From positions 16,968 to 80,967 of the IMG/VR virus record IMGVR_UViG_3300036845_000456: a DNA stretch of 64,000 nucleotides; one strand, 5' to 3'. Within the stretch, counting starts at the first letter, position 1. Each line of letters opens with the position of its first letter. Under the pieces are notes generated by a model, which saw only the letters and a list, made by a program, of their open reading frames with translations, was not told the DNA's origin and did no database searches. This document shows positions 1 to 64,000 of this stretch, piece after piece. The DNA is from a virus. The position numbers were made by a program, and so were the translations under genes.

Positions 1-285
1 CCCGATCTTGGCTACTGGTATGGGACCGTCAGTGTCACTTATTCGGGCGGTTACAATCTGCCGACCGAAACACCGAACTCATTGTTGTTCGCATTCGAAG
101 CACTGGTGCGTGAACAGTACATGAGTTGGATACGCGCGCCGTCGTCGTTCGGGGTGAGGCAGATACGACATAAGGAATCAGCCATCGGTTACTACGGGCC
201 AAACCTTTTCCCCACGACCGGCCTGCCCGCGACGTGGACAGCCGTGCAAACCGTGCTCAACAAGTTCATGCGCCACTGGGTCTGA
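1..285 (+). CDS. Head-tail connector (HK97 gp6-like), 5'-truncated by the window edge
   Basis: Frame is open from base 1 (PDLGYWYGTVSVTYSGGYNLP...). The VTYxGGY motif and the position before neck genes fit connector proteins. Confidence 0.6.
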   Translation, partial: PDLGYWYGTVSVTYSGGYNLPTETPNSLLFAFEALVREQYMSWIRAPSSFGVRQIRHKESAIGYYGPNLFPTTGLPATWTAVQTVLNKFMRHWV

Positions 286-287
286 TC

Positions 288-1376
288 ATGAAACATCAAC
301 AAGTCACCGCCGAGAGTGCCATTACGCTTAAGCGTCCAGCCGAATTCGTCTGGCGTGCGGCGGCGGCCACGCTGCGCGGCTTCGTCGGCGGCATGTCGCC
401 GACAGTGATGGCGCGCAACATGTACGGCGACGATCCGGTGACGCCGCTGGTGCTGCGCGGCGCCACCACGCAAGCCGTCACCAGCGTTCCGGCTTGGGCT
501 GGGGCAGTGGCTTTCCAAAGCGTGTCGCGGGCCATCGAGGAAGTCGTCGCCTTGTCGGCGATCGGCGCGGTGCTGCGCGCGGGCGCGCTCAATGTCGATC
601 TTGGCCGCAACGCCTCAGTGCGCGTGCCCGGCCGCGCCACGTCGCCGGCTGACGCCGGGCAGTGGGTCCAAGAAGGCCATCCGATTCCGGCGCGCGCCCT
701 CCACCTGCTGGGCGGTCCGGTGCTGTCGCCGACCAAGCTGGCGGTGTTGGTCACCATGACGCGCGAGATGACAGAGGCGAGCAATATCGAGGATGTGGTG
801 CGCATGTTGTTGACGGAGGCGGCCAGCATCGCCCTCGATGCCGCGCTGTTCTCGACCAATGCGGCGACGGCGGCCATGCCTGCGGGGATTCTGCTCGGCA
901 TCACGGCGTTGCCGGCGACCACCGGCACCGGGCTCGGCTTCGATGCCTGCGGCCAGGACCTTGGTAATCTCGTGCAAGACATCGCCTCGCGCGGCGGCGG
1001 CGCGCATGCGTACTTCATCGCCGCGCCGCATCAGTCAACCGCCATCCGGTTCTGGGCCGGTGGCCAATTCGGCCGCACCGTGGACGGCGACGTTCTGCCG
1101 GTCGCCGCGTCCGCCGGTCTGGCGGAAGGCACCGTGCTGGCGATCGAGCCCGCCAGCCTCGCGCTCACCTTGAACGATCCGCAGTTTTCGGTCGCCAACG
1201 TGGCGACCGTGCATCAGGAAGACACCACGCCGCTCGACATCGTCAGCGGTGGCACCGTGGCGACGCCGGTCAAATCGATGTTCCAGACCGACGCGCTGGC
1301 GCTGCGCATGACCTTGACAGCGAATTGGGGCATGCGCGCGCCGCACGTGTCCTACATCACCGGAGTCGGCTGGTGA
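288..1376 (+). CDS. HK97-fold major capsid-like protein (possibly a second capsid paralog)
   Basis: WVQEGHPIP, LSPTKLAVLVTMTREM, ALDAALFS..PAGIL and SMFQTDALALRM..NWGMR motifs match the HK97 capsid family. ATG lies 2 nt after the previous stop. Confidence 0.8.
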   Translation: MKHQQVTAESAITLKRPAEFVWRAAAATLRGFVGGMSPTVMARNMYGDDPVTPLVLRGATTQAVTSVPAWAGAVAFQSVSRAIEEVVALSAIGAVLRAGALNVDLGRNASVRVPGRATSPADAGQWVQEGHPIPARALHLLGGPVLSPTKLAVLVTMTREMTEASNIEDVVRMLLTEAASIALDAALFSTNAATAAMPAGILLGITALPATTGTGLGFDACGQDLGNLVQDIASRGGGAHAYFIAAPHQSTAIRFWAGGQFGRTVDGDVLPVAASAGLAEGTVLAIEPASLALTLNDPQFSVANVATVHQEDTTPLDIVSGGTVATPVKSMFQTDALALRMTLTANWGMRAPHVSYITGVGW

Positions 1377-1774
1377 TCGACGTCAGCATCGATGTTGATG
1401 CGCTCACGGAAAAGCTCGCCGCCGAACTGGAAGCGCTCAAGGCGTTCGTTCCAGAGATGGCCGAAGAACTGACCGACTGGCAGCGGCAAGACATGCACCG
1501 CCAGTACCCCAACACGCAAGAAGATCAGGACTCGGCGTCTACGGATATCTGGCCGCGCTCGCGGCTCAGCGAGGAAGCCGTTCAGAAAGAGCGCGCCAAC
1601 CGACGCGCCTACTTCATGCGCCGCCAGCGCAGTATCAGAAATGTCGGGCCGCGCCGCCAGCCGGGCGGTGGGCAACGCTACCGAAGCCAGCGCCAGATTC
1701 TGCGCGATGTGTTGTTTGATCAACTCGAAGATCGCATGGACGCGCTGATGATCGAGAAACTCGGATGGCCGTAA
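1373..1774 (+). CDS. Putative neck/virion morphogenesis protein
   Basis: GTG overlaps the capsid TGA; position in the head-neck block. Confidence 0.45.
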   Translation: MIDVSIDVDALTEKLAAELEALKAFVPEMAEELTDWQRQDMHRQYPNTQEDQDSASTDIWPRSRLSEEAVQKERANRRAYFMRRQRSIRNVGPRRQPGGGQRYRSQRQILRDVLFDQLEDRMDALMIEKLGWP

Positions 1775-2121
1775 ATTTCGAAACCAGTCTCTATTCTCCC
1801 GAGCAGGATCAGTTCGGGCGGCCGATCACGGTCACTCCAATCGCTTCGCAGCCCAACGTCGGGGCCTACGAGAACCGGGGCATTTACGATTCCGGGCCGA
1901 TCAACATCCTGCTCGATGACGGATCGATCTTTTCCGACCAGCGCACAATCGTTGACATCTGCGCCGCTGAATACGCCGTGCCGCCGAAGCAACTAGATCA
2001 GATTTCGATTCCGTATGATCCGGCCAGCGGGCTCCCGCCGCTCGGCGACTTCGAGATCACCAACGTGATCGACAACGGCGGCGGCGAATTGACGTTGGAA
2101 CTGAAAAAGATCGTGTCCTAA
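1765..2121 (+). CDS. Head-tail joining protein (lambda FII-like)
   Basis: 118 aa beta-rich protein ending DNGGGELTLEL; synteny. Confidence 0.6.
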   Translation: MAVNFETSLYSPEQDQFGRPITVTPIASQPNVGAYENRGIYDSGPINILLDDGSIFSDQRTIVDICAAEYAVPPKQLDQISIPYDPASGLPPLGDFEITNVIDNGGGELTLELKKIVS

Positions 2122-2160
2122 GCCAGCACCCTACTACTAAATACATATAAAGGGCCGAGC

Positions 2161-2538
2161 ATGACTGTCAGTTATGCCGCATCGTTGAGATCAGCGCGGA
2201 TGCAAGCTGTCATCGCTGCGATCGATGCCAATGGTGCGGCCAGCTTGGAAATCGGCAGCAGCGGGATGGCAACGCTGTTGGTGACAATCGCCTTGCCGGC
2301 GCCGCCGTCGTTCACCGAAGCGAACGGCATCATCACCATGGCCGGCGTGCCGCTGACCGGCGTGGCGGCGGCGATGGGCCACGCGCTCAGCGCGCAAATC
2401 AAAGACGGCGCCGGCAATGTCGTCGTGTCGGGACTTATCGTCGGCGAATTCAGTGGCGACGTCATTCTCAGCGACGCGGATATCGTGCAGGGCGAGACCG
2501 TCACAATATCGAGCGCGATGATCACACACTCACCATGA
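2161..2538 (+). CDS. Putative virion structural protein
   Basis: Ala/Gly/Val-rich beta protein in the structural operon. Confidence 0.5.
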   Translation: MTVSYAASLRSARMQAVIAAIDANGAASLEIGSSGMATLLVTIALPAPPSFTEANGIITMAGVPLTGVAAAMGHALSAQIKDGAGNVVVSGLIVGEFSGDVILSDADIVQGETVTISSAMITHSP

Positions 2539-3407
2539 GTATCGATTGCAGAATCAGAGCCGCCGAAGCGCCCGACACTTGCGCGGTAACGATCCTGCCC
2601 GGCGCGGTCGGCAGGATCGAAGCCAGCGAGGCGCCCGATATTTGCAACATCGCGGGCGAAGCCGGTGTCGTCGGTCTGTTGCCGCAGAGCGACGCCTACA
2701 ACATCTGGCAGGCGTTCTTTGATCGCGTGTCGGTCGATAGTTTCTTTTCCGGTTACACCATCCGCCCGACCGTCATGTTGCCGGTGCAGGCGAACTTGCT
2801 TCCGTACCTTGGCATTTACATGGGTGACGAGGATATGCGCCCCGATGGCGATGCCAATGCGGGCATGATCCGCTTCAACCATTCCGGCAAGATCGGCTTC
2901 TCGATCATCATCGCCAACAACAATCGCAAGCAACTATTACAGCAAGTCGATGCCGCGTTCTGGCGCATCATGGGGCTGCTGTGGACCGATCAGGACTTGA
3001 TGAACGTTCTGGTCAACAGCAATCCCGAAGGCGTCGGCATCGAAAGCATCCCGCGCGGGCAACGCAAATTCGTGTGGGGCTCGACCGGCGCCAACAACGA
3101 AACACCCTTCTGCGAGTGCCGCTACGACGTCACCGCGTTCTGGCGCTCGGAATGGTGGCCGCCGATCACCGACACGCTGGACGAGATCAACATCAAGACC
3201 GGCGTGAAGATCGGCGAGACGCCGGCACAGATGGCACAGCGTCATCAAGTTGAAGTCGATATCGTTCTGCAAAGCGACGGCACAACGAAAGGATCAGGCA
3301 ATGGTCAACGTCAGGTTTCAAGCCCATACTCAACAAAGACGCCCGCGAGTCCCTATCGGCCGGACGCGTTACCAAAAGCCCGGCATCCGCGTCGAGCCCC
3401 GCGATAG
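2535..3407 (+). CDS. Putative tail terminator/completion protein
   Basis: LLPYLGIYMGDE motif; lies between the head-tail joining gene and the sheath. Confidence 0.5.
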   Translation: MSIDCRIRAAEAPDTCAVTILPGAVGRIEASEAPDICNIAGEAGVVGLLPQSDAYNIWQAFFDRVSVDSFFSGYTIRPTVMLPVQANLLPYLGIYMGDEDMRPDGDANAGMIRFNHSGKIGFSIIIANNNRKQLLQQVDAAFWRIMGLLWTDQDLMNVLVNSNPEGVGIESIPRGQRKFVWGSTGANNETPFCECRYDVTAFWRSEWWPPITDTLDEINIKTGVKIGETPAQMAQRHQVEVDIVLQSDGTTKGSGNGQRQVSSPYSTKTPASPYRPDALPKARHPRRAPR

Positions 3408-3681
3408 CGACATGCGCCGCTTGTTGATGCATCCACAAGCCGGCAAGTTCCGCTCGCAAGGCTCGATCGAATGGCCCGACGATCAGTACACGCGCCGCCG
3501 CTTGGCCGATGGCTCGATCAAGCTCGCGCAGCCGCCGCAGCCGGCGCCAGCCGCAGAGCCGGCCGCACCAGCCGCAGAACCGGAGAAGCCAGCGCCGCCG
3601 CAACGGGCGCAGCCGCAGCAGTATAGAGCGCGTGAAACGCCAAAGCGCGAGACAAAGCCCGATCAAGAAACAAACGAATAG
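3301..3681 (+). CDS. DUF2635 / Mu gp38-like protein
   Basis: EWPDDQYTRRRLADGSI motif; just upstream of the sheath; AAAGGA RBS. Confidence 0.65.
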   Translation: MVNVRFQAHTQQRRPRVPIGRTRYQKPGIRVEPRDSDMRRLLMHPQAGKFRSQGSIEWPDDQYTRRRLADGSIKLAQPPQPAPAAEPAAPAAEPEKPAPPQRAQPQQYRARETPKRETKPDQETNE

Positions 3682-3835
3682 CGTCTTCCGCCCCCAAGCC
3701 CCCCAACGAAGACGCTAAGCCGGTGTGGATACTCCCGTGTTCACACCGGCACTGATCTAACAAAACTAACAAACCAAACAAACCCGCCTGATCGCTCGGT
3801 GCGGAGCGTGATCGCTCGATGCATGGAGAACCCCA

Positions 3836-5710
3836 ATGCCGATCAGTTTCGCCCAAATCCCGCAAAATCTGAAAGTCCCACTTTACTGGGTGGAGGTGGA
3901 CCCCTCCATGGCTGGTCTGCCGTCGATCAACCTGCGTGCGTTGATTGTTGGTACGGCGACCGGCGGCACGGCTGAGATGAACATCACGATTCCGATCGGG
4001 TCGCAGGCGATGTCGTCGCAGTTCTTTGGCGCCGGGTCGGAGATCGACCGGATGTTCAAAGCGTACTACGCGAATAATTTCGCAAACGAGGTTTGGGGAT
4101 TGCCTGTTCCGGCATCAGTCAACTCGGAAAAAGCCACAGGTGAAATCAAGATCACGTCGCCCTGTACGGCGGCGGGCACGATCGCACTCTACATCAGCGG
4201 CGAGCATGTGCCGACCAACATTGCCACCACCGACACCACGGACGACATCGCCAATGCGATTGTTGATTCGATCAACAATTGGTTTGGGATCGGGACGATT
4301 GGCAATGCGACGTCGTTGCCGGTGACGGCGACGATGACGCCAGCGGTGGCGAGCGCGTCGCAGGCCATCAACGCGGCGACGTGGAGCAACACGCCGACTG
4401 GGCAGGCGACCTACACCACTACGGCGCCGCACAACTTCACGGTCGGCGAGCAGGTGCAAATCACCGGCATTACGCCAGCCTCCTACAATGGGACGTTCGT
4501 TGCCCAAACCGGCACGACCGGATCAACCATTGTCGTGCCGATGCTGAACAACCCGGGAACTTACGGCTCGGGTGGAAGTGCCGCCGGACCGCCGACGGCG
4601 CCGTCGCAAGTCAATCTGCTGTGCAACTGGGCGGGCATCAGCGGCAACGACATTCCGATGATGTTGAACTACTACGGCTCGCGCGGCGGCGACGTGACGC
4701 CGGTCGGGCTCGGCATCACGGTTGATCCGTTCCTGACGGGCGGCACCGGCACGCCGGACTTCACGACCGCGCTCAATTCGCTCGGGAATGAACCTTACGA
4801 ATATGTTTGTATGCCTTACACGGACTCCGACAGTTTGTTTGTTTGGGAACAAGAATACGGGTTCTCAGACACGGGCCGTTGGGGTTGGGAGCGTCAACTA
4901 TTTGGTCACATTTTCTCGGCGCGGCGTGGGGTCAGCACCGGCTCCGCCGACAACGGTTATCCCGATCTTGTGCTGTGGGGCGAGACAAACAATTCGGGCG
5001 TGGTGTCGGTGATGGCGTTCGAGAACGCCACGCAGTCGCCGATGTTCGAGGCTGCGGCGGCCTACACCGCCAAGGCGCAGCGGGCATTGGTCAATGATCC
5101 GGCGCGGCCGTTGCAGAGTCTGTCCCTCAATCAAATCAAGCTGGCGCCGATCCACCAGCGATTTGATTTCCCTGAACTGAATTCGCTCGCCAGCAATGGG
5201 CTCGCGATCCAGATGCCGGGCACCGACGGACAGCCGATGATCGCCCGCGAACAGACCACCTACCAGTGGAACCTGTACGGCGCCACCGACGACGCCTACG
5301 AGTTGGTCACGACGCTGGCGACCTTGGCCAAGCTGATGCGCAATCAGAAGGCCATGGTGACCAGTTCGTTCCCGCGCCACAAGCTTGCCAATGACGGCAC
5401 CAAGTTTGGTCCAGGGCAAGCGATCGTTACGCCGGGAATCATCAAAGGCGCACTGGTCGCGCAATATCGCAATGATGAATTCAACGGCCTCGTGGAAAAT
5501 GTGGAGCTATTCAAGCAGTTCCTGATGGTCGAGCGAGACAGCGTGGACCCCAACCGCGCTAATGTCTTGTATCCGCCTGACCTTATCAATCAGTTGCGTA
5601 TCTTCGCAGTGCTGAATCAGTTCCGCTTGCAGTACGGCCGTGGAGTTGATGAGGCAATCATCGGTCCGGCGCCGGGGCCGTTCCTGGCCTCGTCGCAGGC
5701 CAACGGCTAG
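3836..5710 (+). CDS. Contractile tail sheath protein (Mu gpL-like)
   Basis: MPISFAQIPQNLKVPLYWVEVD start, DPARPLQSL, and PPDLINQLRIFA C-terminus. Confidence 0.95.
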   Translation: MPISFAQIPQNLKVPLYWVEVDPSMAGLPSINLRALIVGTATGGTAEMNITIPIGSQAMSSQFFGAGSEIDRMFKAYYANNFANEVWGLPVPASVNSEKATGEIKITSPCTAAGTIALYISGEHVPTNIATTDTTDDIANAIVDSINNWFGIGTIGNATSLPVTATMTPAVASASQAINAATWSNTPTGQATYTTTAPHNFTVGEQVQITGITPASYNGTFVAQTGTTGSTIVVPMLNNPGTYGSGGSAAGPPTAPSQVNLLCNWAGISGNDIPMMLNYYGSRGGDVTPVGLGITVDPFLTGGTGTPDFTTALNSLGNEPYEYVCMPYTDSDSLFVWEQEYGFSDTGRWGWERQLFGHIFSARRGVSTGSADNGYPDLVLWGETNNSGVVSVMAFENATQSPMFEAAAAYTAKAQRALVNDPARPLQSLSLNQIKLAPIHQRFDFPELNSLASNGLAIQMPGTDGQPMIAREQTTYQWNLYGATDDAYELVTTLATLAKLMRNQKAMVTSSFPRHKLANDGTKFGPGQAIVTPGIIKGALVAQYRNDEFNGLVENVELFKQFLMVERDSVDPNRANVLYPPDLINQLRIFAVLNQFRLQYGRGVDEAIIGPAPGPFLASSQANG

Positions 5711-5802
5711 ACCAACAACAATCAAAAAACCAAACAGTCAACCCAAGCTGACCAAGCTCGGTGCGGAGCGACGTCGCATAACCGCAGCGAGGATATAACC
5801 CC

Positions 5803-6168
5803 ATGGCACAGCGCTTTGCTGGAATCGCCTTCCTAAACGTGGACGGCGCGCAACTGGCTTTGCGTGGAAATTTCACTGTGTCGCCATCTCCGGTCGAGCG
5901 AACCATGATCGCCGGCCAGGATGGCGTTCACGGCTATCAGGAACTTCCACGCGTGCCCTACATCGAGGGCGACATCTCGACCGTTCCCGGCTTCTCGTTG
6001 GAAGGGTTGCTAACAGAAACTGACAGTACTGTTGTTGCTCAATTGGCAAACGGGATGCAGTACACACTTTCTGGAGCAACTTGCAAAGGCGGCTTCGAAG
6101 CCAACACCCGCGATGGTCAAGTGCGGGTTAGGTGGGAAGGACTGATCTGCGACGAGTTGCCGATCTAA
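5803..6168 (+). CDS. Tail tube protein (Mu gpM-like)
   Basis: AGIAFLNVDG, GQDGVHGYQE, QLANG and VRWEG motifs; follows the sheath. Confidence 0.9.
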   Translation: MAQRFAGIAFLNVDGAQLALRGNFTVSPSPVERTMIAGQDGVHGYQELPRVPYIEGDISTVPGFSLEGLLTETDSTVVAQLANGMQYTLSGATCKGGFEANTRDGQVRVRWEGLICDELPI

Positions 6169-6202
6169 CAAACAACTAATCCAAACAACAAGAAGGTGAT
6201 GC

Positions 6203-6712
6203 ATGAACGAACACGTCGGTGCAATCAATCAGCTTACCGAGCAGCAGCGCCGTGCGGGCCAGCCGCGCGGGCGAGAGGGCTTTGTTCAAGGGCAGGTGCC
6301 AACCGCCGAGCCGACGCCGAAGACGATCGAGCCGCCCCGGCCACCGGCTCCGCATCCGGGGCCCGAGATCGAGGCGTCGCCAGCGGAGCTTGATGCGGCG
6401 GCGCCATCGACCGAAGAACTTTGGCCGATCGTGGTGAAGCTGTCGTTCAAGTCGATCCGCAACAACAAGGGCGAGACGGTCAACGAACTGTCGTTCCGCG
6501 AGCCCAAGGGCGGCGACATCAATCGCTATGGCAATCCGGTGCGGATGAACAGCCAGGGCGATTGGGTGATCGAAGAACGCAAGATGCACTATGTCATGGC
6601 GGCACTCTCCGATATCCTGCCGCCGTTCCTCGATCAGATGGACCCGCGCGACTGGAATTTCTGTGCCTATGAGTTGATGCGTTTTTTTCTTCCCAGTCGT
6701 CGGGTCTTGTAG
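6203..6712 (+). CDS. Tail assembly chaperone (Mu gp41 / P2 E-like)
   Basis: ELSFREPKGGDI..LDQMDPRDW motif; lies between the tube and tape measure genes. Confidence 0.85.
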   Translation: MNEHVGAINQLTEQQRRAGQPRGREGFVQGQVPTAEPTPKTIEPPRPPAPHPGPEIEASPAELDAAAPSTEELWPIVVKLSFKSIRNNKGETVNELSFREPKGGDINRYGNPVRMNSQGDWVIEERKMHYVMAALSDILPPFLDQMDPRDWNFCAYELMRFFLPSRRVL

Positions 6713-6873
6713 GCAACGAGGAAGACATCGTCCTCGATTGCTATCGGCTCGCCCACTACTATCACCAACCCCCCGACTTGTTTCTGGCCATGTCATTGGC
6801 CGACGTGCGTCTGCATTTGCGGCGCACATCGCAACTCGCGCGCCTAATGCGACGGGACTCTGATGGCGACTGA
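6682..6873 (+). other. Programmed -1 frameshift site (T TTT TTT) and extension ORF of the tail chaperone (gpGT/E'-like)
   Basis: T7 run at 6682-6688. The -1 frame is open from 6688 to TGA 6871-6873 (SSQSSGLVGNEEDIVLDCYRLAHYYHQPPDLFLAMSLADVRLHL...) and overlaps the tape-measure start. Confidence 0.8.
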
Positions 6874-9800
6874 GCAACAAGTTCTCACCCTCACCACGGA
6901 ATTCAATGATCAGGCTTCGGCGGCCATCGCCGGGGTGCGGCAGGCTATTGACCAGTTGAGCGGGCCCGCTGTGCGCGAGGCGCAGCGGCGCGTGAATCAG
7001 GAGATGGGCGAATGGGAGAAGGCCGTTCGCAATCTCGGCCGCGAGGCATTGGGGGTCGGGCGCGCGTTCGGTGATCTGGTCAAAGTCATCGGGCCGTTCC
7101 CGGTCGCGGCGGGGTTGGCTGGTTATGAGATCACGCGGATCATTCGTTCGTCGGCGGAATGGTCGCGCGGTGTTGTTGAGATGAGCAACGCCGCCAAGAT
7201 GGCGGGTCTGAGCTTCGGCGAATTCAAAGGCATTTCTGAGCAGATGCAGCGCATGGGCCTGACGGCTCGGGAAGCTTCGGCTGGGATAGCCGGCTTCAAT
7301 CGCGCCTATGCCGAAGTGCTGACGAGCGGCGGCAAGCGCGCCGAGATCATGAGCCTCGCGGGCATGGGCTATGCGCAGAACATGGCGCAAGTGTTGCTCA
7401 ATCTGCGCGGTATTACGGACGAGACGGATCGGCTCAATGCGGTTCGGCAAGCTGGCGAGAATGTTTATCAGAATGCGGTGAATGACACGCACGACACGGT
7501 CATCGCCCGCTATCGCGAGCGGCAGTTCCTGGCAAAATTCAACGCCGAGTTTCTGATCAACATTCACCGCGATCTGAACAAGGAAGACGTCAAGCGCATG
7601 CAAGCGCGCGATGAGCTTAGCACGAAGGCGCGCGAGCTTAACGAGGCGATGACGGAGGAAGCGCAAACACGGGAAGAAATTAACGAAAAATGGAATGAAT
7701 TTCTGGCTGGTCCAGAATTGAAGATGATCCAATTGTTGATCGATATTGAAAAGAACATTCTGGCGCGGATGGAGCAAACGGCACCAGCATTTGGCGTCGG
7801 ACCAGCAGCGCCAGCGCGGCCGGGTCAAACAAACACGCCGGGTCCGAGCGAATGGTCATGGGGCTCAGCCTTCGGCATGGGCAAGCCTGCGTCGGCGCCA
7901 TCGGCTGCGCCGCTTCCGCCGCCCCAAGGTCTTGCTGACCAGCTTGGACTTGGGACGCTCGGCGGCCCGGCGGCCGGGCCTGCGACCGGCGCGGCGAAGT
8001 TTTATGGATTCACTGATGCGGGAAACGGCGGCGGATCGATCGCCGACAACTGGCGCCAATCGGAGAACGTCGAGGACGATCGCAGCGGCCAGTTCGATCA
8101 GAACACCAACGAAGTTCGCCGGCTCAATGACAACCTGCAACGGATTCTTACCCTGACCAAGCCCGGCGGCGGTCTGGCTGGGCAACTCGGCTTGGGTAAC
8201 ATCAGCAGCCTGGGTGGGGGCGGCGGCGGGGGTGGTGGTTATCGTGGCACTACGGGCACAACAGGCACGGATGGCACGAGTCCGACAACACCGCCCCCGC
8301 CTCCGGTAACCGGTCCGACAGGCACGCCGCTCGCGGCAGTGACGGGCGGCCAGCCGTTCGGCATCAACGTCAGCCCGGAACGGTTCAGCCAGATAACCGG
8401 CTTGCCGCCGAGCTTCATGAACGTCACGGCGGGGCAACGCGCCTACGCTCGCGGCATCAGCACGGGGATGGGGCCGGGCGGCGTAGGGGTTCGAGATGCT
8501 AAATTTGTAGGTGGGAAACCAGCGGCGGATTGGCCGACGACGGCGGCGCCCGGCAGCGGCGGCGGTTTTGGTGCGACCGGAACTGTAACGGGAACTGGTG
8601 CGAGTATCTCTGGGAGAACATCTATCGCTGAGCTTGAGAAAAATTCTCAGGCTCAAGCGGCGATTGCTAGGTTTGCCGCAGCGAATCCGAACGTCACGGA
8701 TGCCAAGACTCAGCTTTACAGTCTAGTGGCAGGCGAAAGCGGCTTTGGCAGGGACATGAGTCCTGGCAGGAAGTACAGCGGCTACTTCCAAATGGGGCAG
8801 GAAGAAACTTTTGCCGCCACCGGCCAACGCATCTCCGGTGCACAATTGGCCGCTATGCCTTTTGACCAACAGCTAGATATCTATACCAAGTGGGTACATC
8901 ACGCTTCCCCAAACGCAACCAACCTTGGTTTATTTAACGCTGCCAGCAATCCGGCATTTCAGACCGCGTCAGATGACACCGTTGTCTATCATGCCGGTAC
9001 TAGGGCGGCTCAGCAAAATGCAAAAACATGGGGTGCGAACAGTCCTGGTGGTCCAGGGGGCGACATTACTGTTGGTGGCATCAAAAAATACTATTCTCGC
9101 GGTGACACTGAAACAAATAGACAGATTGCAGCGGCAGGCACCCCGGCCGCGACTACCGCCGTAACATTCGCCGGCACGGGCGGCCCACAAGTTACTGAAA
9201 CACTCCCGAGCGGCGCGCAAGTCATACGCGGCGCGGCGACTACGGCGGCGGTGACAGGCGTCAATCCGTTGTTAACAGGAATAAACCCGACCACTGGCGG
9301 TTCAATCGATAAAACGGTTCTGCAACAAGCCGCGCTAATAGCTGGATCAACCGGCAGCCATCAGGCAGTCTACAATTTCATCAAGAGCCAGGGCCTGACA
9401 TATACCTCAGGTGAAAACTGCGCCGAGTTTGTCACTGCGGTGCTGTCAAAGGGGGAGGGCCTCGCGCCCGGCCAGTTGCCGGCGGGCGTGAAGTCGGATT
9501 ACCCGGCGGCTGCATCCTATACGCACTACGGCGATGCGGTGGATGCGTTGCATGCTCAGCCCGGTGACGTCCTCGCTAGGCACGACGCGGGAGGCAGTCA
9601 CGCGATGATCGTCGGGCCTGATGGCTACGACCCCAAGACCGGGACGCTGAATATCTTATCGGCCAACAACGATGCGAACCTTCATATTAAGGTCGGCCCA
9701 AATGGAAAGCTCCCGGGGTACTACGGCAACTTCCGCATCGGCCACCTGAACATTGGACCACCTAAGACTGCTACGACCGCGCAAGCTGCGGTTAGCTCGA

Positions 9801-10198
9801 CCGGTCTTCCGACTGATCCCTTCGCGTGGCCTAGCGGTGCATCAGAAACTGCTGCTGATTCGATCAGGCGAATGAATGCGACTGCTTACGGGGGCGACAA
9901 GGGAATGACGCTCCCGAGCACAGATATCCTTCCCAAGAAGGATGACGTTCTGACGGGCAGTCGCTGGGATACCGGCGATGTCGAAGCCGATCGCGCGACT
10001 ATTGATCAAACCGCGCAGGCTGCGCGGATCAAGCAACAAGCGCGCATTCATCTCAAGATCGCGCACAAGAACGCCCCGGCCGATGTGTCTGCCAAGGCTG
10101 ACGGCGACGCCTTCAAGGGCCACACGATGGAGCGCACCAACGCGCCGCCGCCGGAAGCGCCGACCAAGTTTAAGGCCGGCGGGTTGGAGTTTGCCTGA
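6863..10198 (+). CDS. Tape measure-like protein 1 with lysozyme-like and CHAP/NlpC-like domains
   Basis: Helical Ala-rich N-terminus. LVAGESGF..YSGYFQMG..LAAMPFDQQLD is lysozyme-like; NCAEFV..QPGDVL..SHAMIV is a Cys-His peptidase motif. Confidence 0.8.
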   Translation: MATEQQVLTLTTEFNDQASAAIAGVRQAIDQLSGPAVREAQRRVNQEMGEWEKAVRNLGREALGVGRAFGDLVKVIGPFPVAAGLAGYEITRIIRSSAEWSRGVVEMSNAAKMAGLSFGEFKGISEQMQRMGLTAREASAGIAGFNRAYAEVLTSGGKRAEIMSLAGMGYAQNMAQVLLNLRGITDETDRLNAVRQAGENVYQNAVNDTHDTVIARYRERQFLAKFNAEFLINIHRDLNKEDVKRMQARDELSTKARELNEAMTEEAQTREEINEKWNEFLAGPELKMIQLLIDIEKNILARMEQTAPAFGVGPAAPARPGQTNTPGPSEWSWGSAFGMGKPASAPSAAPLPPPQGLADQLGLGTLGGPAAGPATGAAKFYGFTDAGNGGGSIADNWRQSENVEDDRSGQFDQNTNEVRRLNDNLQRILTLTKPGGGLAGQLGLGNISSLGGGGGGGGGYRGTTGTTGTDGTSPTTPPPPPVTGPTGTPLAAVTGGQPFGINVSPERFSQITGLPPSFMNVTAGQRAYARGISTGMGPGGVGVRDAKFVGGKPAADWPTTAAPGSGGGFGATGTVTGTGASISGRTSIAELEKNSQAQAAIARFAAANPNVTDAKTQLYSLVAGESGFGRDMSPGRKYSGYFQMGQEETFAATGQRISGAQLAAMPFDQQLDIYTKWVHHASPNATNLGLFNAASNPAFQTASDDTVVYHAGTRAAQQNAKTWGANSPGGPGGDITVGGIKKYYSRGDTETNRQIAAAGTPAATTAVTFAGTGGPQVTETLPSGAQVIRGAATTAAVTGVNPLLTGINPTTGGSIDKTVLQQAALIAGSTGSHQAVYNFIKSQGLTYTSGENCAEFVTAVLSKGEGLAPGQLPAGVKSDYPAAASYTHYGDAVDALHAQPGDVLARHDAGGSHAMIVGPDGYDPKTGTLNILSANNDANLHIKVGPNGKLPGYYGNFRIGHLNIGPPKTATTAQAAVSSTGLPTDPFAWPSGASETAADSIRRMNATAYGGDKGMTLPSTDILPKKDDVLTGSRWDTGDVEADRATIDQTAQAARIKQQARIHLKIAHKNAPADVSAKADGDAFKGHTMERTNAPPPEAPTKFKAGGLEFA

Positions 10199-13017
10199 TG
10201 CCCTCGCGCACCGAAGAAGTCGTGTTGCGGGTCAGCCTGATTGCTGATGACGAGGCAACGAAAAAGGTTCAGGCGCTCAATCAGCAACTCAGCCAACTTG
10301 GCCAGCCGGCACAGCACGCGGCGCAGGCGGCGACGAAGCAAGTTGGCGAATTCGAAAAAGCGCTCGGCAATCTGGCGCGCAGTGCGCTCGGCGTCACCAG
10401 TTCTTTAGTCGATCTGGCCAAGGTTATCGGGCCGGTCGGGGCCGGGGTGGCGCTGCTCGGCGTCGAGCTTTTCCGCAGCATCGGGCAGGCCAAGGAATGG
10501 GCCCGCGCCGTCGTGGACATGGGCAACGCGGCGCGCATGTCGGGGATGCAGCCGGGCCAGTTTCGCGATCTCGTTCAGCAGTTCCAGCGGGCCGGTGTCA
10601 GCGCGCAAAACGCGATGCAGACGATCGCGCAATTCAATCGCGCGACCGCCGAGCTAACCATGGCCGGCAGCGCGCGGCGTGATTCACTGTTGCGGATGTC
10701 GGGCGCCTATCGCGACCAAATGGCCGATGCCATCATTCGGGTTTCGACATATCGAACGACCTATGAAAAGTTCAACGAGGTTCGGCATCTCGGAGAGAAT
10801 GCCTACAACAACGAACTAGAGAGATCGGGTGACAAAACGCTGGCCCGTGAAAAGCAATTGATGTTGTTGGAGCAGTTTGGCGCATCGTGGCTGATCAACG
10901 TCAACAAAGACTTTACGCAGGCAGACGAGAGGCGTCTTCAGAATGCCGAAAAGGCATCCGAAAAGGCCAGCGAATTGAATGATGCGTTGACGGAGGAAGC
11001 GCAGACCCGCGAGGAAATTTTCAACAAAACATTAGGCTGGACGACTGATCTTGAAATCCGCATTGTCAAATTGGGAACCTTGCTTGAATCAAACATTTTA
11101 GATCGACTGAACCAAGTAACGGACCCGTGGGGTACGCACCAAGGGGCCGGGGCACCCGCGCGACCAGCGCCGCCAGCGCAATCACTGGGTCAACGTTGGC
11201 GAAATGCGTGGGGCATTGGTGGCGGGCATCCGGCCGCGCAATTCCTCGGCGGCGACGCGGCAGATGTGCTGGGCCTTGCTCCGGGCTCGCTCGGCCATGG
11301 TGACATCACGAAAGGCTGGCGGCACTCGGAGAACGTCGAGGATTCGCGCGATGCGCTCCAACAACATGTCGATGACGTCGCAAGGCATGGCACGGCGGTT
11401 GATACCAGCACCAAGGAATTCCACCAACTCAATCAGAACGTCGAACGGCTCATAGACAACGGCGTATTTGGTCCGCCGGTCGCAATGGCTAAGGGCGGCG
11501 TTGTTAGAGGGGCCACGCATGCGCTTGTCGGCGAAGGGGGGCCAGAAGCGGTTATTGGCAGCAAGGGCGGAATGGCCGTCGTTAACAAACCGACACATAT
11601 GGTTCTCGGTGCGGATCAAACACATGCGGTTGTGCCGCTTAAAACGGGCTACGGGACTGCTGCGGTTACGGAAGGCCAAGTGGCGTCTGCCGCAGGCGCG
11701 GCGCCACCACGGCCCCCTGGTGGTCCGGGTGGCGTAATATCGCCCGCAATCCTTCATGAAGCAGCGGCAATCGCCAAGACGGGTAATGAGGGAGCAGTCA
11801 AAGCATATATCCAATCCAAAGGTGTGCATGTTGACGACGCTTGGTGCGGCGACTTCGTTGGCTCGATGATTAAAGCATCCGGCGGCGGTCTGCCCGAGGG
11901 ATATGCGACCGGTTCAAGTTATTTGGCAAGGGGCTATCACGTTGATCCCGAGAACGTTCGACCAGGAGATTATGCAGCCTTCGAGATCGGCACGCACGGC
12001 AAATACAAAGGACTACCTGTACCGCCCGGAGAAGCCGGCGGTCATATCGGTGTTGTTGGTGAGGGCGGCTACAACCCGGAAACCAAACAATTTGAGATGG
12101 TTCAAGCCAATGTCTCGCGGGACTATTGGCGCTCGCCCCAAGGCATTGAATTTCGTCGCCCCTATGATGTTGGATCGGCTGATGCCGCCGCGATCGCCTA
12201 TGGTCATGCGCTGTCTAGTACGCCTATGATGATGGCCGAAGGTGGCACCGTTGTTCCGCAAGGTCACATCCCGCCGCGCTCACTGTTCTCAAAACAACAA
12301 TTCCAAGATTATTTGGAACGCACGCAAGCCTTGTCGAACCCGGTCAGCGATATCGGTGCGGCGATGCAACGCGGCGCTGCCGGCGCGGCTCCGTGGCTCG
12401 GCCCGGTTTCCGATTATCGCGGCGCGGCGACACCAGCCGAGGCGCTGAGTCATGCGACGTCGTCACGTTTATGGAGTGCATTCAGGGCCGTTGGTGGCGC
12501 AGCGGTGTCGCCGATTACGGGTGCTGTCGAAACGACTGTCGGGCGCGCCTACGCGGCACTGACCGGGATGTCGCGCGAACAGGCAAACGAGGCCGCCGGC
12601 ACGGCGGTTTCAGCGGCGCGTGGAATACCCGCGATTAGTGATGTTACGCCGATGACTGGTGCCGCAAGAATGATCATGCAGGGGCTGAAACAAGGCGGGT
12701 CATTGGCGCCGCCGCAATCGCTCAGCGAGCTTGCCGGTGCTGGCGCGCTGCCCGCTGCCACCGGTCCTGCGACGGGCGCGGCAACGTTCACCGGGCGCGA
12801 GGACGATCGACGCGCGCTCGATCGTTCATTTGGTGGCGGTTTTGGCGGCGGCATGACCGAAGGCACGATCACGATCGAGCATCAGGAAACCGGGCGCAGT
12901 GGCCCGCGCAAGGCACCGCTGTTCCGCAAGCCACAGATTGCTCGGCAAACGCAGATGCAGCCCGCCGAGCACGGTCCCGACAATCATTGGTCGAACAGTG
13001 AAGATGTGGTGCACTGA
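10198..13017 (+). CDS. Tape measure-like protein 2 (paralog of the preceding gene) with a CHAP-like domain
   Basis: N-terminal ~280 aa align by eye with TMP1 (shared TEEAQTREEI, KVIGP and WRxSENVED). Has MAKGGVV..LVGEGGPEAV and WCGDFV..RPGDY..GGHIGVV. TGATG coupling to TMP1. Confidence 0.8.
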   Translation: MPSRTEEVVLRVSLIADDEATKKVQALNQQLSQLGQPAQHAAQAATKQVGEFEKALGNLARSALGVTSSLVDLAKVIGPVGAGVALLGVELFRSIGQAKEWARAVVDMGNAARMSGMQPGQFRDLVQQFQRAGVSAQNAMQTIAQFNRATAELTMAGSARRDSLLRMSGAYRDQMADAIIRVSTYRTTYEKFNEVRHLGENAYNNELERSGDKTLAREKQLMLLEQFGASWLINVNKDFTQADERRLQNAEKASEKASELNDALTEEAQTREEIFNKTLGWTTDLEIRIVKLGTLLESNILDRLNQVTDPWGTHQGAGAPARPAPPAQSLGQRWRNAWGIGGGHPAAQFLGGDAADVLGLAPGSLGHGDITKGWRHSENVEDSRDALQQHVDDVARHGTAVDTSTKEFHQLNQNVERLIDNGVFGPPVAMAKGGVVRGATHALVGEGGPEAVIGSKGGMAVVNKPTHMVLGADQTHAVVPLKTGYGTAAVTEGQVASAAGAAPPRPPGGPGGVISPAILHEAAAIAKTGNEGAVKAYIQSKGVHVDDAWCGDFVGSMIKASGGGLPEGYATGSSYLARGYHVDPENVRPGDYAAFEIGTHGKYKGLPVPPGEAGGHIGVVGEGGYNPETKQFEMVQANVSRDYWRSPQGIEFRRPYDVGSADAAAIAYGHALSSTPMMMAEGGTVVPQGHIPPRSLFSKQQFQDYLERTQALSNPVSDIGAAMQRGAAGAAPWLGPVSDYRGAATPAEALSHATSSRLWSAFRAVGGAAVSPITGAVETTVGRAYAALTGMSREQANEAAGTAVSAARGIPAISDVTPMTGAARMIMQGLKQGGSLAPPQSLSELAGAGALPAATGPATGAATFTGREDDRRALDRSFGGGFGGGMTEGTITIEHQETGRSGPRKAPLFRKPQIARQTQMQPAEHGPDNHWSNSEDVVH

Positions 13018-13020
13018 GCC

Positions 13021-13605
13021 ATGGCCTCGATCTTCGCCGTCAGCACCAAATATCATAAGCAATTCATCGGCAATCCATGGCGCGATGATCTCGTGCCAGC
13101 GTCGTTTCGCGGCGCCGAGTTTCATTGCGAAGCAAACAGTTTGGAGAGTGGCCGCCGCTTAGTGCAGCACGAATTTCCCAAGCGTGATATCAACTATTGC
13201 GAGGACATGGGACACAAAGCCATTAGCTGGACGGTGCGTGGCTATTTGATTGTCTATCCGGTGGACGTGACCGGGTCCGATCTTTATCAGCGCGACTACC
13301 GCACCCCGCGCGATGCGCTCTATCGGGTGCTGGCGGACGGCCAAGCTGGCGTTTTGCAGACGCCGACATATCCGCCGATCAGCGTATGGTGTCAGCGTTT
13401 TCGCTTTACTGAGGAAGAAAAGCTTGGCGGCTACTGCACGGTCGATATGACGTTCTTCGAGGCGGGCACCGAAACCTACGCGCTGCAAGACACGCGCACC
13501 GCGCTGATCAACACATCGACTGACTTACGCGACCGCGTAGTGACGCAGTTGATCGGCGTTCAGACGGGTGTCGCCACGCCGATAGCGCTAGTGCCGGGAT
13601 CATAA
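13021..13605 (+). CDS. DNA circularization protein, N-terminal domain (Mu gpN-like)
   Basis: WRDDLVPASFRGAEF, GRRLVQHEFPKRD..EDMG and F.EAG motifs. Confidence 0.9.
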   Translation: MASIFAVSTKYHKQFIGNPWRDDLVPASFRGAEFHCEANSLESGRRLVQHEFPKRDINYCEDMGHKAISWTVRGYLIVYPVDVTGSDLYQRDYRTPRDALYRVLADGQAGVLQTPTYPPISVWCQRFRFTEEEKLGGYCTVDMTFFEAGTETYALQDTRTALINTSTDLRDRVVTQLIGVQTGVATPIALVPGS

Positions 13606-13609
13606 ACAA

Positions 13610-14278
13610 ATGGACAAGGTTGACGCGCAAGAGGCCAGCGGCATCGTGATCCGCATGATGACGCAGCTTGCGGCGACCGTGCCGGCGAGCGGTGTCAGCG
13701 GCGCCAGCGCCAGGGCGGCGATCGGCGACGTCACCGCCAACGCCTATATCTGGCTGCGCAACGATACGCTCGGGCCGCCGCTCAACAACGTGTTCCTGCT
13801 CGCGGTGCAGAACGGCTGTACCTATCAGCAAATGGAGATCGTGCGCGCCTCGATCGTCGCCGAAGCACCGCAGACGCTGGGCGCCGTGCTGGTGCAGAAT
13901 TGCGGCATCGAGCTATGCCTCGCCAGCGAAGGTGAGATCATCGCCAATACGGCGTTCGTCAGTCGGCAAGACGTGCAGATGATGAAGGAATCGATTCAGC
14001 AGCCGTTTCAGGATTCGATCGAGATTGCTGCCGATGACATGGATCAAGAGACGTTCGCCGATATAAGCGCGCTCTACGCGGCGGTGACCAACCATCTTGT
14101 GGTGACCGCGCGGCCGTTGCCGCAGTTGCTGAATTATCGGTTCAATCAAGTGCTGCCGACGCTGGTGATTGCGCAGCGGCTGTATGCCGATGCCAGCCGT
14201 GCCGACGAGATCAGGGCGGAAAATAAAATCGTCCATCCTTTGTTCGCGCCTGTCGAAGGCGTGGCGTTATCCGCGTGA
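13610..14278 (+). CDS. DNA circularization protein, C-terminal-like part (LysM-like end)
   Basis: LPTLVIAQRLYADASRADEIRAENKIVHPLFAP resembles the C-terminus of Mu gpN homologs. Confidence 0.75.
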   Translation: MDKVDAQEASGIVIRMMTQLAATVPASGVSGASARAAIGDVTANAYIWLRNDTLGPPLNNVFLLAVQNGCTYQQMEIVRASIVAEAPQTLGAVLVQNCGIELCLASEGEIIANTAFVSRQDVQMMKESIQQPFQDSIEIAADDMDQETFADISALYAAVTNHLVVTARPLPQLLNYRFNQVLPTLVIAQRLYADASRADEIRAENKIVHPLFAPVEGVALSA

Positions 14279-14284
14279 ACTCAC

Positions 14285-15559
14285 ATGCCGCCAACTCAGT
14301 TCAAGCCGTCGGAAATCGCCACGCTTAATGTCAACGGCATTAACTATCGAGAATGGGAAACGGTGTGGGCGCAAGAGCGCTGGAACGAATCGTTTTCGTT
14401 TTTTCGTTTCACCACGGCCGAGCGCAAGCCGATCCCGCTCAGCGCGGCGATTACCTTGGCCGACATACAGGCAGGCATATTCGGGACGCAGCCGATTCCA
14501 GATATCCCGGTCTATGTCTGTGACAAGCTCGTACTGACGCTAGGCGGTTCGCCTGCGATCGCTGGCTACGTCACGCAGCGCCAAGTCGCCTACGACAAAG
14601 AGCGCCATCAGGTATTGCTGATCGGCAAGTCGGCAACGTTCTGGCCGTTCAAGTCGCACATCAAGACCGAACAGGCCAAAATGGACGGCTTCGACATCAT
14701 GAAGGTCGCCAATACGCTGATCGGCCCGCTCGGGGTGACAGTGCGGGCCGTTGGCGCTCCTGACTCGCGACCATTCGATAAATTGCAGGCGCCGCCGGGC
14801 GGAAACATTTGGGAGTTTTTGGAAAAGCTGGCGCGTCAACGCTCGGCGATTCTCGGCTCCAATGCGGCGGGCGAAGCGTTGCTGATCTTCGATCATACTT
14901 GGGGCTCGGCGGTCGATACCTTGGCCGAAGGCGTCAACATCAAAAAGATGCAGGCGGTCATTTCGATCGAGGACCAGTGGGGCGATATCGAAGTGCTCGG
15001 TCAGACGTCCGGCGACGACCAGAAAAATGGTCCCGACGCCAATGAAATGGTGGCCCATGCCAGCGGTCAAAGCTGTATCGCGGCCAATTGCGTCATCCCG
15101 GTCGAGGAACCGGTTCGCGGCCAGGATGAACTTCAGACGCGCGCCGACTTCGAAGCCAAGTGGACGGATGGCACGAAGAAAACAGCGTTGATCACGGTGT
15201 ATGGATGGTTCAGCGCATACGGGCTTTGGCATGCTGGCCAGAATGTTGCTGTGTATTCGCCGAGCGTTCCGTTGAATGAAGTGATGAAAATCAAAACCTG
15301 CACCTGGACGCAGGACAGCGAGAACGGCACCGAAACCGTGCTCGAATGCGTGAACCCGGCCGCACTCAACGACGACACGCAAATCAACGTCGGCAATCCG
15401 CTTTCGACGGCCGATCCCGCGCCAGCGAATATCAAGAACGTTAAGTACAACATAACCGATATTCGCGCGGCGATAATCGGCGCGAGCGGCAGCGACATTT
15501 TCCTGAAGCAAGCGCTGGCGCCGAAAGACTTACCAGAAACACCGATCCCAATGCCGTGA
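14285..15559 (+). CDS. Baseplate hub protein (Mu gpP/gp44-like)
   Basis: LNVNG..WE.V, FLEKLARQR, L.EGVNI, GLWHAGQ and GTETVLE motifs. Confidence 0.9.
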   Translation: MPPTQFKPSEIATLNVNGINYREWETVWAQERWNESFSFFRFTTAERKPIPLSAAITLADIQAGIFGTQPIPDIPVYVCDKLVLTLGGSPAIAGYVTQRQVAYDKERHQVLLIGKSATFWPFKSHIKTEQAKMDGFDIMKVANTLIGPLGVTVRAVGAPDSRPFDKLQAPPGGNIWEFLEKLARQRSAILGSNAAGEALLIFDHTWGSAVDTLAEGVNIKKMQAVISIEDQWGDIEVLGQTSGDDQKNGPDANEMVAHASGQSCIAANCVIPVEEPVRGQDELQTRADFEAKWTDGTKKTALITVYGWFSAYGLWHAGQNVAVYSPSVPLNEVMKIKTCTWTQDSENGTETVLECVNPAALNDDTQINVGNPLSTADPAPANIKNVKYNITDIRAAIIGASGSDIFLKQALAPKDLPETPIPMP

Positions 15560-15568
15560 GGTAGAACC

Positions 15569-16480
15569 ATGGTGCATCGCGCAACAGGCCAAGCCACATC
15601 ATTTCGCGGCTACATCGGCGGGGGCGCCCGCTCAAGCGTCGATACAATCAACGACACCACGCTCATGCAGAGCATGGCGGGCAACTTCATGAATGGCGAG
15701 TCGCGCGAGGGGATCGAGGCACCGCAGAACTACGGCTCAAGCTCGATTTGTCTACCGGCAGTCAAGGATATCTTGGGCAAAATCCAGCAATGCGCGGAAG
15801 TCGTGCAGAACTTCATCGGTGGTAGCCGCTCGTATCCAATCGCCGGTAACATGGATGATCGTCGCCACCGTCTCATGGGGCTTGACCCTGGCGACAACTC
15901 GATGTTCTCGACACAGGGCCGGAAGCAACAAATCCAGATGGCTGTGGAAGGAATATTCCACAGCCTGCCGATGGATAAGACCATGCGTATGGCGCTGCTC
16001 GATGAGCAGACCGAGCAGGATATGAGCAGCAAGAGCTATCAGAATCAGCAGACGGCGCAGCAAGCTGGCGGGCGCGCGCATGAAGCGGCGCGGGAGGCGT
16101 TGCGTTTCGGCATTATCAAGGACCTGATGCAGCCGCTGGTCAAGCCGAGGCGCGGAGTGCCGACTCTGTATGACCCCGGCGGCACCGGCAGCGCCACGGA
16201 GGGGACCAACGCCTTCGGCAGCTACGGCGGCGGCAACCGCATGGGGCAGAAATCGCTGAAGGACAAAAATCAGCAGTCCAAGCGCTTCATGCATCTGACT
16301 CAGGATGAAGCGGCTTCGAGCGGCACCAACGTTCGGCACTATTTGGATGACGGCAACGGCTACTATGAAGTCAACACGGACAAGAATGTTTATGTGGGTG
16401 CGTTGAAGGGCAAGGGCAGCTTCGCAAAAATCGTCACGCTCAAGGGCCCGATGAAAAACGGCTTGGGCAAGATTGGCTGA
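15569..16480 (+). CDS. Baseplate spike (Mu gp45/gpV-like)
   Basis: E.PQNYG, GGSRS and DDRRHRLMGLDPGD motifs. Confidence 0.85.
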   Translation: MVHRATGQATSFRGYIGGGARSSVDTINDTTLMQSMAGNFMNGESREGIEAPQNYGSSSICLPAVKDILGKIQQCAEVVQNFIGGSRSYPIAGNMDDRRHRLMGLDPGDNSMFSTQGRKQQIQMAVEGIFHSLPMDKTMRMALLDEQTEQDMSSKSYQNQQTAQQAGGRAHEAAREALRFGIIKDLMQPLVKPRRGVPTLYDPGGTGSATEGTNAFGSYGGGNRMGQKSLKDKNQQSKRFMHLTQDEAASSGTNVRHYLDDGNGYYEVNTDKNVYVGALKGKGSFAKIVTLKGPMKNGLGKIG

Positions 16481-16486
16481 TCGCCC

Positions 16487-17047
16487 ATGCCGCCAGTTCC
16501 CGCAAGACGCTGGGATGTGCCGGCGCCGAGCCCGTGCCCGGACATCCGGCTTGTCCAGAATCTCTACTTTCCGAAATACTCGGTCACGCTGGATTGGCGG
16601 TTGCTGGATGACGGTCGGCTTGACGATACGCAAGCGCTCGCCACCGCACTGTGCGTCGCGCTCGGCACCGACGGGCTCGCTTCGACCGACGATCAGCTTC
16701 CTGATCCTGACTCCAGCGACCGCGAGGGTTGGTGGGGCGACTTCGATGCTGGTCCGATCTGGAACGGCTGGCCGATCGGCTCGAAGCTGTGGTTGATGCG
16801 GCGCGCGGCGATCGAAAGCCCGAACGCCTTGCGCGGGGCGACCGTCGCGCGGATCAAGCATTACATCTTCGCCTGCGTGCAGCCGTTCGTGGATAACCGT
16901 ATCGCCACGACCTACACGGTGAACGTCGTGCGCGCCGATGTGCAACGAATCGATGCTTTGATTGTCGTCTATCGCGGCAACACGCCAGCCGTCGAGTTGC
17001 GCTACGCGATTCTGTGGGACGAATTCGTCAGCACCGCCTCCCGGTAA
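16487..17047 (+). CDS. Baseplate wedge protein (Mu gp46-like)
   Basis: DREGWWGD..IGSKLWL motif. Confidence 0.9.
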   Translation: MPPVPARRWDVPAPSPCPDIRLVQNLYFPKYSVTLDWRLLDDGRLDDTQALATALCVALGTDGLASTDDQLPDPDSSDREGWWGDFDAGPIWNGWPIGSKLWLMRRAAIESPNALRGATVARIKHYIFACVQPFVDNRIATTYTVNVVRADVQRIDALIVVYRGNTPAVELRYAILWDEFVSTASR

Positions 17048-17055
17048 ACAATCCC

Positions 17056-18132
17056 ATGCCCTGGTCAACGCCGACTTTGCGCCAAGTGCGCAGCCTTGTG
17101 CGCGACAACGTCAACGCCATTCTCCCAGGCGCGGACGCGGCCGTGCCGAACAGCGTTTTGCGCGTCGTGTCTGATGTGACCGGCGCGACCTGTCATCTCA
17201 CGCTGCAATATGTTGATTGGTTAGCTTTGCAGTTGCTGCCAGACACCGCCGAATCAATTTGGTTGGACCGGCACGCCAACATATGGCTGGTGAATGACGA
17301 CGGCTCGATCGGCCGTAAGGTGGCGACGCTGGCCAGTGGCATCGTCAACATGAGCGGCAATATTTGGGCCGTCATTCCAGCCGGAACATCGCTGAACGTC
17401 GGTTCAGTTTACTACGAGACAACGCAGCAAGTGACGGTGACATCAGGCTCGGCGCCTGTGCCTGTCCCGACGCGCGCGATTGATCCTGGCGCCGCTGGCA
17501 ATCTCGATCCCGGCGCGACAATGGGCGTGAATGCGGCGGTTGGCATTGATCCGACCGCGACCGTCGTGACGATGCAGGGAGGCACCGACACCGAGACGGA
17601 CGAGGAATTACGTTCGCGGGTGTTACTGCGGATTCGCGAGCCACCAATGGGTGGCGATGCGACCGACTACGTTGAATGGGCGCTCGCGGTCCCTGGCGTA
17701 ACGCGCGCATGGCCGTTCCCGCAAGAGATGGGCATCGGCACGATGACCTTGCGCTTCATGATGGACGACTTGCGCGCGGGCAATGGCGGGTTTCCATTGC
17801 CGGACGATGTCGATGCGGTCGCCGCCTACATCAACAAGGTACGGCCGGTCACCGTCAAAGACATGTTTGTCGTCTGCCCAATCCCCTATCCGGTCAACGC
17901 GCGCATCGCGTATCTGGATGCCGATAATCATGCGGTGCATGACGCCATCGTCACCAGCTTGTTGAACCAATTCCTGGTGCGCTCGAAGCCTGGGCAGACG
18001 TGGTATCGCGCGTGGCTCGATGAAGCCATCATGAGCGCGCCCGGCGTCAACGCGTATGATCTGATCGCCAGCGATGTTGCGATGCCAAGCAGCGGCTACA
18101 TGCCCGTGCTGGGCGACGTGACTTATGGATAA
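17056..18132 (+). CDS. Baseplate J-like protein (Mu gp47)
   Basis: GGTDTETDEELRSRVL..PPMGGDATDYVEWALAVPGVTRAW. Confidence 0.95.
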   Translation: MPWSTPTLRQVRSLVRDNVNAILPGADAAVPNSVLRVVSDVTGATCHLTLQYVDWLALQLLPDTAESIWLDRHANIWLVNDDGSIGRKVATLASGIVNMSGNIWAVIPAGTSLNVGSVYYETTQQVTVTSGSAPVPVPTRAIDPGAAGNLDPGATMGVNAAVGIDPTATVVTMQGGTDTETDEELRSRVLLRIREPPMGGDATDYVEWALAVPGVTRAWPFPQEMGIGTMTLRFMMDDLRAGNGGFPLPDDVDAVAAYINKVRPVTVKDMFVVCPIPYPVNARIAYLDADNHAVHDAIVTSLLNQFLVRSKPGQTWYRAWLDEAIMSAPGVNAYDLIASDVAMPSSGYMPVLGDVTYG

Positions 18133-18135
18133 ATC

Positions 18136-18858
18136 ATGGCCGACCAACATGTGCGGCGCAGTGGCGACGATTACGCTCAAGGCATGCTTGAGCTACTGCC
18201 GCATGGTCAGGCATGGCCGCGCTCGCCCGATAGCACGCTCGTCAACGTCGTTGAAGGACTCGCTCAATATTGGGGATTTGTCGATGGCCGGGCCGCCGAC
18301 TTGTTGGAGACTGAATCCGATCCGCGCAAAACGATCGAGCTATTGCCGGATTGGGAGCGTGCCTGGGGCCTGCCTGATCCGTGCCTGATTAATCCGCCGC
18401 GCGACCTGACCAGCCGCCACAAGGCGCTGGTCGCCAAGATAACGTTGCTGGGCTCGCAATCGCGGGCGTTCTACATCGGCGTTGCGGCGGCGCTCGGCTA
18501 TCTGATCACGATCACCGAATATTCGCCGTACATGTGCGGCGTGTCGCGCTGCGGCAATCGCAGCAAGATTTTCAATCCCGACGATCCGACGCGGATGTTC
18601 TGGCAATTGGGCAAGCCGGAAATCCGCTATTACTGGACCGTGCATGTCGCGGCGGTGAAGCTGGTCAAGTTCCGCGTGGCGTCGAGTCAGACTGGCATCA
18701 ATCGATTGCTGGAAATCTACGGGCCCTATGATCTGGAATGCATCTTGAACAGATGGAAGCCGGCGCACACCGAAATCGTGTGGGACTTCTCGCCGTTGTG
18801 GGCGCTGGACTATACGAATCCATTCAATACGCAGTATCTGCCGATGGGGATACCCTAA
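18136..18858 (+). CDS. DUF2313/YmfQ baseplate protein (Mu gp48-like)
   Basis: LLPHGQAWP, ELLPDWERAWGLPDPC and KPAHT motifs. Confidence 0.9.
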   Translation: MADQHVRRSGDDYAQGMLELLPHGQAWPRSPDSTLVNVVEGLAQYWGFVDGRAADLLETESDPRKTIELLPDWERAWGLPDPCLINPPRDLTSRHKALVAKITLLGSQSRAFYIGVAAALGYLITITEYSPYMCGVSRCGNRSKIFNPDDPTRMFWQLGKPEIRYYWTVHVAAVKLVKFRVASSQTGINRLLEIYGPYDLECILNRWKPAHTEIVWDFSPLWALDYTNPFNTQYLPMGIP

Positions 18859-19548
18859 ATGGCCGACAACAAACAAATCAAGGACGGGCTGGGCAATCTG
18901 TTCTATCTGCGCAGCCGCGACGTGTCAGCCGGCCAGGATGGCACCTTGCAGCGGTCGCTGTTCTTGGCCACGCCGTATGCGCTCGACTACAAGCCGGGCG
19001 GCATCTTTCAGCGCTGCGATACGAGCGGGGCGTTCCTGTCCGGCCTGGGCAGCTTGAGCCCGGTCTATTCGTTCCAGTGGACGGCCACGACCTTGGTCGC
19101 CGCGATCACGCGCCTGCGCTTCCAGGTTTGGTCGGGGGGCACGGCCTTCGCATCAACGGCGATCGGCACTTTCAATATGATCACAGCGCGAGGGTTTACG
19201 AGTCCTGATTCCGGCGGCACGGAAGATTACTTTGGCGACGGCAGCAATCGGCTGCGGGCGGATATGACGAATGCCGTGGCGGCGATCATGATCGCCAACA
19301 ATTCTGCGCTCACGCCCGGCACGCGCACCTTGGATTCGGCGCCGCTCGACCAACGCAGCTTCATGATCCCGACCACGGCCAACACGATGTTCAGCCCGGC
19401 GCCGATAACTCTGTTTGAGAAGTTGAACGGGGAGCATCCGTTGATCCTTCAGGCCAACGAGGGGTTCGTCGTCAGAGCGCAAGTTCCTGGCAGCGGGTCA
19501 TGGAGCTTCGCCATTACGCTCGAATGGGCGGGCATCCCGAATTACTGA
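18859..19548 (+). CDS. Hypothetical tail/baseplate-associated protein
   Basis: 229 aa ORF abutting the gp48 homolog. Confidence 0.55.
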   Translation: MADNKQIKDGLGNLFYLRSRDVSAGQDGTLQRSLFLATPYALDYKPGGIFQRCDTSGAFLSGLGSLSPVYSFQWTATTLVAAITRLRFQVWSGGTAFASTAIGTFNMITARGFTSPDSGGTEDYFGDGSNRLRADMTNAVAAIMIANNSALTPGTRTLDSAPLDQRSFMIPTTANTMFSPAPITLFEKLNGEHPLILQANEGFVVRAQVPGSGSWSFAITLEWAGIPNY

Positions 19549-19561
19549 GGGGAGATAACCA

Positions 19562-20869
19562 GTGCTCTACAATCAACCTTTTGATCAGCCTGCCAATCCC
19601 AATGCGCCATACGTCGATGGCGATCCCGACGCCGGGATCGAAGGCTCGATCGTGCCCGCAGGCGGTGTTGAGTTTGATCAACGCGAAGTGGTTGAAGTCA
19701 TCAACGCGGCTTACACGCGCCATTACAGCGACTTCAGCAACACGGCGTGTGCGGCGCCGAGCAACGGCGACCTGACACAGCTACGCAAAGCGATCGAAGG
19801 CTTCATCCGTACTACGCCGATTCCGCAATGGTACATCGACAACGTGGTGAACTATCAGGTGCACGGCACGGGCGCCAAGTATTTTGACTTGAACGTCGCG
19901 TTCGAGGACTTATCCAAGTTTATCATCACGCACAACGGGTTCGTAACGTTGGCATGCGCGGCCGGCAAGTGGACCTATGGTGCGGTCGGAGTGTCGCTCG
20001 ACCATCCGAACGGCAATCGCATCACTGTCGCGGGCGCCGCCATGTTGTCGCTGCCAGTGTCCACCGACTTCACTGTGACCGGCTATGACGCCACGTCGCG
20101 AGCGAATGATCGCAACAATAACCTCACCAGATTGCGGACGCGCTTCGCCACCGAATTCGATTTTAGTTCGGGGCAGGGTGTTTACGCCTCGTGCGTCGGC
20201 ATGGCGTTCAAAAACATCTTGATCGTTGGGGACCGCTCCGCGAAGGGCGGGTTTGGTGTGCTGCAAGGGCAACTGAACGTGGCCAATGTGTCGGTGTGGG
20301 GAGGCTATGTTGGCGTCGGCGGCGGTTTGTTGTCGCTCACGGATGGCAGCTTTTTCTCCGGGACTGGCAGCACTGGCCACGGCATCGGCCTCGCCAGCGG
20401 CGGCAACATGTGGCACGGCGTAAATACTCAGGTTTGGACCACGTCCAACGACAACAACGGAGTCGGGGCTGGCTTTGACTGCGGCGCCAATGGTTACGCG
20501 CAGTTCTTCGCCGAAGGCAATGCTTGGTCCGGGTTGATGTGCAGCATCATCGGTCAGTATCAGGTGGGGTCAAACTCGAAGTTCAGCTATAATGCGCAGC
20601 AAGGCGTGTTTTTAGATCAGGGCAGCTTCTACGCCGACAATTCTACGGGGGCCGCACAGTTCGTGAACAACGGTGGCCCGGCTGGCCTGTACGTGACAGT
20701 TCAATCGTCAGCCCAATGCCCCGGTGCGCAGTTCTCAGGCAATGGCGGTCCCAGTGTAACAGCGGGTTATGGCAGCATCATTAATGCGCCGGGGGCAGCG
20801 GGTGTCATTGGTACTTGCTCACCAGCGGCGAATGTGCTGAGCGCCGACGGGTCATACATCTTGGTATGA
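19562..20869 (+). CDS. Tail fiber/spike protein
   Basis: GSIVPA..QRE..DLTQLRKAI N-terminal fiber anchor; Gly/Asn-rich beta-helix-like C-terminus. Confidence 0.75.
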   Translation: MLYNQPFDQPANPNAPYVDGDPDAGIEGSIVPAGGVEFDQREVVEVINAAYTRHYSDFSNTACAAPSNGDLTQLRKAIEGFIRTTPIPQWYIDNVVNYQVHGTGAKYFDLNVAFEDLSKFIITHNGFVTLACAAGKWTYGAVGVSLDHPNGNRITVAGAAMLSLPVSTDFTVTGYDATSRANDRNNNLTRLRTRFATEFDFSSGQGVYASCVGMAFKNILIVGDRSAKGGFGVLQGQLNVANVSVWGGYVGVGGGLLSLTDGSFFSGTGSTGHGIGLASGGNMWHGVNTQVWTTSNDNNGVGAGFDCGANGYAQFFAEGNAWSGLMCSIIGQYQVGSNSKFSYNAQQGVFLDQGSFYADNSTGAAQFVNNGGPAGLYVTVQSSAQCPGAQFSGNGGPSVTAGYGSIINAPGAAGVIGTCSPAANVLSADGSYILV

Positions 20870-20879
20870 GGATCAACAA

Positions 20880-21473
20880 ATGCTTTTGCTTTATTGCAAC
20901 ATAGCGAATGCGGCGATCGTCGCCATCCACGACGATGCGCAAGCCCCCGTTCCGATGTCGGCCTACGGCGCCGCAGGCACCATCCGCATTGTTCCTTGGG
21001 CCGGGTTACGCGGCGATTTGCAAAAGTTAGGAACGCCGCCGCCTGTTTCCAGTGATCCAACCGCGCAAATACCCGACACGCGCCCTTATGCGCAGCCGAC
21101 CGAAACGCCGGCCATCCTGAAAGCCTATGCGGCGCAAGTCCGTTATAATTTGTCCGTGCAAGGCGTTTCGTTCACGCCGTCGGGCGGCGGCCAAATTACG
21201 GTCAATAGCGACCGAGAGAGTCAATCGTTGCTCAACAATCTGGCCTCACACGCGGCCACCCTGGCGCCCACCGCTTCGGTGGATTTCACACAAAACAACA
21301 TGGCCTACACCATCACGGCGCAAGACGCGATCAACATGTTCAACGCGGTCATGGCGCAAGTGCAGACCGTGCGCAACATCGAGGCCACCTGCATTGCGGA
21401 TCAGAATGCGACGACGCCGAGCATGCGCGTGTATGCCGACATCGACAACGCCTTCGCTGGCGCAAAGCGATAA
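20880..21473 (+). CDS. DUF4376-like tail fiber assembly protein
   Basis: LKAYAAQVRY..VNSDRESQ motif; follows the fiber gene. Confidence 0.65.
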   Translation: MLLLYCNIANAAIVAIHDDAQAPVPMSAYGAAGTIRIVPWAGLRGDLQKLGTPPPVSSDPTAQIPDTRPYAQPTETPAILKAYAAQVRYNLSVQGVSFTPSGGGQITVNSDRESQSLLNNLASHAATLAPTASVDFTQNNMAYTITAQDAINMFNAVMAQVQTVRNIEATCIADQNATTPSMRVYADIDNAFAGAKR

Positions 21474-21485
21474 TGAGAGGCCGCC

Positions 21486-21869
21486 ATGGCCGGTCCGACC
21501 TATTACGAAGCCACCGTCAACATCGCGATGAACGAGGACTGGGTGGTCCCGTTCGTCTACGGCACGTTTGCGCCGGACGGCATAACCGTGGTGCCGTTTG
21601 ATCTGACGGGCAGCACATTGAAGATGGAAATTCGGGTGCAGGAAGCCGACAACGAAGCAATCGTCTCGGTGAACTCGCCCGACAACGGCATCGAATTCTA
21701 CAACAACGATCCGACGACCGGCGAATTCTTCATCGCCATCACGCGCGACAAGCTCTGGCGCCTCTACCCGGGCAATTTCTTTATCGATTGCGTGCGCTTG
21801 ACGCCGAGCGGCTATCAGGAACGGCTCTGGGAAGGCACGGCGACTGTGGTGCAGGGGACGACACGATGA
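21486..21869 (+). CDS. BppU-like adaptor protein
   Basis: [28 protein letters not shown]. Confidence 0.6.
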
Positions 21870-23200
21870 CCGAACGATTTGGCCTCGGCAGTTCCGCAGC
21901 CTCGCGCATCAGCCTGTCGGCCAACGTGCAGCCGTTCCCGGGTGGGCCGAGCTTGATCGTGCCGCCGATCGGACCGCCGGGAAACACCGGGCCGGTTGGC
22001 CCTCCCGGCCCTCCTGGCGGTCCTGGCCCACAAGGCCCGCAAGGCGCCATTGGTCCTGTCGGCAGCATCGGGCCACAGGGTCCGGTCGGTCCGCAAGGTC
22101 CCGGCGGCTCGCTTGGCTACGGCGGCACATCAACAACATCGCTGACGATCGCGACCGGGCCGCAGACGCTGACGACAACCACCAATCTCGCGTATCTGCC
22201 GGGGATGCGCGTTCGCATTGTCAGCAACGGCACGCCGACAGCGTGGATGGAGGGCCAGTGCACGAGCTACAGCCCGAGCGGGACGGCGTTAGCGTTCAAT
22301 TGCGACTTGACCAGTGGCAGTGGCGCCTATGCGGACTGGAATGTCGGACTCGGCGGGCAGCAAGGTCAAGTTGGCCCTACGGGGGCACAAGGCGCGCAGG
22401 GGCCATCGGGCGATATTCACGCGCCTCTAGGCGGGCGCCTGATGTTTGTCAGCGGGACGCAGTTGAGCTATTTGCCGTTCAATGGCGATTGCATCAAAAT
22501 CAACGGGATAATCTATCAAATTCCGACGACCGGCATCGTCGGACTAAGCAACACGAATTGCATCATCGATGGCGCCCCCGGTAAGAATCTGACTGCCGCC
22601 CTCAACTATTACGTCTATGTGTTCAATAACAATGGAACGTTGACGGCGGATTTCAGCACGACCGGCTACATCATTAGCCAAAACGCAGGCAACGTCGGCG
22701 TGGCGATCAAGAATGGTGATAATACCCGTAGTTTGATTGGGCTGATCTATGCTGCCACTGGCGGTGTCTTCTATGACAGTTCTCAGTATCGCTACGTGCG
22801 AAGCTGGTTCAATCGACGGCGCATCCATGTTGCTAGTGGTGCAGGGAACTGGGGTCCAGCCGGGTCTACAAATTGGGCGCAGACTGGGCAAGCGGTATGG
22901 GTTGTCATGTTTCCAGAAGACGTTTTGAATCTGACCTATGGCAATATAATTTACACGAACAATCCTCTGTCAACCGTATTACTCGCGCTTGGCATCGACA
23001 CACAGGGAATGTTTGGATTCGGCAACACGTATGCAGGCGTGACTTGCGAGGAAGCAGGTAGTTACTATTCAGCAACTTGTTCTTTGTCCGTATCTGGTCT
23101 TAGTGCTGGGGTGCATGGGATAATCGGTTATTATCAAGTAACAAGCGCCGGTGCTTCGGCGGCCGGTTCACAGAATAGCATCACAGGGACGCTGACCTGA
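21866..23200 (+). CDS. Collagen-like tail fiber protein
   Basis: Gly-X-Y repeats ([15 protein letters not shown]..) and a fiber-type C-terminus; lower GC at the 3' end. Confidence 0.75.
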
Positions 23201-23568
23201 TGTTTGATCTCGAACCAGAGTACGTCGAGGGCCTGAACATCATCGCGTGGTGGCACGGCGTGACCGTGGGCGACGTCATCCTACGCATCGCCACGCATCA
23301 GCCGCGCGGCATGCGCCCCGAGCTAATCGAGAAGGCGAAAGGCCATCCCGTGTTGGCCGAGCTTGGCGTTGAGCGGCATATTCAGAAATGTCAGCAAGAG
23401 CCGGTCGATCTCAGCATCGCGATCCGCTGGTTCGTGCACGATTTCTTCGTCAAGAAAACATGGCTGCGCGAGAAGCACGCACAGCAGGGTGCTTATAACC
23501 GCGCCGCTCGCCATGCCGCCGCGCCGCCGAAGATGCACGTCGTGCGGCGGCCGGCCATCATGCGATGA
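23200..23568 (+). CDS. Ribbon-helix-helix (RHH_4-like) protein
   Basis: LEPEYVEGLNIIA..DLSIAIRWFV resembles the RHH_4 pattern LEDEFW..NLSSAIRVFV. Confidence 0.45.
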   Translation: MFDLEPEYVEGLNIIAWWHGVTVGDVILRIATHQPRGMRPELIEKAKGHPVLAELGVERHIQKCQQEPVDLSIAIRWFVHDFFVKKTWLREKHAQQGAYNRAARHAAAPPKMHVVRRPAIMR

Positions 23569-23586
23569 ACGCGATGGAATGCGGCG

Positions 23587-23811
23587 ATGAATATCGTGAC
23601 GTTGATCGCCGTTCAGTTGATCACGCTCACCGGGCCGGACGGTCAGGTGATCGAGCTTAATCCGCTGACCGTGTCCACCGTTCGCACCGTGCGCGGAAGC
23701 GACCACTTCGTTACAGGAACGCACTGCATTATATTCACGACGGACGGCAAGAACGTCAACGTCAATGAGACGTGCCAAAAGGTTCACGAACTGTTGGAGC
23801 AGGCAAAATGA
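23587..23811 (+). CDS. FlbD-like small protein
   Basis: LTGPDGQVIELNP..DGKNVNVNET pattern. Confidence 0.45.
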   Translation: MNIVTLIAVQLITLTGPDGQVIELNPLTVSTVRTVRGSDHFVTGTHCIIFTTDGKNVNVNETCQKVHELLEQAK

Positions 23812-25094
23812 CCAGGATCGTCGTATCAAGCGGCCATGGCACAAAAATCCGGGGCGCCGCAGGTTCCCCTCGGCCGCCGCAACATGATGAAGTCGATCAA
23901 GCAATCAAAATGATGAACGCCGTTGCGGCTAAGCTGAAGGCCGCAGGTGTCGAAGTCGTCACCTATACCGACACGGTATCAACAAGTCAGAGCGAAAATC
24001 TGGATCGTATTGTTGATTTCCACAATGCGCAGACCCGCGATTTGGATGTGTCGATCCATCTTAACGCCTTCGATCATTCTGCCCATGGTGTAGAAGTTCT
24101 CTACGTGACCCAGTCGAGCCTTGCGTCGAAAGTTTCGGCCGCAATTGCTGAAGCTGGCGGCTTCACAAATCGAGGCGCCAAGAAACGAACCGATCTCGCA
24201 TTCCTGAATGGCACGGAGGAACCGGCGATCCTGCTTGAGTGCTGGTTCTGCGACCATACTGGCGATTGCCAATCGGCCGATGCCAAGCACGACGCCATTG
24301 CGGAGGCCATCGCCGAAAGCATGAGCGGCTATGACGTGCCAGACGAAGAACAGCCGTCCGAGCCGCCAACAGATTTGCCGCCGCAACCGCTGCCCGAACC
24401 GCCGACGGAAGCGAACCGCGTTGACATCGTCGGCTGGACTGAGGGCGACGTCGCGGTGGTGATCAACGGCACGCTGATCAACGGCAACGCGCGCTGTCGC
24501 AACATCGTCCGCATCCGCGCCACGATGACCGGCGACGTTGTTGTCAGTCTCAACGGCGAGGAATTCCACAACAAGCCGCCAGCGCCGGGTGAACCGGACG
24601 GGCCGACCGAGCCCGAGCCCGGCGAGGGCATTCCCGAGAATCAGAAGAACATCACCGCGACGGTTTTCGGTGGCGAGGCGGACAACGAATACTCGGCCTA
24701 TGGGCCCTACGATTCTCAGGGGCGCGGGCCGTATCTCAACGACACTGATCTTTATGTCAGCTTGCCGGTCAACGTGACCGACGCGGCCATGCGTGAGCGC
24801 GGCGTGCGCGTGTTCAGTGCCGACAATGAATTGAGCGCAGTCGGGCCGATCATGGACAAGGGACCGTGGGTGGTGAATGACGACGACTATGTGTTTGGTG
24901 ATCAACGACCGATTGCCGAGACTTGCTATAAGAACAAACAGCCGTTGCCATCAGGGAGCGGGAACAACGCAGGCAAGGTGCCCACGAATGACGCCGGCAT
25001 CGATCTGTCGCCCGCCATGGCCGACATGCTCAACATCGAGGGCAAGGGCAAGGTGTCGTGGATGTTCGTCAGTGAGGACGAAGACGTCGCATGA
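23808..25094 (+). CDS. Endolysin: N-acetylmuramoyl-L-alanine amidase (Amidase_3) plus a C-terminal DPBB/RlpA-like domain
   Basis: SSGHG, VSIHLNA, GVEV, NRGAK and PAILLE amidase motifs; MDKGPW..IDLSPAMA C-terminal domain. Confidence 0.9.
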   Translation: MTRIVVSSGHGTKIRGAAGSPRPPQHDEVDQAIKMMNAVAAKLKAAGVEVVTYTDTVSTSQSENLDRIVDFHNAQTRDLDVSIHLNAFDHSAHGVEVLYVTQSSLASKVSAAIAEAGGFTNRGAKKRTDLAFLNGTEEPAILLECWFCDHTGDCQSADAKHDAIAEAIAESMSGYDVPDEEQPSEPPTDLPPQPLPEPPTEANRVDIVGWTEGDVAVVINGTLINGNARCRNIVRIRATMTGDVVVSLNGEEFHNKPPAPGEPDGPTEPEPGEGIPENQKNITATVFGGEADNEYSAYGPYDSQGRGPYLNDTDLYVSLPVNVTDAAMRERGVRVFSADNELSAVGPIMDKGPWVVNDDDYVFGDQRPIAETCYKNKQPLPSGSGNNAGKVPTNDAGIDLSPAMADMLNIEGKGKVSWMFVSEDEDVA

Positions 25095-25276
25095 CCCGCG
25101 TCGGCAAGAAAGTCGCGGTCAGTGTCGTGTTCGACATCGTCAAGATCGAAGTAATCTGCGGCGATGACTATGAGGCGCAAGTTCTCTACGACGATATCTG
25201 CGACAGAATGAAAGCCGGCGAAGGCATCACACTGGCGCTATCACAGAATAGGAGCGTTTCGGAGGGCAAACCATGA
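25091..25276 (+). CDS. Hypothetical protein
   Basis: ATGA-coupled ORF in the lysis cassette. Confidence 0.5.
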   Translation: MTRVGKKVAVSVVFDIVKIEVICGDDYEAQVLYDDICDRMKAGEGITLALSQNRSVSEGKP

Positions 25277-25494
25277 GTATCGCTGGAATTCTGATCGGTG
25301 TTCTCAACTGCGTGCTGGTCGCGGCCATCTTGGTGTTGGTCGGTGCAATCGTCGTGTGGGTGGCATCGTTGTTTCAGTGGCCGATCCCCTGGAACATTCA
25401 GCGCATCTATTTGCTGATCGTGTTGCTGGTGTTCATTATCTGCGTGATCTCGTTACTCGTGGGGGCACCTATGGTGCATATCTTTCACTACTAG
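25273..25494 (+). CDS. Putative holin (two transmembrane helices)
   Basis: 73 aa, two hydrophobic segments, downstream of the endolysin. Confidence 0.55.
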   Translation: MSIAGILIGVLNCVLVAAILVLVGAIVVWVASLFQWPIPWNIQRIYLLIVLLVFIICVISLLVGAPMVHIFHY

Positions 25495-25584
25495 CGATCA
25501 GCCTGATTTCTATCCCGACTTGCCGCTACCGGCCGACGTGCCGCCGATCTGCACGCACTGCTAACCCGTTTCCTCCCGGACTTG

Positions 25585-25622
25585 CCCTGCCCTGGCCGCA
25601 CCGCTGGGGTGGGGTTTTTTTT
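25585..25622 (+). terminator. Rho-independent terminator of the late operon
   Basis: CCCTGCCCTGGC/GCTGGGGTGGGG stem followed by T8. Confidence 0.75.
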
Positions 25623-25624
25623 GA

Positions 25625-25804
25625 TCAAACGGGCGGTTTGTTTTTCAGACGCTCGCGGAATTCTGCGTCCGTCTCTCGCCGATAGCCGTCTGGAATCGGT
25701 GTCGAGAATAACAATACCGGCGGCGGCGCCTCGCCGGGCTGCAACTTGATCAGCCGGCGAATTTCCATGGGCTCAGCCATCCAATCAAAAATATCGCGTG
25801 GCAT
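25625..25804 (-). CDS. Hypothetical protein
   Basis: GAAAGGA RBS; ORF ends RRETDAEFRERL. Confidence 0.5.
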   Translation of the reverse strand: MPRDIFDWMAEPMEIRRLIKLQPGEAPPPVLLFSTPIPDGYRRETDAEFRERLKNKPPV

Positions 25805-25882
25805 TGTCTTGTTCCTTTCGTATGCTCTGCACTGAGGCACAGCGGGTTCTGACGCCCTTGTGTCTCCGGTTGTTCGGAAACT

Positions 25883-25927
25883 AAAAAAGGCCGCTCGATG
25901 GATCAAACCATCAGCGGCCTATTTTTT
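25883..25927. terminator. Bidirectional rho-independent terminator
   Basis: A6-GGCCGCT(C)GATGG..CCATCAGCGGCC-T-rich tail. Confidence 0.75.
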
Positions 25928-26157
25928 TACTTGAGCGGGCGCAGTGCAGCGGCGTCTTCCAATGTGATTTTCTTCCGCACCATCGTGCGCAACAGCAGCG
26001 CCACGAGTTTCGGCACGGCATGGCCGCCGCTGGCGTAGTAGCGCACGGTGCGCGGATCGATCCCGAGAAAGTGCCCGCACCCGACTTGGCTCAAGCCAAG
26101 TTTATCAAGTGCGAGATTGAATTCATCGGGGGACATGGGCAGCAGTTCGTTAGGCAT
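25927..26157 (-). CDS. XRE-type HTH protein
   Basis: LDKLGLSQVGCGHFLGIDPRTVRYYASG..VPKLVALLL. Confidence 0.75.
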   Translation of the reverse strand: MPNELLPMSPDEFNLALDKLGLSQVGCGHFLGIDPRTVRYYASGGHAVPKLVALLLRTMVRKKITLEDAAALRPLK

Positions 26158-26273
26158 GGTGAAGTCCTTTCGTTTATAAGTCGGCTTGGCGATACGTGAG
26201 ACGCCGCTGTTTCTTCGGGTCAGCGCGTTCTGATCGCCACGGCCCCGGGCGCTCCAACGTCCGGGGCCACTCG

Positions 26274-26492
26274 CTATCGGAACCCTTCGATGAATGCCGC
26301 GACGCCGTTGCGGTCGCCATTGGCGGCGTACATGACGCCGATCATTGCCAGTTCCGGCCGACATGGCGGAAGCCCTGGATAATTTTGGTTCATGTCAGAG
26401 ATCATCGAGGCGACTGCATTGACGAGATCGCCGCGCTGCAAATATTCGCGGGCCCTGGCCTTACACCATTCCAACCGTTCGGCCTCTGTCAT
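26274..26492 (-). CDS. Hypothetical protein
   Basis: LEWCKARAREYL..AVASMISD..FIEGF, a phage-type small protein. Confidence 0.6.
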   Translation of the reverse strand: MTEAERLEWCKARAREYLQRGDLVNAVASMISDMNQNYPGLPPCRPELAMIGVMYAANGDRNGVAAFIEGFR

Positions 26493-26671
26493 GACAGGTG
26501 CCTTTCGTCTTCGCCGACGACAATCCGATGCGTCGCTTCATCGATGGTGACCGCAAGCTCAACCAGAGCTTCCACGATCAGCCGCGCCTCGAACGCGACT
26601 CGCCCCGACGTCGCCGTCTCGATCAGGGCCAGCCGGGCTTCGTGCCTTTCTTCCTTGGTTCGCATGGGGGT

Positions 26672-27079
26672 TCATCTCCGGTTGTTGGGGTGGGCTCGCA
26701 GCCACGTGCCGAGCTTGCCGCAAAACTGCTCGTCTGGGTGGCCGTCGCAGAACGCCTCGATCGAAGCCTCGATGTCCGCTTGCTGGGCCGCCTCCTGCCG
26801 CGAGGGAGGCCGTGGGCTGCGTGGCGGCGGCGGGGCTTGTGAGAGTGGCGGCGGGTCGGGCAACGCCTCTGTGCGCCGCTGCGGCGGCGCGGTATAGACT
26901 TCCGGCCCCGGACCGGGCGGGAGGAAGGCCACAGGAGGCCGTACAGGCACGGGCACGGGTGGCCAATAGGGTGACGACCGGCAACCCCACGGATCGCACA
27001 GGAGGACGCCAGCGCCCGGCGCCGGGCCTGCCGAGAGGGCGCCGAGCACGATGCCGGCAATGAGGGGGGCGAGGTTCAT
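26672..27079 (-). CDS. Pro-rich exported hypothetical protein
   Basis: Signal-peptide-like N-terminus; coupled to neighbouring ORFs. Confidence 0.5.
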   Translation of the reverse strand: MNLAPLIAGIVLGALSAGPAPGAGVLLCDPWGCRSSPYWPPVPVPVRPPVAFLPPGPGPEVYTAPPQRRTEALPDPPPLSQAPPPPRSPRPPSRQEAAQQADIEASIEAFCDGHPDEQFCGKLGTWLRAHPNNRR

Positions 27080-27303
27080 GGCACCGTCTCCCCGGGGGCA
27101 AAGGCGATGCTGAGCAGGCGCACGCCGTTACCGTTGCCGTCGTCGGTGTAGACCGTCATTTCCCGGCGCTGCGTGTGCGGGTCGATCTCGACCACGACGC
27201 GGGCGCGGATGTCGGCTTCCATGAGGGTCAGGTAGCGGTCGATCAGGACGTCGCGGTTGATCATGATCTCGTAGCGTCCAAGATTGGTAGGCTCGGTGCT
27301 CAT
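27076..27303 (-). CDS. Hypothetical protein
   Basis: Coupled ORF with RBS. Confidence 0.5.
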   Translation of the reverse strand: MSTEPTNLGRYEIMINRDVLIDRYLTLMEADIRARVVVEIDPHTQRREMTVYTDDGNGNGVRLLSIAFAPGETVP

Positions 27304-27716
27304 GTTGTTTCCTTTCGTTTGACTCGATGTCTCCAGTGATGCGTTGACCAGCCCGCGCGCGCAGCGGAGTAGCCCATGGCTTCAGCGCAATCGCCGTTGC
27401 AGAAGAACTCGTCCACGTAGGACTCGCCGTCCCAAGTCGTGTAGCTGTAGACGGTGCGGCGTCCACTTACGTGCCGCGTCCAGCGATTGTCGTAGATGTC
27501 TTCGGACGCGCGCTCGTGTTCCTCCTTCTCATAGTGGTACTTGACCGAGACGATTTGCTGATTGGTGCGCTTCTGTAGGTCCTCGCGCGTCACAAGTTCA
27601 GCGTCGAAGTCGAAGCGTCCCCTACCCATTGGGTGCTCAACGTAGTGCTGCGTTGTGTGCTTGCGGATCGGCTTGCCGCACATCCGGCAATATGGCTGAG
27701 TGTTTGATTTGAACAT
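27300..27716 (-). CDS. Zn-finger-like hypothetical protein
   Basis: CRMC..FCNGDC motifs. Confidence 0.55.
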   Translation of the reverse strand: MFKSNTQPYCRMCGKPIRKHTTQHYVEHPMGRGRFDFDAELVTREDLQKRTNQQIVSVKYHYEKEEHERASEDIYDNRWTRHVSGRRTVYSYTTWDGESYVDEFFCNGDCAEAMGYSAARAGWSTHHWRHRVKRKETT

Positions 27717-27718
27717 CG

Positions 27719-27961
27719 TCAGTGCGTCTCCGCTTTGAGAGCCTTGCGGCCGTGGTCGGTGATGGTCACCCACAGGATCGGCCATCCGTAGGGAGGCCGG
27801 ATGCGACGTTCATGGGGATGGATCAGGCCGCGCTCGATCAGGCAAAAGAGCGTGGCCGGCTTGACGTCGTGGCGGGTGACCAAGTTGAACTCGGTCGCCC
27901 CGGTCGGGCAGCCGTTGAGAATGTTGAGCACGATGTGCTCAGACTCTGTCAGGGTTTTCAT
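27719..27961 (-). CDS. Small winged-helix-like hypothetical protein
   Basis: LIERGLI..TITDHGRKAL pattern. Confidence 0.5.
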   Translation of the reverse strand: MKTLTESEHIVLNILNGCPTGATEFNLVTRHDVKPATLFCLIERGLIHPHERRIRPPYGWPILWVTITDHGRKALKAETH

Positions 27962-27968
27962 TTGATGA

Positions 27969-28337
27969 TCATCCCTGACACGTCGTGTACGGCAGGAATG
28001 CCCAACCCGTACCGATCGGCGATTGCACAAACCCCCAGTTGCCTGAGACGTCGAGCAACGCGAGCGCTGTACCGGGCGGCAGCGCGCCGACGATCGGACC
28101 ATTGGGAACGACGCGCAGATTCAGCCACACCCACGGCGGCCCGATGACGATGCATACGGGCGGCGGGGGAGGCGGTGGCGCGACGATGACCGGCGGTGGT
28201 GCCACGACTACAGGCGGCGGCGTTACGACGATCGGTGGTGGCGTCACCACAAAGGGCGGCGGTTGAATGACCACTTGCGCGGTGGTCGCGCCCGTCAACG
28301 CCAGCAGCGCGGCGAGCGCAGTCAGAGTGCGTTTCAT
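27969..28337 (-). CDS. Exported SH3b-domain protein with a Pro-rich linker
   Basis: Signal peptide, (VVTPPP)n, then LNLRVVPNGPIVGALPPG..GNWGFV..GW. Confidence 0.7.
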   Translation of the reverse strand: MKRTLTALAALLALTGATTAQVVIQPPPFVVTPPPIVVTPPPVVVAPPPVIVAPPPPPPPVCIVIGPPWVWLNLRVVPNGPIVGALPPGTALALLDVSGNWGFVQSPIGTGWAFLPYTTCQG

Positions 28338-28577
28338 TTGATATGTTCCTCCGGGTTCGCCCGGCGCTCCAACGCCGGGGATGCAGCAGCGCATCATGGG
28401 GCCCCGCTCCAAATGGGGCCCGGTGCTACGCTCACCATCTTTTTTTGAATGAAGATTTACGCTTGATCGCTCGCGTGTTGCAGAGTCGAATTCCGGTTTT
28501 CCTATCGAGAAAATAGACGCGGACTTTCCCGGGTTGGAACTTTTCCACATGAAATTGGAAACGAGTTGCTGCTTTGG

Positions 28578-28787
28578 TCATTGCTTGCTCCTGGGTTTTA
28601 GCTGTTCGAGCCGGGCGAATAGTCTCTGAATGCATTCGACAGCGGCTCGCTCGCCCTTGAGGCCGAATTGCTTGAGCACGCGCCGGAAGTCATAGGCCGG
28701 CGCGTGGTGCTGCCCGCACACCGCGCAGAGATTGACGCGGAAGTGGCGCCTGCGGGGCGCGGGCAGCGCGATCGGTTCGAAGGTCAT
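28578..28787 (-). CDS. Hypothetical protein
   Basis: Coupled ORF with CxxC. Confidence 0.45.
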   Translation of the reverse strand: MTFEPIALPAPRRRHFRVNLCAVCGQHHAPAYDFRRVLKQFGLKGERAAVECIQRLFARLEQLKPRSKQ

Positions 28788-29359
28788 CGCAACCGGTCGC
28801 CGCGCGGTGCACTGGTGGTGCCAAGCACGTTGCCGCGCGCGTCGTAGTCCTTGGTGGTGTTGCCGGTTGTTGTTGACGTGCCACGGCTGTTGCCACGGGC
28901 GTCATAGAACCGGTTCGAGCCGTCGCCTTGCGGCACGACCGTGCCGATGCTGCGGCCGTCCGGCGCGTAGACCCGGCTTTGCTCGGCCGCCCCCGCGTTC
29001 GTGACTATGGCCAGCAAGAGCAATCCCGCCAGCATGACTCCGACCAACGATAGCCAGAACCACATCGCGGTTCTGCTCATGGGCTCGATGTAGGCAGGCT
29101 CCATGCTGACCGGTCGCGGCTTGACGATCTCGCCGGTTGACCAATCGACGGCCTTCCAATTCACGCCACGTTGCGGCTGCGGCTGCCACTGACGATCGGG
29201 ATTGGTCCCGAGCAACAGCAGCAACAACCACGCCAACAGCGGCGAGATCAGGACAGCTAGGACGAACCAACCGAAACCGGAGCGTTGATAGTGACGTGTG
29301 GCCGCAATGCTGACGGCGATTGCGAACACGATCCAGATGATGAAGCAGACGAATGACAT
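28784..29359 (-). CDS. Membrane protein with C-terminal YDARG repeats
   Basis: RSGFGWFVLAVLISPL transmembrane region; FYDARGN repeats. Confidence 0.6.
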   Translation of the reverse strand: MSFVCFIIWIVFAIAVSIAATRHYQRSGFGWFVLAVLISPLLAWLLLLLLGTNPDRQWQPQPQRGVNWKAVDWSTGEIVKPRPVSMEPAYIEPMSRTAMWFWLSLVGVMLAGLLLLAIVTNAGAAEQSRVYAPDGRSIGTVVPQGDGSNRFYDARGNSRGTSTTTGNTTKDYDARGNVLGTTSAPRGDRLR

Positions 29360-29598
29360 TGTCGTTTTCCTTCGGGGTTTGATTGACCGGCGACTCCAAT
29401 CGCCGGGATGCGAGCGCATCATGGAGTCCGTCGCACACGGACTCGGTGCTGCACTTTTAGGTTTGTCTGATTTAGCCGAACAACTGCCCGATGAAGGTGA
29501 TCAAATCCACAATCGAGAGCAGGGTGGCCCACTTGAACGGGCCTTTGATCCGCTTCGGATCGGCGCGGTAGTCCTCGCTGAGTTGTTGTAGTGGCGAC

Positions 29599-29802
29599 TT
29601 ACGCTTTTCCATGTTCAGGTTCCTTCGCGGTTTGAGCCCACGTCTTCGGCAGAAAGCCTTCCTTGCACAGCCAGCTATCGAGCGCGCCGAATAGCTCGGC
29701 CATCTCGACGGCCATGTCGGTGCAATCGTCGTCCGCGTCATAGGCGGCGTTGATCTCTCCGATTAGCTCACGCAATCGGGTTAGTGTTGCTTCCGGGTCC
29801 AT
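29599..29802 (-). CDS. Hypothetical protein
   Basis: MDPEATL..ALDSWL.KEGFLPKTW. Confidence 0.6.
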   Translation of the reverse strand: MDPEATLTRLRELIGEINAAYDADDDCTDMAVEMAELFGALDSWLCKEGFLPKTWAQTAKEPEHGKA

Positions 29803-30307
29803 GTTCGACTCCTTCGGGTGGATTGGGATAGAGCGGTCCGTCGCTCTCGTAGATGTAGCGGCGTTCACCGGTAGCCTGAAAGTGTTGCTCATTCTTCGCC
29901 AAGCGAGCCGCACGCGTGTCGCTGCGATCGGCAATGTAGGCGTCGATCTTAGCAACGACGCGCTTCAGTTCCTCGTGGGCGTGGTTCGAGCCCGTAAGGA
30001 TGTCGCGCGCCAACTGGGCAAGCACAGATGCGTACTTGTGTTCAGTCCAATGCTTGCGATTCTTTGCAGTGCGCTCGCAGATGCTTTCGTACACTTCCTG
30101 CTCGCTGGGATAGTTGAGCCGCGCGGCCTTGTGCTTTGCCTCATTGATGTTTTTGGCAAAGCCAAGCCGCTCGTTGTAGTACACGCTATCGATGCGCCAG
30201 CCGGTGTTGCCGTTGCGGTCGATCATCGCTACGGCCATGCCGTTCTGGCGAACGCCGTAACGGGCATTGATGCCGACACCATCGATGTGGTGAAGTGTGA
30301 TGCTCAT
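29768..30307 (-). CDS. Hypothetical protein
   Basis: 179 aa ORF with a GGAGG RBS. Confidence 0.55.
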   Translation of the reverse strand: MSITLHHIDGVGINARYGVRQNGMAVAMIDRNGNTGWRIDSVYYNERLGFAKNINEAKHKAARLNYPSEQEVYESICERTAKNRKHWTEHKYASVLAQLARDILTGSNHAHEELKRVVAKIDAYIADRSDTRAARLAKNEQHFQATGERRYIYESDGPLYPNPPEGVEHGPGSNTNPIA

Positions 30308-30357
30308 TCAGAAACCCTCCGGTTTGAACCGCACTCCAATGCGGCGCTCCTGTTTGT

Positions 30358-30840
30358 TCAAAGCGGCCGTTGTTTGAGGCCGGGCGCCTTGAAGTTGTGA
30401 TCATAGTTCACGTCACGGCTGTCGAAGCCGAGCGGGAAACGCCATGTCGGATCGCGATAGCCCCACAGATGAAACTTGTTGGACGTATCGACCTTGCGGC
30501 TTTCCGCCGGGTATAGTTCGACGGCTTCGCACTCGGCGCCGAGCAATTGGTTCTTGATCTCTTGCAAGTGCCGCCAGTCGCGAATGATCGCACCGTCGCG
30601 GCGGCGGATGTTCAGATGCAGCAAGCCCGCATTGTCATGATGGCGCACTTGCACCTGATAGAGATCATTGAGCCAATATTCGCAGCCCGCCTCGTATTCA
30701 TCGAGCCGAGCCTTCGCTTCCGTTTCGCTCACGTTCCATAGCTTGGCGGCATAGGCCAGACTTTCGCCCGGCTCGATGCTCGGCCGCGACGCTGGTCTGA
30801 GCGGAGTCCAGTGTCGCGGCTTTTTGCTTCCGTTGGACAT
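30358..30840 (-). CDS. Conserved phage hypothetical protein
   Basis: HLNIRRRD..DWRHLQEIKN..EAVELYPAESR.VD..N.FHLW. Confidence 0.7.
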   Translation of the reverse strand: MSNGSKKPRHWTPLRPASRPSIEPGESLAYAAKLWNVSETEAKARLDEYEAGCEYWLNDLYQVQVRHHDNAGLLHLNIRRRDGAIIRDWRHLQEIKNQLLGAECEAVELYPAESRKVDTSNKFHLWGYRDPTWRFPLGFDSRDVNYDHNFKAPGLKQRPL

Positions 30841-30842
30841 GT

Positions 30843-31739
30843 CTAAGACATGAACCTGGAGACATCAGCCAAGATTTCCTCGGCTGACTTCTGCACGACG
30901 GCGCGAACGTCATCGTTGTTGCGGAGAACCGGCGCTTCCTCCGCGCAAAGTTCGTGCTTGATCCGCTCGGTGATCGCGGTCAGCGCCGGATCATCTTGCA
31001 GATTGAAGGCTGGCAACAAGTCGGCAAGCTCGCGTACGTTGGCGACCAGCGAGTCGGTGAAGAACTTGCGGCCTTCGCCTTCGCCGTTGGTCTTGTACTC
31101 GCCGAGCTTCTTGGCCATGTGCCCGACCACCTTGGTGATCTGGTCAACGGTGTCGCGCGTCGAGCGAACCTCCGCTTGCTCGGACGCCGCCGTGATCTCG
31201 GCGCGGATGTCGGCAACCGTGTCGGCATCCAGCACGTCGGACCGGAAGTCGTCCGCCTCGGGCAGCGGCATGAAGGTCAAGTCGAGCTTGAACTTCGTGC
31301 GGATTTCATCGGCGCTCGGGTAGTCTTCGGCCTTCCACAAGCCGTTGAGTCTCTGCTTGGCTTCCTCCACGAATATCGGATAGTCGCGGCAGAAGTCGTC
31401 GGCAGCCGTATGAAAGTCCCGTTTGATCTCGCGGAACTGGCCGGTGAACTTCGCGTACAGCACATTCGGCAGAATGCGCGGGCCTTCATCGGCCCACGGC
31501 TTGGTCATGCGATAGTGCAAGTCGCGCGCCCGGCTGACCAACTCGGTCAGGCGCTTCAGCCGCTCGGCGTTGAGCAGCAACTTGTTGTAACGCCCGGCGT
31601 CGGCGCTCGCATTGTGCGCCTGATTGACTTCGTCGGTCACCTTCTTATCGAGGCGACGCGCCGTCCACATCGAGATGTTGACGGCGACAAGCACCGCCTT
31701 CCGCGACAGCGGCGAGGCGATTTTGGTGTTGGCTAACAT
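30843..31739 (-). CDS. DUF3150-like protein associated with the AAA/VWA genes
   Basis: LV.VNISMWTARRLD..WADEGPRILP..DYPS motifs; next to the VWA gene. Confidence 0.65.
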   Translation of the reverse strand: MLANTKIASPLSRKAVLVAVNISMWTARRLDKKVTDEVNQAHNASADAGRYNKLLLNAERLKRLTELVSRARDLHYRMTKPWADEGPRILPNVLYAKFTGQFREIKRDFHTAADDFCRDYPIFVEEAKQRLNGLWKAEDYPSADEIRTKFKLDLTFMPLPEADDFRSDVLDADTVADIRAEITAASEQAEVRSTRDTVDQITKVVGHMAKKLGEYKTNGEGEGRKFFTDSLVANVRELADLLPAFNLQDDPALTAITERIKHELCAEEAPVLRNNDDVRAVVQKSAEEILADVSRFMS

Positions 31740-31794
31740 GGTAGGCTCTCCGTTTTGTTTGGTAGGCTGAAGGTTGAAGGGGAAACGGGACGGA

Positions 31795-33366
31795 CTAGGC
31801 GTCCGTCCCGACGTCGATCACGTCGCCCCAAGGCAACGTGCTTTTCAGGTAGGTCACGATGCGAGGGTCGCCATACGCCGCCCAAAGGACGGGCGCCTGC
31901 GGTTCCGGGCCAGGGTCGCCAATCTCAAGATCGGTCAGCGCCACGATCAGCGAGCAGTCTGGATCGTTTTCATCAATCCACTGGAACGCTGGTCGCAAGT
32001 CCGTGCCGCCACGGCCGACCGCCTTGAACTCGACTTGGTCGCCGTCGAGATAGCGATCGACCGCATTGACCCGCGTGTCGTTGTAGACGACCACGGCTTC
32101 CGAGATGATGCCCGCGTCCATCGCCGCCTGAACCTCGTTGCCGACTTTGTTCAGGACGTCGTCAGACATGGACAGCGACGTATCAACAAGAAACGCGACT
32201 TTGTTGATGCCGTCGCGCTGCGTGCCGGGCAGCACGAACCCGGTGTGTGCGAACCGGCGATTCGGTCGGTTCCACGTTTCTGAGCGGCTGGCGCCCGCGT
32301 CGAAAAACTGGCGCATTTCTTCGCGCCAATCCTCGGTCGGCGTCTTGCGCCGCTCAAGTTCCGACTCCCAATGGCCGGGCAAGCAGCCGGCCTTCTTGGC
32401 GAGCGCAGCGGCTTGATGCGCGATGACGTCCCAATGCGCGTCGAGATCGGGGGCCTGTTCAGCGGGCGCGTCGAGCACGCCACCGCAATCCCAAGCCTGT
32501 TGCTCATAGCCGGGGCGCGGCGTAGCATTGCCCTCCCCGTCAGCGTCTGCGTCCTCGCCCACGTCCTCGCCGACGTCAGCGCCGTCGCCTTCGCCTTCGT
32601 TAGTGCCGCCGTCCTCGTCACCGTCGTTGCCCTCGTCGCCGTCTTCGTTTTCGTCAACGTCGCCGTCACCGCCAGCGCCATCGGCACCGTCGTCGGCATC
32701 GCCGTCGTCAACGTCGCCGCCGTCGGCATCGTCCGCGTCACTGTCTGCGTCACCGTCAGCGTTTGCGTCAGCGGCTTCGTCTTCGTCACCGGCATCGCCG
32801 TCGTCACCGTCAGCGTCATCGGCAACGTCGTCGTCAGCGTCTCCGTCTTCGTTGCTGCCAGCGTCATCGCCATCGTCTGCGTCCACGGCATCGTCTTCGT
32901 CACCGCCAGCGTCATCGGCAGCGTCTTCTTGTTGCTGCTGTTGCTGTTCCTCGATTTCCAAGACGCGGTAGATGTCTTCGGTCGCCATGCCGGCAAACTC
33001 GGGACGGTTCAGCACCCAATCGGGGAGCTTGAACCCTTCCGCGAGAATGTCAGGGTTGATCGAATAATCGCACGCCTTGTTCCAACGCAGCGGATCGCGC
33101 CCACGGCGCCGCGTCGAATGGTGGCGGGCATCGTGTTCGCTTTCGTGAACTTGGATGCCTTCCAGGAACTCTTGCGACAACTCGCAAACGAATTGCGGGT
33201 TGTAGTAGTGTTTGATCGAGTCGGTGGCCATGCGTGGAATTGACCAGCATGGCACCGGCTCGACGTTCGCGACCAGCACGCCATAAAACTTGCGTGCTTG
33301 AATGATGGCCGCGCGCGCCTTCATCACCTTGTCTTTGGCGACGCGCTCCATTTCGAGGCGGTTCAT
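31795..33366 (-). CDS. DUF2201-type metallopeptidase-VWA protein with an acidic linker
   Basis: MATD, HESEH (HExxH), WNKACDYSIN, VDTSLSM MIDAS-like motif and GRGGTD. Confidence 0.85.
   Translation of the reverse strand: MNRLEMERVAKDKVMKARAAIIQARKFYGVLVANVEPVPCWSIPRMATDSIKHYYNPQFVCELSQEFLEGIQVHESEHDARHHSTRRRGRDPLRWNKACDYSINPDILAEGFKLPDWVLNRPEFAGMATEDIYRVLEIEEQQQQQQEDAADDAGGDEDDAVDADDGDDAGSNEDGDADDDVADDADGDDGDAGDEDEAADANADGDADSDADDADGGDVDDGDADDGADGAGGDGDVDENEDGDEGNDGDEDGGTNEGEGDGADVGEDVGEDADADGEGNATPRPGYEQQAWDCGGVLDAPAEQAPDLDAHWDVIAHQAAALAKKAGCLPGHWESELERRKTPTEDWREEMRQFFDAGASRSETWNRPNRRFAHTGFVLPGTQRDGINKVAFLVDTSLSMSDDVLNKVGNEVQAAMDAGIISEAVVVYNDTRVNAVDRYLDGDQVEFKAVGRGGTDLRPAFQWIDENDPDCSLIVALTDLEIGDPGPEPQAPVLWAAYGDPRIVTYLKSTLPWGDVIDVGTDA
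32538..32927 (+). repeat. CGYC-NN hexamer array H1 (65 units, one phase), antisense within the VWA gene linker
   Basis: cgtcag cgtctg cgtcct cgccca cgtcct cgccga cgtcag cgccgt ... cgtctt. Confidence 0.85.
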
Positions 33367-33385
33367 TTCTGACTCCGGGTTTGTT

Positions 33386-34417
33386 TTACTGGACAGTCAC
33401 GTCCGAATTTTCGACCGCCCATTTGCTGTAGGCGGCGACGTTGGCCAGCTTGTCATCGCGCGACACCGCGTCGGTCACCGTGAGAACTTCGAATTCACGC
33501 GGCAGCCGCTTGGCGTAGGCGATCACGTTCGGGAATGTCTTCCGGTCAGCAAGTCTGGCGATTGCCGTGCACACGGCGTAACGCTCGCTCGGCTCGCTCG
33601 GCACTTTGGCCGTTGCCGGGCTGGCCAAGATATCGTCAATGTTTGTCAGCGACTGATACATCGCCACAAACGCTTCCATCTCGGACGCCACGGTCTTACC
33701 GACCATTGCGGTGAACGCGCGCAAGCGGCGCGCGGGTGGCTGTTTGATGTAGGGCCCGCAGCGATAGATCGTGCGCGGGTTGGCCGACGCGTTCTGATCG
33801 CCGTCGGCGTCGCGGTACAAGCAATCCGGCCGAAACCGGATGAACGCGACAAGCTCGGGCGCCAAGTTGGTCGCCTTGGCGTGGGCAATCCACGACGGCA
33901 CGTCCACAATCATCGTGTAGTGGGCGAAGCGGCGCCGCAGCGGGACCGGCATCTGAATGACGGCGCGCGAGTCCTTGCTGCGGTTGCCCGCCGCCAGGAT
34001 CACGCAATTGTCGGGCAGCGTGTAGTCGCCGACGCGGCGATCGAGCACGAGTTGCATCATGACGGACATCATTTGCATCGTGCCGGTGTTGATCTCGTCA
34101 ATGAACAACAGCGTCGGGCCGTCGCTGCCGTCAGACTTCGGCAGTTCCTTCGGCGCCAGCCACACCGTCGTGCCGCTGGCGAGATCGGGCACGGGCAAGC
34201 CGCGCACGTCCACGCTTTCGCGGATGTTGGTGTGGAAGGGGATCAACTTACTGGCCATCTTTTGCGCAATCTGATGCGCAAGTTCGGACTTGCCGATGCC
34301 GCTCGCGCCCCACAACATGACGGGCTGGCCTTCGAGCAGGTGCATGATGATTTGATCGACCGCGTCGAGCGCGGTGATCGCGTTCTCGACTTCGAGGTTA
34401 ATGTCGTTGGTAGGCAT
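33386..34417 (-). CDS. MoxR/CbbQ-like AAA+ ATPase
   Basis: GASGIGKS Walker A, LLFIDE Walker B, AAGNR, LRRRF. Confidence 0.9.
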   Translation of the reverse strand: MPTNDINLEVENAITALDAVDQIIMHLLEGQPVMLWGASGIGKSELAHQIAQKMASKLIPFHTNIRESVDVRGLPVPDLASGTTVWLAPKELPKSDGSDGPTLLFIDEINTGTMQMMSVMMQLVLDRRVGDYTLPDNCVILAAGNRSKDSRAVIQMPVPLRRRFAHYTMIVDVPSWIAHAKATNLAPELVAFIRFRPDCLYRDADGDQNASANPRTIYRCGPYIKQPPARRLRAFTAMVGKTVASEMEAFVAMYQSLTNIDDILASPATAKVPSEPSERYAVCTAIARLADRKTFPNVIAYAKRLPREFEVLTVTDAVSRDDKLANVAAYSKWAVENSDVTVQ

Positions 34418-34475
34418 GTTTCGTTTTCCTTCGGGGTTTGGCCCGGCGCTCCAACGCCGGGCACTGAGATCGATT

Positions 34476-34949
34476 TTATTTCTTGCGGCTGATCAGGTCC
34501 GACAGCGCGACCGCTGTAGGCGCATCTTTCGGGCGCCGCAGTTCCCAACCATCCGCGTTGTCATAGCCGGACAGTCGGCGAATGGCGGCGCCGCGAATAG
34601 CGTCGATGATCCGATACGCCAGCGAGGCTTCATAATCATCGGTTTCGCACGCCTGATAGTCGAAGCAGTCGCAGGCTTTCAGAACCGTGAGCGCTTGCTT
34701 GCCCTGCGGCATCATCAGGAAAGGCTCGAACCGGCGAAACTGATAGCTCGGGAGATCGTCGTCATCGCCGTAGCGATGGCGAACAGAGCGTTCGTTCTCG
34801 GTCAGCAAGATAGCGCCGATCTCGCTCGCATTGGTGCGATCGAAATAGACGCGCTCGTGTGCTCCCGGAACGTAGTAGCTGAGCTTGTGTTCGACAGCGA
34901 AAGTCAGCAGGCCATCGATATGATCGTGGCCGACGATAAAAGCAGACAT
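34476..34949 (-). CDS. Hypothetical protein, first gene of the leftward early operon
   Basis: MSAFIV..HID..N.RSV..RY..C.DYQACE..W conserved pattern. Confidence 0.65.
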   Translation of the reverse strand: MSAFIVGHDHIDGLLTFAVEHKLSYYVPGAHERVYFDRTNASEIGAILLTENERSVRHRYGDDDDLPSYQFRRFEPFLMMPQGKQALTVLKACDCFDYQACETDDYEASLAYRIIDAIRGAAIRRLSGYDNADGWELRRPKDAPTAVALSDLISRKK

Positions 34950-35401
34950 GGTGTTTCCTTTCTCGGGTTTGCATCTCGAAGCGGCGCGTGTGCCAAAAAC
35001 GGAGCACGCTTACAGTCATTCGCGACCGTCCCAAAAGCGATGACGTTCACCGCCGCTTGGAGATGCAGCGCGCTCGTAAGCGCGCTGTATTGATTATTTG
35101 CTCAAGTAAATGTTTTGGAGGTTCGTTGCGTTGGCGGCGATTTTGATCGTGTCACGTTGGACATGGTCGATCAGGCTATTGCGGTCGCGTTGGACATTCG
35201 CCAGCACGCACGCCAGACCCGGTGCACTCCGTTTCTTCTCGACGCCTCGGCGCCTTTACTAACCATCACCGGCCTACCGTGATCACCGCGATCCTCGCGC
35301 CTTGCGGCGCTACTGCGGGAACGGCCCTAGCCAGTTCTGGCGCCCGGACTTAAGCCTGCTAAGGTGTCCGGGGAACCCGACCCCCTCCCGGGGGCAACAC
35401 T

Positions 35402-35432
35402 GTATATATAGGAACGATATTCCTAGGGTCAA
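35402..35432 (-). promoter_or_regulatory. Sigma70-type leftward promoter with a palindrome in the spacer
   Basis: Minus strand reads CTTGACC-N16/18-TATATA. The spacer holds the inverted repeat TAGGAA-N5-TTCCTA (35409-35425). Confidence 0.7.
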
Positions 35433-35500
35433 GGGCCCTATAGGGTAATTCGTTACCACTGCGGGCTGGCGGTATATTCTGCCGAATAACGGGGGCAACC

Positions 35501-35517
35501 GTCAACATTTCGTTGAC
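35501..35517. promoter_or_regulatory. Operator-like palindrome GTCAAC-N5-GTTGAC overlapping a TTGACA
   Basis: Perfect palindrome here; variants at 40379, 40412 and 61790. Confidence 0.6.
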
Positions 35518-35561
35518 ACGGGTTGCGCCGTATTGCAACGGTTGCGGGCGAGATGATTCCC

Positions 35562-36158
35562 ATGACAGAAAATCACCGGACCTGTGGCACGTGTACCCAA
35601 TGCTGCAAGCTTCTCCCGATGCAGAAGGGTAGCGATGCGCGCCATCCTGAGATCATGGCCATGGTTGCCGTGCCCGGGATGATTCGAGATTTCGATAAGC
35701 CGGCCGGCAAGCGTTGCAAGCACCAGCGCCACGGCAAAGGCTGCGCGGTTTACGATTATCGCCCGATGGGCTGCCGCATCTGGTCCTGCCGCTGGTTGGT
35801 CGGCGACGACACCGCAGACCTACGGCGGCCCGATCGGTCGCACTACGTCATCGACATCATGCCGGATTTTATCGGCGTCGATGATAACCGGATGCAGGTG
35901 ATTCAAATCTGGATCGATCCCGATTATCCAGACGCGCATCGCGATCCGGCCTTGCGCGAGTATATCGAGCGGCGCGGCCGTGACGGCATCGTCGCATTGG
36001 TCCGCTTCAGCCCGCGCATCGGAATGTTGTTGGTGCCTCCGAACATGGCGAGCGATGGGCAATGGCATGAAGTTGTTCTGCCGGAAGCAACGGCGCCGCA
36101 ATGGGGGCTCTGGCCCGACGAGTTTCGCAAGGAATTGGCAAGCAATGATCAGGGATGA
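35562..36158 (+). CDS. CxxCxxCC (YkgJ-like) metal-binding protein
   Basis: CGTCTQCC..C.H..GC.VY..RP.GC..W.C.WL. Confidence 0.7.
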   Translation: MTENHRTCGTCTQCCKLLPMQKGSDARHPEIMAMVAVPGMIRDFDKPAGKRCKHQRHGKGCAVYDYRPMGCRIWSCRWLVGDDTADLRRPDRSHYVIDIMPDFIGVDDNRMQVIQIWIDPDYPDAHRDPALREYIERRGRDGIVALVRFSPRIGMLLVPPNMASDGQWHEVVLPEATAPQWGLWPDEFRKELASNDQG

Positions 36159-36444
36159 CGATCCGCTGTTGATCCAGCCCAAGAACACCATGCCGCGCAT
36201 CGATGCGATATGGGCGTTTCTGTCGGTTGATGAAAAGGATGGCAACGAAGGCGTGACGGCTGCGACGATGAGCGGTCAACTCGTGCCGCTGATCGCCGCC
36301 GACGAAAAGCGGTTGGCCTCGCTGCGGCCGATCGCGCAGAACATGGTCGAACGGTTTGGTATGAAAATCAGGCTGGTCAAGTTTCACGTCCGCGAAGTGA
36401 TCGAGGAATATAGCCCAACCTCAAACCCGAAGGAGTCAGCGTGA
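36145..36444 (+). CDS. Hypothetical protein
   Basis: IWAFLSVDE.DGNEGV..PLIAAD pattern. Confidence 0.6.
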   Translation: MIRDDDPLLIQPKNTMPRIDAIWAFLSVDEKDGNEGVTAATMSGQLVPLIAADEKRLASLRPIAQNMVERFGMKIRLVKFHVREVIEEYSPTSNPKESA

Positions 36445-36809
36445 CCGAGAAGCTTCTGCATGTAAGCCTGTTGGTAAAAGAAAATCATGTGTGGGATTTG
36501 CTCCGCACATTTGACGAGCACAAAGTCGGCAATGTTGAAGTGACGGCCGTGGTGCCGCCGCCACTGGCATTGCCGGCGCCAGAGCGGCAGCGTGCAAAGT
36601 CAGCGGGTCGAGTGCCGGCCGGGCAAAACAAGGAAGCCGTGCTCGCTGCCACCAAGCCCGGCGAAACGTTCAGCGCGCGCGACGTCAGCGCCAAGACCGG
36701 GATCACCACCAAGCAAGCGTCAAGCGCACTCTACAATCTGATGCTCAACGGCATGGTGCGCCGTGCCGGTTTCGGCAAATTTCGACTCACCGCAGCGGGG
36801 ACCAAATGA
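36441..36809 (+). CDS. Winged-HTH protein
   Basis: C-terminal FSARDVSAKTG..ASSALYNL..GMVRR..GKFRL. Confidence 0.55.
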   Translation: MTEKLLHVSLLVKENHVWDLLRTFDEHKVGNVEVTAVVPPPLALPAPERQRAKSAGRVPAGQNKEAVLAATKPGETFSARDVSAKTGITTKQASSALYNLMLNGMVRRAGFGKFRLTAAGTK

Positions 36810-37129
36810 CATTCAAAGCCTATAAAAGTTACCAGTTTGTTGACAAGGACCCGGTGATCGACGTGGTCCGCACGGCGGTGCAGGACTCCAAGCTGAGCTA
36901 TACCGACATCCACGATCTCAGCGACGTGTCGGTCAGCACCATGTATAATTGGTTTCACGGCCAGACTCGCCGGCCGACGCATGCGGCGGTGGCGGCGGTG
37001 CTCGGGGCGCTCGGCTATGAACTGACGCTGGCGCGGAAACGCGCGGCTAAGGTGATCCAACTCGATGCCGAACGGGCACAGCGGGCGCGAGCCAGGGCGG
37101 CCAAGCAGAAACGGCAAGCGGCATCGTAA
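36806..37129 (+). CDS. XRE-family HTH protein
   Basis: SYTDIHDLSDVSVSTMYNWFHGQTRRP..VLGALGYEL. Confidence 0.75.
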   Translation: MTFKAYKSYQFVDKDPVIDVVRTAVQDSKLSYTDIHDLSDVSVSTMYNWFHGQTRRPTHAAVAAVLGALGYELTLARKRAAKVIQLDAERAQRARARAAKQKRQAAS

Positions 37130-37145
37130 ACGAAATAGGACGGGC

Positions 37146-37568
37146 ATGGGGATGGATACCGGTTATCTGATTGATCCGAGCTTGCAGCGGGTCAGCTTGA
37201 TCGAGCTTGAAACGCCAGTGGTGGCCACCATCGAGCGGTTGATCGGCGACAGCTACGGCATCGATCATGCGACGATCAGCGATGTCGGCGACATGATCTG
37301 GGTCGCGGGCGGGAGCTTGCTGGCGCAGAAGCCGGTCTATGCGTTTCGGTTGCCGGTGCAGCGCGATCCGTTTGCGGGCAAAGCGATCATCATCGGCGGC
37401 GATGACCAGCACAAACCGATCATTCCGATCGACGTGGTGAAACAGGACATCGAATGGCTCGGGCTGATCGTGCCGACCGTCACCGTCATCAACGAAGAAA
37501 CTGAATTGTTCGGCCGGAAAGCAATCCGGCATCGCGCCGTCGTCACTTACGAAAGGCCCAAGAAATGA
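37146..37568 (+). CDS. Hypothetical protein (DUF3846-like)
   Basis: YLIDP..GDMIWV..PFAGKAIIIG. Confidence 0.5.
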   Translation: MGMDTGYLIDPSLQRVSLIELETPVVATIERLIGDSYGIDHATISDVGDMIWVAGGSLLAQKPVYAFRLPVQRDPFAGKAIIIGGDDQHKPIIPIDVVKQDIEWLGLIVPTVTVINEETELFGRKAIRHRAVVTYERPKK

Positions 37569-37795
37569 GCACTACTGAGATTGAGCGCCCGCACGTGCAG
37601 ACTATCGATGATGCCGATCTGGTCTTGCTCGGCATGCTGGTCGATGCCCACGGCTTGCCGGAAGTGCTATGGGGACTGGCGCGTGTTTGCTCGGATCGCG
37701 CGGAAGCCATCGCCAAGGACGACGCACACCGGGCCAATGAGTGGATGTCGCATTCGGTGCAATTAGATGATCTCGCTGCCGAGATCGGAGAATGA
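37565..37795 (+). CDS. Hypothetical protein
   Basis: ATGA-coupled helical ORF. Confidence 0.55.
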   Translation: MSTTEIERPHVQTIDDADLVLLGMLVDAHGLPEVLWGLARVCSDRAEAIAKDDAHRANEWMSHSVQLDDLAAEIGE

Positions 37796-37796
37796 A

Positions 37797-38219
37797 TTGC
37801 GCGACGTGTTGATCATCGCGCCGCTGGCGTTCGGCGTCGGATTCTTTATCGGGGATTCCTGGCAAGACTCTGCGCCGGTCGCGGTGTCCAGTGGCGGCCT
37901 CACGATCGTGCAGCGGTTGGCGCCAACGCCATCGTCAACGCCACCGCCATCGCCGACGCCCACGTCAACGTCTACGCCTTCGATCTCGGCCTCGCCCACG
38001 CCGTCGCCAGCGTCAACGTCTCTGTCTGCGGCCACGGCTACGTCATCGCCTCCGTCAACGTCCACGTCAACGCCTTCGCCTTCGCCATCGCCAGCGTCCT
38101 CGCCTTCGTCTGCGGCAGCGTCCTCGCCTTCGTCAACGCGCAATATCTGCTCGCCCGGGTGGCGCGAGAATTTCTATCGCCACGGAGTTCTGCACTGGCG
38201 GTGTCGCTATGGCCGATGA
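37797..38219 (+). CDS. Membrane-anchored protein whose linker is a CGYCNN array
   Basis: Transmembrane N-terminus, P/S/T linker, C-terminal IC..W..WRCR motif; start codon uncertain. Confidence 0.5.
   Translation: MRDVLIIAPLAFGVGFFIGDSWQDSAPVAVSSGGLTIVQRLAPTPSSTPPPSPTPTSTSTPSISASPTPSPASTSLSAATATSSPPSTSTSTPSPSPSPASSPSSAAASSPSSTRNICSPGWRENFYRHGVLHWRCRYGR
37921..38136 (+). repeat. CGYC-NN hexamer array H2 (36 units, one phase)
   Basis: cgccaa cgccat cgtcaa cgccac cgccat cgccga cgccca cgtcaa cgtcta cgcctt ... Confidence 0.9.
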
Positions 38220-38403
38220 TCAATGGACCGCGCAAGACAAGTTGGCCTGCATCGAGCGCGAATTGCGCTACCGGCTGCGCGTCTATCCGCGCCGGGTGGC
38301 CGAAGGCAAAATGACAGAACAGCAAATGCGGCGCGAGATTTCCATCATGGAAGCAATCGTCGCCGATCTGCGGGCCAATGCTGAGAGGGACCGGTTGATA
38401 TGA
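38209..38403 (+). CDS. Hypothetical protein
   Basis: KLACIERELRYRLRVYPRRVAEGKM pattern. Confidence 0.65.
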   Translation: MADDQWTAQDKLACIERELRYRLRVYPRRVAEGKMTEQQMRREISIMEAIVADLRANAERDRLI

Positions 38404-38535
38404 CGGATCAGGAAACGGAAACGGGATACGGGCTGACGGTCGGCTTTGATCCGCTGTTGCGCAGCTTGCGCCGCCATTTTCTCAAACCACGCTACGACAT
38501 TCCTGATAAGACAACCGCGCGCGCCATCAAAACTT

Positions 38536-38841
38536 CGCCGACGTCCTCGTCAGCGTCTACGCCGACGGCCTCGTCATCGTCATCGCCCACGTCAACGCTC
38601 TCGCCACCGCCCCTGCCTTCGCCAACGTCGTCGCCATCGTCACCGCCCTCGCCAGCGCCAACGTCTTCGCCCTCGGTGCGTCCGTGATCCAGCATCTACG
38701 GCATCGACTATGTCCTCGTTACCGTCATCGTCTCCGTCAATGCCCGCGCTAGAGCCGACGCCACCGCCTACGCCGACGCCAACGCCCTCGTCATCGCCGA
38801 CGCACCGTCAACGCCTTCGCCGACGTCTTCGCCAACGTTCT
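38536..38841 (+). repeat. CGYC-NN hexamer array H3 (~48 units), immediately upstream of RAMP gene B
   Basis: 23 in-phase units, then phase slips, continuing past the stop at 38687; ends ~21 nt before ATG 38863. Confidence 0.9.
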
Positions 38842-38862
38842 AACCACGGGAGTAACTAAGCC

Positions 38863-39519
38863 ATGCAGCGCGCCTACCAAATCGCATTCATCAAAGGCTA
38901 CATCGCGCATCCGTACTGGCCGCAGCGCGAGCGGCTGATCAACATCCAGAAGGAGTCCGGGACCAAGCGCGTGCGCTCGGAGGAAAAGCGCGTCAAGGTC
39001 TTGCGCGACTATCTGGCCACCAAAAACATGAGCATGGCCGATTACGAAGCGCTTGAGGAAGAAGCCGATCGCCAGTTCTATACGGCGGCCGATCTCGACA
39101 ATGCCGACGGCCACGACACGACCGAGATTGTGATCCCGGCGCATCAGATATACGGCATGGCGGCGCAAGCTTGCGGTCTGGCCTCAAGTTCGATCCGCAT
39201 TGCCCGCGCCGAAAATCTGCGCACGGTCCTGACCGTGTCCGACATATTCACCGGCAAGCACAAAGCAGACGGCGTATGGGAGCGTTTCGTCGTCGTCACC
39301 GCTGGCGCCGGCAACAAGCTGAGCAATCAAAGAGCGCTGCGCAGCAACGAGTATGTTGGTCCGTTTCAGGCGACATTTGAAGTGAAGTTCAGCGAGGAAG
39401 TCATCGATCCGAAAAAGGTTGACGATTTTCTCGGCTTCTGTGGCCGCGAGATCGGCGTTGGCGCCAGCCGCAAGCTCGGTTGGGGCCGCTTCGAGATCGG
39501 CAAGGCCAAAGCCAAATGA
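38863..39519 (+). CDS. Stand-alone Cas7/Csm3-like RAMP protein B
   Basis: IVIPAHQIYG resembles the RAMP IPGSSLKG motif; C-terminal Gly-rich loop IGVGASRKLGWGRFEI. Confidence 0.75.
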   Translation: MQRAYQIAFIKGYIAHPYWPQRERLINIQKESGTKRVRSEEKRVKVLRDYLATKNMSMADYEALEEEADRQFYTAADLDNADGHDTTEIVIPAHQIYGMAAQACGLASSSIRIARAENLRTVLTVSDIFTGKHKADGVWERFVVVTAGAGNKLSNQRALRSNEYVGPFQATFEVKFSEEVIDPKKVDDFLGFCGREIGVGASRKLGWGRFEIGKAKAK

Positions 39520-39704
39520 TACACAAACAAGAAGCTGAGTTGCTGGTAGCAACTATCGCCAAGCTTTCTAACGTAATTGTGCCTGTGGAAGCGGCGTTGG
39601 AAGCGATGTACGCCGTCGAACTCGCACGGTATGACCGGACAAAGAATCGGGGTGTGCATTATAAACCGCAAAGGTCATCTGCAACCTTAGAAGCCGCAGA
39701 ATGA
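39516..39704 (+). CDS. Hypothetical protein coupled to RAMP B
   Basis: ATGA overlap with the RAMP stop. Confidence 0.45.
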   Translation: MIHKQEAELLVATIAKLSNVIVPVEAALEAMYAVELARYDRTKNRGVHYKPQRSSATLEAAE

Positions 39705-39707
39705 ACC

Positions 39708-39980
39708 ATGCCCATGAACTTTGAAGTCCAGCGGCGCCAGTGCAAAACCTGCATCTTCCGAGCAAAGCACTGGCCGCCCGGTTTCCTTGAAGCCAAGCTC
39801 GATGACATCAGGGACCCGGCCATGGCTGGGTTTTTTCTGGGCTACAGAATATGCCACCACAGCAAGGCCGCATGCTGCGCCGGATTTTGGGCCCGGCACA
39901 AAGACGACTTCACGTTCGGGCAGATAGCGCAGCGCCTTGGCTTGGTGGAATACGTGGACGACGATCAGCTTGACGGTTGA
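39708..39980 (+). CDS. Cys-rich hypothetical protein
   Basis: CKTCIF..ICHH..CCAGFW. Confidence 0.6.
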   Translation: MPMNFEVQRRQCKTCIFRAKHWPPGFLEAKLDDIRDPAMAGFFLGYRICHHSKAACCAGFWARHKDDFTFGQIAQRLGLVEYVDDDQLDG

Positions 39981-40024
39981 AACGCTGCGTCGCTAAGATC
40001 AACCGTCGAGTTTGGTAGGCTCGC

Positions 40025-40073
40025 AAAAGCTGGCGGCGTCCGTCGTGGTGTTCGGACGTTCGCCAGCTTTTTT
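40025..40073. terminator. Bidirectional rho-independent terminator
   Basis: AAAAGCTGGCG..CGTCCG..CGGACG..CGCCAGCTTTTTT. Confidence 0.75.
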
Positions 40074-40458
40074 AATGCCCCGATCGCACTGGACCGAATC
40101 AGCATCGAATCAGGAACGAATCGGTCGCTGGCCTAAAGTCTGGCAAGTTATGGATTAGCTTTCGGGGAAGTGCCGCCGTCGGCAATGGAAGTCCGGGCTT
40201 CGCGCCTACATTGGCCGGCGGCGGCGATCTCGGCACCTTGCCGTTGGGCGTCAAGCGCCTACTGGCCGAGATCATGGCGTTCGGGTAAAGGACCGCCGCC
40301 ATCGCTGTTTTGAGGCGACGGTCCTTCCCCTCTGGCGCCCCTGGCGCGGGCTCATCGAAAGTGCGCCGGGGCTAACCTGTCAACGGAAAGTAGACACCTT
40401 TGCGGGAGACTGTCAACCGGACGGAGACAGCTTCCGAGAATTGGTGCCTCGGTGGTCA

Positions 40459-41133
40459 TCATGCGGCGGGCAGCAATTGCAGCGCCCGCTGGTACTGAGA
40501 GTCTAGCTCTTTGTTGGCCGCCGCGTCGGCGAGGACCATCTTGCGCAGCAGCGGCATTCCGCTATCGATCGACTCCAACACTTCGGCCCGCGTCGCCGGC
40601 CGCCCTTCTCGATAGTAATCGATCCGCTTGGGCTCACCGAGCCGGATCAGAAAGCCTGCCTTGCCTTGGCCGACCGGGAACGCGGAATAAGTCAGCGTGA
40701 TGTAGATCGCGCAGGCGCCGGGATTGCGGTCGAGATGTTCGCCGGGCGGGGCGATGACCTCGCCGCTTTCCAGCATCTCGGCGATGCCCTTGGCGTTGCG
40801 GCGCATGCGCGGCTGGCTCAGAAACGGGCACGCCTTGACGCCATATTCTGCGCATTCCAGATGCGATGGCGGTTCCGACGTGACGCGGTTAACCACGCAC
40901 ATCGGCCCGATCACGAAAGCCAAATGCCGTCCGAGCGTTTGCCCGCACAGCCAGCATAGTTTCTGATGCACCGCGCGCTTGTACTTGCGCATATCAGCGG
41001 CGCGAAAATCATAGCTGCCGTCGTCGCCGCGCGTCACAAACCACGGCACGACATAGCCGTTCTCGGCGATCGGCAGATGCCGCATGCGGCGCGGGATCGG
41101 GATGGCAAGGCTGCGTTCATTCAGTTGGTTCAT
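40459..41133 (-). CDS. Conserved phage hypothetical protein
   Basis: GYVVPWFV..LCWLCG..FVIGPMC.VNR..EPPSHLECAEY..ACPFL. Confidence 0.7.
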   Translation of the reverse strand: MNQLNERSLAIPIPRRMRHLPIAENGYVVPWFVTRGDDGSYDFRAADMRKYKRAVHQKLCWLCGQTLGRHLAFVIGPMCVVNRVTSEPPSHLECAEYGVKACPFLSQPRMRRNAKGIAEMLESGEVIAPPGEHLDRNPGACAIYITLTYSAFPVGQGKAGFLIRLGEPKRIDYYREGRPATRAEVLESIDSGMPLLRKMVLADAAANKELDSQYQRALQLLPAA

Positions 41134-41230
41134 CGGGTTGCCCTTTAGTTTTGGAAGTTTGATTGTTCCCATATCGAGTTTTTTCATCAGTTCGACCGCC
41201 ATCTCAGCTTCTACAAGCGGAATGCGTCGA

Positions 41231-41605
41231 TCACTGATGCGCAGTTCCCAAAGATGCCGTTCCCTTTTCATCATCAGGCTCTGCACTCTCTAATCGCCGC
41301 AACGTCTCAGCGATGATCTCATGCCCGATCTTCGCGTCATCCCAAGTGGCAAAGTTCCAGCGACAGCCCCCGTATTCGCCGCCAAAAACTTCGGTTTCGA
41401 ATAGCAGCGGCGGTCCGTCGCTCGGCACAAGATCGAGCCCGGTGAAAATCGTGCTGACGCTGATGCCGTCAGCGATCCGCGTCAGCCCAACCCGGCGATT
41501 GCCGATGTCCTGATACCACGCGAACCATTTGTCATCATTCACGCACGGCACCGGCCGATGCTCGGCATCGAGCCAGTAGGTGAACTGATCCATCACGCCA
41601 TTCAT
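41231..41605 (-). CDS. Hypothetical protein
   Basis: VSTIFTGLD..PPLLFETEVFGG..TWDDA..GH pattern. Confidence 0.65.
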   Translation of the reverse strand: MNGVMDQFTYWLDAEHRPVPCVNDDKWFAWYQDIGNRRVGLTRIADGISVSTIFTGLDLVPSDGPPLLFETEVFGGEYGGCRWNFATWDDAKIGHEIIAETLRRLESAEPDDEKGTASLGTAHQ

Positions 41606-41988
41606 GCTAATTTCCTCAATCTTGCTCCGTGTTTGGCGAGAACGGCCTGGATGCGCGCGATGACTTGGTCGCCGACGCCGGGCGCGGCGCGCAATTCGGC
41701 TTCGCTGAGCATCAGCAAGTCGCGAATGAACGTCAACGGCCGTGGCTCTGCTTGGTGCTTCTCAAACTTATTCCAACTGTTGAACGCGTTCATCAGCCGC
41801 TTCTGATAATCGAGCCCCCAATCGACGGCTTCCAGCGGGACTTCAAGGAACGCTAAATCCAATTCGACCGTCTTGCCATCGGACGCGTCGGTTGGCGTGA
41901 GTCGCAATGCGGTTTGCAGCAATTGCAGCGCTTCAGATATTTTCTGCGTCGCTTCCAGAACCATCATGATCGGCGAATTCTCAGTCAT
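41602..41988 (-). CDS. RNA polymerase alpha-CTD-like domain protein
   Basis: IRDLLMLSEAELRAAPGVGDQVIARIQAVLAKHGARL resembles alpha-CTD [37 protein letters not shown]. Confidence 0.7.
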   Translation of the reverse strand: MTENSPIMMVLEATQKISEALQLLQTALRLTPTDASDGKTVELDLAFLEVPLEAVDWGLDYQKRLMNAFNSWNKFEKHQAEPRPLTFIRDLLMLSEAELRAAPGVGDQVIARIQAVLAKHGARLRKLA

Positions 41989-42270
41989 CCGAGAACCCCT
42001 AATCGTCGGCTACGCGGCGGTGGATTGCCGAATCTGGTCAGCAGTCGCTGCATGAGCGCGAGATAGGTCCCGGCCAGTTGCTCGGCTGCGGCGTCCATCG
42101 TCGGTTCTTCGGACAGAATAGCATATAGTTGGTCCGTTAGTTCCTGGAGTCGTTCTTCTTTCGATTGCATTTGAGTCCCCCGTTTGTGAGCACCGCCGCC
42201 GGACCAGGGTAGCGTGGAAGTCCGGCGGCGGCGAGCCTCGCGATCTTAAGGCCCCTTAAGGCCGCGCGGC

Positions 42271-42615
42271 TTAGGCTTCGCCGCTCTCGGCGGCGCGCAG
42301 TTCGTCGGCGGCGCGCTGAATCGCCGACGCGATTTCTGAGCCGCTGATCTTTTCGCTGCCGGTGATGTTCTTCGCCACCGTGGCACCGAGCTTTTCGGCG
42401 TCGTCCCACACCAAACGTTTCAGGCTATCAGCAATCATTTTTAGATCGCTGCTGCCTTTGTTTGTCAGGAACGAGCTACGCATGTGCGGCGGCTTGAATT
42501 GTTCCGGCGGCGATGGCGCTGGCGCCGACTCGGCGCGCATGTCGTCGGAAAGTTTCTGTAGATTGACCGGCGCTGGGCGCGGCGGTTCGCGGTGCTGTGC
42601 AGATTGGTCAGTCAT
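42271..42615 (-). CDS. Hypothetical protein
   Basis: ORF with a GGAGG RBS. Confidence 0.5.
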   Translation of the reverse strand: MTDQSAQHREPPRPAPVNLQKLSDDMRAESAPAPSPPEQFKPPHMRSSFLTNKGSSDLKMIADSLKRLVWDDAEKLGATVAKNITGSEKISGSEIASAIQRAADELRAAESGEA

Positions 42616-42618
42616 CGT

Positions 42619-42927
42619 CTACTTCCTCCGTGGTGTTGAACTCTGGGTGGACTTGGCGACTTCGGATTGGTGAGCTTTCAGATGCTTCATCACGCGATGC
42701 GCGTGTTGCAGTTTGCGAATGCGCGGATCGGCGGCGGCCTCGCGCTTTTCGTCTTCGGTCAACGCGCGCGGCGTTAGTGTTTCATCAAATGCCAGCATCT
42801 CGCCGCAGTCGATGCACATCGTCCAATCGCCCACGCGGGGGCTTGCGTCGCCGACCGCGTTGGTGGTGGCAGTGAACGCTAAACCGCACGCGGGACAGTT
42901 GGATTCCAGCATTCTGCGAGTTGCCAT
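42619..42927 (-). CDS. Zn-ribbon hypothetical protein
   Basis: CPACG..P..GD..CIDCG. Confidence 0.6.
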   Translation of the reverse strand: MATRRMLESNCPACGLAFTATTNAVGDASPRVGDWTMCIDCGEMLAFDETLTPRALTEDEKREAAADPRIRKLQHAHRVMKHLKAHQSEVAKSTQSSTPRRK

Positions 42928-42979
42928 TTCAGTCCTCGCGTTTTTTTAATTTGTCCGCGCAAAGGGGCATCATCGTCTG

Positions 42980-43216
42980 TCACCGTTCCTGTTGGTCAGG
43001 TACGAGCACTAGTTGCTCGCCGTTGAAGATATGAATCAGTCCATCGTCATTCTCGACGGCGTACCGAGGACTGCCGCTGCGCTTGGAAAAGGCGGCCAGC
43101 ACCACACCAGCAAACGAATAATCCCCGCCGCGCTTGGCTACCCGGTCCCCCTCGTGGAAGAAAAACGGGATCGCGTTAGCGGCCCTATATTTTGGATCTC
43201 TGGTTACGTCACGCAT
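42980..43216 (-). CDS. Small SH3-fold-like hypothetical protein
   Basis: GDRVAKRGGDYSFAGVV..RYAVE..HIF..QL. Confidence 0.55.
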   Translation of the reverse strand: MRDVTRDPKYRAANAIPFFFHEGDRVAKRGGDYSFAGVVLAAFSKRSGSPRYAVENDDGLIHIFNGEQLVLVPDQQER

Positions 43217-43524
43217 TACGTAGTCTTGCCTAATCTGACTAGCGTTTCGATGGCACACTGCTCTGGTGATTTGCCTTCGATCACAGCGTGTAGTCGGCGT
43301 AGCGCGCGCTGAAGATAGTCTTCGGTAATCGTCACAGGAACAAACCACAAGCCGTCGTCATTGGCTTGGTCATCAACCACAGCTTTGATCGCAGCCTCGT
43401 CCATCTGTCCGCGCAGGGCAGCTTCAGCTAGGCGAATGGCTTCCGGGAGCGCTGGCCAGCCAGCATTCGGATAAATATCTCTGTACTCTTTGACCAGAGC
43501 CCTTGCAGCGCGCTCTATATCCAC
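43216..43524 (-). CDS. Hypothetical protein
   Basis: QANDDGLWF..ITEDYLQRALRRLHAVIE. Confidence 0.55.
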   Translation of the reverse strand: MDIERAARALVKEYRDIYPNAGWPALPEAIRLAEAALRGQMDEAAIKAVVDDQANDDGLWFVPVTITEDYLQRALRRLHAVIEGKSPEQCAIETLVRLGKTT

Positions 43525-44704
43525 GGGACTATTCCTTTCTCGGAACTTAGAGGCGACCTAACCGGGCGGTTCATTCTCTCGTACTAGTTTGGCTATCAGA
43601 GAGCCTTGCCGACCAAACCCCGACCCTGCTTGCATGGGTGGCAGATGCCGATAGATCGCTTCTAAGTTCCTACTGGCGTTTCTCACTCTGTTGGCTTTGG
43701 AGAATATTCACTGACAGCCCTTACAATAAAATCTCGTTCCTCGACCGTGATGTAGTTCGGTAACTCAACGATCCTCAATCCGCCGCCCATGTCTCGCACT
43801 TGCGGTTCGAAGAATTTGGCAATGATCGCGTGACGTAGTTTCTCAGGTTGTTCCACGGGCTTCTTTCACAGTGTTGGTGGGGCGGGCCGCCGAGCCGGGC
43901 TCGGACTCCGAAGGCTATCGACCGCCCCTGCTAAGTGCCCCATATCCAGGGGCGGGAATTTCGTCGGGACTATTCCTTTCCCGCAAGGACTGATTGAGCG
44001 TACTCGATTGCGTTGCGCTTGGCAGTCCATTGCAGACATCCAGGCTTCAGCGACCAGTTTGCCTCATTCGCAAAATCTTGGATCACACGCCGATATCGCT
44101 CTTTTTCTCCTACAAGCTGATCATAGACTTGACGAAGGCGCTCATTCTCGCGCTCAAGCCTATCGATGCCCCATTCGTCCAGCCTGGAAACCGTCACCGC
44201 TGTCTCCTGTCCTACGCGAAAAGTTGGCTTTGGAGGTCGATATACTCGCTTTCGGTGGCCCACACCTGCCAGACTTTACCGGCGCTATTAGCACGGACAC
44301 GGAATCCGCTACGCTCAGCAACCCCAGCAAGTCTCTTTGGGACGGTGCGCCATTCCAGGGCGTCCTCTCGGCGAACTGCAAAGGGCGATTTGTTCATAAC
44401 CGGTGTCCGATATGTCCTATCCTAGCCCTTCGAGTCGGTTATGGTTGTCGGAGCGGCGCCGCACCCGACAGGCGTTCCAGAAATTTCGTTCTCCGTGGAC
44501 ACCGCGTGCAAATCCTTCGATGAAGGCGACCCTTTGAGCTTTCGCGACAGCGGTATCGTCGGGGTATTCGTAACAAGCTATTTCAGAGGCCATGAGGCGA
44601 ATCCAGCCATCATCTTCGTCTAGATTGACAGGGCGAAATTCGCCAGTGAGTACGTTCATGTATCCGATCAAACGTTTCATAGGTGTCTCACGCCCTGTCA
44701 TTTC

Positions 44705-44860
44705 TTAGTTTTGCGGTGCTTTAGCGTTGCGGTCGATATCCGCAAGCACCCGCAAGGCATTTGCCGCATTACATGCCGCCTGCGCGAAGTTCACAGCCTC
44801 AGGGGCTGCCGCCGCGCTTGCAGCTTTTTCCAACAACGTCTCAACCACTTTCGAGTCCAT
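44705..44860 (-). CDS. Small hypothetical protein (51 aa, below the ORF-track cutoff)
   Basis: MDSKVVETLLEKAASA..AVNFAQAACNAANALRVL. Confidence 0.5.
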   Translation of the reverse strand: MDSKVVETLLEKAASAAAAPEAVNFAQAACNAANALRVLADIDRNAKAPQN

Positions 44861-45075
44861 CGGGTTCTAGCTCCGACTTCATGGGGGCCGACGACTTAAG
44901 TCCGGTGCATCGGCGAAACCGGTGTCCGATATGTCCTAACTGCGACATCTGTATGGGTGAGCCGCCAGACAAACCAGGGTTACCCAAGGCTCCCGCCCAA
45001 CCGTGCACGCGCAGCACCCACGCCCCGGGCGCGTTGGCTGGCGAGCGATAGATCGCCCACACGGTGGCAACAAGT

Positions 45076-47250
45076 TCAGTCACGATATTTTTCCACTTCC
45101 TTTCGTTGCTCGTCGGTCAGGCCGCCAAACTCGATTTTTTTGCCTGCGGCCTGGGCGGCGCGGATTTCTGTTTCGCAGCATTGCATGCAGAGGATTAAAT
45201 CGGCTTCCGGCGACGACAGCGCGCGCCACACCGGCTTGCCGCACTCGCCGCAGCTATCCACGCTGCTGGTCACGGGCGGATCGATATCGGCCACGCGACA
45301 GCAAACGAGCACGGTTTGGTCTTCGGCCTTCATGCCGTCACCTTCTCGCGGTCCTTGCATGGCAGCTTGATCGAGCGCGGATCATCCTGGCGCCCGGCAA
45401 CCGTGATCATCGCTTTGAACCCGCATCTGTTACACTCAACAACATAGTAGCCGCAGCGCGGCGCGGGATACGGCACGTTCTCTTTGCAGCCCTTGTTCCC
45501 GTGCGTGAGATCAAGATCAATGCCGCGCGGATACGCCGGGTCCGGTTGCTGCGTGGGCGATACGCCGCGATCGATGAAGTTGACGCGGAAGCTCATGCCG
45601 TGCCCTTCAGTTCCGGTTGCCCCTCGAAGCGCGCAAGCTGTTCCTTGAGCAAGATGATAATGTCGTCGCGGTTGGCGTTGCTGATGTAGTTGGCGCGGCC
45701 GCCGAAGTCTGCGAACGGGAATATCATCAGGCAAAATCCGGTCTTGCGATCATCGCCCGTGGCGCCGTCGTTCAAAACTGAATCGAGGACACGCGCGAGC
45801 CGTTGCATCTGGTCGCGATATTTCTGCTCAATCGGCTGGTCGCCGAGTGTGTGATCTTCGGGCATCTTGTTCCTTCTCGTTGATCGCGATCAGCGGGTGC
45901 ATGCACTCAAGATGCATTTGCAGCATTGCTTCGCGGAACTCGGTGGTCGCTTTGGGATTGTCAAGAACTCTAAAGCCGGCGAGCCAAGTCGCCAGCAAGT
46001 CGGCGAGCGCGCCGCCAACGATATCTGGCTCGCGACCAGCAAAGAGCGGGCGAATCTGCTCCACCAGCGCCACGATTTCCAGCACGTCGGGATTTGTCAG
46101 GCTTGTCAGCGGCGTGTCAGAGCCAGACTTCATAAATCACCGGATCATCATCGGGGTGGCGCGTCAGCATCGCCAAGCCGGGCGGCACATGTTTGCGCGC
46201 CTGCTCCAACGTTTCGCAGATAAAGCCATTCGCGTGCGGCCGGACCACGCGGCCGGGCAATGCGTCCTGCCCGCGCAGCACCCATTTGCCCGGGAAATCG
46301 CGCGGGTTTTGATAGATCACCCATATGGTCAGCAAGTCGTCGGTCATGGTGTCCTTCACTGAATCTCGAACGTATCGACACCAATTTCGTCCTGCATGGC
46401 CTCGCGCAGTTTCGGCATCAGAGCCCACGGGCCGAGATTTTTGCAGGCTGGACAGAACGCGGCCACTGCGCCTTCCGTTGCCTCGCCCGTCTTGGCTGTC
46501 GGAGAGATGATGGCGATCCCGCCAAGCCCATCCCCGCCGTCCTCGATCGTCGTCAGGGCCCGCCCGCATTGGAAGCAAGCCGGGCGCACGTTCTGTTTGG
46601 CCGCCTGATCGATATTTCTAGCCCAATTCGCGAATATGATGACAGATTTCCGCGCGTCTTCGTCGCCGCCCTCCGCAGCCTCCATCATGGCATCGAGGTG
46701 ATCGACCGGAATCATCTCGACGGTGCATACTGCCGCGCCATCGTTTGCAGCAATCGCCTCGCGGAAACAGTCAAACCAATCTTCGCCAAGTGGATTGTTG
46801 CTCATGCCAATGCCCTCTTGCGTTCTTCCTCGATCGCCGTACGCAGGATCGTGACCATGCTTTCGTGTAGGCTGGGATGATCGTGCGCCGCCAGCTTGGC
46901 CGCCGTCACCAGCAAAGCTGGGATCGCGTCCGTGGAATCAGTGCCGTTGGTTTGCAGCCAATCCAGCAATTGCTGGGTGACGCGTTCGGCAGACGTGAGA
47001 CTCGGCATCAAGACTTTCCTTTGCGGTGAACAACCTCTGCTAGTGTTTCACAGACCCAGTGCCATTTAAGAGTTTCACAACCGGCATCCGTGATTGCGTA
47101 CATACTGGTTCCGAATTTTGGCGGCATCCATTCGACCAGTCCCTGGCTTAGCAAATGGTCAGCTACTTCACGCGGTAGGGAGACGCCGTAAATATCATCC
47201 CCCAACATTGTTCCAAGGTAAGATGCCTGTTCTTTTGTCAGCACGTTCAT
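45076..47250 (-). other. Cluster of ~8 coupled small hypothetical ORFs (45076-45333, 45330-45596, 45593-45865, 45828-46133, 46117-46347, 46356-46805, 46802-47011, 47008-47250)
   Basis: Consecutive overlapping minus-strand ORFs, several with CxxC. Confidence 0.6.
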
Positions 47251-48392
47251 TCACCGCCCGCGTCCCACCCATCGAGCCACGACTTCGCATCGGCCGAGCG
47301 CTCGCGCGCGCGGTACTCGGGCGGCACCGCACGGCGCTGCACGCCAGCGCGGCGGGCGCTCTGCCCGGCGATGAACGCGGCGCGTAAGTTGGCGGCCTGG
47401 GCGTCGGTTTCGACGTCTTCCTCGGGCCTGTCGCCGGGCGCTTCATCGGCGTCAGTTGATTGGTCCCGGTTAGCATCAGCGGCGGGCCCGTCGTGTTCTC
47501 GGCTAGAGGGCGACGAGCCCGCCCCGGCGGTGCTGTCCTCCCGGGGGGGCGGATCAGCGGCGCCGGTTTGCGGTGATTGCTGTTGCGGTGTCTGCACCTG
47601 TTGATCGGCGGGGAACGTTTCGTTCACGTCGGCCATGCCGTCGGCGACCGATTTCATCATCGCGATCACCCTCGCGACGTCAGCCGCCAACCAATCCTTG
47701 GCCGGGCGGCCGATGACGCGATCGACGCGATGCACGTCGATGCCCATGTTCCTGATGCCCTGGATGGTACGGTCGCGCCAGCCTGCCAAGTCCTTGCCGA
47801 TTTTGTTGACCAGCGAGTCCATGGCTTCCTGAAATGCAAATTCGCAATAGATTTCCAGCGCGTTGACGATGCAATTCCTGATCGCTTTGCTTTGCCCGAT
47901 TTGATAGGCGATATCCAACTGCCGATCGGCGTCCTTGGTCTTCAGGCTGCGCTGCCCTTTGCGCTGGCGATAGGCGCGCTCCATCGAGAACCCGGTTTCG
48001 ACATCGGTGAACCGCGCATAGAACACCCACGCGTCACCGACGTCGATCTCGCGAACTTCATTAATGCAATTGCCGTAGATACGGGCGACGGAATTCGCCA
48101 GCTTGATCGAGGGCCCTTCGACATAGCCCTTCGTGCCGTCCTGATTGTTCACCGGAAAACGATAGAACCAATCCGAACCGGCCGCAGCCGCAAGAGCCGA
48201 GAGTTTGGCAAGGATTGCCTTCTCGTCTCGTTGCACCGCGACCGGCTGGGCACCGATCACGCGCTCGGCAATCCCGGACGTTGGTCGCACCAGCGCCGCG
48301 CCGCTCGGCGGTTGATTCCGTTGAGCGCCAGCGTTGGCGAACTCGTCTAGTGCTTTGCGCTGATCAGTGCGGTCCAAATCATTATTCGACAT
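47247..48392 (-). CDS. Putative single-strand annealing/recombination protein
   Basis: EGPSIKLA..AR.YGN..SKAIRN.I motifs; directly downstream of YqaJ. Confidence 0.55.
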   Translation of the reverse strand: MSNNDLDRTDQRKALDEFANAGAQRNQPPSGAALVRPTSGIAERVIGAQPVAVQRDEKAILAKLSALAAAAGSDWFYRFPVNNQDGTKGYVEGPSIKLANSVARIYGNCINEVREIDVGDAWVFYARFTDVETGFSMERAYRQRKGQRSLKTKDADRQLDIAYQIGQSKAIRNCIVNALEIYCEFAFQEAMDSLVNKIGKDLAGWRDRTIQGIRNMGIDVHRVDRVIGRPAKDWLAADVARVIAMMKSVADGMADVNETFPADQQVQTPQQQSPQTGAADPPPREDSTAGAGSSPSSREHDGPAADANRDQSTDADEAPGDRPEEDVETDAQAANLRAAFIAGQSARRAGVQRRAVPPEYRARERSADAKSWLDGWDAGGE

Positions 48393-49359
48393 CTTCGGAT
48401 TGCTCCTGTGGTTGCGGTTTGTGCTTGAGAATGCGCAGCACGCGCGGCGCCGTCGCGGGCACAGTGTAGGCCCGGCGCGGCTGGGTCTTCCACGACAGGC
48501 AACGGCCGTCGCGCAGATTGCCGAACGTGTTGTCGCCGAGCTTGGCTTGCAACTCGGTCTTGATCTCGGCTTCCTGCTTGGTGATGCGCTTGCGCGCGGC
48601 TTGCAATTCGAGCAAGTCATCGACCAATTCAAGCGCGCGGTTGTCATAGGTCAAATCAACGCTCGTGCCCTTGTCAGTGCGATACAGCAACTTGATCAGT
48701 TCCGAATCGCGCTGCGGGTCGAACGGTGGCATGATGCAAGGGTCGAGATAGTCGTGCCAAAAAATCCGCACGCTATCTTGAATGATATACTCAAGCGCGG
48801 AATCGCGGTCGATTGGAAACATTCTAAACGAGGCGTCGAACTCGCCCTTGATGATCACCGCGAGCACGCCCCATGCGGCGCCGCTCAGCATCATTTCGGT
48901 CAGCGTTTGCAGGATGTAGTACGGCGGCGGATCGGCCTCGCCGTAGTCAACCATCTCACCCGGATCGACCATCCAGCGATTGCGGAAGACGAAACGGCTG
49001 ACGGACTTTGCCTGCACGATGCCGGGGCCCTCGTGCTCGGGCGCGAGCGCAAAACCGTCCGGCGTGGCGCCCAAGCGTAGCTCGGGATCGCGTAGGTAAA
49101 TCTTGGCGCGGGTCAGTTCCCAGTGCGGCTTGTACTCGGCGAGCGCTTCGAACACCGCCGGTTCATCCCACCGACCGCGCCGCAACACCGGATTGTCAGC
49201 CATCGGCGGGCGCAATCCCTTTTTCTCGGCATACAGTTCAGCTTGTGAGCCGTAGGCCGCCTCGCCGCAGACGATGGCGACGTCGCTGGCGGTGATGTCC
49301 TGCATGCGCAGCGACAGCCATTGCTCGCGCGATGTGATCGCAATGCGCTCGATGGTCAC
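48382..49359 (-). CDS. YqaJ/lambda-exonuclease family recombination nuclease
   Basis: REQWLSLR..ITASD..LYAEKKG..RG..E..LGATPDG..Q.K..YY.LQ. Confidence 0.9.
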   Translation of the reverse strand: MTIERIAITSREQWLSLRMQDITASDVAIVCGEAAYGSQAELYAEKKGLRPPMADNPVLRRGRWDEPAVFEALAEYKPHWELTRAKIYLRDPELRLGATPDGFALAPEHEGPGIVQAKSVSRFVFRNRWMVDPGEMVDYGEADPPPYYILQTLTEMMLSGAAWGVLAVIIKGEFDASFRMFPIDRDSALEYIIQDSVRIFWHDYLDPCIMPPFDPQRDSELIKLLYRTDKGTSVDLTYDNRALELVDDLLELQAARKRITKQEAEIKTELQAKLGDNTFGNLRDGRCLSWKTQPRRAYTVPATAPRVLRILKHKPQPQEQSEDVE

Positions 49360-49601
49360 CGGGGCGCAAGCTCCATTTGGCAATGCGGTAAAAACGAGAA
49401 TCAGCAGCGACGCGAGCGTAGCGCAGCATATTTCCCGCGTCCACCTTTGGTTGTCAGGTTCGTGATGGGAGAAATGTAAAATTTTGCGTTGCCGCTCGGA
49501 TGGGCGTCCCCTATCGTTTGGTTAGCTAAAGCGGCGGTTGGTTCCCGATTTCTAAAGAGGCATGGATGGCACCGGTTACACGGGGCGGGAACGGCGCGCT
49601 T

Positions 49602-49826
49602 ATGCGCGTCAACACCAAGGCGACGGCAGCCGACGGGGGCATAGCAGCGCTGCGCAAGCGGCCGGGGATGCTGGCGAAGATCGCGCGCGAGCTTGGCTTG
49701 CAGCGGCAGGCAACATCGAAATGGACGAAGGTACCTGCGGCGCACGTGCTCGCGGTGGCGCGCATCTCGCGCATCTCGCGGAGCACGCTACGGCCCGATC
49801 TCTATCCCAAGCGGGGACGCGAATGA
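49602..49826 (+). CDS. Cro/YdaS-like transcriptional regulator
   Basis: AKIARELGL.RQA.SKW.KVPA..V..V..ISR..LRPDLY. Confidence 0.85.
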   Translation: MRVNTKATAADGGIAALRKRPGMLAKIARELGLQRQATSKWTKVPAAHVLAVARISRISRSTLRPDLYPKRGRE

Positions 49827-50140
49827 CGTCGCGCCGTTGTCCATACTGCCATCAGACGCTGCCGGAATTCCGGCTCGGGGTGAAGCTCGCCCCGATCAAG
49901 GCGGCGCTCTATGACTTGGTCTGCCGGGCTGGCCAGGATGGCATCGATTCAGCCGACCTGTTCGCGCTGCTGTATGCCGACGATCGGCGCAAGTGGTCGC
50001 GCGACAATGGCCGCCAATACAGCGCGTTGAAAGCCCACATCGCGCAACTCAACAGCGAGATCGCGCACGCCGGCTATCGCATCGTGTCGGCCCGCGCGGG
50101 CAACGTGAACGGGCGCTACCGATTGGAAAGGCGGCCGTAA
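49823..50140 (+). CDS. OmpR-type winged-helix DNA-binding protein
   Basis: LFALLY..ALKAHIAQLN..YRL. Confidence 0.6.
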   Translation: MTSRRCPYCHQTLPEFRLGVKLAPIKAALYDLVCRAGQDGIDSADLFALLYADDRRKWSRDNGRQYSALKAHIAQLNSEIAHAGYRIVSARAGNVNGRYRLERRP

Positions 50141-50333
50141 TCAATCAGATGGAAACGTTCCACGACGACGAAACACCGGCCATGAAGCACCGAGCGACCA
50201 GCGCCAAATGCCAGACCTGCGGGATGCGCGTTCGCGTCGGCTTCACCTATTGCCTGCCGTGTCGGCGCCGACGCTACCGCGCGGCCTCGCTCAAGGGCTG
50301 GCGCACGCGCAAGGCGCGGCAGAGGATGCGCGC

Positions 50334-50753
50334 ATGAGCCCACGGCGTGGCCAGATTGACCTGTTCACCAAGCGGGTGCGGAGGCCGCCGCCGGCCCCTG
50401 AATTTTCGATGCAGGCCATGTTGGCCGATATCTTGTCAAAATGGGCCGCGCGCGATTGGCGGTACACACATATGCCGCTTGGCGAGTATCGCACCGATGC
50501 GACCGCCGGCAGGCTCAAGAGGATGGGGGTCATCGCCGGCTGGCCGGACTTCATCCTGCTGTCGCCCAAGCCGCAGTCGCTGGCGCATTTTCTGGAGCTT
50601 AAGCGGCGCGGGGGCGCGCTCTCGGAATCACAGGCTGCATTCGCCGCGTATTGCCAGGAGCACGGCTACCCGTTCGCCTGCGTCGATCGGTTCGATGACG
50701 CGGTGAATGTGCTCAAGCAATGGGGCGCGCTGAGAGTGAGTATTCAGGCATGA
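50334..50753 (+). CDS. VRR-NUC nuclease
   Basis: LKRMGV.AGWPD..FLELK..G.LSESQ. Confidence 0.85.
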   Translation: MSPRRGQIDLFTKRVRRPPPAPEFSMQAMLADILSKWAARDWRYTHMPLGEYRTDATAGRLKRMGVIAGWPDFILLSPKPQSLAHFLELKRRGGALSESQAAFAAYCQEHGYPFACVDRFDDAVNVLKQWGALRVSIQA

Positions 50754-50956
50754 GGCGAGACAAGGATACCGCGCCCCCGGAAGCGCAGAGCATCGACGTC
50801 TATCTCTGCGATCATTGCGGCCATGTGCATTTTGTTCTGCTCGGTCACGCCGACAAGGTGATCGCCGGGGCAACGATGACGCCCGACGATGCCGACAGCT
50901 TCAGCGCTGATATCCGCGCTGTGGTTGCGCAAGTACGGGAGCGAACGCTGCAATGA
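50750..50956 (+). CDS. Hypothetical protein
   Basis: Coupled ORF with CDHCG. Confidence 0.45.
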   Translation: MRRDKDTAPPEAQSIDVYLCDHCGHVHFVLLGHADKVIAGATMTPDDADSFSADIRAVVAQVRERTLQ

Positions 50957-51126
50957 GCAGGATAGCGGGGACAAATAGGAACATTGGGAGGGACCGCACC
51001 GTCCGTGCTGCTATCGTCTCTATAAACTCTGGCAAAAAAGGGCTCATCACCATGAATTGCCGAACCTTCATTCAAGCTCGCCGCCATGCCTTAGCGCCGT
51101 ACTGACGTCGCAGGACTTCGCCGGGT

Positions 51127-52677
51127 ATGGCAGACGCGCAACTGGGCGTGTTTGAGATTGGTTTTGCGTCGTGGTCGCGCATTCTAAGCGGCTCCGCGAA
51201 CGATGACGCGCGGCTGCAAAATTTCCGCCATTGCACCACGGAAGTCGCGAGCTACGTCACGCGCGGATTGGAAAAGGCGGTCGCCGTTGACGAACTGATC
51301 GAGCTTGCCGCCTCGCATGGGCTGACCGAAAACATCGGCATTGAGAACGTCGAAGGCATCATCACCAAGGCGTTCGAGGCGCGAATAAACGGCGATGGCA
51401 GCGGTGGGCTCGGCGAGCAACACCAACAAGACTACACCGCGAAGCCGCCGCTCAACGTTGTCCCGATTGTCTTTCCGTTCCCAATCAAAGGCGATGATAT
51501 CCCGCGCCGGCCGTGGATCATTCCCGGGCTGTTGCTGCGCCGGCACGTGACCATGCTGGTGGCGCCGCCCGGATCGGGCAAGAGCCTGTTCACCTTGCAG
51601 CTTGGCATGGTCTGCGCGGCGGGGCTGACGAATTGGGGTGGCTGGCGGCTGCGCGGCCCGGTGCGGGTGCTGGTGATCAATAGCGAGGAAGACAAAGATG
51701 AAATGCATCGGCGCTTGTTTGCCGGATGCAGGCTGATGAACCTTGACGAAGACAGCTTGGCCACCAGTTTTGCCTTTGCCGAAGCGCCCGACGATATCGT
51801 CATCGCCAAGGCGGACGCGCGCACCAAGACGGTGACGCGCACGCCGATGATCGAGCGCATCGTGCAAACAATCATCGCCGGACAGTTTGACATTCTGATT
51901 GTTGATCCATTCGCCGAAACCTTCATCGGCGACGAAAACTCGAATTCCGAGCTAAAATGGGCGTGCGTGTTGTGGCGCGAAGTCGCTCGTCGTACTAATT
52001 GCTCTGTGTTGCTGGTGCATCACACGCGCAAATTCGCGCAGGACATGGCCGGCGACATGGATGCGGCGCGCGGCGCCGGGGCGCTGGCGGGCATCTGCCG
52101 GGTGGTGTGCACGCTGTTCGGCATGACGGATCAGGAAGCCGAGCGGCATGGCCTCACAGCGGACAAGCGCACCCGGTATTTGCGGCTCGATGATGCCAAG
52201 TCAAATCTCACGTTGGTGACGCCGATCGCCAAATGGTTTGAGAAGATATCGATCCAATTGCCCAATGCGGGCGATGATCTTCCGGCCGATGAAGTCGGCG
52301 TGCTGATGCCCTGGAAGGCGCTGACCGCGTTCGACAAGATGACCAGCATGCAGGCCAACGCCATGCTTGATGAATTCGTGGCCGGCTATCAGGACGATGA
52401 CGGTGTGCAGACCGGCGATCCGTTCGCGCCGACGCCGCTGCGTGGATCGAAGCCGCGTCGTTGGGCTGGATATGTGATCCAGCGGCATTTGAATTGCGCC
52501 GAGAAGGACGCCGCTGATATCCTGGCTAGTTGGATCAGCAACGGAATCGTGACGGTGGTCCAGAAGGTAGTAAAAACTGGCAAGAAGAAGGGCAACGTGC
52601 CGAGTGATTGTATTCGTGTTGTTGACGGCATGCGCCCTGGCAAGGAGCTTGATCGCGACGAAGACATGCGACTGTAA
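51127..52677 (+). CDS. AAA_25 / RepA-like replicative helicase
   Basis: WIIPG, APPGSGKS Walker A, SEED, IVDP, LLVHHTRK, ARGAGAL, KSN. Confidence 0.9.
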   Translation: MADAQLGVFEIGFASWSRILSGSANDDARLQNFRHCTTEVASYVTRGLEKAVAVDELIELAASHGLTENIGIENVEGIITKAFEARINGDGSGGLGEQHQQDYTAKPPLNVVPIVFPFPIKGDDIPRRPWIIPGLLLRRHVTMLVAPPGSGKSLFTLQLGMVCAAGLTNWGGWRLRGPVRVLVINSEEDKDEMHRRLFAGCRLMNLDEDSLATSFAFAEAPDDIVIAKADARTKTVTRTPMIERIVQTIIAGQFDILIVDPFAETFIGDENSNSELKWACVLWREVARRTNCSVLLVHHTRKFAQDMAGDMDAARGAGALAGICRVVCTLFGMTDQEAERHGLTADKRTRYLRLDDAKSNLTLVTPIAKWFEKISIQLPNAGDDLPADEVGVLMPWKALTAFDKMTSMQANAMLDEFVAGYQDDDGVQTGDPFAPTPLRGSKPRRWAGYVIQRHLNCAEKDAADILASWISNGIVTVVQKVVKTGKKKGNVPSDCIRVVDGMRPGKELDRDEDMRL

Positions 52678-52694
52678 AACCCGGAGATACGTTT

Positions 52695-54626
52695 ATGGCG
52701 TTCTTGGATCGGCTGCTACGATCTGCAAGCAGGCTTTGGAGTGAATGGCGGGCGCGTGCACGCCATGTGGGGTTCAGGCTGCTTGGCGAGTGGCCGGGGC
52801 CGTGGCAGGATAGGGGCTCGCCCACGCCAGCGCCAACGTCAGCGTCTTCGCTTCCGCCAGCGCCCACGCCAACGCCTACGCCAACGTCGCCGACGTCCAC
52901 GCCATTGCCCGCGCCAACGCCCACGTCGCCGTCTACGCCGACGCCCTCGTCACCGCCAACGCCAACGCCCGAGCCGCCGCCATCGTCTACGTCCTCGTCG
53001 TCGTCCTCGCCTTCGCCTTCGCCGACGCCTTCGTCACCGCCACCGTCCTCGCCGACGTCCACGCCATCGCCCGCGCCCTCGCCATCGTCACCGCCGACGC
53101 CATCGCCAGCGCCAACGCCCACGACTTCGGTCCCGCCATCGTCTACGTCACCGCCTTCGTCTACGTCTACGTCACCGCCAGCGCCCGAGCCGGTGCCAGC
53201 ATCGCTGCTGGCTCCGGTGTTCCAACTCCCGGCCTATCGCAAAGAAAAGTGGGTCACGCCGAAACCGGCCGACATTGCGCCGAAACCGGTCAAGCGCACG
53301 GTGCTGCATCGCACCGAACCCGCCAAGCCGCGCCAGCCAAGACCACAGGCGCCGGTACTGACCGACGATCCCGAGCAGTGGGGTCAATATTACTTCCGCG
53401 ACGCGATCCTCGATCAACTCGATGTCTTTTGGGTCTATCTAAAGCGGATGAAGCGCGGCGACCGCGACAGCTACGATCTATTGCATCAAATCGGCATTCA
53501 GATGGTGCCGTTTTCAGCCACGCATAACTTCGACAAGTGGCTCGGCGGTAGCGAGAACGTTGAACTGTCGCCGTGGTTTCGCCAGCGCCGTCCCAGTTTT
53601 GGCGCCATCGCCTACGGCTTCGATGATATCGCCAAGGCCGAAGATCGCATGACCATCGTGGAAAGCGCAGAAGAACCGCCGGACCATGTTTATGCTGACG
53701 TTGAACAGCGACTGAAAGCCGAAGGGGTTCTCGGCAAGCGTCCGGCTTATTTCGTCGCCACGTCCTACAAGTTCGACAAGCGCATCGAAGATCGGCCGAT
53801 GACGATGTTCACGCCGCGCTTCCTGTATTTTCGCAAGATGCAGCGGACGCCGCCAGAACTCGAACACCTGACTGGTGGCGATACCTATTTCATGTGCGTG
53901 TACTGGGATCGGGCCGACAAAAAAATCCACAAACGGTACCAGAGGCGGCGCGGCGGCATCCCGCAAGAGTATGGTGTATTCATCGAGCATGTGACTGGAC
54001 GCGTGCGGATTCTGAAAACCAAGATACACGAGAAGGTCACGATCAAGTGGTCGAAAGGACCTTATGGCGGCAAGTGTTCAGAACCAACGGAATTCATCAA
54101 CACGCACTGGGACGTGCCTGATCGCTTCCTGCGTTGGACGCATCGCGATATGGGCGACATCGAGCCGGAAGATTATTTGCGCCGCATGTTCATCAACGCC
54201 GCCAATCTATACGAATCGGCGGCGCTCGGCTCGGTGGTGCGCGTTGCCGTACACAAGAACGACTTGACCGCGACATTCGGTGTCGAGATCAGGCGCATGG
54301 CGCATTTCTTCCGCGATCGCGACGTCGCGGTGACGACGAAAGGCAGGCGCCGCCCGGTGCTGCGTATGGTGCGGGCGCACATGCGCAAGAACGGCACCAA
54401 GGTGAAGACCTACTTCAGCGGCATGAAGAAGTTCACCTGGGCTGGCTACAAAGTGGAGATCAGCGTCCCCGGCAAGGATCATTTTCATCTGCCGGAAGTC
54501 AACGTTGGTGCCATCTCGCTCGGCGCCAAAGAGCGCGTTGACGAGCGCGGCTTTCTCACCAATCAGCAATACGGAAAGCTTCTCGTCGAGAAAATGCAAC
54601 AGGGAGCAGGAGTACGCAAACCATGA
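52695..54626 (+). CDS. Large hypothetical protein with an N-terminal P/S/T tract encoded by a CGYCNN array
   Basis: 643 aa ORF with GGAG RBS; C-terminal VRAH.R motif. Confidence 0.6.
   Translation: MAFLDRLLRSASRLWSEWRARARHVGFRLLGEWPGPWQDRGSPTPAPTSASSLPPAPTPTPTPTSPTSTPLPAPTPTSPSTPTPSSPPTPTPEPPPSSTSSSSSSPSPSPTPSSPPPSSPTSTPSPAPSPSSPPTPSPAPTPTTSVPPSSTSPPSSTSTSPPAPEPVPASLLAPVFQLPAYRKEKWVTPKPADIAPKPVKRTVLHRTEPAKPRQPRPQAPVLTDDPEQWGQYYFRDAILDQLDVFWVYLKRMKRGDRDSYDLLHQIGIQMVPFSATHNFDKWLGGSENVELSPWFRQRRPSFGAIAYGFDDIAKAEDRMTIVESAEEPPDHVYADVEQRLKAEGVLGKRPAYFVATSYKFDKRIEDRPMTMFTPRFLYFRKMQRTPPELEHLTGGDTYFMCVYWDRADKKIHKRYQRRRGGIPQEYGVFIEHVTGRVRILKTKIHEKVTIKWSKGPYGGKCSEPTEFINTHWDVPDRFLRWTHRDMGDIEPEDYLRRMFINAANLYESAALGSVVRVAVHKNDLTATFGVEIRRMAHFFRDRDVAVTTKGRRRPVLRMVRAHMRKNGTKVKTYFSGMKKFTWAGYKVEISVPGKDHFHLPEVNVGAISLGAKERVDERGFLTNQQYGKLLVEKMQQGAGVRKP
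52819..53199 (+). repeat. CGYC-NN hexamer array H4 (~62 units)
   Basis: cgccca cgccag cgccaa cgtcag cgtctt ... with one 3-nt slip. Confidence 0.85.
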
Positions 54627-54973
54627 AGACGCGGCGCAATGCGTCACTGACGGAATTGGTGCACGATGCGGCGGAAGCGCTGGAGGAATTCGCGCGCTGG
54701 CCGGAAACCGAATCGCGCAAGATCGCGGCTGACAATGCGGTGGCCGACTTGGGCGCGGCCTTGCATGGTTACGATGTCGTGGTGCCCCGGGCGATCATGT
54801 TGACGCTGGTGGCGGACATGCTTGAAGGGATGTTTCTGCGCAAATGCCCGGTGGCCGGCATGCGGCTGGCGTTCGACAAGATGCTCGATATTTTCGATCC
54901 CGGGAAACACATGCGACCGAAGCCGACGAGTGAGCCGAAAGATCAGGAACAGGTGCACGATGCCGCAGGATAA
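54623..54973 (+). CDS. Hypothetical protein
   Basis: Coupled ORF. Confidence 0.5.
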   Translation: MKTRRNASLTELVHDAAEALEEFARWPETESRKIAADNAVADLGAALHGYDVVVPRAIMLTLVADMLEGMFLRKCPVAGMRLAFDKMLDIFDPGKHMRPKPTSEPKDQEQVHDAAG

Positions 54974-55295
54974 TGGCACGGTTTACGTTAACAGCCTCAA
55001 TCACGCGATCGTCGCGCGCATGGCAAGAATCGTCAGTTGGCAGACTGCAACCCGCACCGTCATGGTTGCCGGCAGCCAAGAATTGCCACGCATCACGCGC
55101 GACTATAGTCCCCCTCCGAATATCGATCTGCCGAATGAATTGCCGTACAAATACATTGTGGTCGGGATGATCGTAAAGCCCGGCACTGGCGTGCGCTATG
55201 AAACCGACACGCTGTTGACAGAAGCCGATATTGATCGAATGACCCACCAAGAAAATCTCAGGGTCATCTTTGACAGAAAGCCGTGGCCCTGGTGA
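54960..55295 (+). CDS. Hypothetical protein
   Basis: Overlapping ORF in the operon. Confidence 0.45.
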   Translation: MPQDNGTVYVNSLNHAIVARMARIVSWQTATRTVMVAGSQELPRITRDYSPPPNIDLPNELPYKYIVVGMIVKPGTGVRYETDTLLTEADIDRMTHQENLRVIFDRKPWPW

Positions 55296-55343
55296 GCCGA
55301 AACAACGTAAATCGAAAAGATCACAAAGCAGGAGGAAGGCAAA

Positions 55344-55598
55344 ATGGAACAACTCGTCATCCACGAACAGCAGCAGCCGCTGAGCGACAAGGCGATCAAG
55401 TTCCGCGTGCTCGCCGAGCACCGGGTGACGCGGCTGGTGCGCTTGATTGCGCAACTCGGCAATCTATCGCGGCGCACGACTTATGATTACACGCCGGCCG
55501 AAACCGAGCAGATGTTCCGCGCGCTGCGCGAGGCGCTCGACGCCCTGGAAGCGAAGTTCCGGGGCAAGCAGAGCGCCGCGTTCCGGTTCGAGGATTGA
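55344..55598 (+). CDS. Hypothetical protein
   Basis: KF..LAE.RV..I.QLGNLS...YDYT; AGGAGG RBS. Confidence 0.65.
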   Translation: MEQLVIHEQQQPLSDKAIKFRVLAEHRVTRLVRLIAQLGNLSRRTTYDYTPAETEQMFRALREALDALEAKFRGKQSAAFRFED

Positions 55599-55605
55599 TA
55601 ACAAA

Positions 55606-56424
55606 ATGAAGGCGCATCAGCGGGAAATTCGCGAGGAAAATAATCGATTGGACCCTCGTGAAGTGGCGCACGATTTGAGCGGTTATTCGATCGAGACGAT
55701 TTCACGCCATGATGCTGCGCAAGTCATCATCCGCTATGAATGGCTGGGAACCATGGGACGCACGGTGCATCACATCGGCTTGGTGTCACCGCAACGAGAA
55801 TTGCACGGCGTCGCGTGTTTTGGTCATGGGCCTGCGGGCTATATCCGTAAGCTAATTGGCGAGCCCGCCCTTTGTTTGGAACGTGGCGCTTGTGTGCATT
55901 ATGCGCCAAGGAACGCGGCGAGCTTTCTGATCAACAATGCCTGCAAACTGATTTATCGAATTGCGGGCGTGTCATTGTTTTTTGCTTATGCTGATCCGAA
56001 GGCGGGCGAGTATGGCGGTGTTTATCAGGCTGCGGGATGGGCTTATCTCGGGCAAGGGCTGCAAGGTCGGCCGCAGGGCCGCAAGCTTCGCTACGAAGTC
56101 CTACGTCCCGGCCTCGATCCTAATGATGATCGGAATTGGTGCACGACGCGCGAACTACGGCGAGGCGAGAAATTGGAGCATCTGACATTTGCGCAGGCCA
56201 GGGCGAAGGGGTGGCATATTCGGCGCCGGGCGGGCAAGCATGTATATGCGATCCATGTCGGCCGTGAGCGCAAGCGTTGGCGCAAGGCCCTCGTGTGGTT
56301 GCCTTATCCGGCGCCGTATCCTGAACTGAAACGGAAGCTGCCGGTGCTGTCGATCGAGCCGTTTCGGATCACGCCGCCGATTGCCGACCAAGCCGATATG
56401 TTCGCATCACTGACCAAGTTTTAG
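55606..56424 (+). CDS. Mom-like (GNAT-fold) DNA modification protein
   Basis: RYEWLG, GVACFG, L.R..PRNAASFLI and AYADPKAGEYGGVYQAAGW.YLG match the Mu Mom family pattern. Confidence 0.7.
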   Translation: MKAHQREIREENNRLDPREVAHDLSGYSIETISRHDAAQVIIRYEWLGTMGRTVHHIGLVSPQRELHGVACFGHGPAGYIRKLIGEPALCLERGACVHYAPRNAASFLINNACKLIYRIAGVSLFFAYADPKAGEYGGVYQAAGWAYLGQGLQGRPQGRKLRYEVLRPGLDPNDDRNWCTTRELRRGEKLEHLTFAQARAKGWHIRRRAGKHVYAIHVGRERKRWRKALVWLPYPAPYPELKRKLPVLSIEPFRITPPIADQADMFASLTKF

Positions 56425-56578
56425 TGTTATTTCGAAGAAAAAGTTTCGAAATCGAGCCGAGAACGGCTTGACAGTGATTGATTTTGGGGTTTTCAATTTA
56501 GGCGTGCCGCTGCGACGTCCGGCAAAGATATCGGCAACGGCACGCCAGAACCTCGGTCAACCAAGGAGGGATTTCCCT

Positions 56579-58012
56579 ATGACCGTCAATCAATCTAGCA
56601 AGCGCTTCGCTCCCCTGCAAACGCACAACGTCACGATCCCCGATCACTTGCTCGTGGTCCCAACGCACGATGATCTGCTGACGCAGACCCATACGTTCGG
56701 ATACGACGGCGAGCAGTTTTTCGGCACTGCTTACATCCAAGGGCGCCGACTGCAATTCACGACGGCAATGCCGATCTCGAAGATGATCGAGATCAGCAAG
56801 ATCGATCGCGCCAAAGCTCGCAGCAACGTCAGGGAAGTCATGGAACGTGCCAACCGGCCGCGTGTCGCGGGCCATTCCAAGGCATTACGCGAGTATTTGT
56901 TGACGACGGCATGCCGTGATGAAAAATTCATTTTGCCGGCGTTTACGTTCAACTTCGGCGATGAATCAACAACCCCCGAAGACGTTCCCGAAGCTGTGCT
57001 GATCATCTACGCGCGTGAAAACGACGTCAGCACGAATGGTTGGCCTGCTCTGTTCCAACTTCCGAGCAATATCAAATTGGATACGACCGACGGCGCGCAT
57101 CGCGGTGACGAAAGCGCAAAAATCCTCGGCGATGCCAGTCTGTCTGACGCGGAACGTGCGAACTTGCGGCGCAATGCTTGTGCGGTCACGGTCATCTTCG
57201 AGCGTAAACGTGTCGATGCGCATCAGGATTTTGCCGATTGTGCGAAGGCTAAACCGATCACCGGAAGCCTGATCACATCTTTCGATGTCCGCGATCTGCG
57301 CAATGCGCGCGCCGTGGAACTGGTACAGCGCGTGCCGTTCTTGACCTATTACGTGGATGCGACCGCTGCCAATGTTAATCTCTCGGCTGCATCCCTAAAA
57401 ATATGGTCGATGTCCGCTGTGCGCGGGTTTGTTGCTCACGTTCAGGATCGTTTTCCGCCTGCTACTGGCCAGCATGTTGAGACGACTCTGGTCGAGAAAA
57501 TGGACGGTGCCGAAGATTTCTTCACAGAAGTCATTAGACACCTACCACAACTCAACACTTTGGATCGCGCGCGCCTGGAATTGGAGGAACGGCAGCGGAC
57601 GAATGTTCCAATCAAAACACCCATGACGCGCACCGAGACGCCCGCGACTTTCCGCAATAAACGTGGTGGCGATATCGCCTTGCGTGGCGTCGGCATGAGC
57701 CTGTTTGCACGTGGTTTCGTGCATTGCAAGCAATACGGCGTGGACTATGCAGAGATGGCTAGCAAGCTCGCGACCCTCGATTGGCATTTGCTCGATATTG
57801 AAAGAACCGAGTTACCTAATCCTGAGACTGACGAAGGCCGCGAGAATTTCGCCGATAAGGTGCGCGAGCACACGAATCCGATCTGGCAAAGCATGGTTGT
57901 CGTCGGGGAGAGCCGATACAAAATCGGTTCATCCAATGACGAAGCCAATGCCGCGTGGACGCGCATACTCGCCAAGATCGATCCGGCAAGTCTGTCACAA
58001 GCGGCAGAATAA
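56579..58012 (+). CDS. DndB/DGQHR-domain protein (variant DGAHR)
   Basis: ANRPR..H...L.EYL, FILPAFTFN, TDGAHR and QDFAD..AKPI..SL...FD.RD motifs. Confidence 0.8.
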   Translation: MTVNQSSKRFAPLQTHNVTIPDHLLVVPTHDDLLTQTHTFGYDGEQFFGTAYIQGRRLQFTTAMPISKMIEISKIDRAKARSNVREVMERANRPRVAGHSKALREYLLTTACRDEKFILPAFTFNFGDESTTPEDVPEAVLIIYARENDVSTNGWPALFQLPSNIKLDTTDGAHRGDESAKILGDASLSDAERANLRRNACAVTVIFERKRVDAHQDFADCAKAKPITGSLITSFDVRDLRNARAVELVQRVPFLTYYVDATAANVNLSAASLKIWSMSAVRGFVAHVQDRFPPATGQHVETTLVEKMDGAEDFFTEVIRHLPQLNTLDRARLELEERQRTNVPIKTPMTRTETPATFRNKRGGDIALRGVGMSLFARGFVHCKQYGVDYAEMASKLATLDWHLLDIERTELPNPETDEGRENFADKVREHTNPIWQSMVVVGESRYKIGSSNDEANAAWTRILAKIDPASLSQAAE

Positions 58013-58183
58013 AGGCGACCAACACAATGCCCGCCATCTACCAATGGCAGGCGCGCGCCAGCGAGGCACTTGTCCTCGCTGGCACTGCCGCAACCATAAT
58101 TGAGCGCGAGTTATTGATCGACATCGCCAGCGCCTACGATCGGCTCGCACGGATCAATTCTGCCAAACATTCAGGCGGACAAC

Positions 58184-58564
58184 GTGAGCGATCTCCTTCA
58201 ACAGCTTGAGGACATGAAGGCCGATTGGGCCAGCAACTCGCGCGAACTGATGGCGCTCAATGCCGAGCTTGGCCCGCTGCAAACGCGCCGCTACGGCATC
58301 ATCGACGCAATCAAGCACACGCATGCTTGTTGCGTGCAACGCGATCAATATGAGCGCCAGCAAGTCTATGTGGTCGGCTACCGTCGTGCCGGCGCGGTCG
58401 AGCGGTTCAAGCTGTTTGCTGATCTCAATGAGATCGACGTCGATCTCGGCCCGCTGAACGTCCAACGCCGTGAACTGCTCAGATTGGATAAATACTTTAG
58501 GTTGACGAGCGAAGCTGTCCGCAAAGCCATGAGTGACGCGGCTAAAGGTTCAACCCGACGATGA
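58184..58564 (+). CDS. Hypothetical coiled-coil protein
   Basis: 126 aa ORF converging on the array. Confidence 0.5.
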   Translation: MSDLLQQLEDMKADWASNSRELMALNAELGPLQTRRYGIIDAIKHTHACCVQRDQYERQQVYVVGYRRAGAVERFKLFADLNEIDVDLGPLNVQRRELLRLDKYFRLTSEAVRKAMSDAAKGSTRR

Positions 58565-58585
58565 TGGATTAGATCATCGCCGGGT
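58553..58585 (-). terminator. Hairpin closing the GGY-NN array (probable terminator or 3' stem)
   Basis: Minus strand ACCCGGCGATGAT-loop-ATCATCGTCGGGT (one G-U pair), just after the last GGCAGGC. Confidence 0.55.
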
Positions 58586-58595
58586 CAATCCCTTC

Positions 58596-60249
58596 GCCTG
58601 CCTTGCCCGGCCATGGCTCGCCTTCGCCCTGCCGTGCCTGACCCGGCATAGCCAAGCCTTGCCTGCCATGCCTCGCCGGGCCCTACCAACCAAGCCTTGC
58701 CGTGCCTTGCCCCGATCACCGGGCCAAACCAAACCATGCCTGCCCTGCCTCGCCTCGACCAGCCGTGCAGCGTCTGGCCCGACCGTGCCGCGACGTGCCG
58801 CGCCTCACCACGCCTGCCGCGTCCACACCATGCCTAATTACGCACTGCCCGGCCCAGCGACATGACGCCATGACGTGCCCGATTGCGCCCTGCCCTGCCT
58901 GCCTTACCGCGCCTTACCAAGCTCTACCTTCGCCATGCCTCTTTGCGGCTCGCCCAGTTGCGCCTTGCCTGCCGTGCCCGATCACGTCACGCCTCGCCTC
59001 GCCAGATTCTGCCGAGCCTTGCCTCGCCCCGCCAAGTCACACCGCCGGACCTAGCCCTACCGAGCCACACAAGCCCCGCCGTACCGCGCCTTGTCACACC
59101 AAGCCAAACCGCGCCTGCCCGGCCAAGCCCCGCCATGCCACAACCTGCTGCGCCGAGACGTACCCTGCCGATCGAGCCTAGCCGAACGCACCGAGCCCTG
59201 CCTGCCGCGCCTTGCCGAACCACGTTACGCCGGGCCATGCCACGCCCGAAGCGCCTATTCTCGCCGGGCCTACCCGTGCCTGCCTTGCCTAAGCCGCGCC
59301 GGGCCACACCCCGCTATGCCAGGGGCTGCCGTGCCGCACCGAGACGCGCCGCCCGAGCCACGCCTGCCATGCCTTGTCCGGCGTGCCCCGGCCGGGCCCC
59401 ACCTTGCCCCGCCGTGCCTGCCTAGCCTGACCTTGTCCAGCCGAGCCGTGCACGGCCCCGCCTGACCTAATCCGGCGTCGTCCTGCCGAACCGCGCCACG
59501 CCTGCCCCGCCAAGCCCTGCCCGGCCATGCCACATCCGAGCCTCGCCTCGTCTTGCCGCGCCTCGCCTGCCATGCCTGCCCTGCCTTGCCGCGCCTTGCC
59601 GCGCCCTGCCAGACCCGACCCGGGCAGGCCCCGCCTCGCCTCGCTGGACCTTGCCTGCCTCGCCAGGGCAAGCCCCGCCTCGGCAGGCCCTGCCGCGTCA
59701 TGCCCGGCCTCGCTATGTCAAGCCGGACCGCGCCTTACCGCGCCTGCCTCCCGCGACAGGCCGCGCCGTGCCATGCCTCTTTTCGCCCAGTGTGACCTTC
59801 CGTGCCACACCAGACCGCGTCTCACCGCGCCTCGAAGCGCCGCCCAGTGCTCGCCTGCCCTGCCTCGCCTACGCCAGACCGCGCCTTGCCGCGACGTCAC
59901 AGGCCCGACCGCGCCCGGCCATGCCACGCCTGCCTCGCCACGCCTAACCCCCTTCGGGCCCGGCTACGCCTCGTTGCGTCAAACCGGGCCACGCCTTGCC
60001 TGCCTCACCAGACCACGCCTTGATCCGCCATGCCTGACCGTATCTCACCCCGCCGCTGAAACGCCCAGTCACGCCACGCCTGCCATGCCTGCCCAAGCCA
60101 AGCCCGCCCATACCCCGCCGCTGCCCGGCCTCACCGAGTGCGCCGGGCCCTGCCATGCCGGAACACGTCCCGCCTGCCATGCCTGAACTCGTCACGATGT
60201 GACGCCACGTGCCATGTAATACCCCGCCTCGCCTCGCCTGCCATGCCTG
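58596..60249 (-). repeat. Non-coding GGY-NN pentamer array, ~21 units delimited by GGCAGGC; candidate guide-RNA array
   Basis: Example unit (59574-59659): GGCAGGC AA GGT CC AGC GA GGC GA GGC GG GGC CT GCC CG GGT CG GGT CT GGC AG GGC GC GGC AA GGC GC GGC AA GGC AG GGCAGGC. Starts ~5 nt after the accessory gene stop. Confidence 0.9.
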
Positions 60250-60254
60250 ATATT

Positions 60255-60791
60255 TCATCCCGGTGGCGGCGCATGCGTTTCACCGTCCTTGCCGCCACGT
60301 CGCCGCGACGGTTTGATCCGCGCACCCGCCGCAACAATGTGTTGTAAGCCGGTTTCGAGTTGTTCTGATAGGCCGGGGAAGCGTTGGTCGAGAAACATCG
60401 CCATGTTGCGCAGTCGTGTGATAACGTCACGACATCGCTCGATCCCGTCAGCAACAACTTCCTTGGCTTGCGTAACCGTCAGTTCCGGCGCAGACAAATC
60501 AAGATAGGATTGACTGCGTTTCGGCACAAACGGATCACGAACATAAACCACCGACGAGATCGTCATTGGTGTATCAACAACAACAACAGTGACGAAGCGG
60601 AGTAGTTTGCGTGCTCGGTCAAGCCGTTGCCGGTGTGCCGCGACGTGATCATCCCAAATGAATTCCTTGTGTAAGGGATGATCCTTTGCGCGCGCGGCCT
60701 CAACGATCAGTTGGGGCGAAAGGCGGCCGCGATTTTTCTTGCGGATGTCCGCCAGTGCCTTGTGGACGCGCGCTTGCCGGTGCGATCTCAT
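60255..60791 (-). CDS. RAMP-associated accessory protein
   Basis: GRLSPQLIVEAARAKDHPLHKEFIWDD..AA...R..RAR.L conserved motif; lies between RAMP A and the array. Confidence 0.75.
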   Translation of the reverse strand: MRSHRQARVHKALADIRKKNRGRLSPQLIVEAARAKDHPLHKEFIWDDHVAAHRQRLDRARKLLRFVTVVVVDTPMTISSVVYVRDPFVPKRSQSYLDLSAPELTVTQAKEVVADGIERCRDVITRLRNMAMFLDQRFPGLSEQLETGLQHIVAAGARIKPSRRRGGKDGETHAPPPG

Positions 60792-60797
60792 GACGGT

Positions 60798-61664
60798 TTA
60801 CTCCGTGCCAATATACTCTGCGTCAGAGCCGTTGCCGCCGCGTTCAACGATCGTGCGGCTGGTGGCTGGCAACGCTAGATCAACATCAGCAAGCAGACCG
60901 TCCATCTCACGACGTTTCACTTCCTCATTGAACCACATCAAGATGTCGGCTGTGTCCTGATCAAAGAAAACCGGCTTTTCATAAGCCTTTTGCTGGACCG
61001 CGCGACCTTGCAGTTTGACCACGCTGCGGAAGTCGGCGTCATTATCGGCAACGATCTTGAACGAGCCGTATGGGCCGCCACGCTCGCCACGCCAATCGCC
61101 GATACCAACGATCACGCCGGCTGCTCCGAGCAAGTTACTGATCGTTCGCTCGCTTAGTACGTTCTTCATGTACTGGATCGAAATGCGACACGCCCACTGT
61201 GGAAAGATCGGCCGCGTGCGCACATCCGGCGTCCGATTCATGTCAGAATTTCGAACCATCGCAGAAAAGATTTGCGGCACGCCATATAAGTCGATGGTGA
61301 CATCCATGATTTTCGTCAAGCGCTCGATTTGCGCGCGCTTGGCGCCAGGAATATCGATCGCCGCTTGTGCCAAGCTCCCATGCAAGGCGCCATTGGGAAC
61401 GTGAAACAACGTCTTTTCTGGTTTGCGGCAGAGATAGAACGAACTGCGATATTCCTTGAGCGGATCATGCTTGAGCCGCTGTTCCAAACTGGCGCGGTTC
61501 TGTTGCGGTGATGGCAAAATCAGTTCCTGCCAAGCCTTGAACGGAAACCGGTGCATGATCAGCGGCGACGTGCCAAGCAAGTTGGCGCGCACTTCGCCCA
61601 TTTTGATCTCTTGGACTTCGATTTGCGTCGTTTCGGTCTTTTTACGTGCCGGTGCTTTAGCCAT
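60798..61664 (-). CDS. Stand-alone Cas7-like RAMP protein A
   Basis: N-terminal L.GTSPLIMH, HVPNGALHG, VR..DVRTRP.F..W, and Gly-rich loop AGVIVGIGDWRGERGGPYGSF. Confidence 0.8.
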   Translation of the reverse strand: MAKAPARKKTETTQIEVQEIKMGEVRANLLGTSPLIMHRFPFKAWQELILPSPQQNRASLEQRLKHDPLKEYRSSFYLCRKPEKTLFHVPNGALHGSLAQAAIDIPGAKRAQIERLTKIMDVTIDLYGVPQIFSAMVRNSDMNRTPDVRTRPIFPQWACRISIQYMKNVLSERTISNLLGAAGVIVGIGDWRGERGGPYGSFKIVADNDADFRSVVKLQGRAVQQKAYEKPVFFDQDTADILMWFNEEVKRREMDGLLADVDLALPATSRTIVERGGNGSDAEYIGTE

Positions 61665-62044
61665 GGTGGTTTTGTATCCTTCGGGTTTTATGCACGAGCG
61701 GCGGCACGATCGCCCGTCAGAGAGATCGTGCCGCCTATCTCGCGCGAGAGTTAGGATTAAAGCCTGACGGGCAGCGCTGAATTTGCAGTGTCAACCGAAT
61801 GTTGTCAACTCTGCAATATATGCGTATAGGCCAAACGACGGCGCATCGCGCCCGGCGGGCAGGTGGCGCGTAACAAATAACGGCCCGCAGTCGGCTCGCG
61901 TGGTGTCCACTTTCGCACTGCGCGGCGCGCCGATGTCGGGGCGGCCGGCTCTGATCGCCGGGCGCGGCGAATGCAAAACGTTGCGTGGGCCTACATGCCC
62001 CTGCCCCTTCCATCGGCTTAACCCCATACGCGAGCTTGCCCCAA

Positions 62045-62320
62045 ATGATCCGCGAAGATTTCATCGTTGAGGGAATAGTGTTCAACGTCACGATCGCGAT
62101 GCCCGCGCACGCAACAGGCTGGTTTAGCGTCAACGTCTGCGGCCCGGGCAAGCGCCGCAAGCTCCGCGAATATTGCCTCGGATGGAACGGAGAACGGTTC
62201 GCGCACAGCGGAGCGCTGCAAGAGCTTGAGCGCTACCACCCCAACGTCCTGCCGCAAATTTTGCAATGGCTGCAAAGCCCGGAGATGCGCGAGGCATTGA
62301 GCACAGCAACCAATAAGTGA
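62045..62320 (+). CDS. Hypothetical protein
   Basis: LGWNGERFA motif. Confidence 0.45.
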   Translation: MIREDFIVEGIVFNVTIAMPAHATGWFSVNVCGPGKRRKLREYCLGWNGERFAHSGALQELERYHPNVLPQILQWLQSPEMREALSTATNK

Positions 62321-62676
62321 TCCCGTGATTTTTGGGTTGTGCGCCTCGCCCCCATTCCCACGCTATATTCTGTCCTTCCCCCATTATTCGCGCAAAAGCG
62401 GGGAAAAGCGGGGAACAGCGGGTGGCCACGAGGCGCCCCCATTTCTTCGTAACTACCTTCCCTTCAGGAAGGAAGAAGAAAAGGGGGAAGACCATCCCCC
62501 CCTTTTTCTGCTTCGCTTCGCTGAAAAAGGGGGGTTCAGGTGTAGTTACGAAGAACCAGTGGCGCCGAGCCAAAAATTCCGCGCTTTGCCCCTCGGTTGC
62601 ACTTCCAGAGAAAAGTTAAGCCAATTGTCGGCAAACTCTTGACTCGGATTGTAGTCCTGCGTCAGAAATCGCGTTC

Positions 62677-63189
62677 ATGGTCGGGCAAGCCACAAAACGT
62701 TGGATCGTTGTGCGCACGCGTGGCGGTCGGGAAAACTGGGCTCTGGAAAATGCCACCGCGCAAAAATTCGAGTGCTACTTGCCGAAAATCCTCGAACGCG
62801 TGACCTTCAACGATCAAAAACTCTCCGTCGCTCGACCGCTGTTTCCGAGCTACATGTTCGTCCTCGCCGATCGCTGGCGCGTCTTGCTCTCAACTTTCGG
62901 AATTGTCGGAATCGTCATGCGCGGTAGCGAGCCCGATTGCTTGCCCAATCGCGTGATCCATGATCTACGCGAACGCGAAGGCGACGACGGAATTATCGTC
63001 CTGCCAAAACCAAAAGCAGTTCTCGGTCCCAACTCTCAGGTGCAAATCCTCAAAGGTCCGTTCCAAGGCCATGCCGGCGTCATCGCCAACATGCGCCCAC
63101 ACGAACGGGCTCGCGTGCTGCTCGACTTCCTCGGACGCAAGACCGACGTACTGATCGCCAACTCCGATCTCGCCTTGATCGCCGCTTGA
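62677..63189 (+). CDS. NusG/RfaH-family transcription antiterminator (phage paralog)
   Basis: W.VV.T, YLP, PLFPSYMFV, STFGIVGIV NGN domain; V.ILKGPF.G KOW motif; VLLDFLGR. Confidence 0.9.
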   Translation: MVGQATKRWIVVRTRGGRENWALENATAQKFECYLPKILERVTFNDQKLSVARPLFPSYMFVLADRWRVLLSTFGIVGIVMRGSEPDCLPNRVIHDLREREGDDGIIVLPKPKAVLGPNSQVQILKGPFQGHAGVIANMRPHERARVLLDFLGRKTDVLIANSDLALIAA

Positions 63190-63260
63190 AAGATTTCCAG
63201 TACGTGCCGTGTCGAACAATTCTGGTGCGAGCTTGATCCCAGTGGGTAACCAGCGCTGGT

Positions 63261-63268
63261 GCGGTAGC
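63261..63268 (+). promoter_or_regulatory. ops-like element GCGGTAGC
   Basis: Matches the core of the RfaH ops site; 72 nt downstream of the NusG paralog, ahead of the late genes. Confidence 0.45.
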
Positions 63269-63273
63269 TTGTG

Positions 63274-63310
63274 AAAAACCCGATGGCAACAATCAAGTCA
63301 CCATCGGGTT
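63274..63310 (-). terminator. Rho-independent terminator after the orphan GGY-NN unit
   Basis: Minus strand AACCCGATGG..CCATCGGG followed by TTTTT. Confidence 0.6.
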
Positions 63311-63320
63311 CTCATATTCG

Positions 63321-63436
63321 GCCTGCCTTGACCAGCCTCGGCCCGATTTGCCTGACCGGGCATCGCCATTTCTGGCCTCACCGCGCTACACGTGCCGCGC
63401 CGCTTCCGGCCGCACCATGCCCCGCCTGCCATGCCT
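63321..63436 (-). repeat. Orphan single GGY-NN unit flanked by GGCAGGC
   Basis: Begins AGGCATGGCAGGC like the main array and ends GGCAGGC plus a terminator. Confidence 0.75.
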
Positions 63437-63449
63437 AAGTGATTTGTCT

Positions 63450-63782
63450 ATGCCAGATCAACCCGATCATCTCAACCGGTCAGCACCATGGCGACGATGG
63501 TATGGGCTACGATCTTGGCGCCGACGTGCGCGCGCCCAACTCATAAGCGAGCCATGGTGCGAAAGCTGTAAACGGAAAGGCGCCGCTGTTGCTGCAACTA
63601 CCGCTGACCACATCCAAAGGCATGCAGGCAACTATGAGCAATTCCACTTCGGTCGGCTGCAAAGTTTGTGCACGAATTGCCACAATCAAGACAAGGCTTT
63701 CGCGGAACATCGTGGCTTCACGAAGGGCACTGACGTTGATGGCTTTCCGCTCGATGAAGCGCACTTCTGCTACCGCGACTGA
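63450..63782 (+). CDS. Terminase-associated HNH endonuclease (HK97 gp74-like)
   Basis: WY...W...R..QL..EPWC..C..ADHI..H..LQSLC..CH..K..D.DG.P.D..H. Confidence 0.9.
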   Translation: MPDQPDHLNRSAPWRRWYGLRSWRRRARAQLISEPWCESCKRKGAAVAATTADHIQRHAGNYEQFHFGRLQSLCTNCHNQDKAFAEHRGFTKGTDVDGFPLDEAHFCYRD

Positions 63783-64000
63783 GCGCACCACCTACACCAC
63801 CCCACATCAGCAAAACCATCGTTAATCTAAGGTTGAGTGACTAAGGCAGCCTTTACCACTCAACCGCAAATAGCGATTTGGTATCGTGGTATAGCACACT
63901 TAGCTCCATGGTACTTCTTGGGGGATGGCTAAATCTTCAATGATATCAAGGGGATGGGGGGATCTCGTTTTTGATCCGGTCGCCAATCCCGCGAGCGCGG

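Follow-up and report, generated by a model that had tools for sequence, protein, structure and literature searches.

Results

Genomic context of array A

The window analysed here is a stretch of 64,000 nucleotides that corresponds to bases 16968-80967 of a viral record of 80,967 bp, which was judged complete. The source of the arrays is a soil phage. Array A lies within a VWA-type gene (Table 1), and Pfam analysis of the encoded protein gave a DUF2201_N domain at residues 13-199 (PF13203, E=7e-32) and a VWA-like DUF2201 domain at residues 390-518 (PF09967, E=2e-19). An acidic linker of 90-170 aa was present at the same inter-domain position in all 46 protein homologues of the VWA protein, indicating that the linker itself is, as judged from these sequences, ancestral to the DUF2201_N/VWA family. 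Pure insertion of the array into a linker-less gene was therefore rejected in favour of the rewriting of an existing linker. The AAA_5/MoxR-like ATPase encoded next to this gene is the usual partner of a DUF2201_N/VWA protein.

Table 1. Arrays and genes discussed in the text. Positions are those of the window, except for the short stretch, which is given in genome positions.
Feature	Position	Strand	Description
VWA-type host gene	31795..33366	(-)	523 aa: DUF2201_N metallopeptidase-like domain, acidic linker, DUF2201 VWA-like domain
Array A	32538..32927	(+)	65 in-phase CGYC-NN hexamers, antisense within the acidic linker of the VWA gene
AAA+ (AAA_5/MoxR-like) ATPase gene	33386..34417	(-)	Directly upstream of the VWA gene, same operon
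Array B	37921..38136	(+)	36 units, same code; S/T/P frame open in a small plus-strand ORF
Array C	38536..38838	(+)	About 41 units, +1 phase change; ends at the RAMP B ribosome-binding site
RAMP B	38863..39519	(+)	218-aa Cas7-like protein
ORF with array D	52695..54626	(+)	643 aa, array D near the N terminus; starts 18 nt after an AAA_25 helicase-like gene
Array D	52819..53187	(+)	About 62 units; in-frame P/S/T linker (one 3-nt slip) of the preceding ORF
Short CGYC-NN stretch	genome 513-560	(+)	8 units

Composition and codon usage of array A

The unit length was six bases in all 65 units of array A. Position 1 was C in 61 units and T in 4, position 2 was G throughout, position 3 was T in 42, C in 15 and G in 8, and position 4 was C in 61 and T in 4. 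A strict CGYC was found in 49 of the 65 units, and the runs were interrupted only by single or double deviant units. The two variable bases (NN) had an entropy of 3.36 bits with 13 distinct NN, and no higher-order repeat was found in them, the NN identity at lags 1-16 being 0.03-0.18, around the expectation of 0.11 from composition. Read from the minus strand, the array encodes a dipeptide repeat of the form (G/A/V/D/E)-(D/G/A/N), and the frame of the host gene consists of codon pairs (Gnn)(GAC/GGC/GCC/AAC). The latter codon, here called locked, was GAC in 38, GGC in 15, GCC in 8 and AAC in 4 cases and thus ended in C in 65 of 65 pairs. The first or free codon ended in T 31 times, in A and in C 13 times each, and in G 8 times. 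These counts agree with the original prediction, which had described 65 single-phase hexamers with the consensus of the RAMP B array on the plus strand of a minus-strand gene, and an alternation of GAC/GGC/GCC with codons often ending in T or A.

With the residues and the codon usage of the phage (GAC 54%, GGC 58%, GCC 35%) taken as given, a C at the end of every one of the 65 locked codons has a probability of about 1e-18 (1e-18.3). The synonymous choice depended on the phase in Fisher tests for Asp (p=1e-6), Gly (p=1e-4) and Ala (p=2e-6); Asp was encoded by 38 GAC and no GAT in the locked phase, and by 6 GAC and 9 GAT in the free phase. When the codons were redrawn with the protein kept, 26.4 +/- 3.5 in-phase CGYC units were obtained with a maximum of 38 in 5000 draws, and when the same codons were shuffled in order 31.2 +/- 1.8 were obtained with a maximum of 42, as compared to 48 observed. 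Codon-shuffled linkers thus never reached the periodicity of array A. NN made up of G and C only occurred in 6 of the 65 units, against about 21 expected from codon usage among the 28 Ala and Gly codons, and this deficit was significant. The residues together with the codon usage of the genome do not explain the codon choice in array A, and it is confirmed that the pattern is real and specific, exceeding what chance or the composition of the protein would give.

A second coding layer, in the form of plus-strand ORFs (32371..33243 and 32528..32971) antisense to the VWA gene, was considered and rejected as the cause of the pattern: the make-up of the array itself keeps these frames open, and in the S/P frame the fixed site does not alter the residues. 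Similarly, an (Arg-X)n frame accounts for C1 and G2 of the unit, but not for C4 or the codon bias.

The same plus-strand code in arrays B, C and D

Matches to five consecutive CGYC-NN units numbered 66 on the forward strand and 0 on the reverse strand of the whole 80,967-bp record. Arrays B and C are found close to RAMP B, whereas array A is located 6 kb and array D 14 kb from this gene. Owing to its phase change array C is not one reading frame. In the frame of array D, G2 is the third-codon base and was invariant (12/12 and 50/50, hence 62/62 codons ending in G), and N5 is the free third-codon base (A 18, C 14, T 10, G 8). Here also the synonymous choice depended on the phase (Pro, p=2e-5; Ser, p=2e-7), and in array B G2 as third-codon base was invariant in 36 of 36 units. 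Position 2 of the hexamer is therefore an invariant synonymous third-codon site in array A (antisense), in array D (sense) and in array B. N5 is the free synonymous site, and it is A in 45% of units in array A and equally in 45% in arrays B, C and D together, even though A (13%) and T (17%) are the rare third-codon bases genome-wide. As the same sites are fixed or free in arrays B and D, which are read in other frames, the constraint is on the plus-strand nucleotides and not on the protein. Locked codons have C as their last base in the gene with array A but G in arrays D and B, and on the plus strand both fall on the same hexamer position, so that a translational explanation does not hold.

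The arrays resembled each other in further respects. The minor units CGGC and TGYC recurred in all arrays, the NN entropy of arrays B (3.34 bits) and D (3.53 bits) was similar to that of A (3.36 bits), and NN of G and C only were rare also in arrays B-D (6/117). The lack of GG as NN in arrays B-D was not significant (0 seen, about 1.7 expected). Array A was more degenerate, with 16 deviant units of 65 compared to 5 of 62 in array D. Its NN profile correlated with that of arrays B-D at r=0.30, in comparison to 0.58-0.71 among B, C and D; Y3 was T in 65% of its units compared to 38% in B-D, and the make-up of N6 also differed. These departures are explained by the needs of the protein, Y3 being mostly T for Asp and N6 avoiding A, which would give Val, and they account for the lower NN correlation. 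The claim that the phase-locked synonymous bias points to constraint at the nucleotide level is upheld by both the codon statistics and the shared code, and array A very probably obeys the same nucleotide-level code as the other arrays, as opposed to a chance effect at the protein level.

The likeness did not extend beyond the code. The longest substring that array A has in common with arrays B-D was 16 nt, compared to 16.5 +/- 2.0 in unit-shuffled arrays, so that no shared tracts were found, and the NN strings of array A shared nothing with those of B-D beyond the code itself. By visual comparison no shared tail was present in the 5' and 3' flanks of arrays A-D. Among the contigs listed from four soil runs, relatives about 95% alike were found, in which array C differed by the insertion of one whole unit, CGCCAG.

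Linker composition and its upkeep in orthologues

The reverse complement of CGYC-NN is NN-GRC-G, which is read as (GNN)(GRC) and is free of stops, giving V/A/D/E/G followed by D/G. An acidic, glycine-rich flexible peptide thus follows from the genetic code, and overprinting of such a linker is free of cost. By construction, four of the six frames are open in CGYC-NN arrays.

Four close orthologues of the VWA protein (P0001-P0004) were compared as protein sequences. The ratio D/(D+E) in their linkers was 0.70-0.80, compared to a mean of 0.50 in the other homologues, and residues encoded by GNN made up 0.74-0.83 of the linker compared to 0.64, suggesting that the overprint has visibly bent the composition of the linker. 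Glu and Val, which cannot be encoded by GRC, were almost confined to one parity in all four. In P0001, 11 Glu and 6 Val were found at one parity and none at the other, and in P0003, 17 Glu and 6 Val at one parity and a single Glu at the other. The linkers had diverged to 42-76% identity with many indels, mostly of even residue numbers, whereas the flanking domains were 78-100% identical. Since the change from Asp to Glu is conservative and Glu is common at the free positions, its absence from the locked positions argues for a continuing constraint. A fixed synonymous site and a pattern kept in diverged orthologues indicate that the nucleotides themselves are under constraint, and we consider it probable that this constraint on array A is functional in place.

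Comparison with other acidic linkers

In 72 homologous viral linkers no alternation of codons was found, and the smallest p value for dependence of the third base on codon parity was 0.016, in comparison to 6e-16 for array A. Three unrelated acidic linkers that match at the DNA level, from a halovirus VWA protein, an Erwinia jumbo phage and a Rhizobium phage, also showed no alternation (p=0.3-0.8); the DNA identity of other acidic linkers to that of the host gene was 67-72%. No homologue of RAMP B was found within 10 kb of the VWA gene in 83 VWA loci, and RAMP B was absent from the five whole records searched, one of them a complete genome of 100 kb, with the phage's own genome serving as positive control (E=1e-100). 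Linkers of DUF2201-VWA homologues from phages without RAMP B are thus without 6-nt phasing. A metagenome scan with low-complexity peptide patterns gave one distant locus.

RAMP B and six-base arrays in other viruses

The AlphaFold2 model of RAMP B had a mean pLDDT of 97, and its top Foldseek matches were type VII Cas7, Csm3, Cmr4 and Cas7-11 (E=4e-7). Based on this model RAMP B is predicted to have a Cas7 fold. Homologues of RAMP B fell into 132 clusters, and 18 other viral loci were found to encode homologues of 33-64% identity, nearly all with period-6 arrays directly adjoining. These 18 loci held 31 arrays, of which 29 were co-oriented with the RAMP B gene, and in five whole records every match of six units was on the strand of this gene. 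The fixed motif was CGCC-nn at the loci of closer homologues and TGGC-nn at the most distant ones. One array that opposes RAMP B (locus L092) was in sense with its own operon, and in relatives (L084-L086) arrays were also embedded, in sense, in long plus-strand ORFs. One of the array-bearing proteins of these relatives looks RecT-like by eye. The 5' leaders of 12 arrays adjoining RAMP B had no common motif.

Viral contigs were also scanned for stretches of at least 10 perfect CGYC-NN units, and the first 80 loci listed were examined. Among these, 76 were simple repeats with an NN entropy below 2 bits, and only two had an entropy of 2.9 bits, both of which adjoined RAMP B homologues; the 78 others were without a RAMP B match. 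One complex stretch of 12 units was found in a P/S linker of an incomplete record (54% complete) without a RAMP B match, so short runs alone are not diagnostic. Array A has in common with the arrays of the RAMP B family that it is a complex array of the CGYC-NN/TGGC-NN kind in a genome that bears RAMP B. It departs from them in direction, being antisense to its own operon where the others checked run with the local genes.

Transcription and possible targets

Among the arrays checked, array A was the only one antisense to local genes; arrays B-D, the arrays within ORFs of L084-L086 and that of L092 were co-directional. Promoter scans gave no sigma-70-like plus-strand promoter near array A, and a strong terminator of 13 pairs at 25584-25615 closes the upstream plus-strand operon. 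Among the RNA runs listed, none contained the stretch of array A. A conserved leader or tail usable for searches was not found either. Exact target matches of seven units, with skip rules 0-3, were at chance level in the phage's own genome and 104 loci, together 3.2 Mb of related DNA; the likely targets, host and rival phages, lie outside this set. Pentamer guides of RAMP A gave no match to the phage's own genome above that of shuffled guides. On a period-3 reading, for which every other NN of a guide should be GY, the guides of arrays B-D did not fit array A.

Discussion

The best reading of these results is that a copy of the RAMP B-type six-base code has been overprinted, in antisense, on an ancestral acidic linker and is held there by selection on the nucleotides. 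We infer that the code belongs to RAMP B, whose homologues adjoin complex six-base arrays in other phages. A published system, VIPR, offers a model: its small RAMP holds each fixed GGY of a five-base unit, presents NN to DNA and skips every third target base (bioRxiv 10.64898/2026.04.26.720920, 10.64898/2026.04.26.720927). By analogy with Vipr, RAMP B protomers would sit on every CGYC along a plus-strand RNA, leaving the NN pairs exposed. Array A would then be an extra store of guides, giving plus-strand RNA that runs antisense to the VWA gene, while the same DNA also encodes the linker. As the code is stop-free and suits a linker in two frames, the sense one giving S/P-T/A and the antisense one D/G-x, arrays could be overprinted on disordered linkers, and the VWA protein (antisense), the helicase-adjacent ORF (sense) and the RecT-like gene of a relative (sense) would be such overprinted linkers. 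That array A functions as plus-strand guide RNA is a possibility to which we give somewhat less than an even chance, and as an explanation of array A the guide store is our first choice, held tentatively. The more general proposal, of a VIPR-like RNA-guide system with six-base units that keeps some of its guides within protein-coding genes, overprinted on disordered linkers, is rather doubtful.

The code may also have spilled over into the linker without a function of its own, by unit-wise slippage or short gene conversion from arrays B-D in direct orientation, which rewrote a GAC-rich linker and was tolerated since the linker remained acidic. The ancestral linker would fit with this, as would the hypervariability of the arrays with whole-unit changes in relatives, the predominance of even numbers in the linker indels of the orthologues and the single genomic orientation of all arrays, which direct-repeat exchange requires. 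However, neither tracts shared with arrays B-D nor internal higher-order repeats were present, and the make-up of array A is adapted to acidic coding in both Y3 and N6, so that it was not simply imported. Moreover, Glu is missing from the locked positions even where the flanking domains of the orthologues differ by 10-22%, and this requires a continuing purifying force. We regard spill-over as fairly unlikely.

A second alternative is that the selected object is the minus-strand VWA mRNA or the duplex DNA, acting as a decoy, a sponge or a regulatory target. Of every six bases of the mRNA, (NNGRCG)n, four are complementary to any transcript of a plus-strand array, so that the mRNA could form duplexes with pre-guide RNA or serve as a binding site for RAMP B complexes. 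This would need no extra promoter, as the minus strand of array A, antisense to all other arrays, is in sense with its own operon, and a decoy use of VIPR guides has been documented for satellites. The VWA mRNA, which is certain to be made if the gene is expressed, must contain the code in complementary form, so that a decoy explains the composition equally well; likewise, an N5 rich in A on the plus strand means a position rich in U in the mRNA, complementary to the usual N5 of arrays B-D. On the other hand, if RAMP B worked as Vipr does, the protein would grip the fixed bases and keep them from pairing, and array A matches arrays B-D no further than the code itself gives. A period-3 reading of array A as a target needs guides with GY in every other NN, which B-D do not have, and the RAMP A pentamer guides did not exceed shuffled controls on the own genome. 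Taken together, a decoy or target seems quite unlikely.

An ordinary acidic linker, in which the alternation arose from translation or mRNA effects or by chance and is unrelated to the arrays, is strongly disfavoured and in our view very improbable. Acidic linkers are universal in the family, others match that of the host gene at the DNA identity given above, and complex stretches of 12 units do occur in linkers of the 54%-complete record without a RAMP B match. However, alternation was found in none of the 75 comparison linkers, redrawn or shuffled codons never gave the observed value, and the coincidence on the plus strand of codons locked to C in array A and to G in D and B would be left unexplained. 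A microsatellite that expanded recently from a unit of six (or 12 to 48) bases and has not yet decayed, as could be read from the periods of 6, 12, 30 and 48 that Tandem Repeats Finder gave across the region, can be regarded as refuted: the 63-68% matches are, by estimate, about what the fixed bases alone give, the NN identity at lags 1-16 stays around the composition value, one synonymous position is fully scrambled and the other invariant, which would require unequal decay of the two, and among the viral-contig loci listed true simple repeats had an NN entropy well below that of array A.

If array A functions as a guide store, VIPR-like guide repertoires could hide in genes and be invisible to searches limited to intergenic regions, and some odd low-complexity linkers of phages could have been shaped by selection at the RNA level. 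Array A would also be a recodable test object, in which the same protein can be encoded with the code destroyed. Even without a role of its own for array A, a six-base code can rewrite the linker composition of a conserved protein.

Compared to known DUF2201_N/VWA-like (MoxR-associated, CobT-like) linkers, that of the host gene has the inter-domain position, the length of 90-170 aa and the acidity in common, but it uses almost only GNN codons in a strict two-residue period, and its fixed synonymous site was seen in no homologue. With VIPR (Vipr and its vrRNA arrays) the present system shares the phage-borne setting, a small single-RRM Cas7-like protein, a fixed motif with hypervariable NN and a quick turnover of content between close relatives. 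A canonical GGY-NN pentamer locus is found also in this phage genome at 58.5-61.7 kb. For array A in particular, a RAMP or Vipr-like gene lies in the same element (RAMP B, likened to Vipr by its predicted Cas7 fold), and the tandem fixed motif (C1 G2 Y3 C4) is combined with variable NN. In contrast to VIPR, the units are six-base CGYC units and not five-base ones, the runs are of 36-65 units and not 9-16, and the conserved structured 3' tail of the vrRNA was not found. Array A is inside a 523-aa ORF and antisense, whereas vrRNA arrays are non-coding and transcribed in the sense of the fixed motif. The published VIPR unit variants (GGY/NN, NNNGG, YNNNG and NNNNG) are all of five bases, and no report of VIPR guides with six-base units or inside coding sequence was found in the published VIPR literature consulted. 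Arrays A and D, being away from the effector gene, resemble the solo or orphan vrRNAs of phages and satellites (bioRxiv 10.64898/2026.10.15.759431); these were described in non-coding regions of satellites and have a vrRNA tail and predicted targets, none of which applies to array A.

The Cas7 backbones of CRISPR types I, III and VII have in common with RAMP B the Cas7 fold predicted here. Cas7 steps six nucleotides along its RNA. Unlike CRISPR arrays, however, the present arrays are without long repeats or spacers, further cas genes are lacking, and the information of the arrays lies in two bases per six. As in overprinted regions of phages, one stretch of DNA is under two independent constraints, but the additional one does not come from another protein frame here, and the fixed site is synonymous also when read as S/P in sense. 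If functional, array A would to our knowledge be the first programmable guide-type array that shares its DNA with a protein linker on the opposite strand.

Arrays beside RAMP B homologues and within coding genes

Among the viral contigs retrieved by homology, the most distant homologues of RAMP B, the 218-aa Cas7-like protein of this phage, share 33-36% identity with it and are accompanied by arrays that retain the period of 6 but carry TGGC-nn as the fixed motif, unlike the other arrays. This association suggests that the fixed motif and the RAMP B protein have changed together. In locus L092, the 30-unit array is sense to its own local minus-strand operon, though opposed to RAMP B, and is flanked on one side by a large ORF (495 aa) and on the other by a small one that contains paired Cys motifs.

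Arrays were also found within coding genes of the relative L084, whose RAMP B is 63% identical to that of the window. There, an array of 31 units in sense orientation forms the P/S/T linker of a candidate RecT-like protein, which looks RecT-like on inspection by eye, and about 99 array units lie inside a 508-aa protein. Additionally, the small gene 38200..38403 of the window has a homologue in L084 whose reading frame runs into the array ahead of RAMP B. In the window itself, array D comprises about 62 units, in frame, that encode a P/S/T linker, and the phase shifts only once, by a 3-nt slip, which keeps the reading frame. A Pfam search with the 643-aa protein containing array D gave no match. 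The ORF starts 18 nt past an AAA_25 helicase-like gene.

Features of the window and of related viral loci.
Feature	Location	Strand	Remark
Terminator-like hairpin, strong	window 25584-25615	plus	13 pairs; end of structural operon
Deviant unit pair cgttgc tgccag	window 32871-32882		residues T-N in GGTNEG
Terminator-like hairpin, strong	window 35062-35091	plus	13 pairs; divergent region between minus-strand and plus-strand early blocks
ORF, 643 aa	window 52695-54626		contains array D, 52819-53187
GGY-NN pentamer array, long	window 58540-60300	minus	adjoins RAMP A
RAMP A	window 60798..61664
Array-bearing proteins	L084:6054-7535; L084:7941-9467
Array, 30 units	L092:5285-5464	opposite RAMP B
TGGC-nn arrays	L099:10601-10857; L101:10644-10936		downstream of RAMP B homologues

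Variation of the arrays

When four soil runs were aligned to the window, several array segments were replaced in the relatives, with flanks about 95% identical, and in array C the relatives in all four runs had one additional whole unit, CGCCAG, at window 38619. The sole further CGYC-NN stretch in the genome (threshold 7/8 units) has 8 units and lies 16.4 kb ahead of the window (G000:C1:513-560, plus strand, whole-record numbering).

The deviant unit pair of array A, antisense in the VWA gene, and its encoded peptide GGTNE were present in the protein of the window and shared by three of its four close orthologues, P0003 being the one that lacks them. The linker around GGTNE varies among the proteins that keep it. 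The pair could be a punctuation mark of the array or a protein motif.

RAMP A and the pentamer array

Six clean runs of 7-12 units each, taken as guides from the pentamer array, were compared with the phage's own genome under a 1-nt skip rule, and none of the six matched beyond shuffled controls. A homologue of RAMP A, the second RAMP of the phage, was identified at L024:5751-6395 (28% identity, E=4e-19) on an unrelated contig of viral origin, with a VWA homologue about 4 kb away.

What the first reader, a model, noticed from the sequence alone, without database searches (positions are those of the whole stretch)
38536..39519. Second, divergent RAMP gene preceded by a different code: a CGYC-NN hexamer array
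Seen: a ~300 nt array of CGYC plus two variable bases, ending ~21 nt before the ATG of a second RAMP-like gene (IPAHQIYG; GVGASRKLGWGRF). The array runs through the stop codon of ORF 38400-38687 and contains frame-breaking 5-nt units (cggtg, cgcac), so protein coding does not maintain it. Known: CRISPR Cas7 backbones bind crRNA with a 6-nt step. Inference: this is a second guide architecture (4 fixed + 2 variable nt) paired with its own RAMP, distinct from the pentamer system. I do not recognise it as described, so it may be the more novel of the two.
Basis: partly seen in the sequence, partly recalled or inferred. Interest (0 to 1): 0.93.

Follow-up and report, generated by a model that had tools for sequence, protein, structure and literature searches.

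The report
Six-base VIPR-like phage guide array
A soil phage carries a small CRISPR-type (Cas7/Vipr-like) RNA-binding protein gene preceded by a repeat array of six-base units (four fixed bases, two free), which is most likely a six-base version of the VIPR RNA-guided silencers described in 2026, so far reported only with five-base units.

Summary
Window 38536-38841 is a + strand array of about 42 CG(Y)C-NN hexamers in three phase-shifted blocks. It ends 21 nt before the ATG of ORF 38863-39519. Simulations gave no such array by chance.

The ORF folds confidently into a Cas7 RAMP (Z 12.3 to Csm3). It aligns weakly but colinearly with the Vipr protein of phage SUSP1.

In 23 of 26 related loci with readable upstream DNA, a high-entropy CG-N-C/NN array sits 15-60 nt upstream on the gene's strand. 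This holds even though the upstream genes differ. In 4 of 5 other near-complete genomes, clean arrays occur almost only next to this gene.

Between two related phages, NN positions differ by 30%, core positions by 3% and non-array DNA by 4.5%. Array indels are multiples of 6. Reading phase relative to neighbouring genes varies, and some relatives carry a +1 shift every 7-13 units, so protein coding does not maintain the array.

The best reading is a VIPR-like guide array with a 6-nt step, which I found in none of the four VIPR papers searched here. RNA binding, processing and targets are not shown, and my target searches found nothing.

Earlier notes of this scan report six-base VIPR-like arrays in other genomes.

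The parts
38536..38673 (+). Hexamer array block 1: 23 CG(Y)C-NN units. It is also read as the P/S/T tail of ORF 38400-38687.
38674..38722 (+). Break in the array: the 5-nt unit cggtg, degenerate units and the TGA of ORF 38400-38687. The phase shifts here.
38723..38805 (+). Hexamer array block 2: about 13 units, some degenerate, ending in the 5-nt unit cgcac (38801-38805).
38806..38841 (+). Hexamer array block 3: 5 perfect units plus 1 imperfect unit.
38842..38862 (+). A 21-nt leader with a ribosome-binding site (GGGAG at 38848-38852).
38863..39519 (+). Cas7/Vipr-like RAMP gene (218 aa). It has a beta1 His16, a helical-bundle insert, a thumb hairpin (GxGxKLSNQRALR) and a G-loop (GVGASRKLGWGRF).
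37921..38142 (+). A further array of the same kind (36 units) 0.7 kb upstream, before the 64-aa phrog_19667 gene.
32538..32927 (+). A remote array of the same kind and orientation (65 units). It lies antisense inside the acidic linker of the minus-strand DUF2201 metallopeptidase/VWA gene. Its link to the system is not established.
52819..53217 (+). A remote array of the same kind (about 62 units), read as a P/S/T linker of ORF 52695-54626. Its link to the system is not established.

Best explanation
The array and ORF 38863-39519 form one module, a VIPR-like RNA-guided system with a six-base step.

Shown here:
- The protein has a Cas7/Vipr-type RAMP fold.
- A co-oriented array of CG-N-C plus NN units is its conserved neighbour across distant relatives.
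- Selection keeps the C, G and C of each unit while NN and unit number turn over quickly.
- No reading frame is kept.

Inferred by analogy with the published VIPR structures:
- The array is transcribed, probably together with the gene.
- One protomer binds each hexamer.
- The thumb, the G-loop and helix 1 hold the four fixed bases.
- The two free bases of successive units are displayed, and together they read a gapped sequence in the DNA of a competing element, which is then silenced.
- Phase-breaking 5-nt or 7-nt units, or short degenerate stretches, would separate individual guides.

The G-loop differs from Vipr exactly where SUSP1 Vipr contacts its two guanines. SUSP1 and this phage's other RAMP have GDWR, whereas this family has GASR. 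That fits a different fixed motif.
For: Fold:
- AF2 gave pLDDT 90 and pTM 0.81.
- Foldseek against the PDB returned only Cas7-family proteins at the top (type VII Cas7, Cmr4, Csm3, Cas7-11), with E about 1e-6.
- VIA-align gave Z 12.3, 148 residues aligned, rmsd 3.0 A to Csm3.
- The best BFVD matches are viral RAMPs.

Link to Vipr:
- hhalign of the family profile against SUSP1 Vipr (YP_009199429.1) gave E 2.7e-4 and probability 42% over 67 columns, from the thumb to beta4.
- Against the family of this window's other RAMP, hhalign gave E 0.002 over 138 colinear columns.

Association:
- 19 of 22 IMG/VR loci, 3 of 3 MAG loci with readable upstream DNA, and the window carry a high-entropy array. 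It ends 15-60 nt before the start codon on the gene's strand.
- About 11 loci also have an array starting just after the stop codon.
- The upstream gene families differ between loci.
- In near-complete genomes G048 and G052 the only clean array in 48-66 kb is the one upstream of the gene. In G059 all clean arrays flank it.

Specificity:
- At least 119 viral contigs hold 12 perfect CGYCNN units, but almost all are simple repeats (NN entropy under 2 bits).
- Half of the six loci with the highest NN entropy (about 3 bits or more) lie in contigs that carry this gene.

Constraint:
- L002 versus L003 mismatches are 29.9% at NN, 3.0% at core positions and 4.5% outside arrays. Array indels are 66, 12, 6 and 84 nt.

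Not coding:
- The phase in frame with the gene is R-x, A/V-x or P/S/T in different loci.
- L167 has a 7-nt CGCCCGY unit every 7-13 units, and L012 and L013 also have +1 shifts.
- L010 and L022 use CGGC/CGAC-NN, which changes A/V to G/D in one frame.

Precedent:
- VIPR consists of a Vipr RAMP plus GGY/NN repeats, with one protomer per repeat (bioRxiv 10.64898/2026.04.26.720920 and .720927).
Against: - There is no evidence that the array RNA exists as a separate species or binds the protein.
- I found no conserved structured 3' tail like that of type II vrRNAs. Only 15-60 nt, mostly a ribosome-binding site, separate the array from the gene.
- No conserved accessory (vap-like) neighbour was found.
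- Arrays reach 90 units, far longer than the published vrRNAs of 9-16 repeats. Punctuation is regular only in some lineages.
- In this genome, same-strand arrays also lie inside real coding linkers (32538-32927 antisense in the VWA gene; 52819-53217). A pure guide model does not predict this.
- Some arrays are well-formed small ORFs. In L008 the ORF has an AAGGAG site and ATG, and its stop overlaps the next start. In L002, L003 and L018 the ORF overlaps its neighbours at both start and stop.
- NN is A+T-rich and almost never GG, unlike codon positions 1 and 2 of a GC-rich proteome.
- The sequence link to Vipr is weak (hhalign probabilities 14-42%).
Confidence: 0.6

Rival explanations
1. The array RNA or DNA is a cis element for the RAMP but not a programmable guide. 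The protein might coat its own leader or trailer to control its translation or stability, or to build a scaffold. Alternatively it might bind the arrays as DNA sites. Under this reading NN is simply unconstrained.
For: The arrays flank the gene itself, upstream in 23 of 26 loci and downstream in about 11. No target was found under any skip rule. No tail and no accessory gene were found. NN composition is biased (A+T-rich, no GG), as expected if NN only has to avoid imitating the core. Type IV-B Cas7-like filaments assemble on non-CRISPR RNA (PMC7937560, abstract).
Against: NN diverges 6-10 times faster than the core and faster than the flanks. Arrays are cut into blocks of 6-13 units in some lineages. 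Both resemble guide sets more than a passive binding lattice. The published relatives of this architecture are programmable guides.
Confidence: 0.2
2. The arrays are translated low-complexity tails, linkers or small proteins (P/S/T-rich, A/V-x or acidic on the other strand). Replication slippage makes them and disordered regions tolerate them. Their position next to the RAMP gene would then reflect a local hot spot.
For: In the window, block 1 is in frame with ORF 38400-38687. The arrays at 52819-53217, L001 3087-3230 and L001 4350-4913 lie in long ORFs in the P/S/T phase. The array at 32538-32927 is the acidic linker of a real DUF2201 protein. In L008, L002, L003 and L018 the arrays are neat small ORFs in the A/V-x frame.
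Against: No frame explains an invariant C1, G2 and C4. These would be third or second codon positions, depending on the frame, while both NN bases vary freely. The phase relative to neighbours is mixed. Phase shifts occur inside the window's array and in L005, L007, L011 and L019. L167, L012 and L013 have regular +1 units. Neighbouring units differ, unlike products of slippage. Several complete genomes have a clean array only beside this gene.
Confidence: 0.12
3. The RAMP-like protein acts without the array, for example as a decoy subunit that poisons host type III or type I CRISPR complexes. The array would then be an unrelated genomic feature of these GC-rich phages.
For: The best structural matches are Csm3 subunits of type III complexes. 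Phages are known to encode mimics of Cas components (my own knowledge, not tested here).
Against: The adjacency is kept across proteins only 37-64% identical to the window's and with different neighbours. Arrays are always on the gene's strand. G052 has a single array in 66 kb, 44 nt upstream of the gene.
Confidence: 0.05

Closest known systems
VIPR systems (Vipr protein plus vrRNA), with type II of Escherichia phage SUSP1 as exemplar (bioRxiv 10.64898/2026.04.26.720920, 10.64898/2026.04.26.720927, 10.64898/2026.10.15.759431)
   Same: Both have a phage-encoded lone minimal RAMP with an RRM core, a helical bundle, a thumb and a G-loop. In both, a tandem array on the gene's strand flanks the gene, with a short fixed motif alternating with two hypervariable bases. 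Neither has a CRISPR array or other cas genes nearby. The G-loop Arg that SUSP1 Vipr uses for its pyrimidine (R179) aligns with the invariant R203.
   Different: The unit here is 6 nt (CG-Y/R-C + NN), not 5 nt (GGY + NN or another pentamer). The residues that contact guanine in SUSP1 (D177, W178) are A201 and S202 here, and the thumb is 6 residues longer in the alignment. I found no conserved 3' tail and no vap gene. Arrays are longer, abut the start codon and often lie inside open frames. Expression, binding and targets are untested.
This window's other RAMP (60798-61664, minus strand) with its GGY-NN pentamer arrays
   Same: It is in the same genome and has the same module logic. The colinear profile match has E 0.002.
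   Different: That protein keeps the GDWR G-loop seen in SUSP1 Vipr. It has weak tblastn matches to SUSP1-type phage proteins and sits beside 5-nt units. The two families are not detectably similar by BLASTP (E 0.37).
Cas7 backbone subunits of class 1 CRISPR effectors (Csm3, Cmr4, type VII Cas7)
   Same: These are the best structural matches (Z 10-12, about 150 aligned residues). They bind RNA with a 6-nt step, the same step as the array here.
   Different: Those proteins bind spacers without sequence preference. They belong to multi-subunit complexes encoded with CRISPR arrays and other cas genes, none of which was seen here.
Type IV-B Csf2 filament on non-CRISPR RNA (PMC7937560)
   Same: A Cas7-like filament assembles on RNA that is not a crRNA.
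   Different: That RNA is heterogeneous host RNA, not a dedicated periodic array. The system is plasmid-borne and has a Cas11 partner.

Membership tests
VIPR | The protein is a minimal RAMP with an RRM core, a thumb and a glycine-rich loop. | tested here: met
   The AF2 model has pLDDT 90. All top Foldseek and VIA-align matches are Cas7-family RAMPs, with Z up to 12.3. The thumb hairpin spans residues 137-165 and the G-loop residues 198-210.
VIPR | The protein is detectably related to a characterised Vipr protein. | tested here: inconclusive
   hhalign of the family profile against SUSP1 Vipr gave E 2.7e-4, probability 42%, over 67 columns. Against the family of the window's pentamer-linked RAMP it gave E 0.002, probability 14%. 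No Vipr structure was in the fold libraries searched.
VIPR | The gene is virus-encoded and stands outside CRISPR-Cas loci. | tested here: met
   The genome is an 81-kb virus record that CheckV rates 100% complete. No Rfam family, CRISPR repeats included, was found in 30000-64000. No conserved neighbouring gene family appears across loci. The whole genome was not scanned for cas genes.
VIPR | A tandem array flanks the gene on its strand, with a fixed motif alternating with a hypervariable NN. | tested here: met
   23 of 26 loci have one upstream and 26 of 28 on either side. Divergence is 30% at NN against 3% at the core.
VIPR | The repeat unit is a pentanucleotide (GGY/NN or a related 5-mer). 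| tested here: not met
   The unit is 6 nt in the window and in all relatives. The four VIPR papers searched report 5-nt units only.
VIPR | A conserved structured 3' tail caps each vrRNA. | tested here: inconclusive
   Reading of the array ends showed only a ribosome-binding site between array and gene. L167 blocks end in CGCCCGY. L017 and L021 share a spacer of about 50 nt. No covariance model was built.
VIPR | An accessory vap gene lies next to vipr. | tested here: not met
   All-against-all clustering of ORFs from -2.5 kb to +2 kb found no family shared beyond the close clade L001-L003 plus the window.
VIPR | The concatenated NN bases match natural targets under a gapped (1-nt skip) rule. 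| tested here: inconclusive
   Searches with skips of 0-3 nt against 1.4 Mb of local loci gave no excess over shuffled units. Hits at skip 4 were self or homologous arrays. Two 10-unit, 1-skip patterns found nothing in IMG/VR.
VIPR | The RNA is expressed and co-purifies with the protein, and it gives programmable repression. | not testable with these tools
   This needs an experiment.
Type III CRISPR-Cas Cas7 (Csm3/Cmr4) | The gene is encoded with Cas10, Cas5, Cas11 and a CRISPR array. | tested here: not met
   The neighbours are small phage genes with no Pfam match, or with matches unrelated to cas genes. No CRISPR repeat family was found.

The most novel reading that the evidence does not exclude
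This could be a distinct VIPR lineage in which each protomer reads a six-base unit, sequestering four bases (CG-Y/R-C) and displaying two. That would put the 6-nt step of CRISPR Cas7 backbones inside the VIPR world. It would also give one phage two orthogonal codes (GGY/NN and CGYC/NN). Some arrays would double as coding linkers of unrelated genes.
Probability: 0.45. Interest if true: 0.85.

Novelty: new variant of a known kind. Interest (0 to 1): 0.78.

Why it matters
VIPR was proposed in 2026 as the viral ancestor of CRISPR RAMPs, and it uses a gapped RNA code for DNA recognition. Every published example steps by five bases, while CRISPR Cas7 backbones step by six.

A natural Vipr-like family would matter in three ways if it steps by six, recognises a different four-base anchor, and has G-loop changes exactly at the guanine-contacting positions:
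- It would show how the code can be rewritten.
- It would supply a second, orthogonal programmable system.
- It may bear on how the 6-nt periodicity of CRISPR complexes arose.

Both types occur in one 81-kb phage, which makes a direct specificity test simple.

Tried and rejected
- **Diversity-generating retroelement idea** (NNC codons as mutated AAC): no reverse transcriptase was found in the complete genome.
- **Array as an N-terminal extension of the RAMP**: rejected, because the in-frame phase differs between loci and is often separated by a stop.
- **Generic CGYCNN x12 scan of IMG/VR**: at least 119 contigs matched, nearly all simple repeats. Only 2 of the 42 records searched hold the gene, so the bare pattern is not diagnostic and NN entropy is needed.
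- **Gapped target search** (skips 0-4, both strands, reversed order, shuffled controls) in 1.4 Mb of fetched loci: no signal beyond self and homologous arrays.
- **Two exact 10-unit, 1-skip patterns in IMG/VR**: 0 hits.
- **Rfam**: no family found.
- **Promoter and terminator scan**: nothing above the shuffled controls.
- **Sequencing runs**: no RNA holder was listed. Contigs from a related soil strain show rearranged arrays but could not be read out.
- **Homo-trimer prediction**: no verdict.
- **Co-occurrence of the VWA-linker array with the RAMP gene**: too few VWA homologs were found to test it.
- **Profile search of PDB sequences**: no significant hit.
- **Supplementary tables of the VIPR paper**: not held, so I could not check whether this protein family is among its 667 systems.

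Full report
**1. The observation**

The region 38536-38841 parses on the + strand into CG(Y)C plus two variable bases. There are three phase-coherent blocks:
- Block 1, 38536-38673, has 23 units.
- Block 2, 38723-38800, has about 13 units, some degenerate.
- Block 3, 38806-38841, has 5 perfect units and 1 imperfect unit.

The blocks are separated by the 5-nt units cggtg (38674-38678) and cgcac (38801-38805) and by a degenerate stretch. That stretch holds the stop codon of ORF 38400-38687.

In block 1, position 2 is G in 23 of 23 units. Positions 1 and 4 are C in 22 of 23. NN uses about 12 different dinucleotides.

Fifty second-order Markov simulations of the 81-kb genome produced no run of five perfect units. 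The real genome has nine on the + strand and one weak one on the other strand.

The pattern excludes stop codons in all three + frames. The stretch can therefore be read as P/S/T-rich, R-x or A/V-x, and an open frame carries no weight here. The array ends 21 nt before the ATG at 38863, with GGGAG at 38848-38852.

**2. The gene**

ORF 38863-39519 (218 aa) has no Pfam match and only a weak match to an uncharacterised PHROG. It has more than 288 homologs in metagenomes, and every source name given is 'hypothetical protein'. A search of cluster representatives found 132.

With a 32-sequence alignment, AlphaFold2 gave pLDDT 90 and pTM 0.81. The top Foldseek matches in the PDB are all Cas7-family RAMPs: type VII Cas7, Cmr4, Csm3 and Cas7-11, with E about 1e-6. 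VIA-align gives Z 12.3 to Csm3 (148 residues, rmsd 3.0 A), and all 50 listed entries are CRISPR Cas7-type proteins. In the viral structure library the three significant matches include a protein annotated as a RAMP.

**3. The array belongs with the gene**

I fetched 22 IMG/VR loci with relatives 37-64% identical to the window's protein, and 5 contigs from MAGs.
- With the core relaxed to CG-N-C, 19 of the 22 viral loci, the window, and 3 of 3 MAG contigs with readable upstream DNA have a high-entropy hexamer array. It ends 15-60 nt before the start codon, on the gene's strand.
- About 11 loci also have an array starting just after the stop codon.
- L012, L013 and L164 have only the downstream array. 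In L164 the contig ends 46 nt upstream of the gene.
- L004 has no clean array, and L166 holds only a gene fragment.
- L010 and L022 use CGGC/CGAC-NN rather than CGCC/CGTC-NN.

Clustering of all ORFs from -2.5 kb to +2 kb found no gene family shared beyond the close clade of L001-L003 and the window. What is conserved is therefore the pair of array and gene, not a wider synteny block.

I also read five near-complete genomes whole:
- G052 (66 kb) has a single array, 75 units long, 44 nt upstream of the gene.
- G048 has one clean array, 20 nt upstream.
- In G059 all clean arrays flank the gene.
- G047 and G049 each have one or two more arrays elsewhere.

The reverse test showed that the bare pattern is not specific. 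At least 119 viral contigs hold 12 perfect CGYCNN units, and only 2 of the 42 records searched encode the protein. Almost all of those arrays are simple repeats with NN entropy under 2 bits. Arrays in contigs with this gene have about 3-3.7 bits.

**4. What keeps the array**

L002 and L003 are related phages. Over 3.9 kb, mismatches are 4.5% outside arrays, 3.0% at array core positions and 29.9% at NN. The array indels are 66, 12, 6 and 84 nt (one search shows one array in detail). The C, G and C of each unit are thus under constraint, while NN and the number of units change fast.

Protein coding does not supply that constraint:
- In the three frames the invariant bases fall on different codon positions, including third positions, while both NN bases vary.
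- The phase that is in frame with the RAMP gene is R-x in L002, L003, L008, L016 and the window. It is A/V-x in L001, L006, L010 and L020, and P/S/T in L005, L009 and L014.
- Phase shifts occur inside the arrays of the window, L005, L007, L011 and L019.
- In L167 every block of 7-13 hexamers ends in a 7-nt unit CGCCCGY. L012 and L013 show the same +1 steps.

A frameshift every 40-80 nt is incompatible with a protein but fits a set of discrete RNA units.

I first considered a diversity-generating retroelement, because one frame reads NNC codons. The complete genome has no reverse transcriptase.

**5. What is known**

A note from an earlier agent of this scan pointed me to VIPR, and I read the papers myself.

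VIPR systems (bioRxiv 10.64898/2026.04.26.720920) consist of a lone viral RAMP, called Vipr, and vrRNAs. The vrRNAs are made of 9-16 YNNGG units plus a 3' tail. The NN bases read double-stranded DNA with one base skipped per unit, and this silences rival phages and satellites.

The structural paper (10.64898/2026.04.26.720927) shows one protomer per repeat. According to that paper, H17, R138, D177, W178 and R179 hold the GGY motif, and a helical bundle (K33) takes the skipped target base.

All seven types are described with pentanucleotide motifs. A later survey of 99 clusters with a 5-nt period found further pentamers, and its discussion of other period lengths names 7, 8 and 10 nt. I found no 6-nt VIPR-like array in these papers.

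**6. Comparison with Vipr**

I located SUSP1 Vipr (YP_009199429.1) through a weak tblastn hit of the window's other RAMP.

The profile of the present family aligns to SUSP1 Vipr from the thumb to the last strand (E 2.7e-4, probability 42%). In that alignment:
- the SUSP1 G-loop GVGDWR pairs with GVGASR here;
- the pyrimidine-contacting Arg is kept (R179 pairs with the invariant R203);
- the two guanine-contacting residues are replaced (D177 and W178 pair with A201 and S202);
- the thumb is six residues longer here.

The window's other RAMP (60798-61664) keeps GDWR and sits beside GGY-NN pentamers. This correspondence between G-loop and array type is an inference from two alignments, not a test, but it is what a change of anchor motif would predict. 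A nearly invariant His16 after beta1 and an invariant Lys30 in the helical insert sit where H17 and K33 do in SUSP1. I did not obtain an alignment covering that part.

**7. Mechanism proposed**

The array is transcribed on the gene's strand. Each protomer binds one hexamer, holds the four anchor bases and displays NN. Successive NN bases read a gapped target in a competitor's DNA. Phase-breaking units delimit individual guides. Only the fold, the association and the constraint pattern are shown. Everything else is inferred from the published relatives.

**8. What does not fit**

- I found no conserved tail and no accessory gene.
- Arrays are much longer than published vrRNAs.
- Several arrays are tidy small ORFs with overlapping start and stop codons.
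- The window's genome has two large arrays of the same kind and strand inside real coding linkers. One is antisense in the acidic linker of the DUF2201/VWA gene. The other is a P/S/T linker of ORF 52695-54626.
- The stop-free design means ribosomes entering in any frame would read through. This might protect a C-rich, G-poor RNA from Rho, but that is speculation.
- Gapped target searches were negative. The database that could be searched with mismatches was only 1.4 Mb.

**9. Verdict**

The system is best filed as a new variant (six-base step, CG-N-C anchor) of the VIPR kind, not as a member of any described VIPR type.

Earlier notes of this scan (for example e1-5946813, a GGC-NN-C array ahead of a lone RAMP, which matches the L010 type seen here) report six-base VIPR-like arrays in other genomes. 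Within this scan it is therefore a recurring family.

Noticed in passing
window 60798-61664 (-) and 58500-60300: The window's other RAMP (288 aa) has the G-loop GIGDWR, as in SUSP1 Vipr (GVGDWR). It has weak tblastn matches to 155 phage records, including SUSP1 and SUSP2 (E 0.4), and stronger ones to Gordonia phages (1e-16). It lies beside 5-nt periodic arrays, so it looks like a canonical VIPR. That would put two RAMP-plus-array modules in one phage.
   Followed up: partly
window 32538-32927: A 65-unit CGYC-NN array on the + strand lies inside the minus-strand DUF2201_N/VWA gene, where it is read as a D/G/A/E acidic linker. It has the same orientation as all other arrays of the genome even though the gene runs the other way.
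   Followed up: partly
window 52819-53217: An array of about 62 units is read as a P/S/T linker between a 40-aa N-terminus and a large C-terminal domain without a Pfam match, in ORF 52695-54626.
   Followed up: no
L022 5190-6560: The RAMP homolog is interrupted after about 20 codons by roughly 850 nt that encode a LAGLIDADG-type homing endonuclease, then resumes. This is probably an intron, or a mobile insertion in the gene.
   Followed up: no
L167 2640-2950 and 3654-4300: The arrays on both sides of the RAMP gene are cut into blocks of 7-13 hexamers. Each block ends in CGCC-CG plus one extra base (a 7-nt unit). This is the clearest punctuation seen in the family.
   Followed up: partly
L017 3711-3750 and L021 5759-5797: Two array blocks are separated by a shared spacer of about 50 nt (ttcctgcccatcag...catcaaggtttcc). 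The spacer contains an ATG that opens the A/V-x frame (MP[AV]IKVS...). It could be a handle, a promoter or a small ORF start.
   Followed up: no
window 38209-38403; L001 about 5500-5990: The 64-aa phrog_19667 gene lies upstream of the module in the window. In L001-L003 its homolog runs straight into an array in the P/S/T frame.
   Followed up: no
protein P0112: One homolog has a P/T/S-rich insertion (about 15 residues) in the variable loop before the IPAHQ motif. It looks like a short array-like insert inside the RAMP gene itself.
   Followed up: no
L010 5508-5957; protein alignment: The lineage with CGGC/CGAC-NN arrays has G-loop changes (GVGTSRKMGYGRF) and PYFP in place of PYWP. This may be covariation of the protein with the third anchor base, but it rests on a single lineage.
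   Followed up: partly

What the first reader, a model, noticed from the sequence alone, without database searches (positions are those of the whole stretch)
58553..61664. Candidate RNA-guided system: stand-alone Cas7-like RAMP, accessory gene and segmented GGY-NN pentamer array
Seen: a minus-strand operon of RAMP-like gene, accessory gene, ~1.65 kb array and closing hairpin. The array has a 5-nt period with a fixed GGY and two variable bases. It is punctuated by GGCAGGC (plus-strand gcctgcc at 58596, 58661, 58738, 58812, 58897, 58967, 59113, 59200, 59278, 59362, 59416, 59500, 59565/59574, 59653, 59742, 59853, 59928, 59998, 60078/60087, 60172, 60236). That gives ~21 units, mostly 54-111 nt long, each with a different NN string. 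A 5-nt period is not compatible with protein coding, and there is no CRISPR repeat-spacer array, cas1/2 or nuclease. Known: Cas7/RAMP proteins oligomerise along guide RNAs with a fixed nucleotide step. Inference: each unit is a guide in which GGY binds a RAMP subunit and the NN pairs read a gapped target, perhaps to repress or interfere with competing phages. From memory this resembles recently reported phage 'VIPR' GGY/NN systems; that needs checking against the literature.
Basis: partly seen in the sequence, partly recalled or inferred. Interest (0 to 1): 0.97.

Follow-up and report, generated by a model that had tools for sequence, protein, structure and literature searches.

The report
Soil phage VIPR guide-RNA system

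Summary
On the minus strand there is a 288-aa Cas7-like gene and a 178-aa accessory gene. They are followed by a 1.66-kb array with a 5-nt period, fixed GGY and free NN. The array is cut into about 21 units by GGCAGGC and ends in a strong hairpin.

The protein matches the solved SUSP1 Vipr protein by sequence and keeps four of its five reported GGY-contact residues. Its model has a Csm3/Cas7 fold. About 70 of 83 related viral loci carry vipr, vap and a same-strand GGY-NN array, mostly with the same one-base-overlap punctuation. This is the "staggered" vrRNA array of bioRxiv 10.64898/2026.04.26.720920 (fig. S18 legend).

It is therefore a new, unannotated member of a known kind. This scan has already found staggered VIPR arrays in at least 10 other genomes.

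Additions made here:
- A solo guide with its own terminator lies 1.7 kb upstream.
- The NN spectrum mimics sense-strand codon positions 1-2.
- In relatives with identical vipr genes, whole guide units are swapped.

Not shown: expression, processing or any target. Seeds from nine guides gave only chance-level hits. The same phage also carries a second, hexamer-coded RAMP system, which is a separate finding.

The parts
60798..61664 (-). vipr: 288-aa single-RRM RAMP (Cas7-like). The core is residues about 20-208, with G-loop GIGDWRGERGGPYG. A clade-specific C-terminal helical extension covers 209-254, followed by a disordered tail.
   Evidence: phmmer hit to PDB 36pp_D 'SUSP1 Vipr protein', E 0.0044; family profile hit E 2.7e-8. 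AF2 model pLDDT 90.5. Foldseek top hits are Csm3/Cas7, probability 1.0. VIA-align Z 10.1, 155 residues aligned. phrog_4652.
60255..60791 (-). vap-like accessory gene (178 aa), starting 7 nt after the vipr stop. N-terminal helix/beta-hairpin domain plus a C-terminal helical hairpin and a basic tail.
   Evidence: A tblastn homolog lies next to vipr in most of the 83 related loci. phrog_15946. AF2 model pLDDT 89.1. No significant fold match. Nearest Atlas clusters are viral hypothetical proteins.
58596..60252 (-). Staggered vrRNA array: about 21 guide units of GGY-NN pentamers. Each unit ends in GGCAG, whose last G is the first G of the next unit (GGCAGGC).
   Evidence: The same grammar is found in related loci. 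It matches the fig. S18 legend of bioRxiv 10.64898/2026.04.26.720920.
58550..58588 (-). Closing hairpin directly after the last GGCAGGC. It has no U-tract, so it may be a stabiliser or terminator shared with the convergent plus-strand gene that ends at 58564.
   Evidence: RNA fold -35.1 kcal/mol, z = -4.91, 0 of 200 shuffles as stable.
61665..61810 (-). 5' leader with two TTGACA hexamers (61808-61803 and 61794-61789). Candidate promoter region of the vipr-vap-array operon.
   Evidence: Sequence reading only. The consensus scan did not call a promoter here. This is an inference.
63321..63436 (-). Solo upstream vrRNA unit. It starts with the same AGGCATGGCAGGC word as the main array and ends in GGCAGGC. 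It lies between the NusG-like gene and the HNH gene, antisense to both.
   Evidence: GGY lag-5 scan of the whole 81-kb genome. Sequence. GCCTGCC at 63321 and 63424. Contigs from two other soil runs replace 63272-63462 with about 32 nt.
63272..63314 (-). Intrinsic terminator of the solo vrRNA: a long hairpin followed by U5.
   Evidence: RNA fold -29.3 kcal/mol, z = -4.24. Sequence.

Best explanation
This is a VIPR (Viral Interference Programmable Repeat) system on an 81-kb tailed soil phage. Shown here: vipr encodes a minimal Cas7-like RAMP homologous to the solved SUSP1 Vipr, and it keeps the residues reported to grip the two G's and the pyrimidine. A conserved accessory gene follows it. A 1.66-kb same-strand array of GGY-NN pentamers comes next, built as a 'staggered' array in which each unit ends in GGCAG and shares its last G with the next unit. 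Inferred from the published systems: vipr, vap and the array are transcribed as one RNA, which is cut or trimmed into about 21 guide RNAs of roughly 11-20 repeats. One Vipr protomer binds each repeat, hides the GGY and exposes the NN. The filament then binds double-stranded DNA that matches NN-x-NN-x, with the skipped base falling on the codon wobble position, and blocks transcription of genes of competing phages or other mobile elements. The 4-nt step at GGCAG|GC breaks the 5-nt register, so it probably ends one filament and starts the next, leaving a site for trimming. A solo guide with its own terminator lies 1.7 kb upstream and would load the same protein.
For: Sequence homology to SUSP1 Vipr. 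D190-W191-R192 and R151 align with the reported GGY-contact residues D177, W178, R179 and R138. Csm3/Cas7 fold, Z about 10. Lag-5 period with low-entropy GGY and high-entropy NN. About 70 of 83 related viral loci have vipr, vap and a GGY-NN array, always on the vipr strand and never on the opposite strand. The 4-nt step at GGCAGGC or a lineage-specific variant is clade-wide. Phage context with no cas genes. No self-target above shuffled guides, as reported for published systems. The NN spectrum fits sense codon positions 1-2. For this phage r is 0.69 against its own genes and 0.59 (permutation p 0.008) against the pooled gene model. For 61 pooled loci r is 0.67. This model is the best of six in 31 of 33 loci, and the N4-N5 coupling residuals correlate at r 0.62 (p 0.005). 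Loci with identical vipr genes carry different guide sets.
Against: No RNA data exist for this phage, so transcription, processing and loading are not shown. No target was found: exact seeds from nine guides in IMG/VR or metagenomes gave only chance-level hits. About 24% of pentamers are degenerate and there are 14 irregular slips, so part of the array may be inactive. According to the paper, staggered arrays have not been confirmed experimentally. This Vipr is 86 aa longer than SUSP1 Vipr, and its skip rule has not been tested. The role of Vap is unknown.
Confidence: 0.85

Rival explanations
1. The locus is a decaying VIPR system. The genes and array are of VIPR origin, but many or most guides no longer work, so the locus has little present-day activity.
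For: 73 of 301 pentamers are not GGY, and there are 14 irregular phase slips, more than in most relatives. No target was found for nine guides.
Against: Both ORFs are intact, and the invariant family residues and GGY-contact residues are kept. Degeneracy inside vrRNAs is reported as common in working systems. A contig from another soil study keeps 1.16 kb of the array at about 96.6% identity. The target search had low sensitivity.
Confidence: 0.07
2. The array, or at least the solo unit, acts as a decoy or redirector. On this view its guides load the Vipr of competing phages, or steer the phage's own Vipr to harmless sites. This is what has been reported for satellite-encoded solo vrRNAs.
For: Published precedent for solo vrRNAs that redirect VIPR (abstract of bioRxiv 10.64898/2026.10.15.759431). 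The solo unit is an insertion/deletion polymorphism among related soil phages. Its GGY integrity is poor.
Against: The main array sits in the canonical position downstream of its own vipr-vap pair, as in about 70 related loci. Nothing here points to decoy sites.
Confidence: 0.05
3. The 5-nt periodic tract is a non-functional satellite repeat or an odd coding region that lies next to a RAMP-like gene by chance.
For: Mechanical ORFs of up to 219 aa cross the tract in several frames.
Against: A 5-nt period cannot keep a reading frame. The association with vipr-vap is repeated in about 70 independent viral loci, always on the same strand. The punctuation grammar is conserved while the NN content differs.
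Confidence: 0.01

Closest known systems
VIPR systems with staggered vrRNA arrays (bioRxiv 10.64898/2026.04.26.720920, text and fig. S18 legend)
   Same: Vipr RAMP plus an accessory gene plus a GGY/NN pentamer array with no tails or ribozymes between units. Adjacent vrRNAs overlap by 1 nt, so the end of one marks the start of the next. The carrier is a virus.
   Different: Nothing defining differs. The figure and the type table are not readable here, so the VIPR type (I-VII) could not be assigned. Per the paper, this array class is predicted from sequence only and has not been confirmed by small-RNA sequencing. This locus adds a solo upstream unit and is a large example (about 21 units), though larger ones exist (L009 at about 2.1-2.4 kb; earlier scan notes).
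Type II VIPR of Escherichia phage SUSP1 and the Pseudomonas fulva prophage (the experimentally characterised systems; PDB 36pp)
   Same: Homologous Vipr with the G-loop D-W-R motif and the thumb arginine conserved. GGY/NN repeats. One guide upstream and an array downstream of the genes. A two-gene operon. Phage-borne.
   Different: SUSP1 vrRNAs each have an invariant 3' tail with a pseudoknot, and there are only four of them. Here there is no tail, the units abut with a 1-nt overlap, and there are about 21. This Vipr has 288 aa against 202, with an extra C-terminal helical domain. Whether Vap is related to vap1 could not be tested.
CRISPR-Cas class 1 backbone subunits (Csm3/Cmr4/Cas7 of types III and VII)
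   Same: Same RRM, G-loop and thumb fold (Z 9-10 over about 150 residues). By homology, the same principle of one protomer per fixed RNA step.
   Different: There is no repeat-spacer array, no cas1/cas2, no Cas10/Cas5/Cas6 and no second RAMP in the locus. The step is 5 nt with 2 read bases instead of 6 nt with 5 read bases. Guide content is hard-wired in tandem repeats.
Non-canonical VIPR-like arrays (bioRxiv 10.64898/2026.10.21.760802) and the CGYC-NN hexamer arrays of the same phage
   Same: A fixed core alternating with two free bases, next to a small Vipr-like RAMP.
   Different: The array studied here is fully canonical GGY/NN. The co-resident RAMP at 38863-39519 is only marginally similar (pairwise E 0.37), lacks the D-W-R motif, and sits beside 6-nt repeats.

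Membership tests
VIPR system | Vipr protein: a minimal single-RRM RAMP with G-loop and thumb, homologous to described Vipr proteins | tested here: met
   phmmer E 0.0044 and family-profile E 2.7e-8 to PDB 36pp_D 'SUSP1 Vipr protein'. AF2 pLDDT 90.5. Csm3/Cas7 are the top structural matches: Foldseek probability 1.0, VIA-align Z 10.1, rmsd 3.8 A, 155 residues aligned.
VIPR system | Residues that hold the GGY motif in SUSP1 Vipr (H17, R138, D177, W178, R179) | tested here: met
   R151, D190, W191 and R192 align with R138, D177, W178 and R179 (alignment; residue roles). R151, D190 and R192 are invariant or nearly so in 60 homologs. The equivalent of H17 lies outside the aligned stretch. H38 is a candidate but was not tested.
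VIPR system | vrRNA: at least 4 tandem YNNGG (GGY/NN) repeats beside vipr, with GGY conserved and NN hypervariable | tested here: met
   301 pentamers, 228 of them perfect GGY. Entropy 0.6-0.9 bits at GGY against 1.9-2.0 bits at NN. Same strand as vipr, starting right after the vap stop codon.
VIPR system | Minimal locus: vipr plus one vap gene, with no CRISPR array and no other cas genes | tested here: met
   The two-gene operon is conserved in related loci. Neighbouring genes are Mom-like, DndB-like, NusG-like and HNH. Neither protein has a PADLOC, Pfam or NCBIfam cas hit.
VIPR system | Accessory protein belongs to one of the described vap1-6 families | not testable with these tools
The Vap model has no significant match. 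The weak top Foldseek rows are winged-helix regulators at E about 0.4.
VIPR system | Array architecture of a described class (tailed, staggered, ribozyme-interspersed or single) | tested here: met
   Staggered class: 26 four-nt steps, 19 of them at GGCAGGC, matching the fig. S18 legend. No hammerhead or other Rfam family is present.
VIPR system | vrRNAs are expressed, processed and bound by Vipr | not testable with these tools
   No RNA run is listed for this DNA. This needs small-RNA sequencing and a pull-down.
VIPR system | NN strings match DNA targets under the 1-nt skip rule, with skips on the wobble position, and the targets lie in competing mobile elements | tested here: inconclusive
   No hit above shuffled guides in the phage's own genome or in the 83 related loci. 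Exact 9-10-unit seeds from nine guides gave only chance-level hits in IMG/VR and metagenomes. Indirect support: the NN spectrum fits sense codon positions 1-2.
VIPR system | Carried by a virus or provirus (most described systems) | tested here: met
   The record is an 81-kb virus contig with sheath, tape-measure, baseplate, endolysin and primase-helicase genes.
CRISPR-Cas (class 1) | Repeat-spacer array with repeats of about 24-40 nt, adaptation genes cas1/cas2, and a multi-subunit effector with several RAMPs | tested here: not met
   The only periodicity is 5 nt. There are no cas families in the locus or its flanks.

The most novel reading that the evidence does not exclude
In this Vipr clade the guides may not be arbitrary. 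Across 61 loci their NN strings carry the composition and base-coupling signature of sense-strand codon positions 1-2. Whole guide units are also exchanged between phages whose vipr genes are 100% identical. If this reflects an active, strand-aware way of making new guides from coding sequences or transcripts, staggered VIPR arrays would be an updatable memory, a step towards CRISPR-like adaptation. The alternative is slow selection plus recombination at the GGCAGGC joints. In addition, this phage would run two orthogonal repeat codes side by side: the GGY-NN pentamer and the CGYC-NN hexamer.
Probability: 0.12. Interest if true: 0.85.

Novelty: new member of a known kind. Interest (0 to 1): 0.4.

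Why it matters
VIPR is a very recent discovery and only type II systems have been studied at the bench. This locus is a clean, complete natural example of the staggered array class, which has so far only been predicted. It has about 21 guides, a solo guide and a well-modelled protein, so it is a reasonable candidate for testing how tail-less arrays are cut into guides. The codon-like, sense-biased NN spectrum and the unit-level turnover seen in relatives bear on how guide repertoires arise. That is an open question for the proposed VIPR-to-CRISPR evolutionary link. As a discovery in itself it adds little, because hundreds of VIPR loci are published and this scan has met the same architecture in at least ten other genomes.

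Tried and rejected
Target search:
- All in-phase guides of at least 9 units were scanned under skip rules 0-3 against the phage's own genome (array masked) and the 83 related loci. Nothing exceeded shuffled guides.
- 175 guides from all related arrays were scanned against all loci. Skip 1 was not clearly better than the other rules or shuffles, and the best hit (19/22) is within chance.
- Exact-seed scans used 8 guides in IMG/VR and 2 in metagenomes, 9 distinct guides in all. All 48 metagenome seed hits extend at no more than 6/12. The IMG/VR hits fail on extension.
- One whole 9-unit run matches 18/18 in a complete 101-kb, 69% GC phage without vipr (G001:31134-31159). The match lies over a start codon, in wobble register. 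About one chance hit per 18-base scan was seen, and no other guide hits that genome, so it is not claimed as a target.

RNA evidence: no RNA holder is listed.

Variant positions in contigs from other soil runs: 11 of the 24 listed changes fall on NN, against 38% expected (p 0.27). The list was truncated, so this is uninformative. Array joints in those contigs have short sides and were not relied on.

Rfam: no family in 58000-64000.

Vap:
- There is no Pfam or NCBIfam hit, and the profile search of solved structures found nothing.
- PHROGs gave only phrog_15946, of unknown function, and a non-significant Lsr2-like hit (E 0.07).
- Fold searches returned only generic helical hairpins (Z under 8) and winged-helix rows at E about 0.4.

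Host and relatives:
- There is no megablast relative among 50,697 phage records. tblastn finds only distant Gordonia phage homologs at 26-29% identity.
- The first genome-contig scan found nothing, and the second found three MAG loci from different phyla.
- The host remains unknown, and no integrase was found among the ORFs tested.

The VIPR type (I-VII) could not be assigned, because the figure and data tables are not held.
Full report
**Observation.** The minus strand of window 58,540-61,830 was read and parsed.
- Base autocorrelation of the tract 58,553-60,260 peaks at lag 5 (0.486) and at 10, 15 and 20. Both flanks stay near 0.25.
- A dynamic-programming parse into pentamers gives 301 full units, of which 228 are perfect GG[CT]NN. 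Entropy is 0.62, 0.89 and 0.93 bits at the three fixed positions and 1.90 and 1.99 bits at the two free ones.
- Each marks a place where an in-phase run ends in GGCA and the next run starts at GGC. This is a 4-nt step in which one G is shared.
- The tract begins a few bases after the stop codon of the 178-aa ORF. It ends in a 16-bp hairpin (z = -4.9).

The caveat is that about a quarter of the pentamers are degenerate and 14 irregular slips occur.

**The proteins.**
- The 288-aa product (P0001) has no Pfam, NCBIfam or PADLOC family, but it matches phrog_4652.
- It directly matches the chain deposited as 'SUSP1 Vipr protein' (PDB 36pp_D), with E 0.0044 alone and 2.7e-8 as a 60-sequence profile.
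- The aligned stretch holds the G-loop. D190-W191-R192 and R151 correspond to D177, W178, R179 and R138. The cryo-EM preprint reports that these residues hold G1, G2 and the pyrimidine.
- An exhaustive HMMER search finds 2,503 representative clusters at E <= 0.001.
- The AlphaFold model (pLDDT 90.5) has Csm3/Cas7 of type III and VII CRISPR effectors as its best structural matches. Foldseek gives probability 1.0. VIA-align gives Z about 10 over residues 20-208.
- Residues 209-254 form a conserved helical extension that the 202-aa SUSP1 protein cannot have.
- The 178-aa product (P0002) matches only phrog_15946. It models well (pLDDT 89) but has no significant structural relative. Its nearest Atlas clusters are viral hypothetical proteins. 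Its function is open.

**Context.**
- The window is the last 64 kb of an 80,967-bp single-contig virus record with 59.7% GC.
- It encodes tail sheath, tape-measure, baseplate, tail-fibre, endolysin, primase-helicase, RecE-like, Mom-like and DndB-like proteins, plus a NusG-like antiterminator.
- The DNA comes from a soil metagenome. Both proteins are on record only in JGI/IMG and Logan, as 'hypothetical protein'.
- No cas gene or CRISPR array lies nearby.

**Comparative evidence.** Eighty IMG/VR loci and three MAG loci encoding homologs (40-64% identity) were fetched.
- Nearly all have a Vap homolog directly after vipr.
- About 70 have one or more GGY-NN arrays next to the genes, every one on the vipr strand and none on the opposite strand.
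- In the 48 loci with at least 300 nt of array, in-phase steps outnumber 4-nt steps about ten to one.
- The 4-nt steps fall overwhelmingly on GGCAGGC or on a lineage-specific variant: GGCAGTC, GGCAGAC, GGCTGTT, GGCGGTT or GGCTGAC.
- Array size ranges up to about 2.1-2.4 kb (L009), so the 1.66 kb here is large but not exceptional.
- L056 and L061 have vipr genes identical at the nucleotide level, but carry 9 and 5 guide units, of which only two are shared. Guide sets therefore turn over by whole units.

**Literature.** VIPR was described in 2026 preprints.
- bioRxiv 10.64898/2026.04.26.720920 covers the discovery, the GGY/NN vrRNAs, the 1-nt skip rule on double-stranded DNA, transcriptional silencing, seven types and vap1-6.
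- bioRxiv 10.64898/2026.04.26.720927 gives the filament and triplex structures.
- bioRxiv 10.64898/2026.10.15.759431 covers competition between phages and satellites, and solo vrRNAs.
- bioRxiv 10.64898/2026.10.21.760802 recovered 99 period-5 array clusters independently.
- The first paper names 'staggered arrays with overlapping vrRNAs'. Its fig. S18 legend says the vrRNAs derive from positions overlapping by 1 nt, which is exactly the grammar seen here.
- The same text says that only the ribozyme-interspersed and single-vrRNA architectures were confirmed by small-RNA sequencing. Processing of staggered arrays is therefore still unproven.

**Additional parts.** A genome-wide scan for GGY at 5-nt spacing finds the main array and one further site at 63,321-63,436 on the same strand. 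It opens with the same AGGCATGGCAGGC word as the array and ends in GGCAGGC. A strong hairpin with U5 follows it. It fills the gap between the NusG-like gene and the HNH gene, whose likely start is the ATG at 63,450. Contigs from two other soil runs replace 63,272-63,462 with about 32 nt, so this solo unit is a presence/absence polymorphism. An earlier first-stage note on this window lists the same unit (e1-6077719).

**Targets.** No guide matches the phage's own genome, or the 83 related loci, better than shuffled guides under any skip rule. Exact seeds of 9-10 units from nine guides were scanned in IMG/VR and metagenome contigs, and all hits behave as chance. One complete 9-unit run matches 18/18 in a 101-kb, 69% GC phage that lacks vipr. 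The match lies over the start codon of a gene that follows a 554-aa ORF (not annotated here), in wobble register. Roughly one chance hit per 18-base scan was observed, and no other guide supports that genome. Targets therefore remain unknown. Exact seeding is insensitive, so this neither supports nor refutes the model.

**A target-free test.** If guides copy coding sequence with the wobble base skipped, NN pairs should look like codon positions 1-2.
- The 212 clean NN pairs of this array fit the sense (1,2) dinucleotide spectrum of the phage's own genes better than five alternative registers or strands, or the genome background (r 0.69).
- Against the gene model pooled over all loci, r is 0.59 with permutation p 0.008.
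- The same holds for 3,749 NN pairs pooled from 61 distinct loci: r is 0.67, against 0.03 for the antisense reading.
- Sense (1,2) is the best of six models in 31 of 33 loci with at least 50 pairs.
- After removing single-position composition, the N4-N5 coupling residuals still correlate with those of codons (r 0.62, p 0.005).

This agrees with the published wobble-skipping rule. It also suggests a sense-strand bias in this clade, whereas the paper reports targets on both strands. A structural preference of Vipr for purine at N4 could contribute, so this remains an inference.

**Mechanism.**
- Shown here: the homology, the fold, the contact residues, the repeat grammar, its conservation, and the viral context.
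- Inferred from the characterised type II systems: co-transcription of vipr, vap and the array; one protomer per pentamer; NN pairing to NN-x-NN DNA; silencing of competitors.
- My own inference: the 4-nt step at GGCAG|GC breaks the filament register and so defines guide ends without a tail, a ribozyme or a Cas6-like enzyme.

**Verdict.** This is a correct reading of a real system and a new, unannotated member of a known kind. This scan has already reported staggered VIPR arrays in at least ten other genomes. Interest is moderate. The locus is a good bench candidate for the untested staggered class. The codon-sense signature and the unit turnover are small additions to what is published. The same phage also carries a second, divergent RAMP gene beside 6-nt CGYC-NN arrays, which is treated as a separate finding.

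Noticed in passing
window 37921-39519: A second, divergent RAMP-like gene (38863-39519, 218 aa) sits beside arrays with a 6-nt period (lag-6 autocorrelation 0.51-0.67, CGYC-NN). Against P0001 it scores only E 0.37 and it lacks the D-W-R motif of the G-loop. One phage would therefore carry two different repeat codes.
   Followed up: partly
window 63272-63462: Contigs from two other soil metagenome runs (X2, X5) join 63271 to 63463 with about 32 other letters in between. The solo vrRNA and its terminator are therefore absent from close relatives of this phage.
   Followed up: partly
L056:4340-4900 and L061:2110-2670: Two IMG/VR phages with 100% identical vipr genes carry 9 and 5 guide units, and only two units are shared. 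Repertoires change by whole units while the protein gene stays fixed.
   Followed up: partly
L038-L043, L051, L062, L066 (arrays downstream of vipr): The word at the 4-nt step differs by lineage: GGCAGTC, GGCAGAC, GGCTGTT, GGCGGTT or GGCTGAC instead of GGCAGGC. The punctuation may co-evolve with the protein or with a processing factor.
   Followed up: partly
window 60798-61040 (Vipr residues 209-288): The clade has a conserved C-terminal helical extension (Q224, A227, W244 and R252 conserved) that the 202-aa SUSP1 Vipr lacks. Its role is unknown.
   Followed up: no
window 55447-58012: A DNA-modification module lies directly downstream of the array on the other strand: a Mom-family protein (PF25680) and a DndB-family protein (PF14072).
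   Followed up: no
window 58462-61706: One contig of run X2 joins 58462 to 61706 and so skips the whole vipr-vap-array cassette. Only 30 letters lie on one side, so the hint is weak. If real, close relatives lack or have replaced the cassette.
   Followed up: no
G001:C1:31134-31159 (IMGVR_UViG_3300049005_000030): The whole 9-unit run at window 59115-59071 matches 18/18 over the start codon of a small gene that follows a 554-aa ORF (not annotated here), in a complete 101-kb, 69% GC phage without vipr. The skipped bases fall on wobble positions. The match is within chance expectation and no other guide supports it.
   Followed up: yes
window 62479-62506: A GC-rich hairpin flanked by A and T runs on both strands (a bidirectional terminator-like site) lies inside the mechanical ORF 62130-62573, between vipr and the NusG-like gene.
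   Followed up: no
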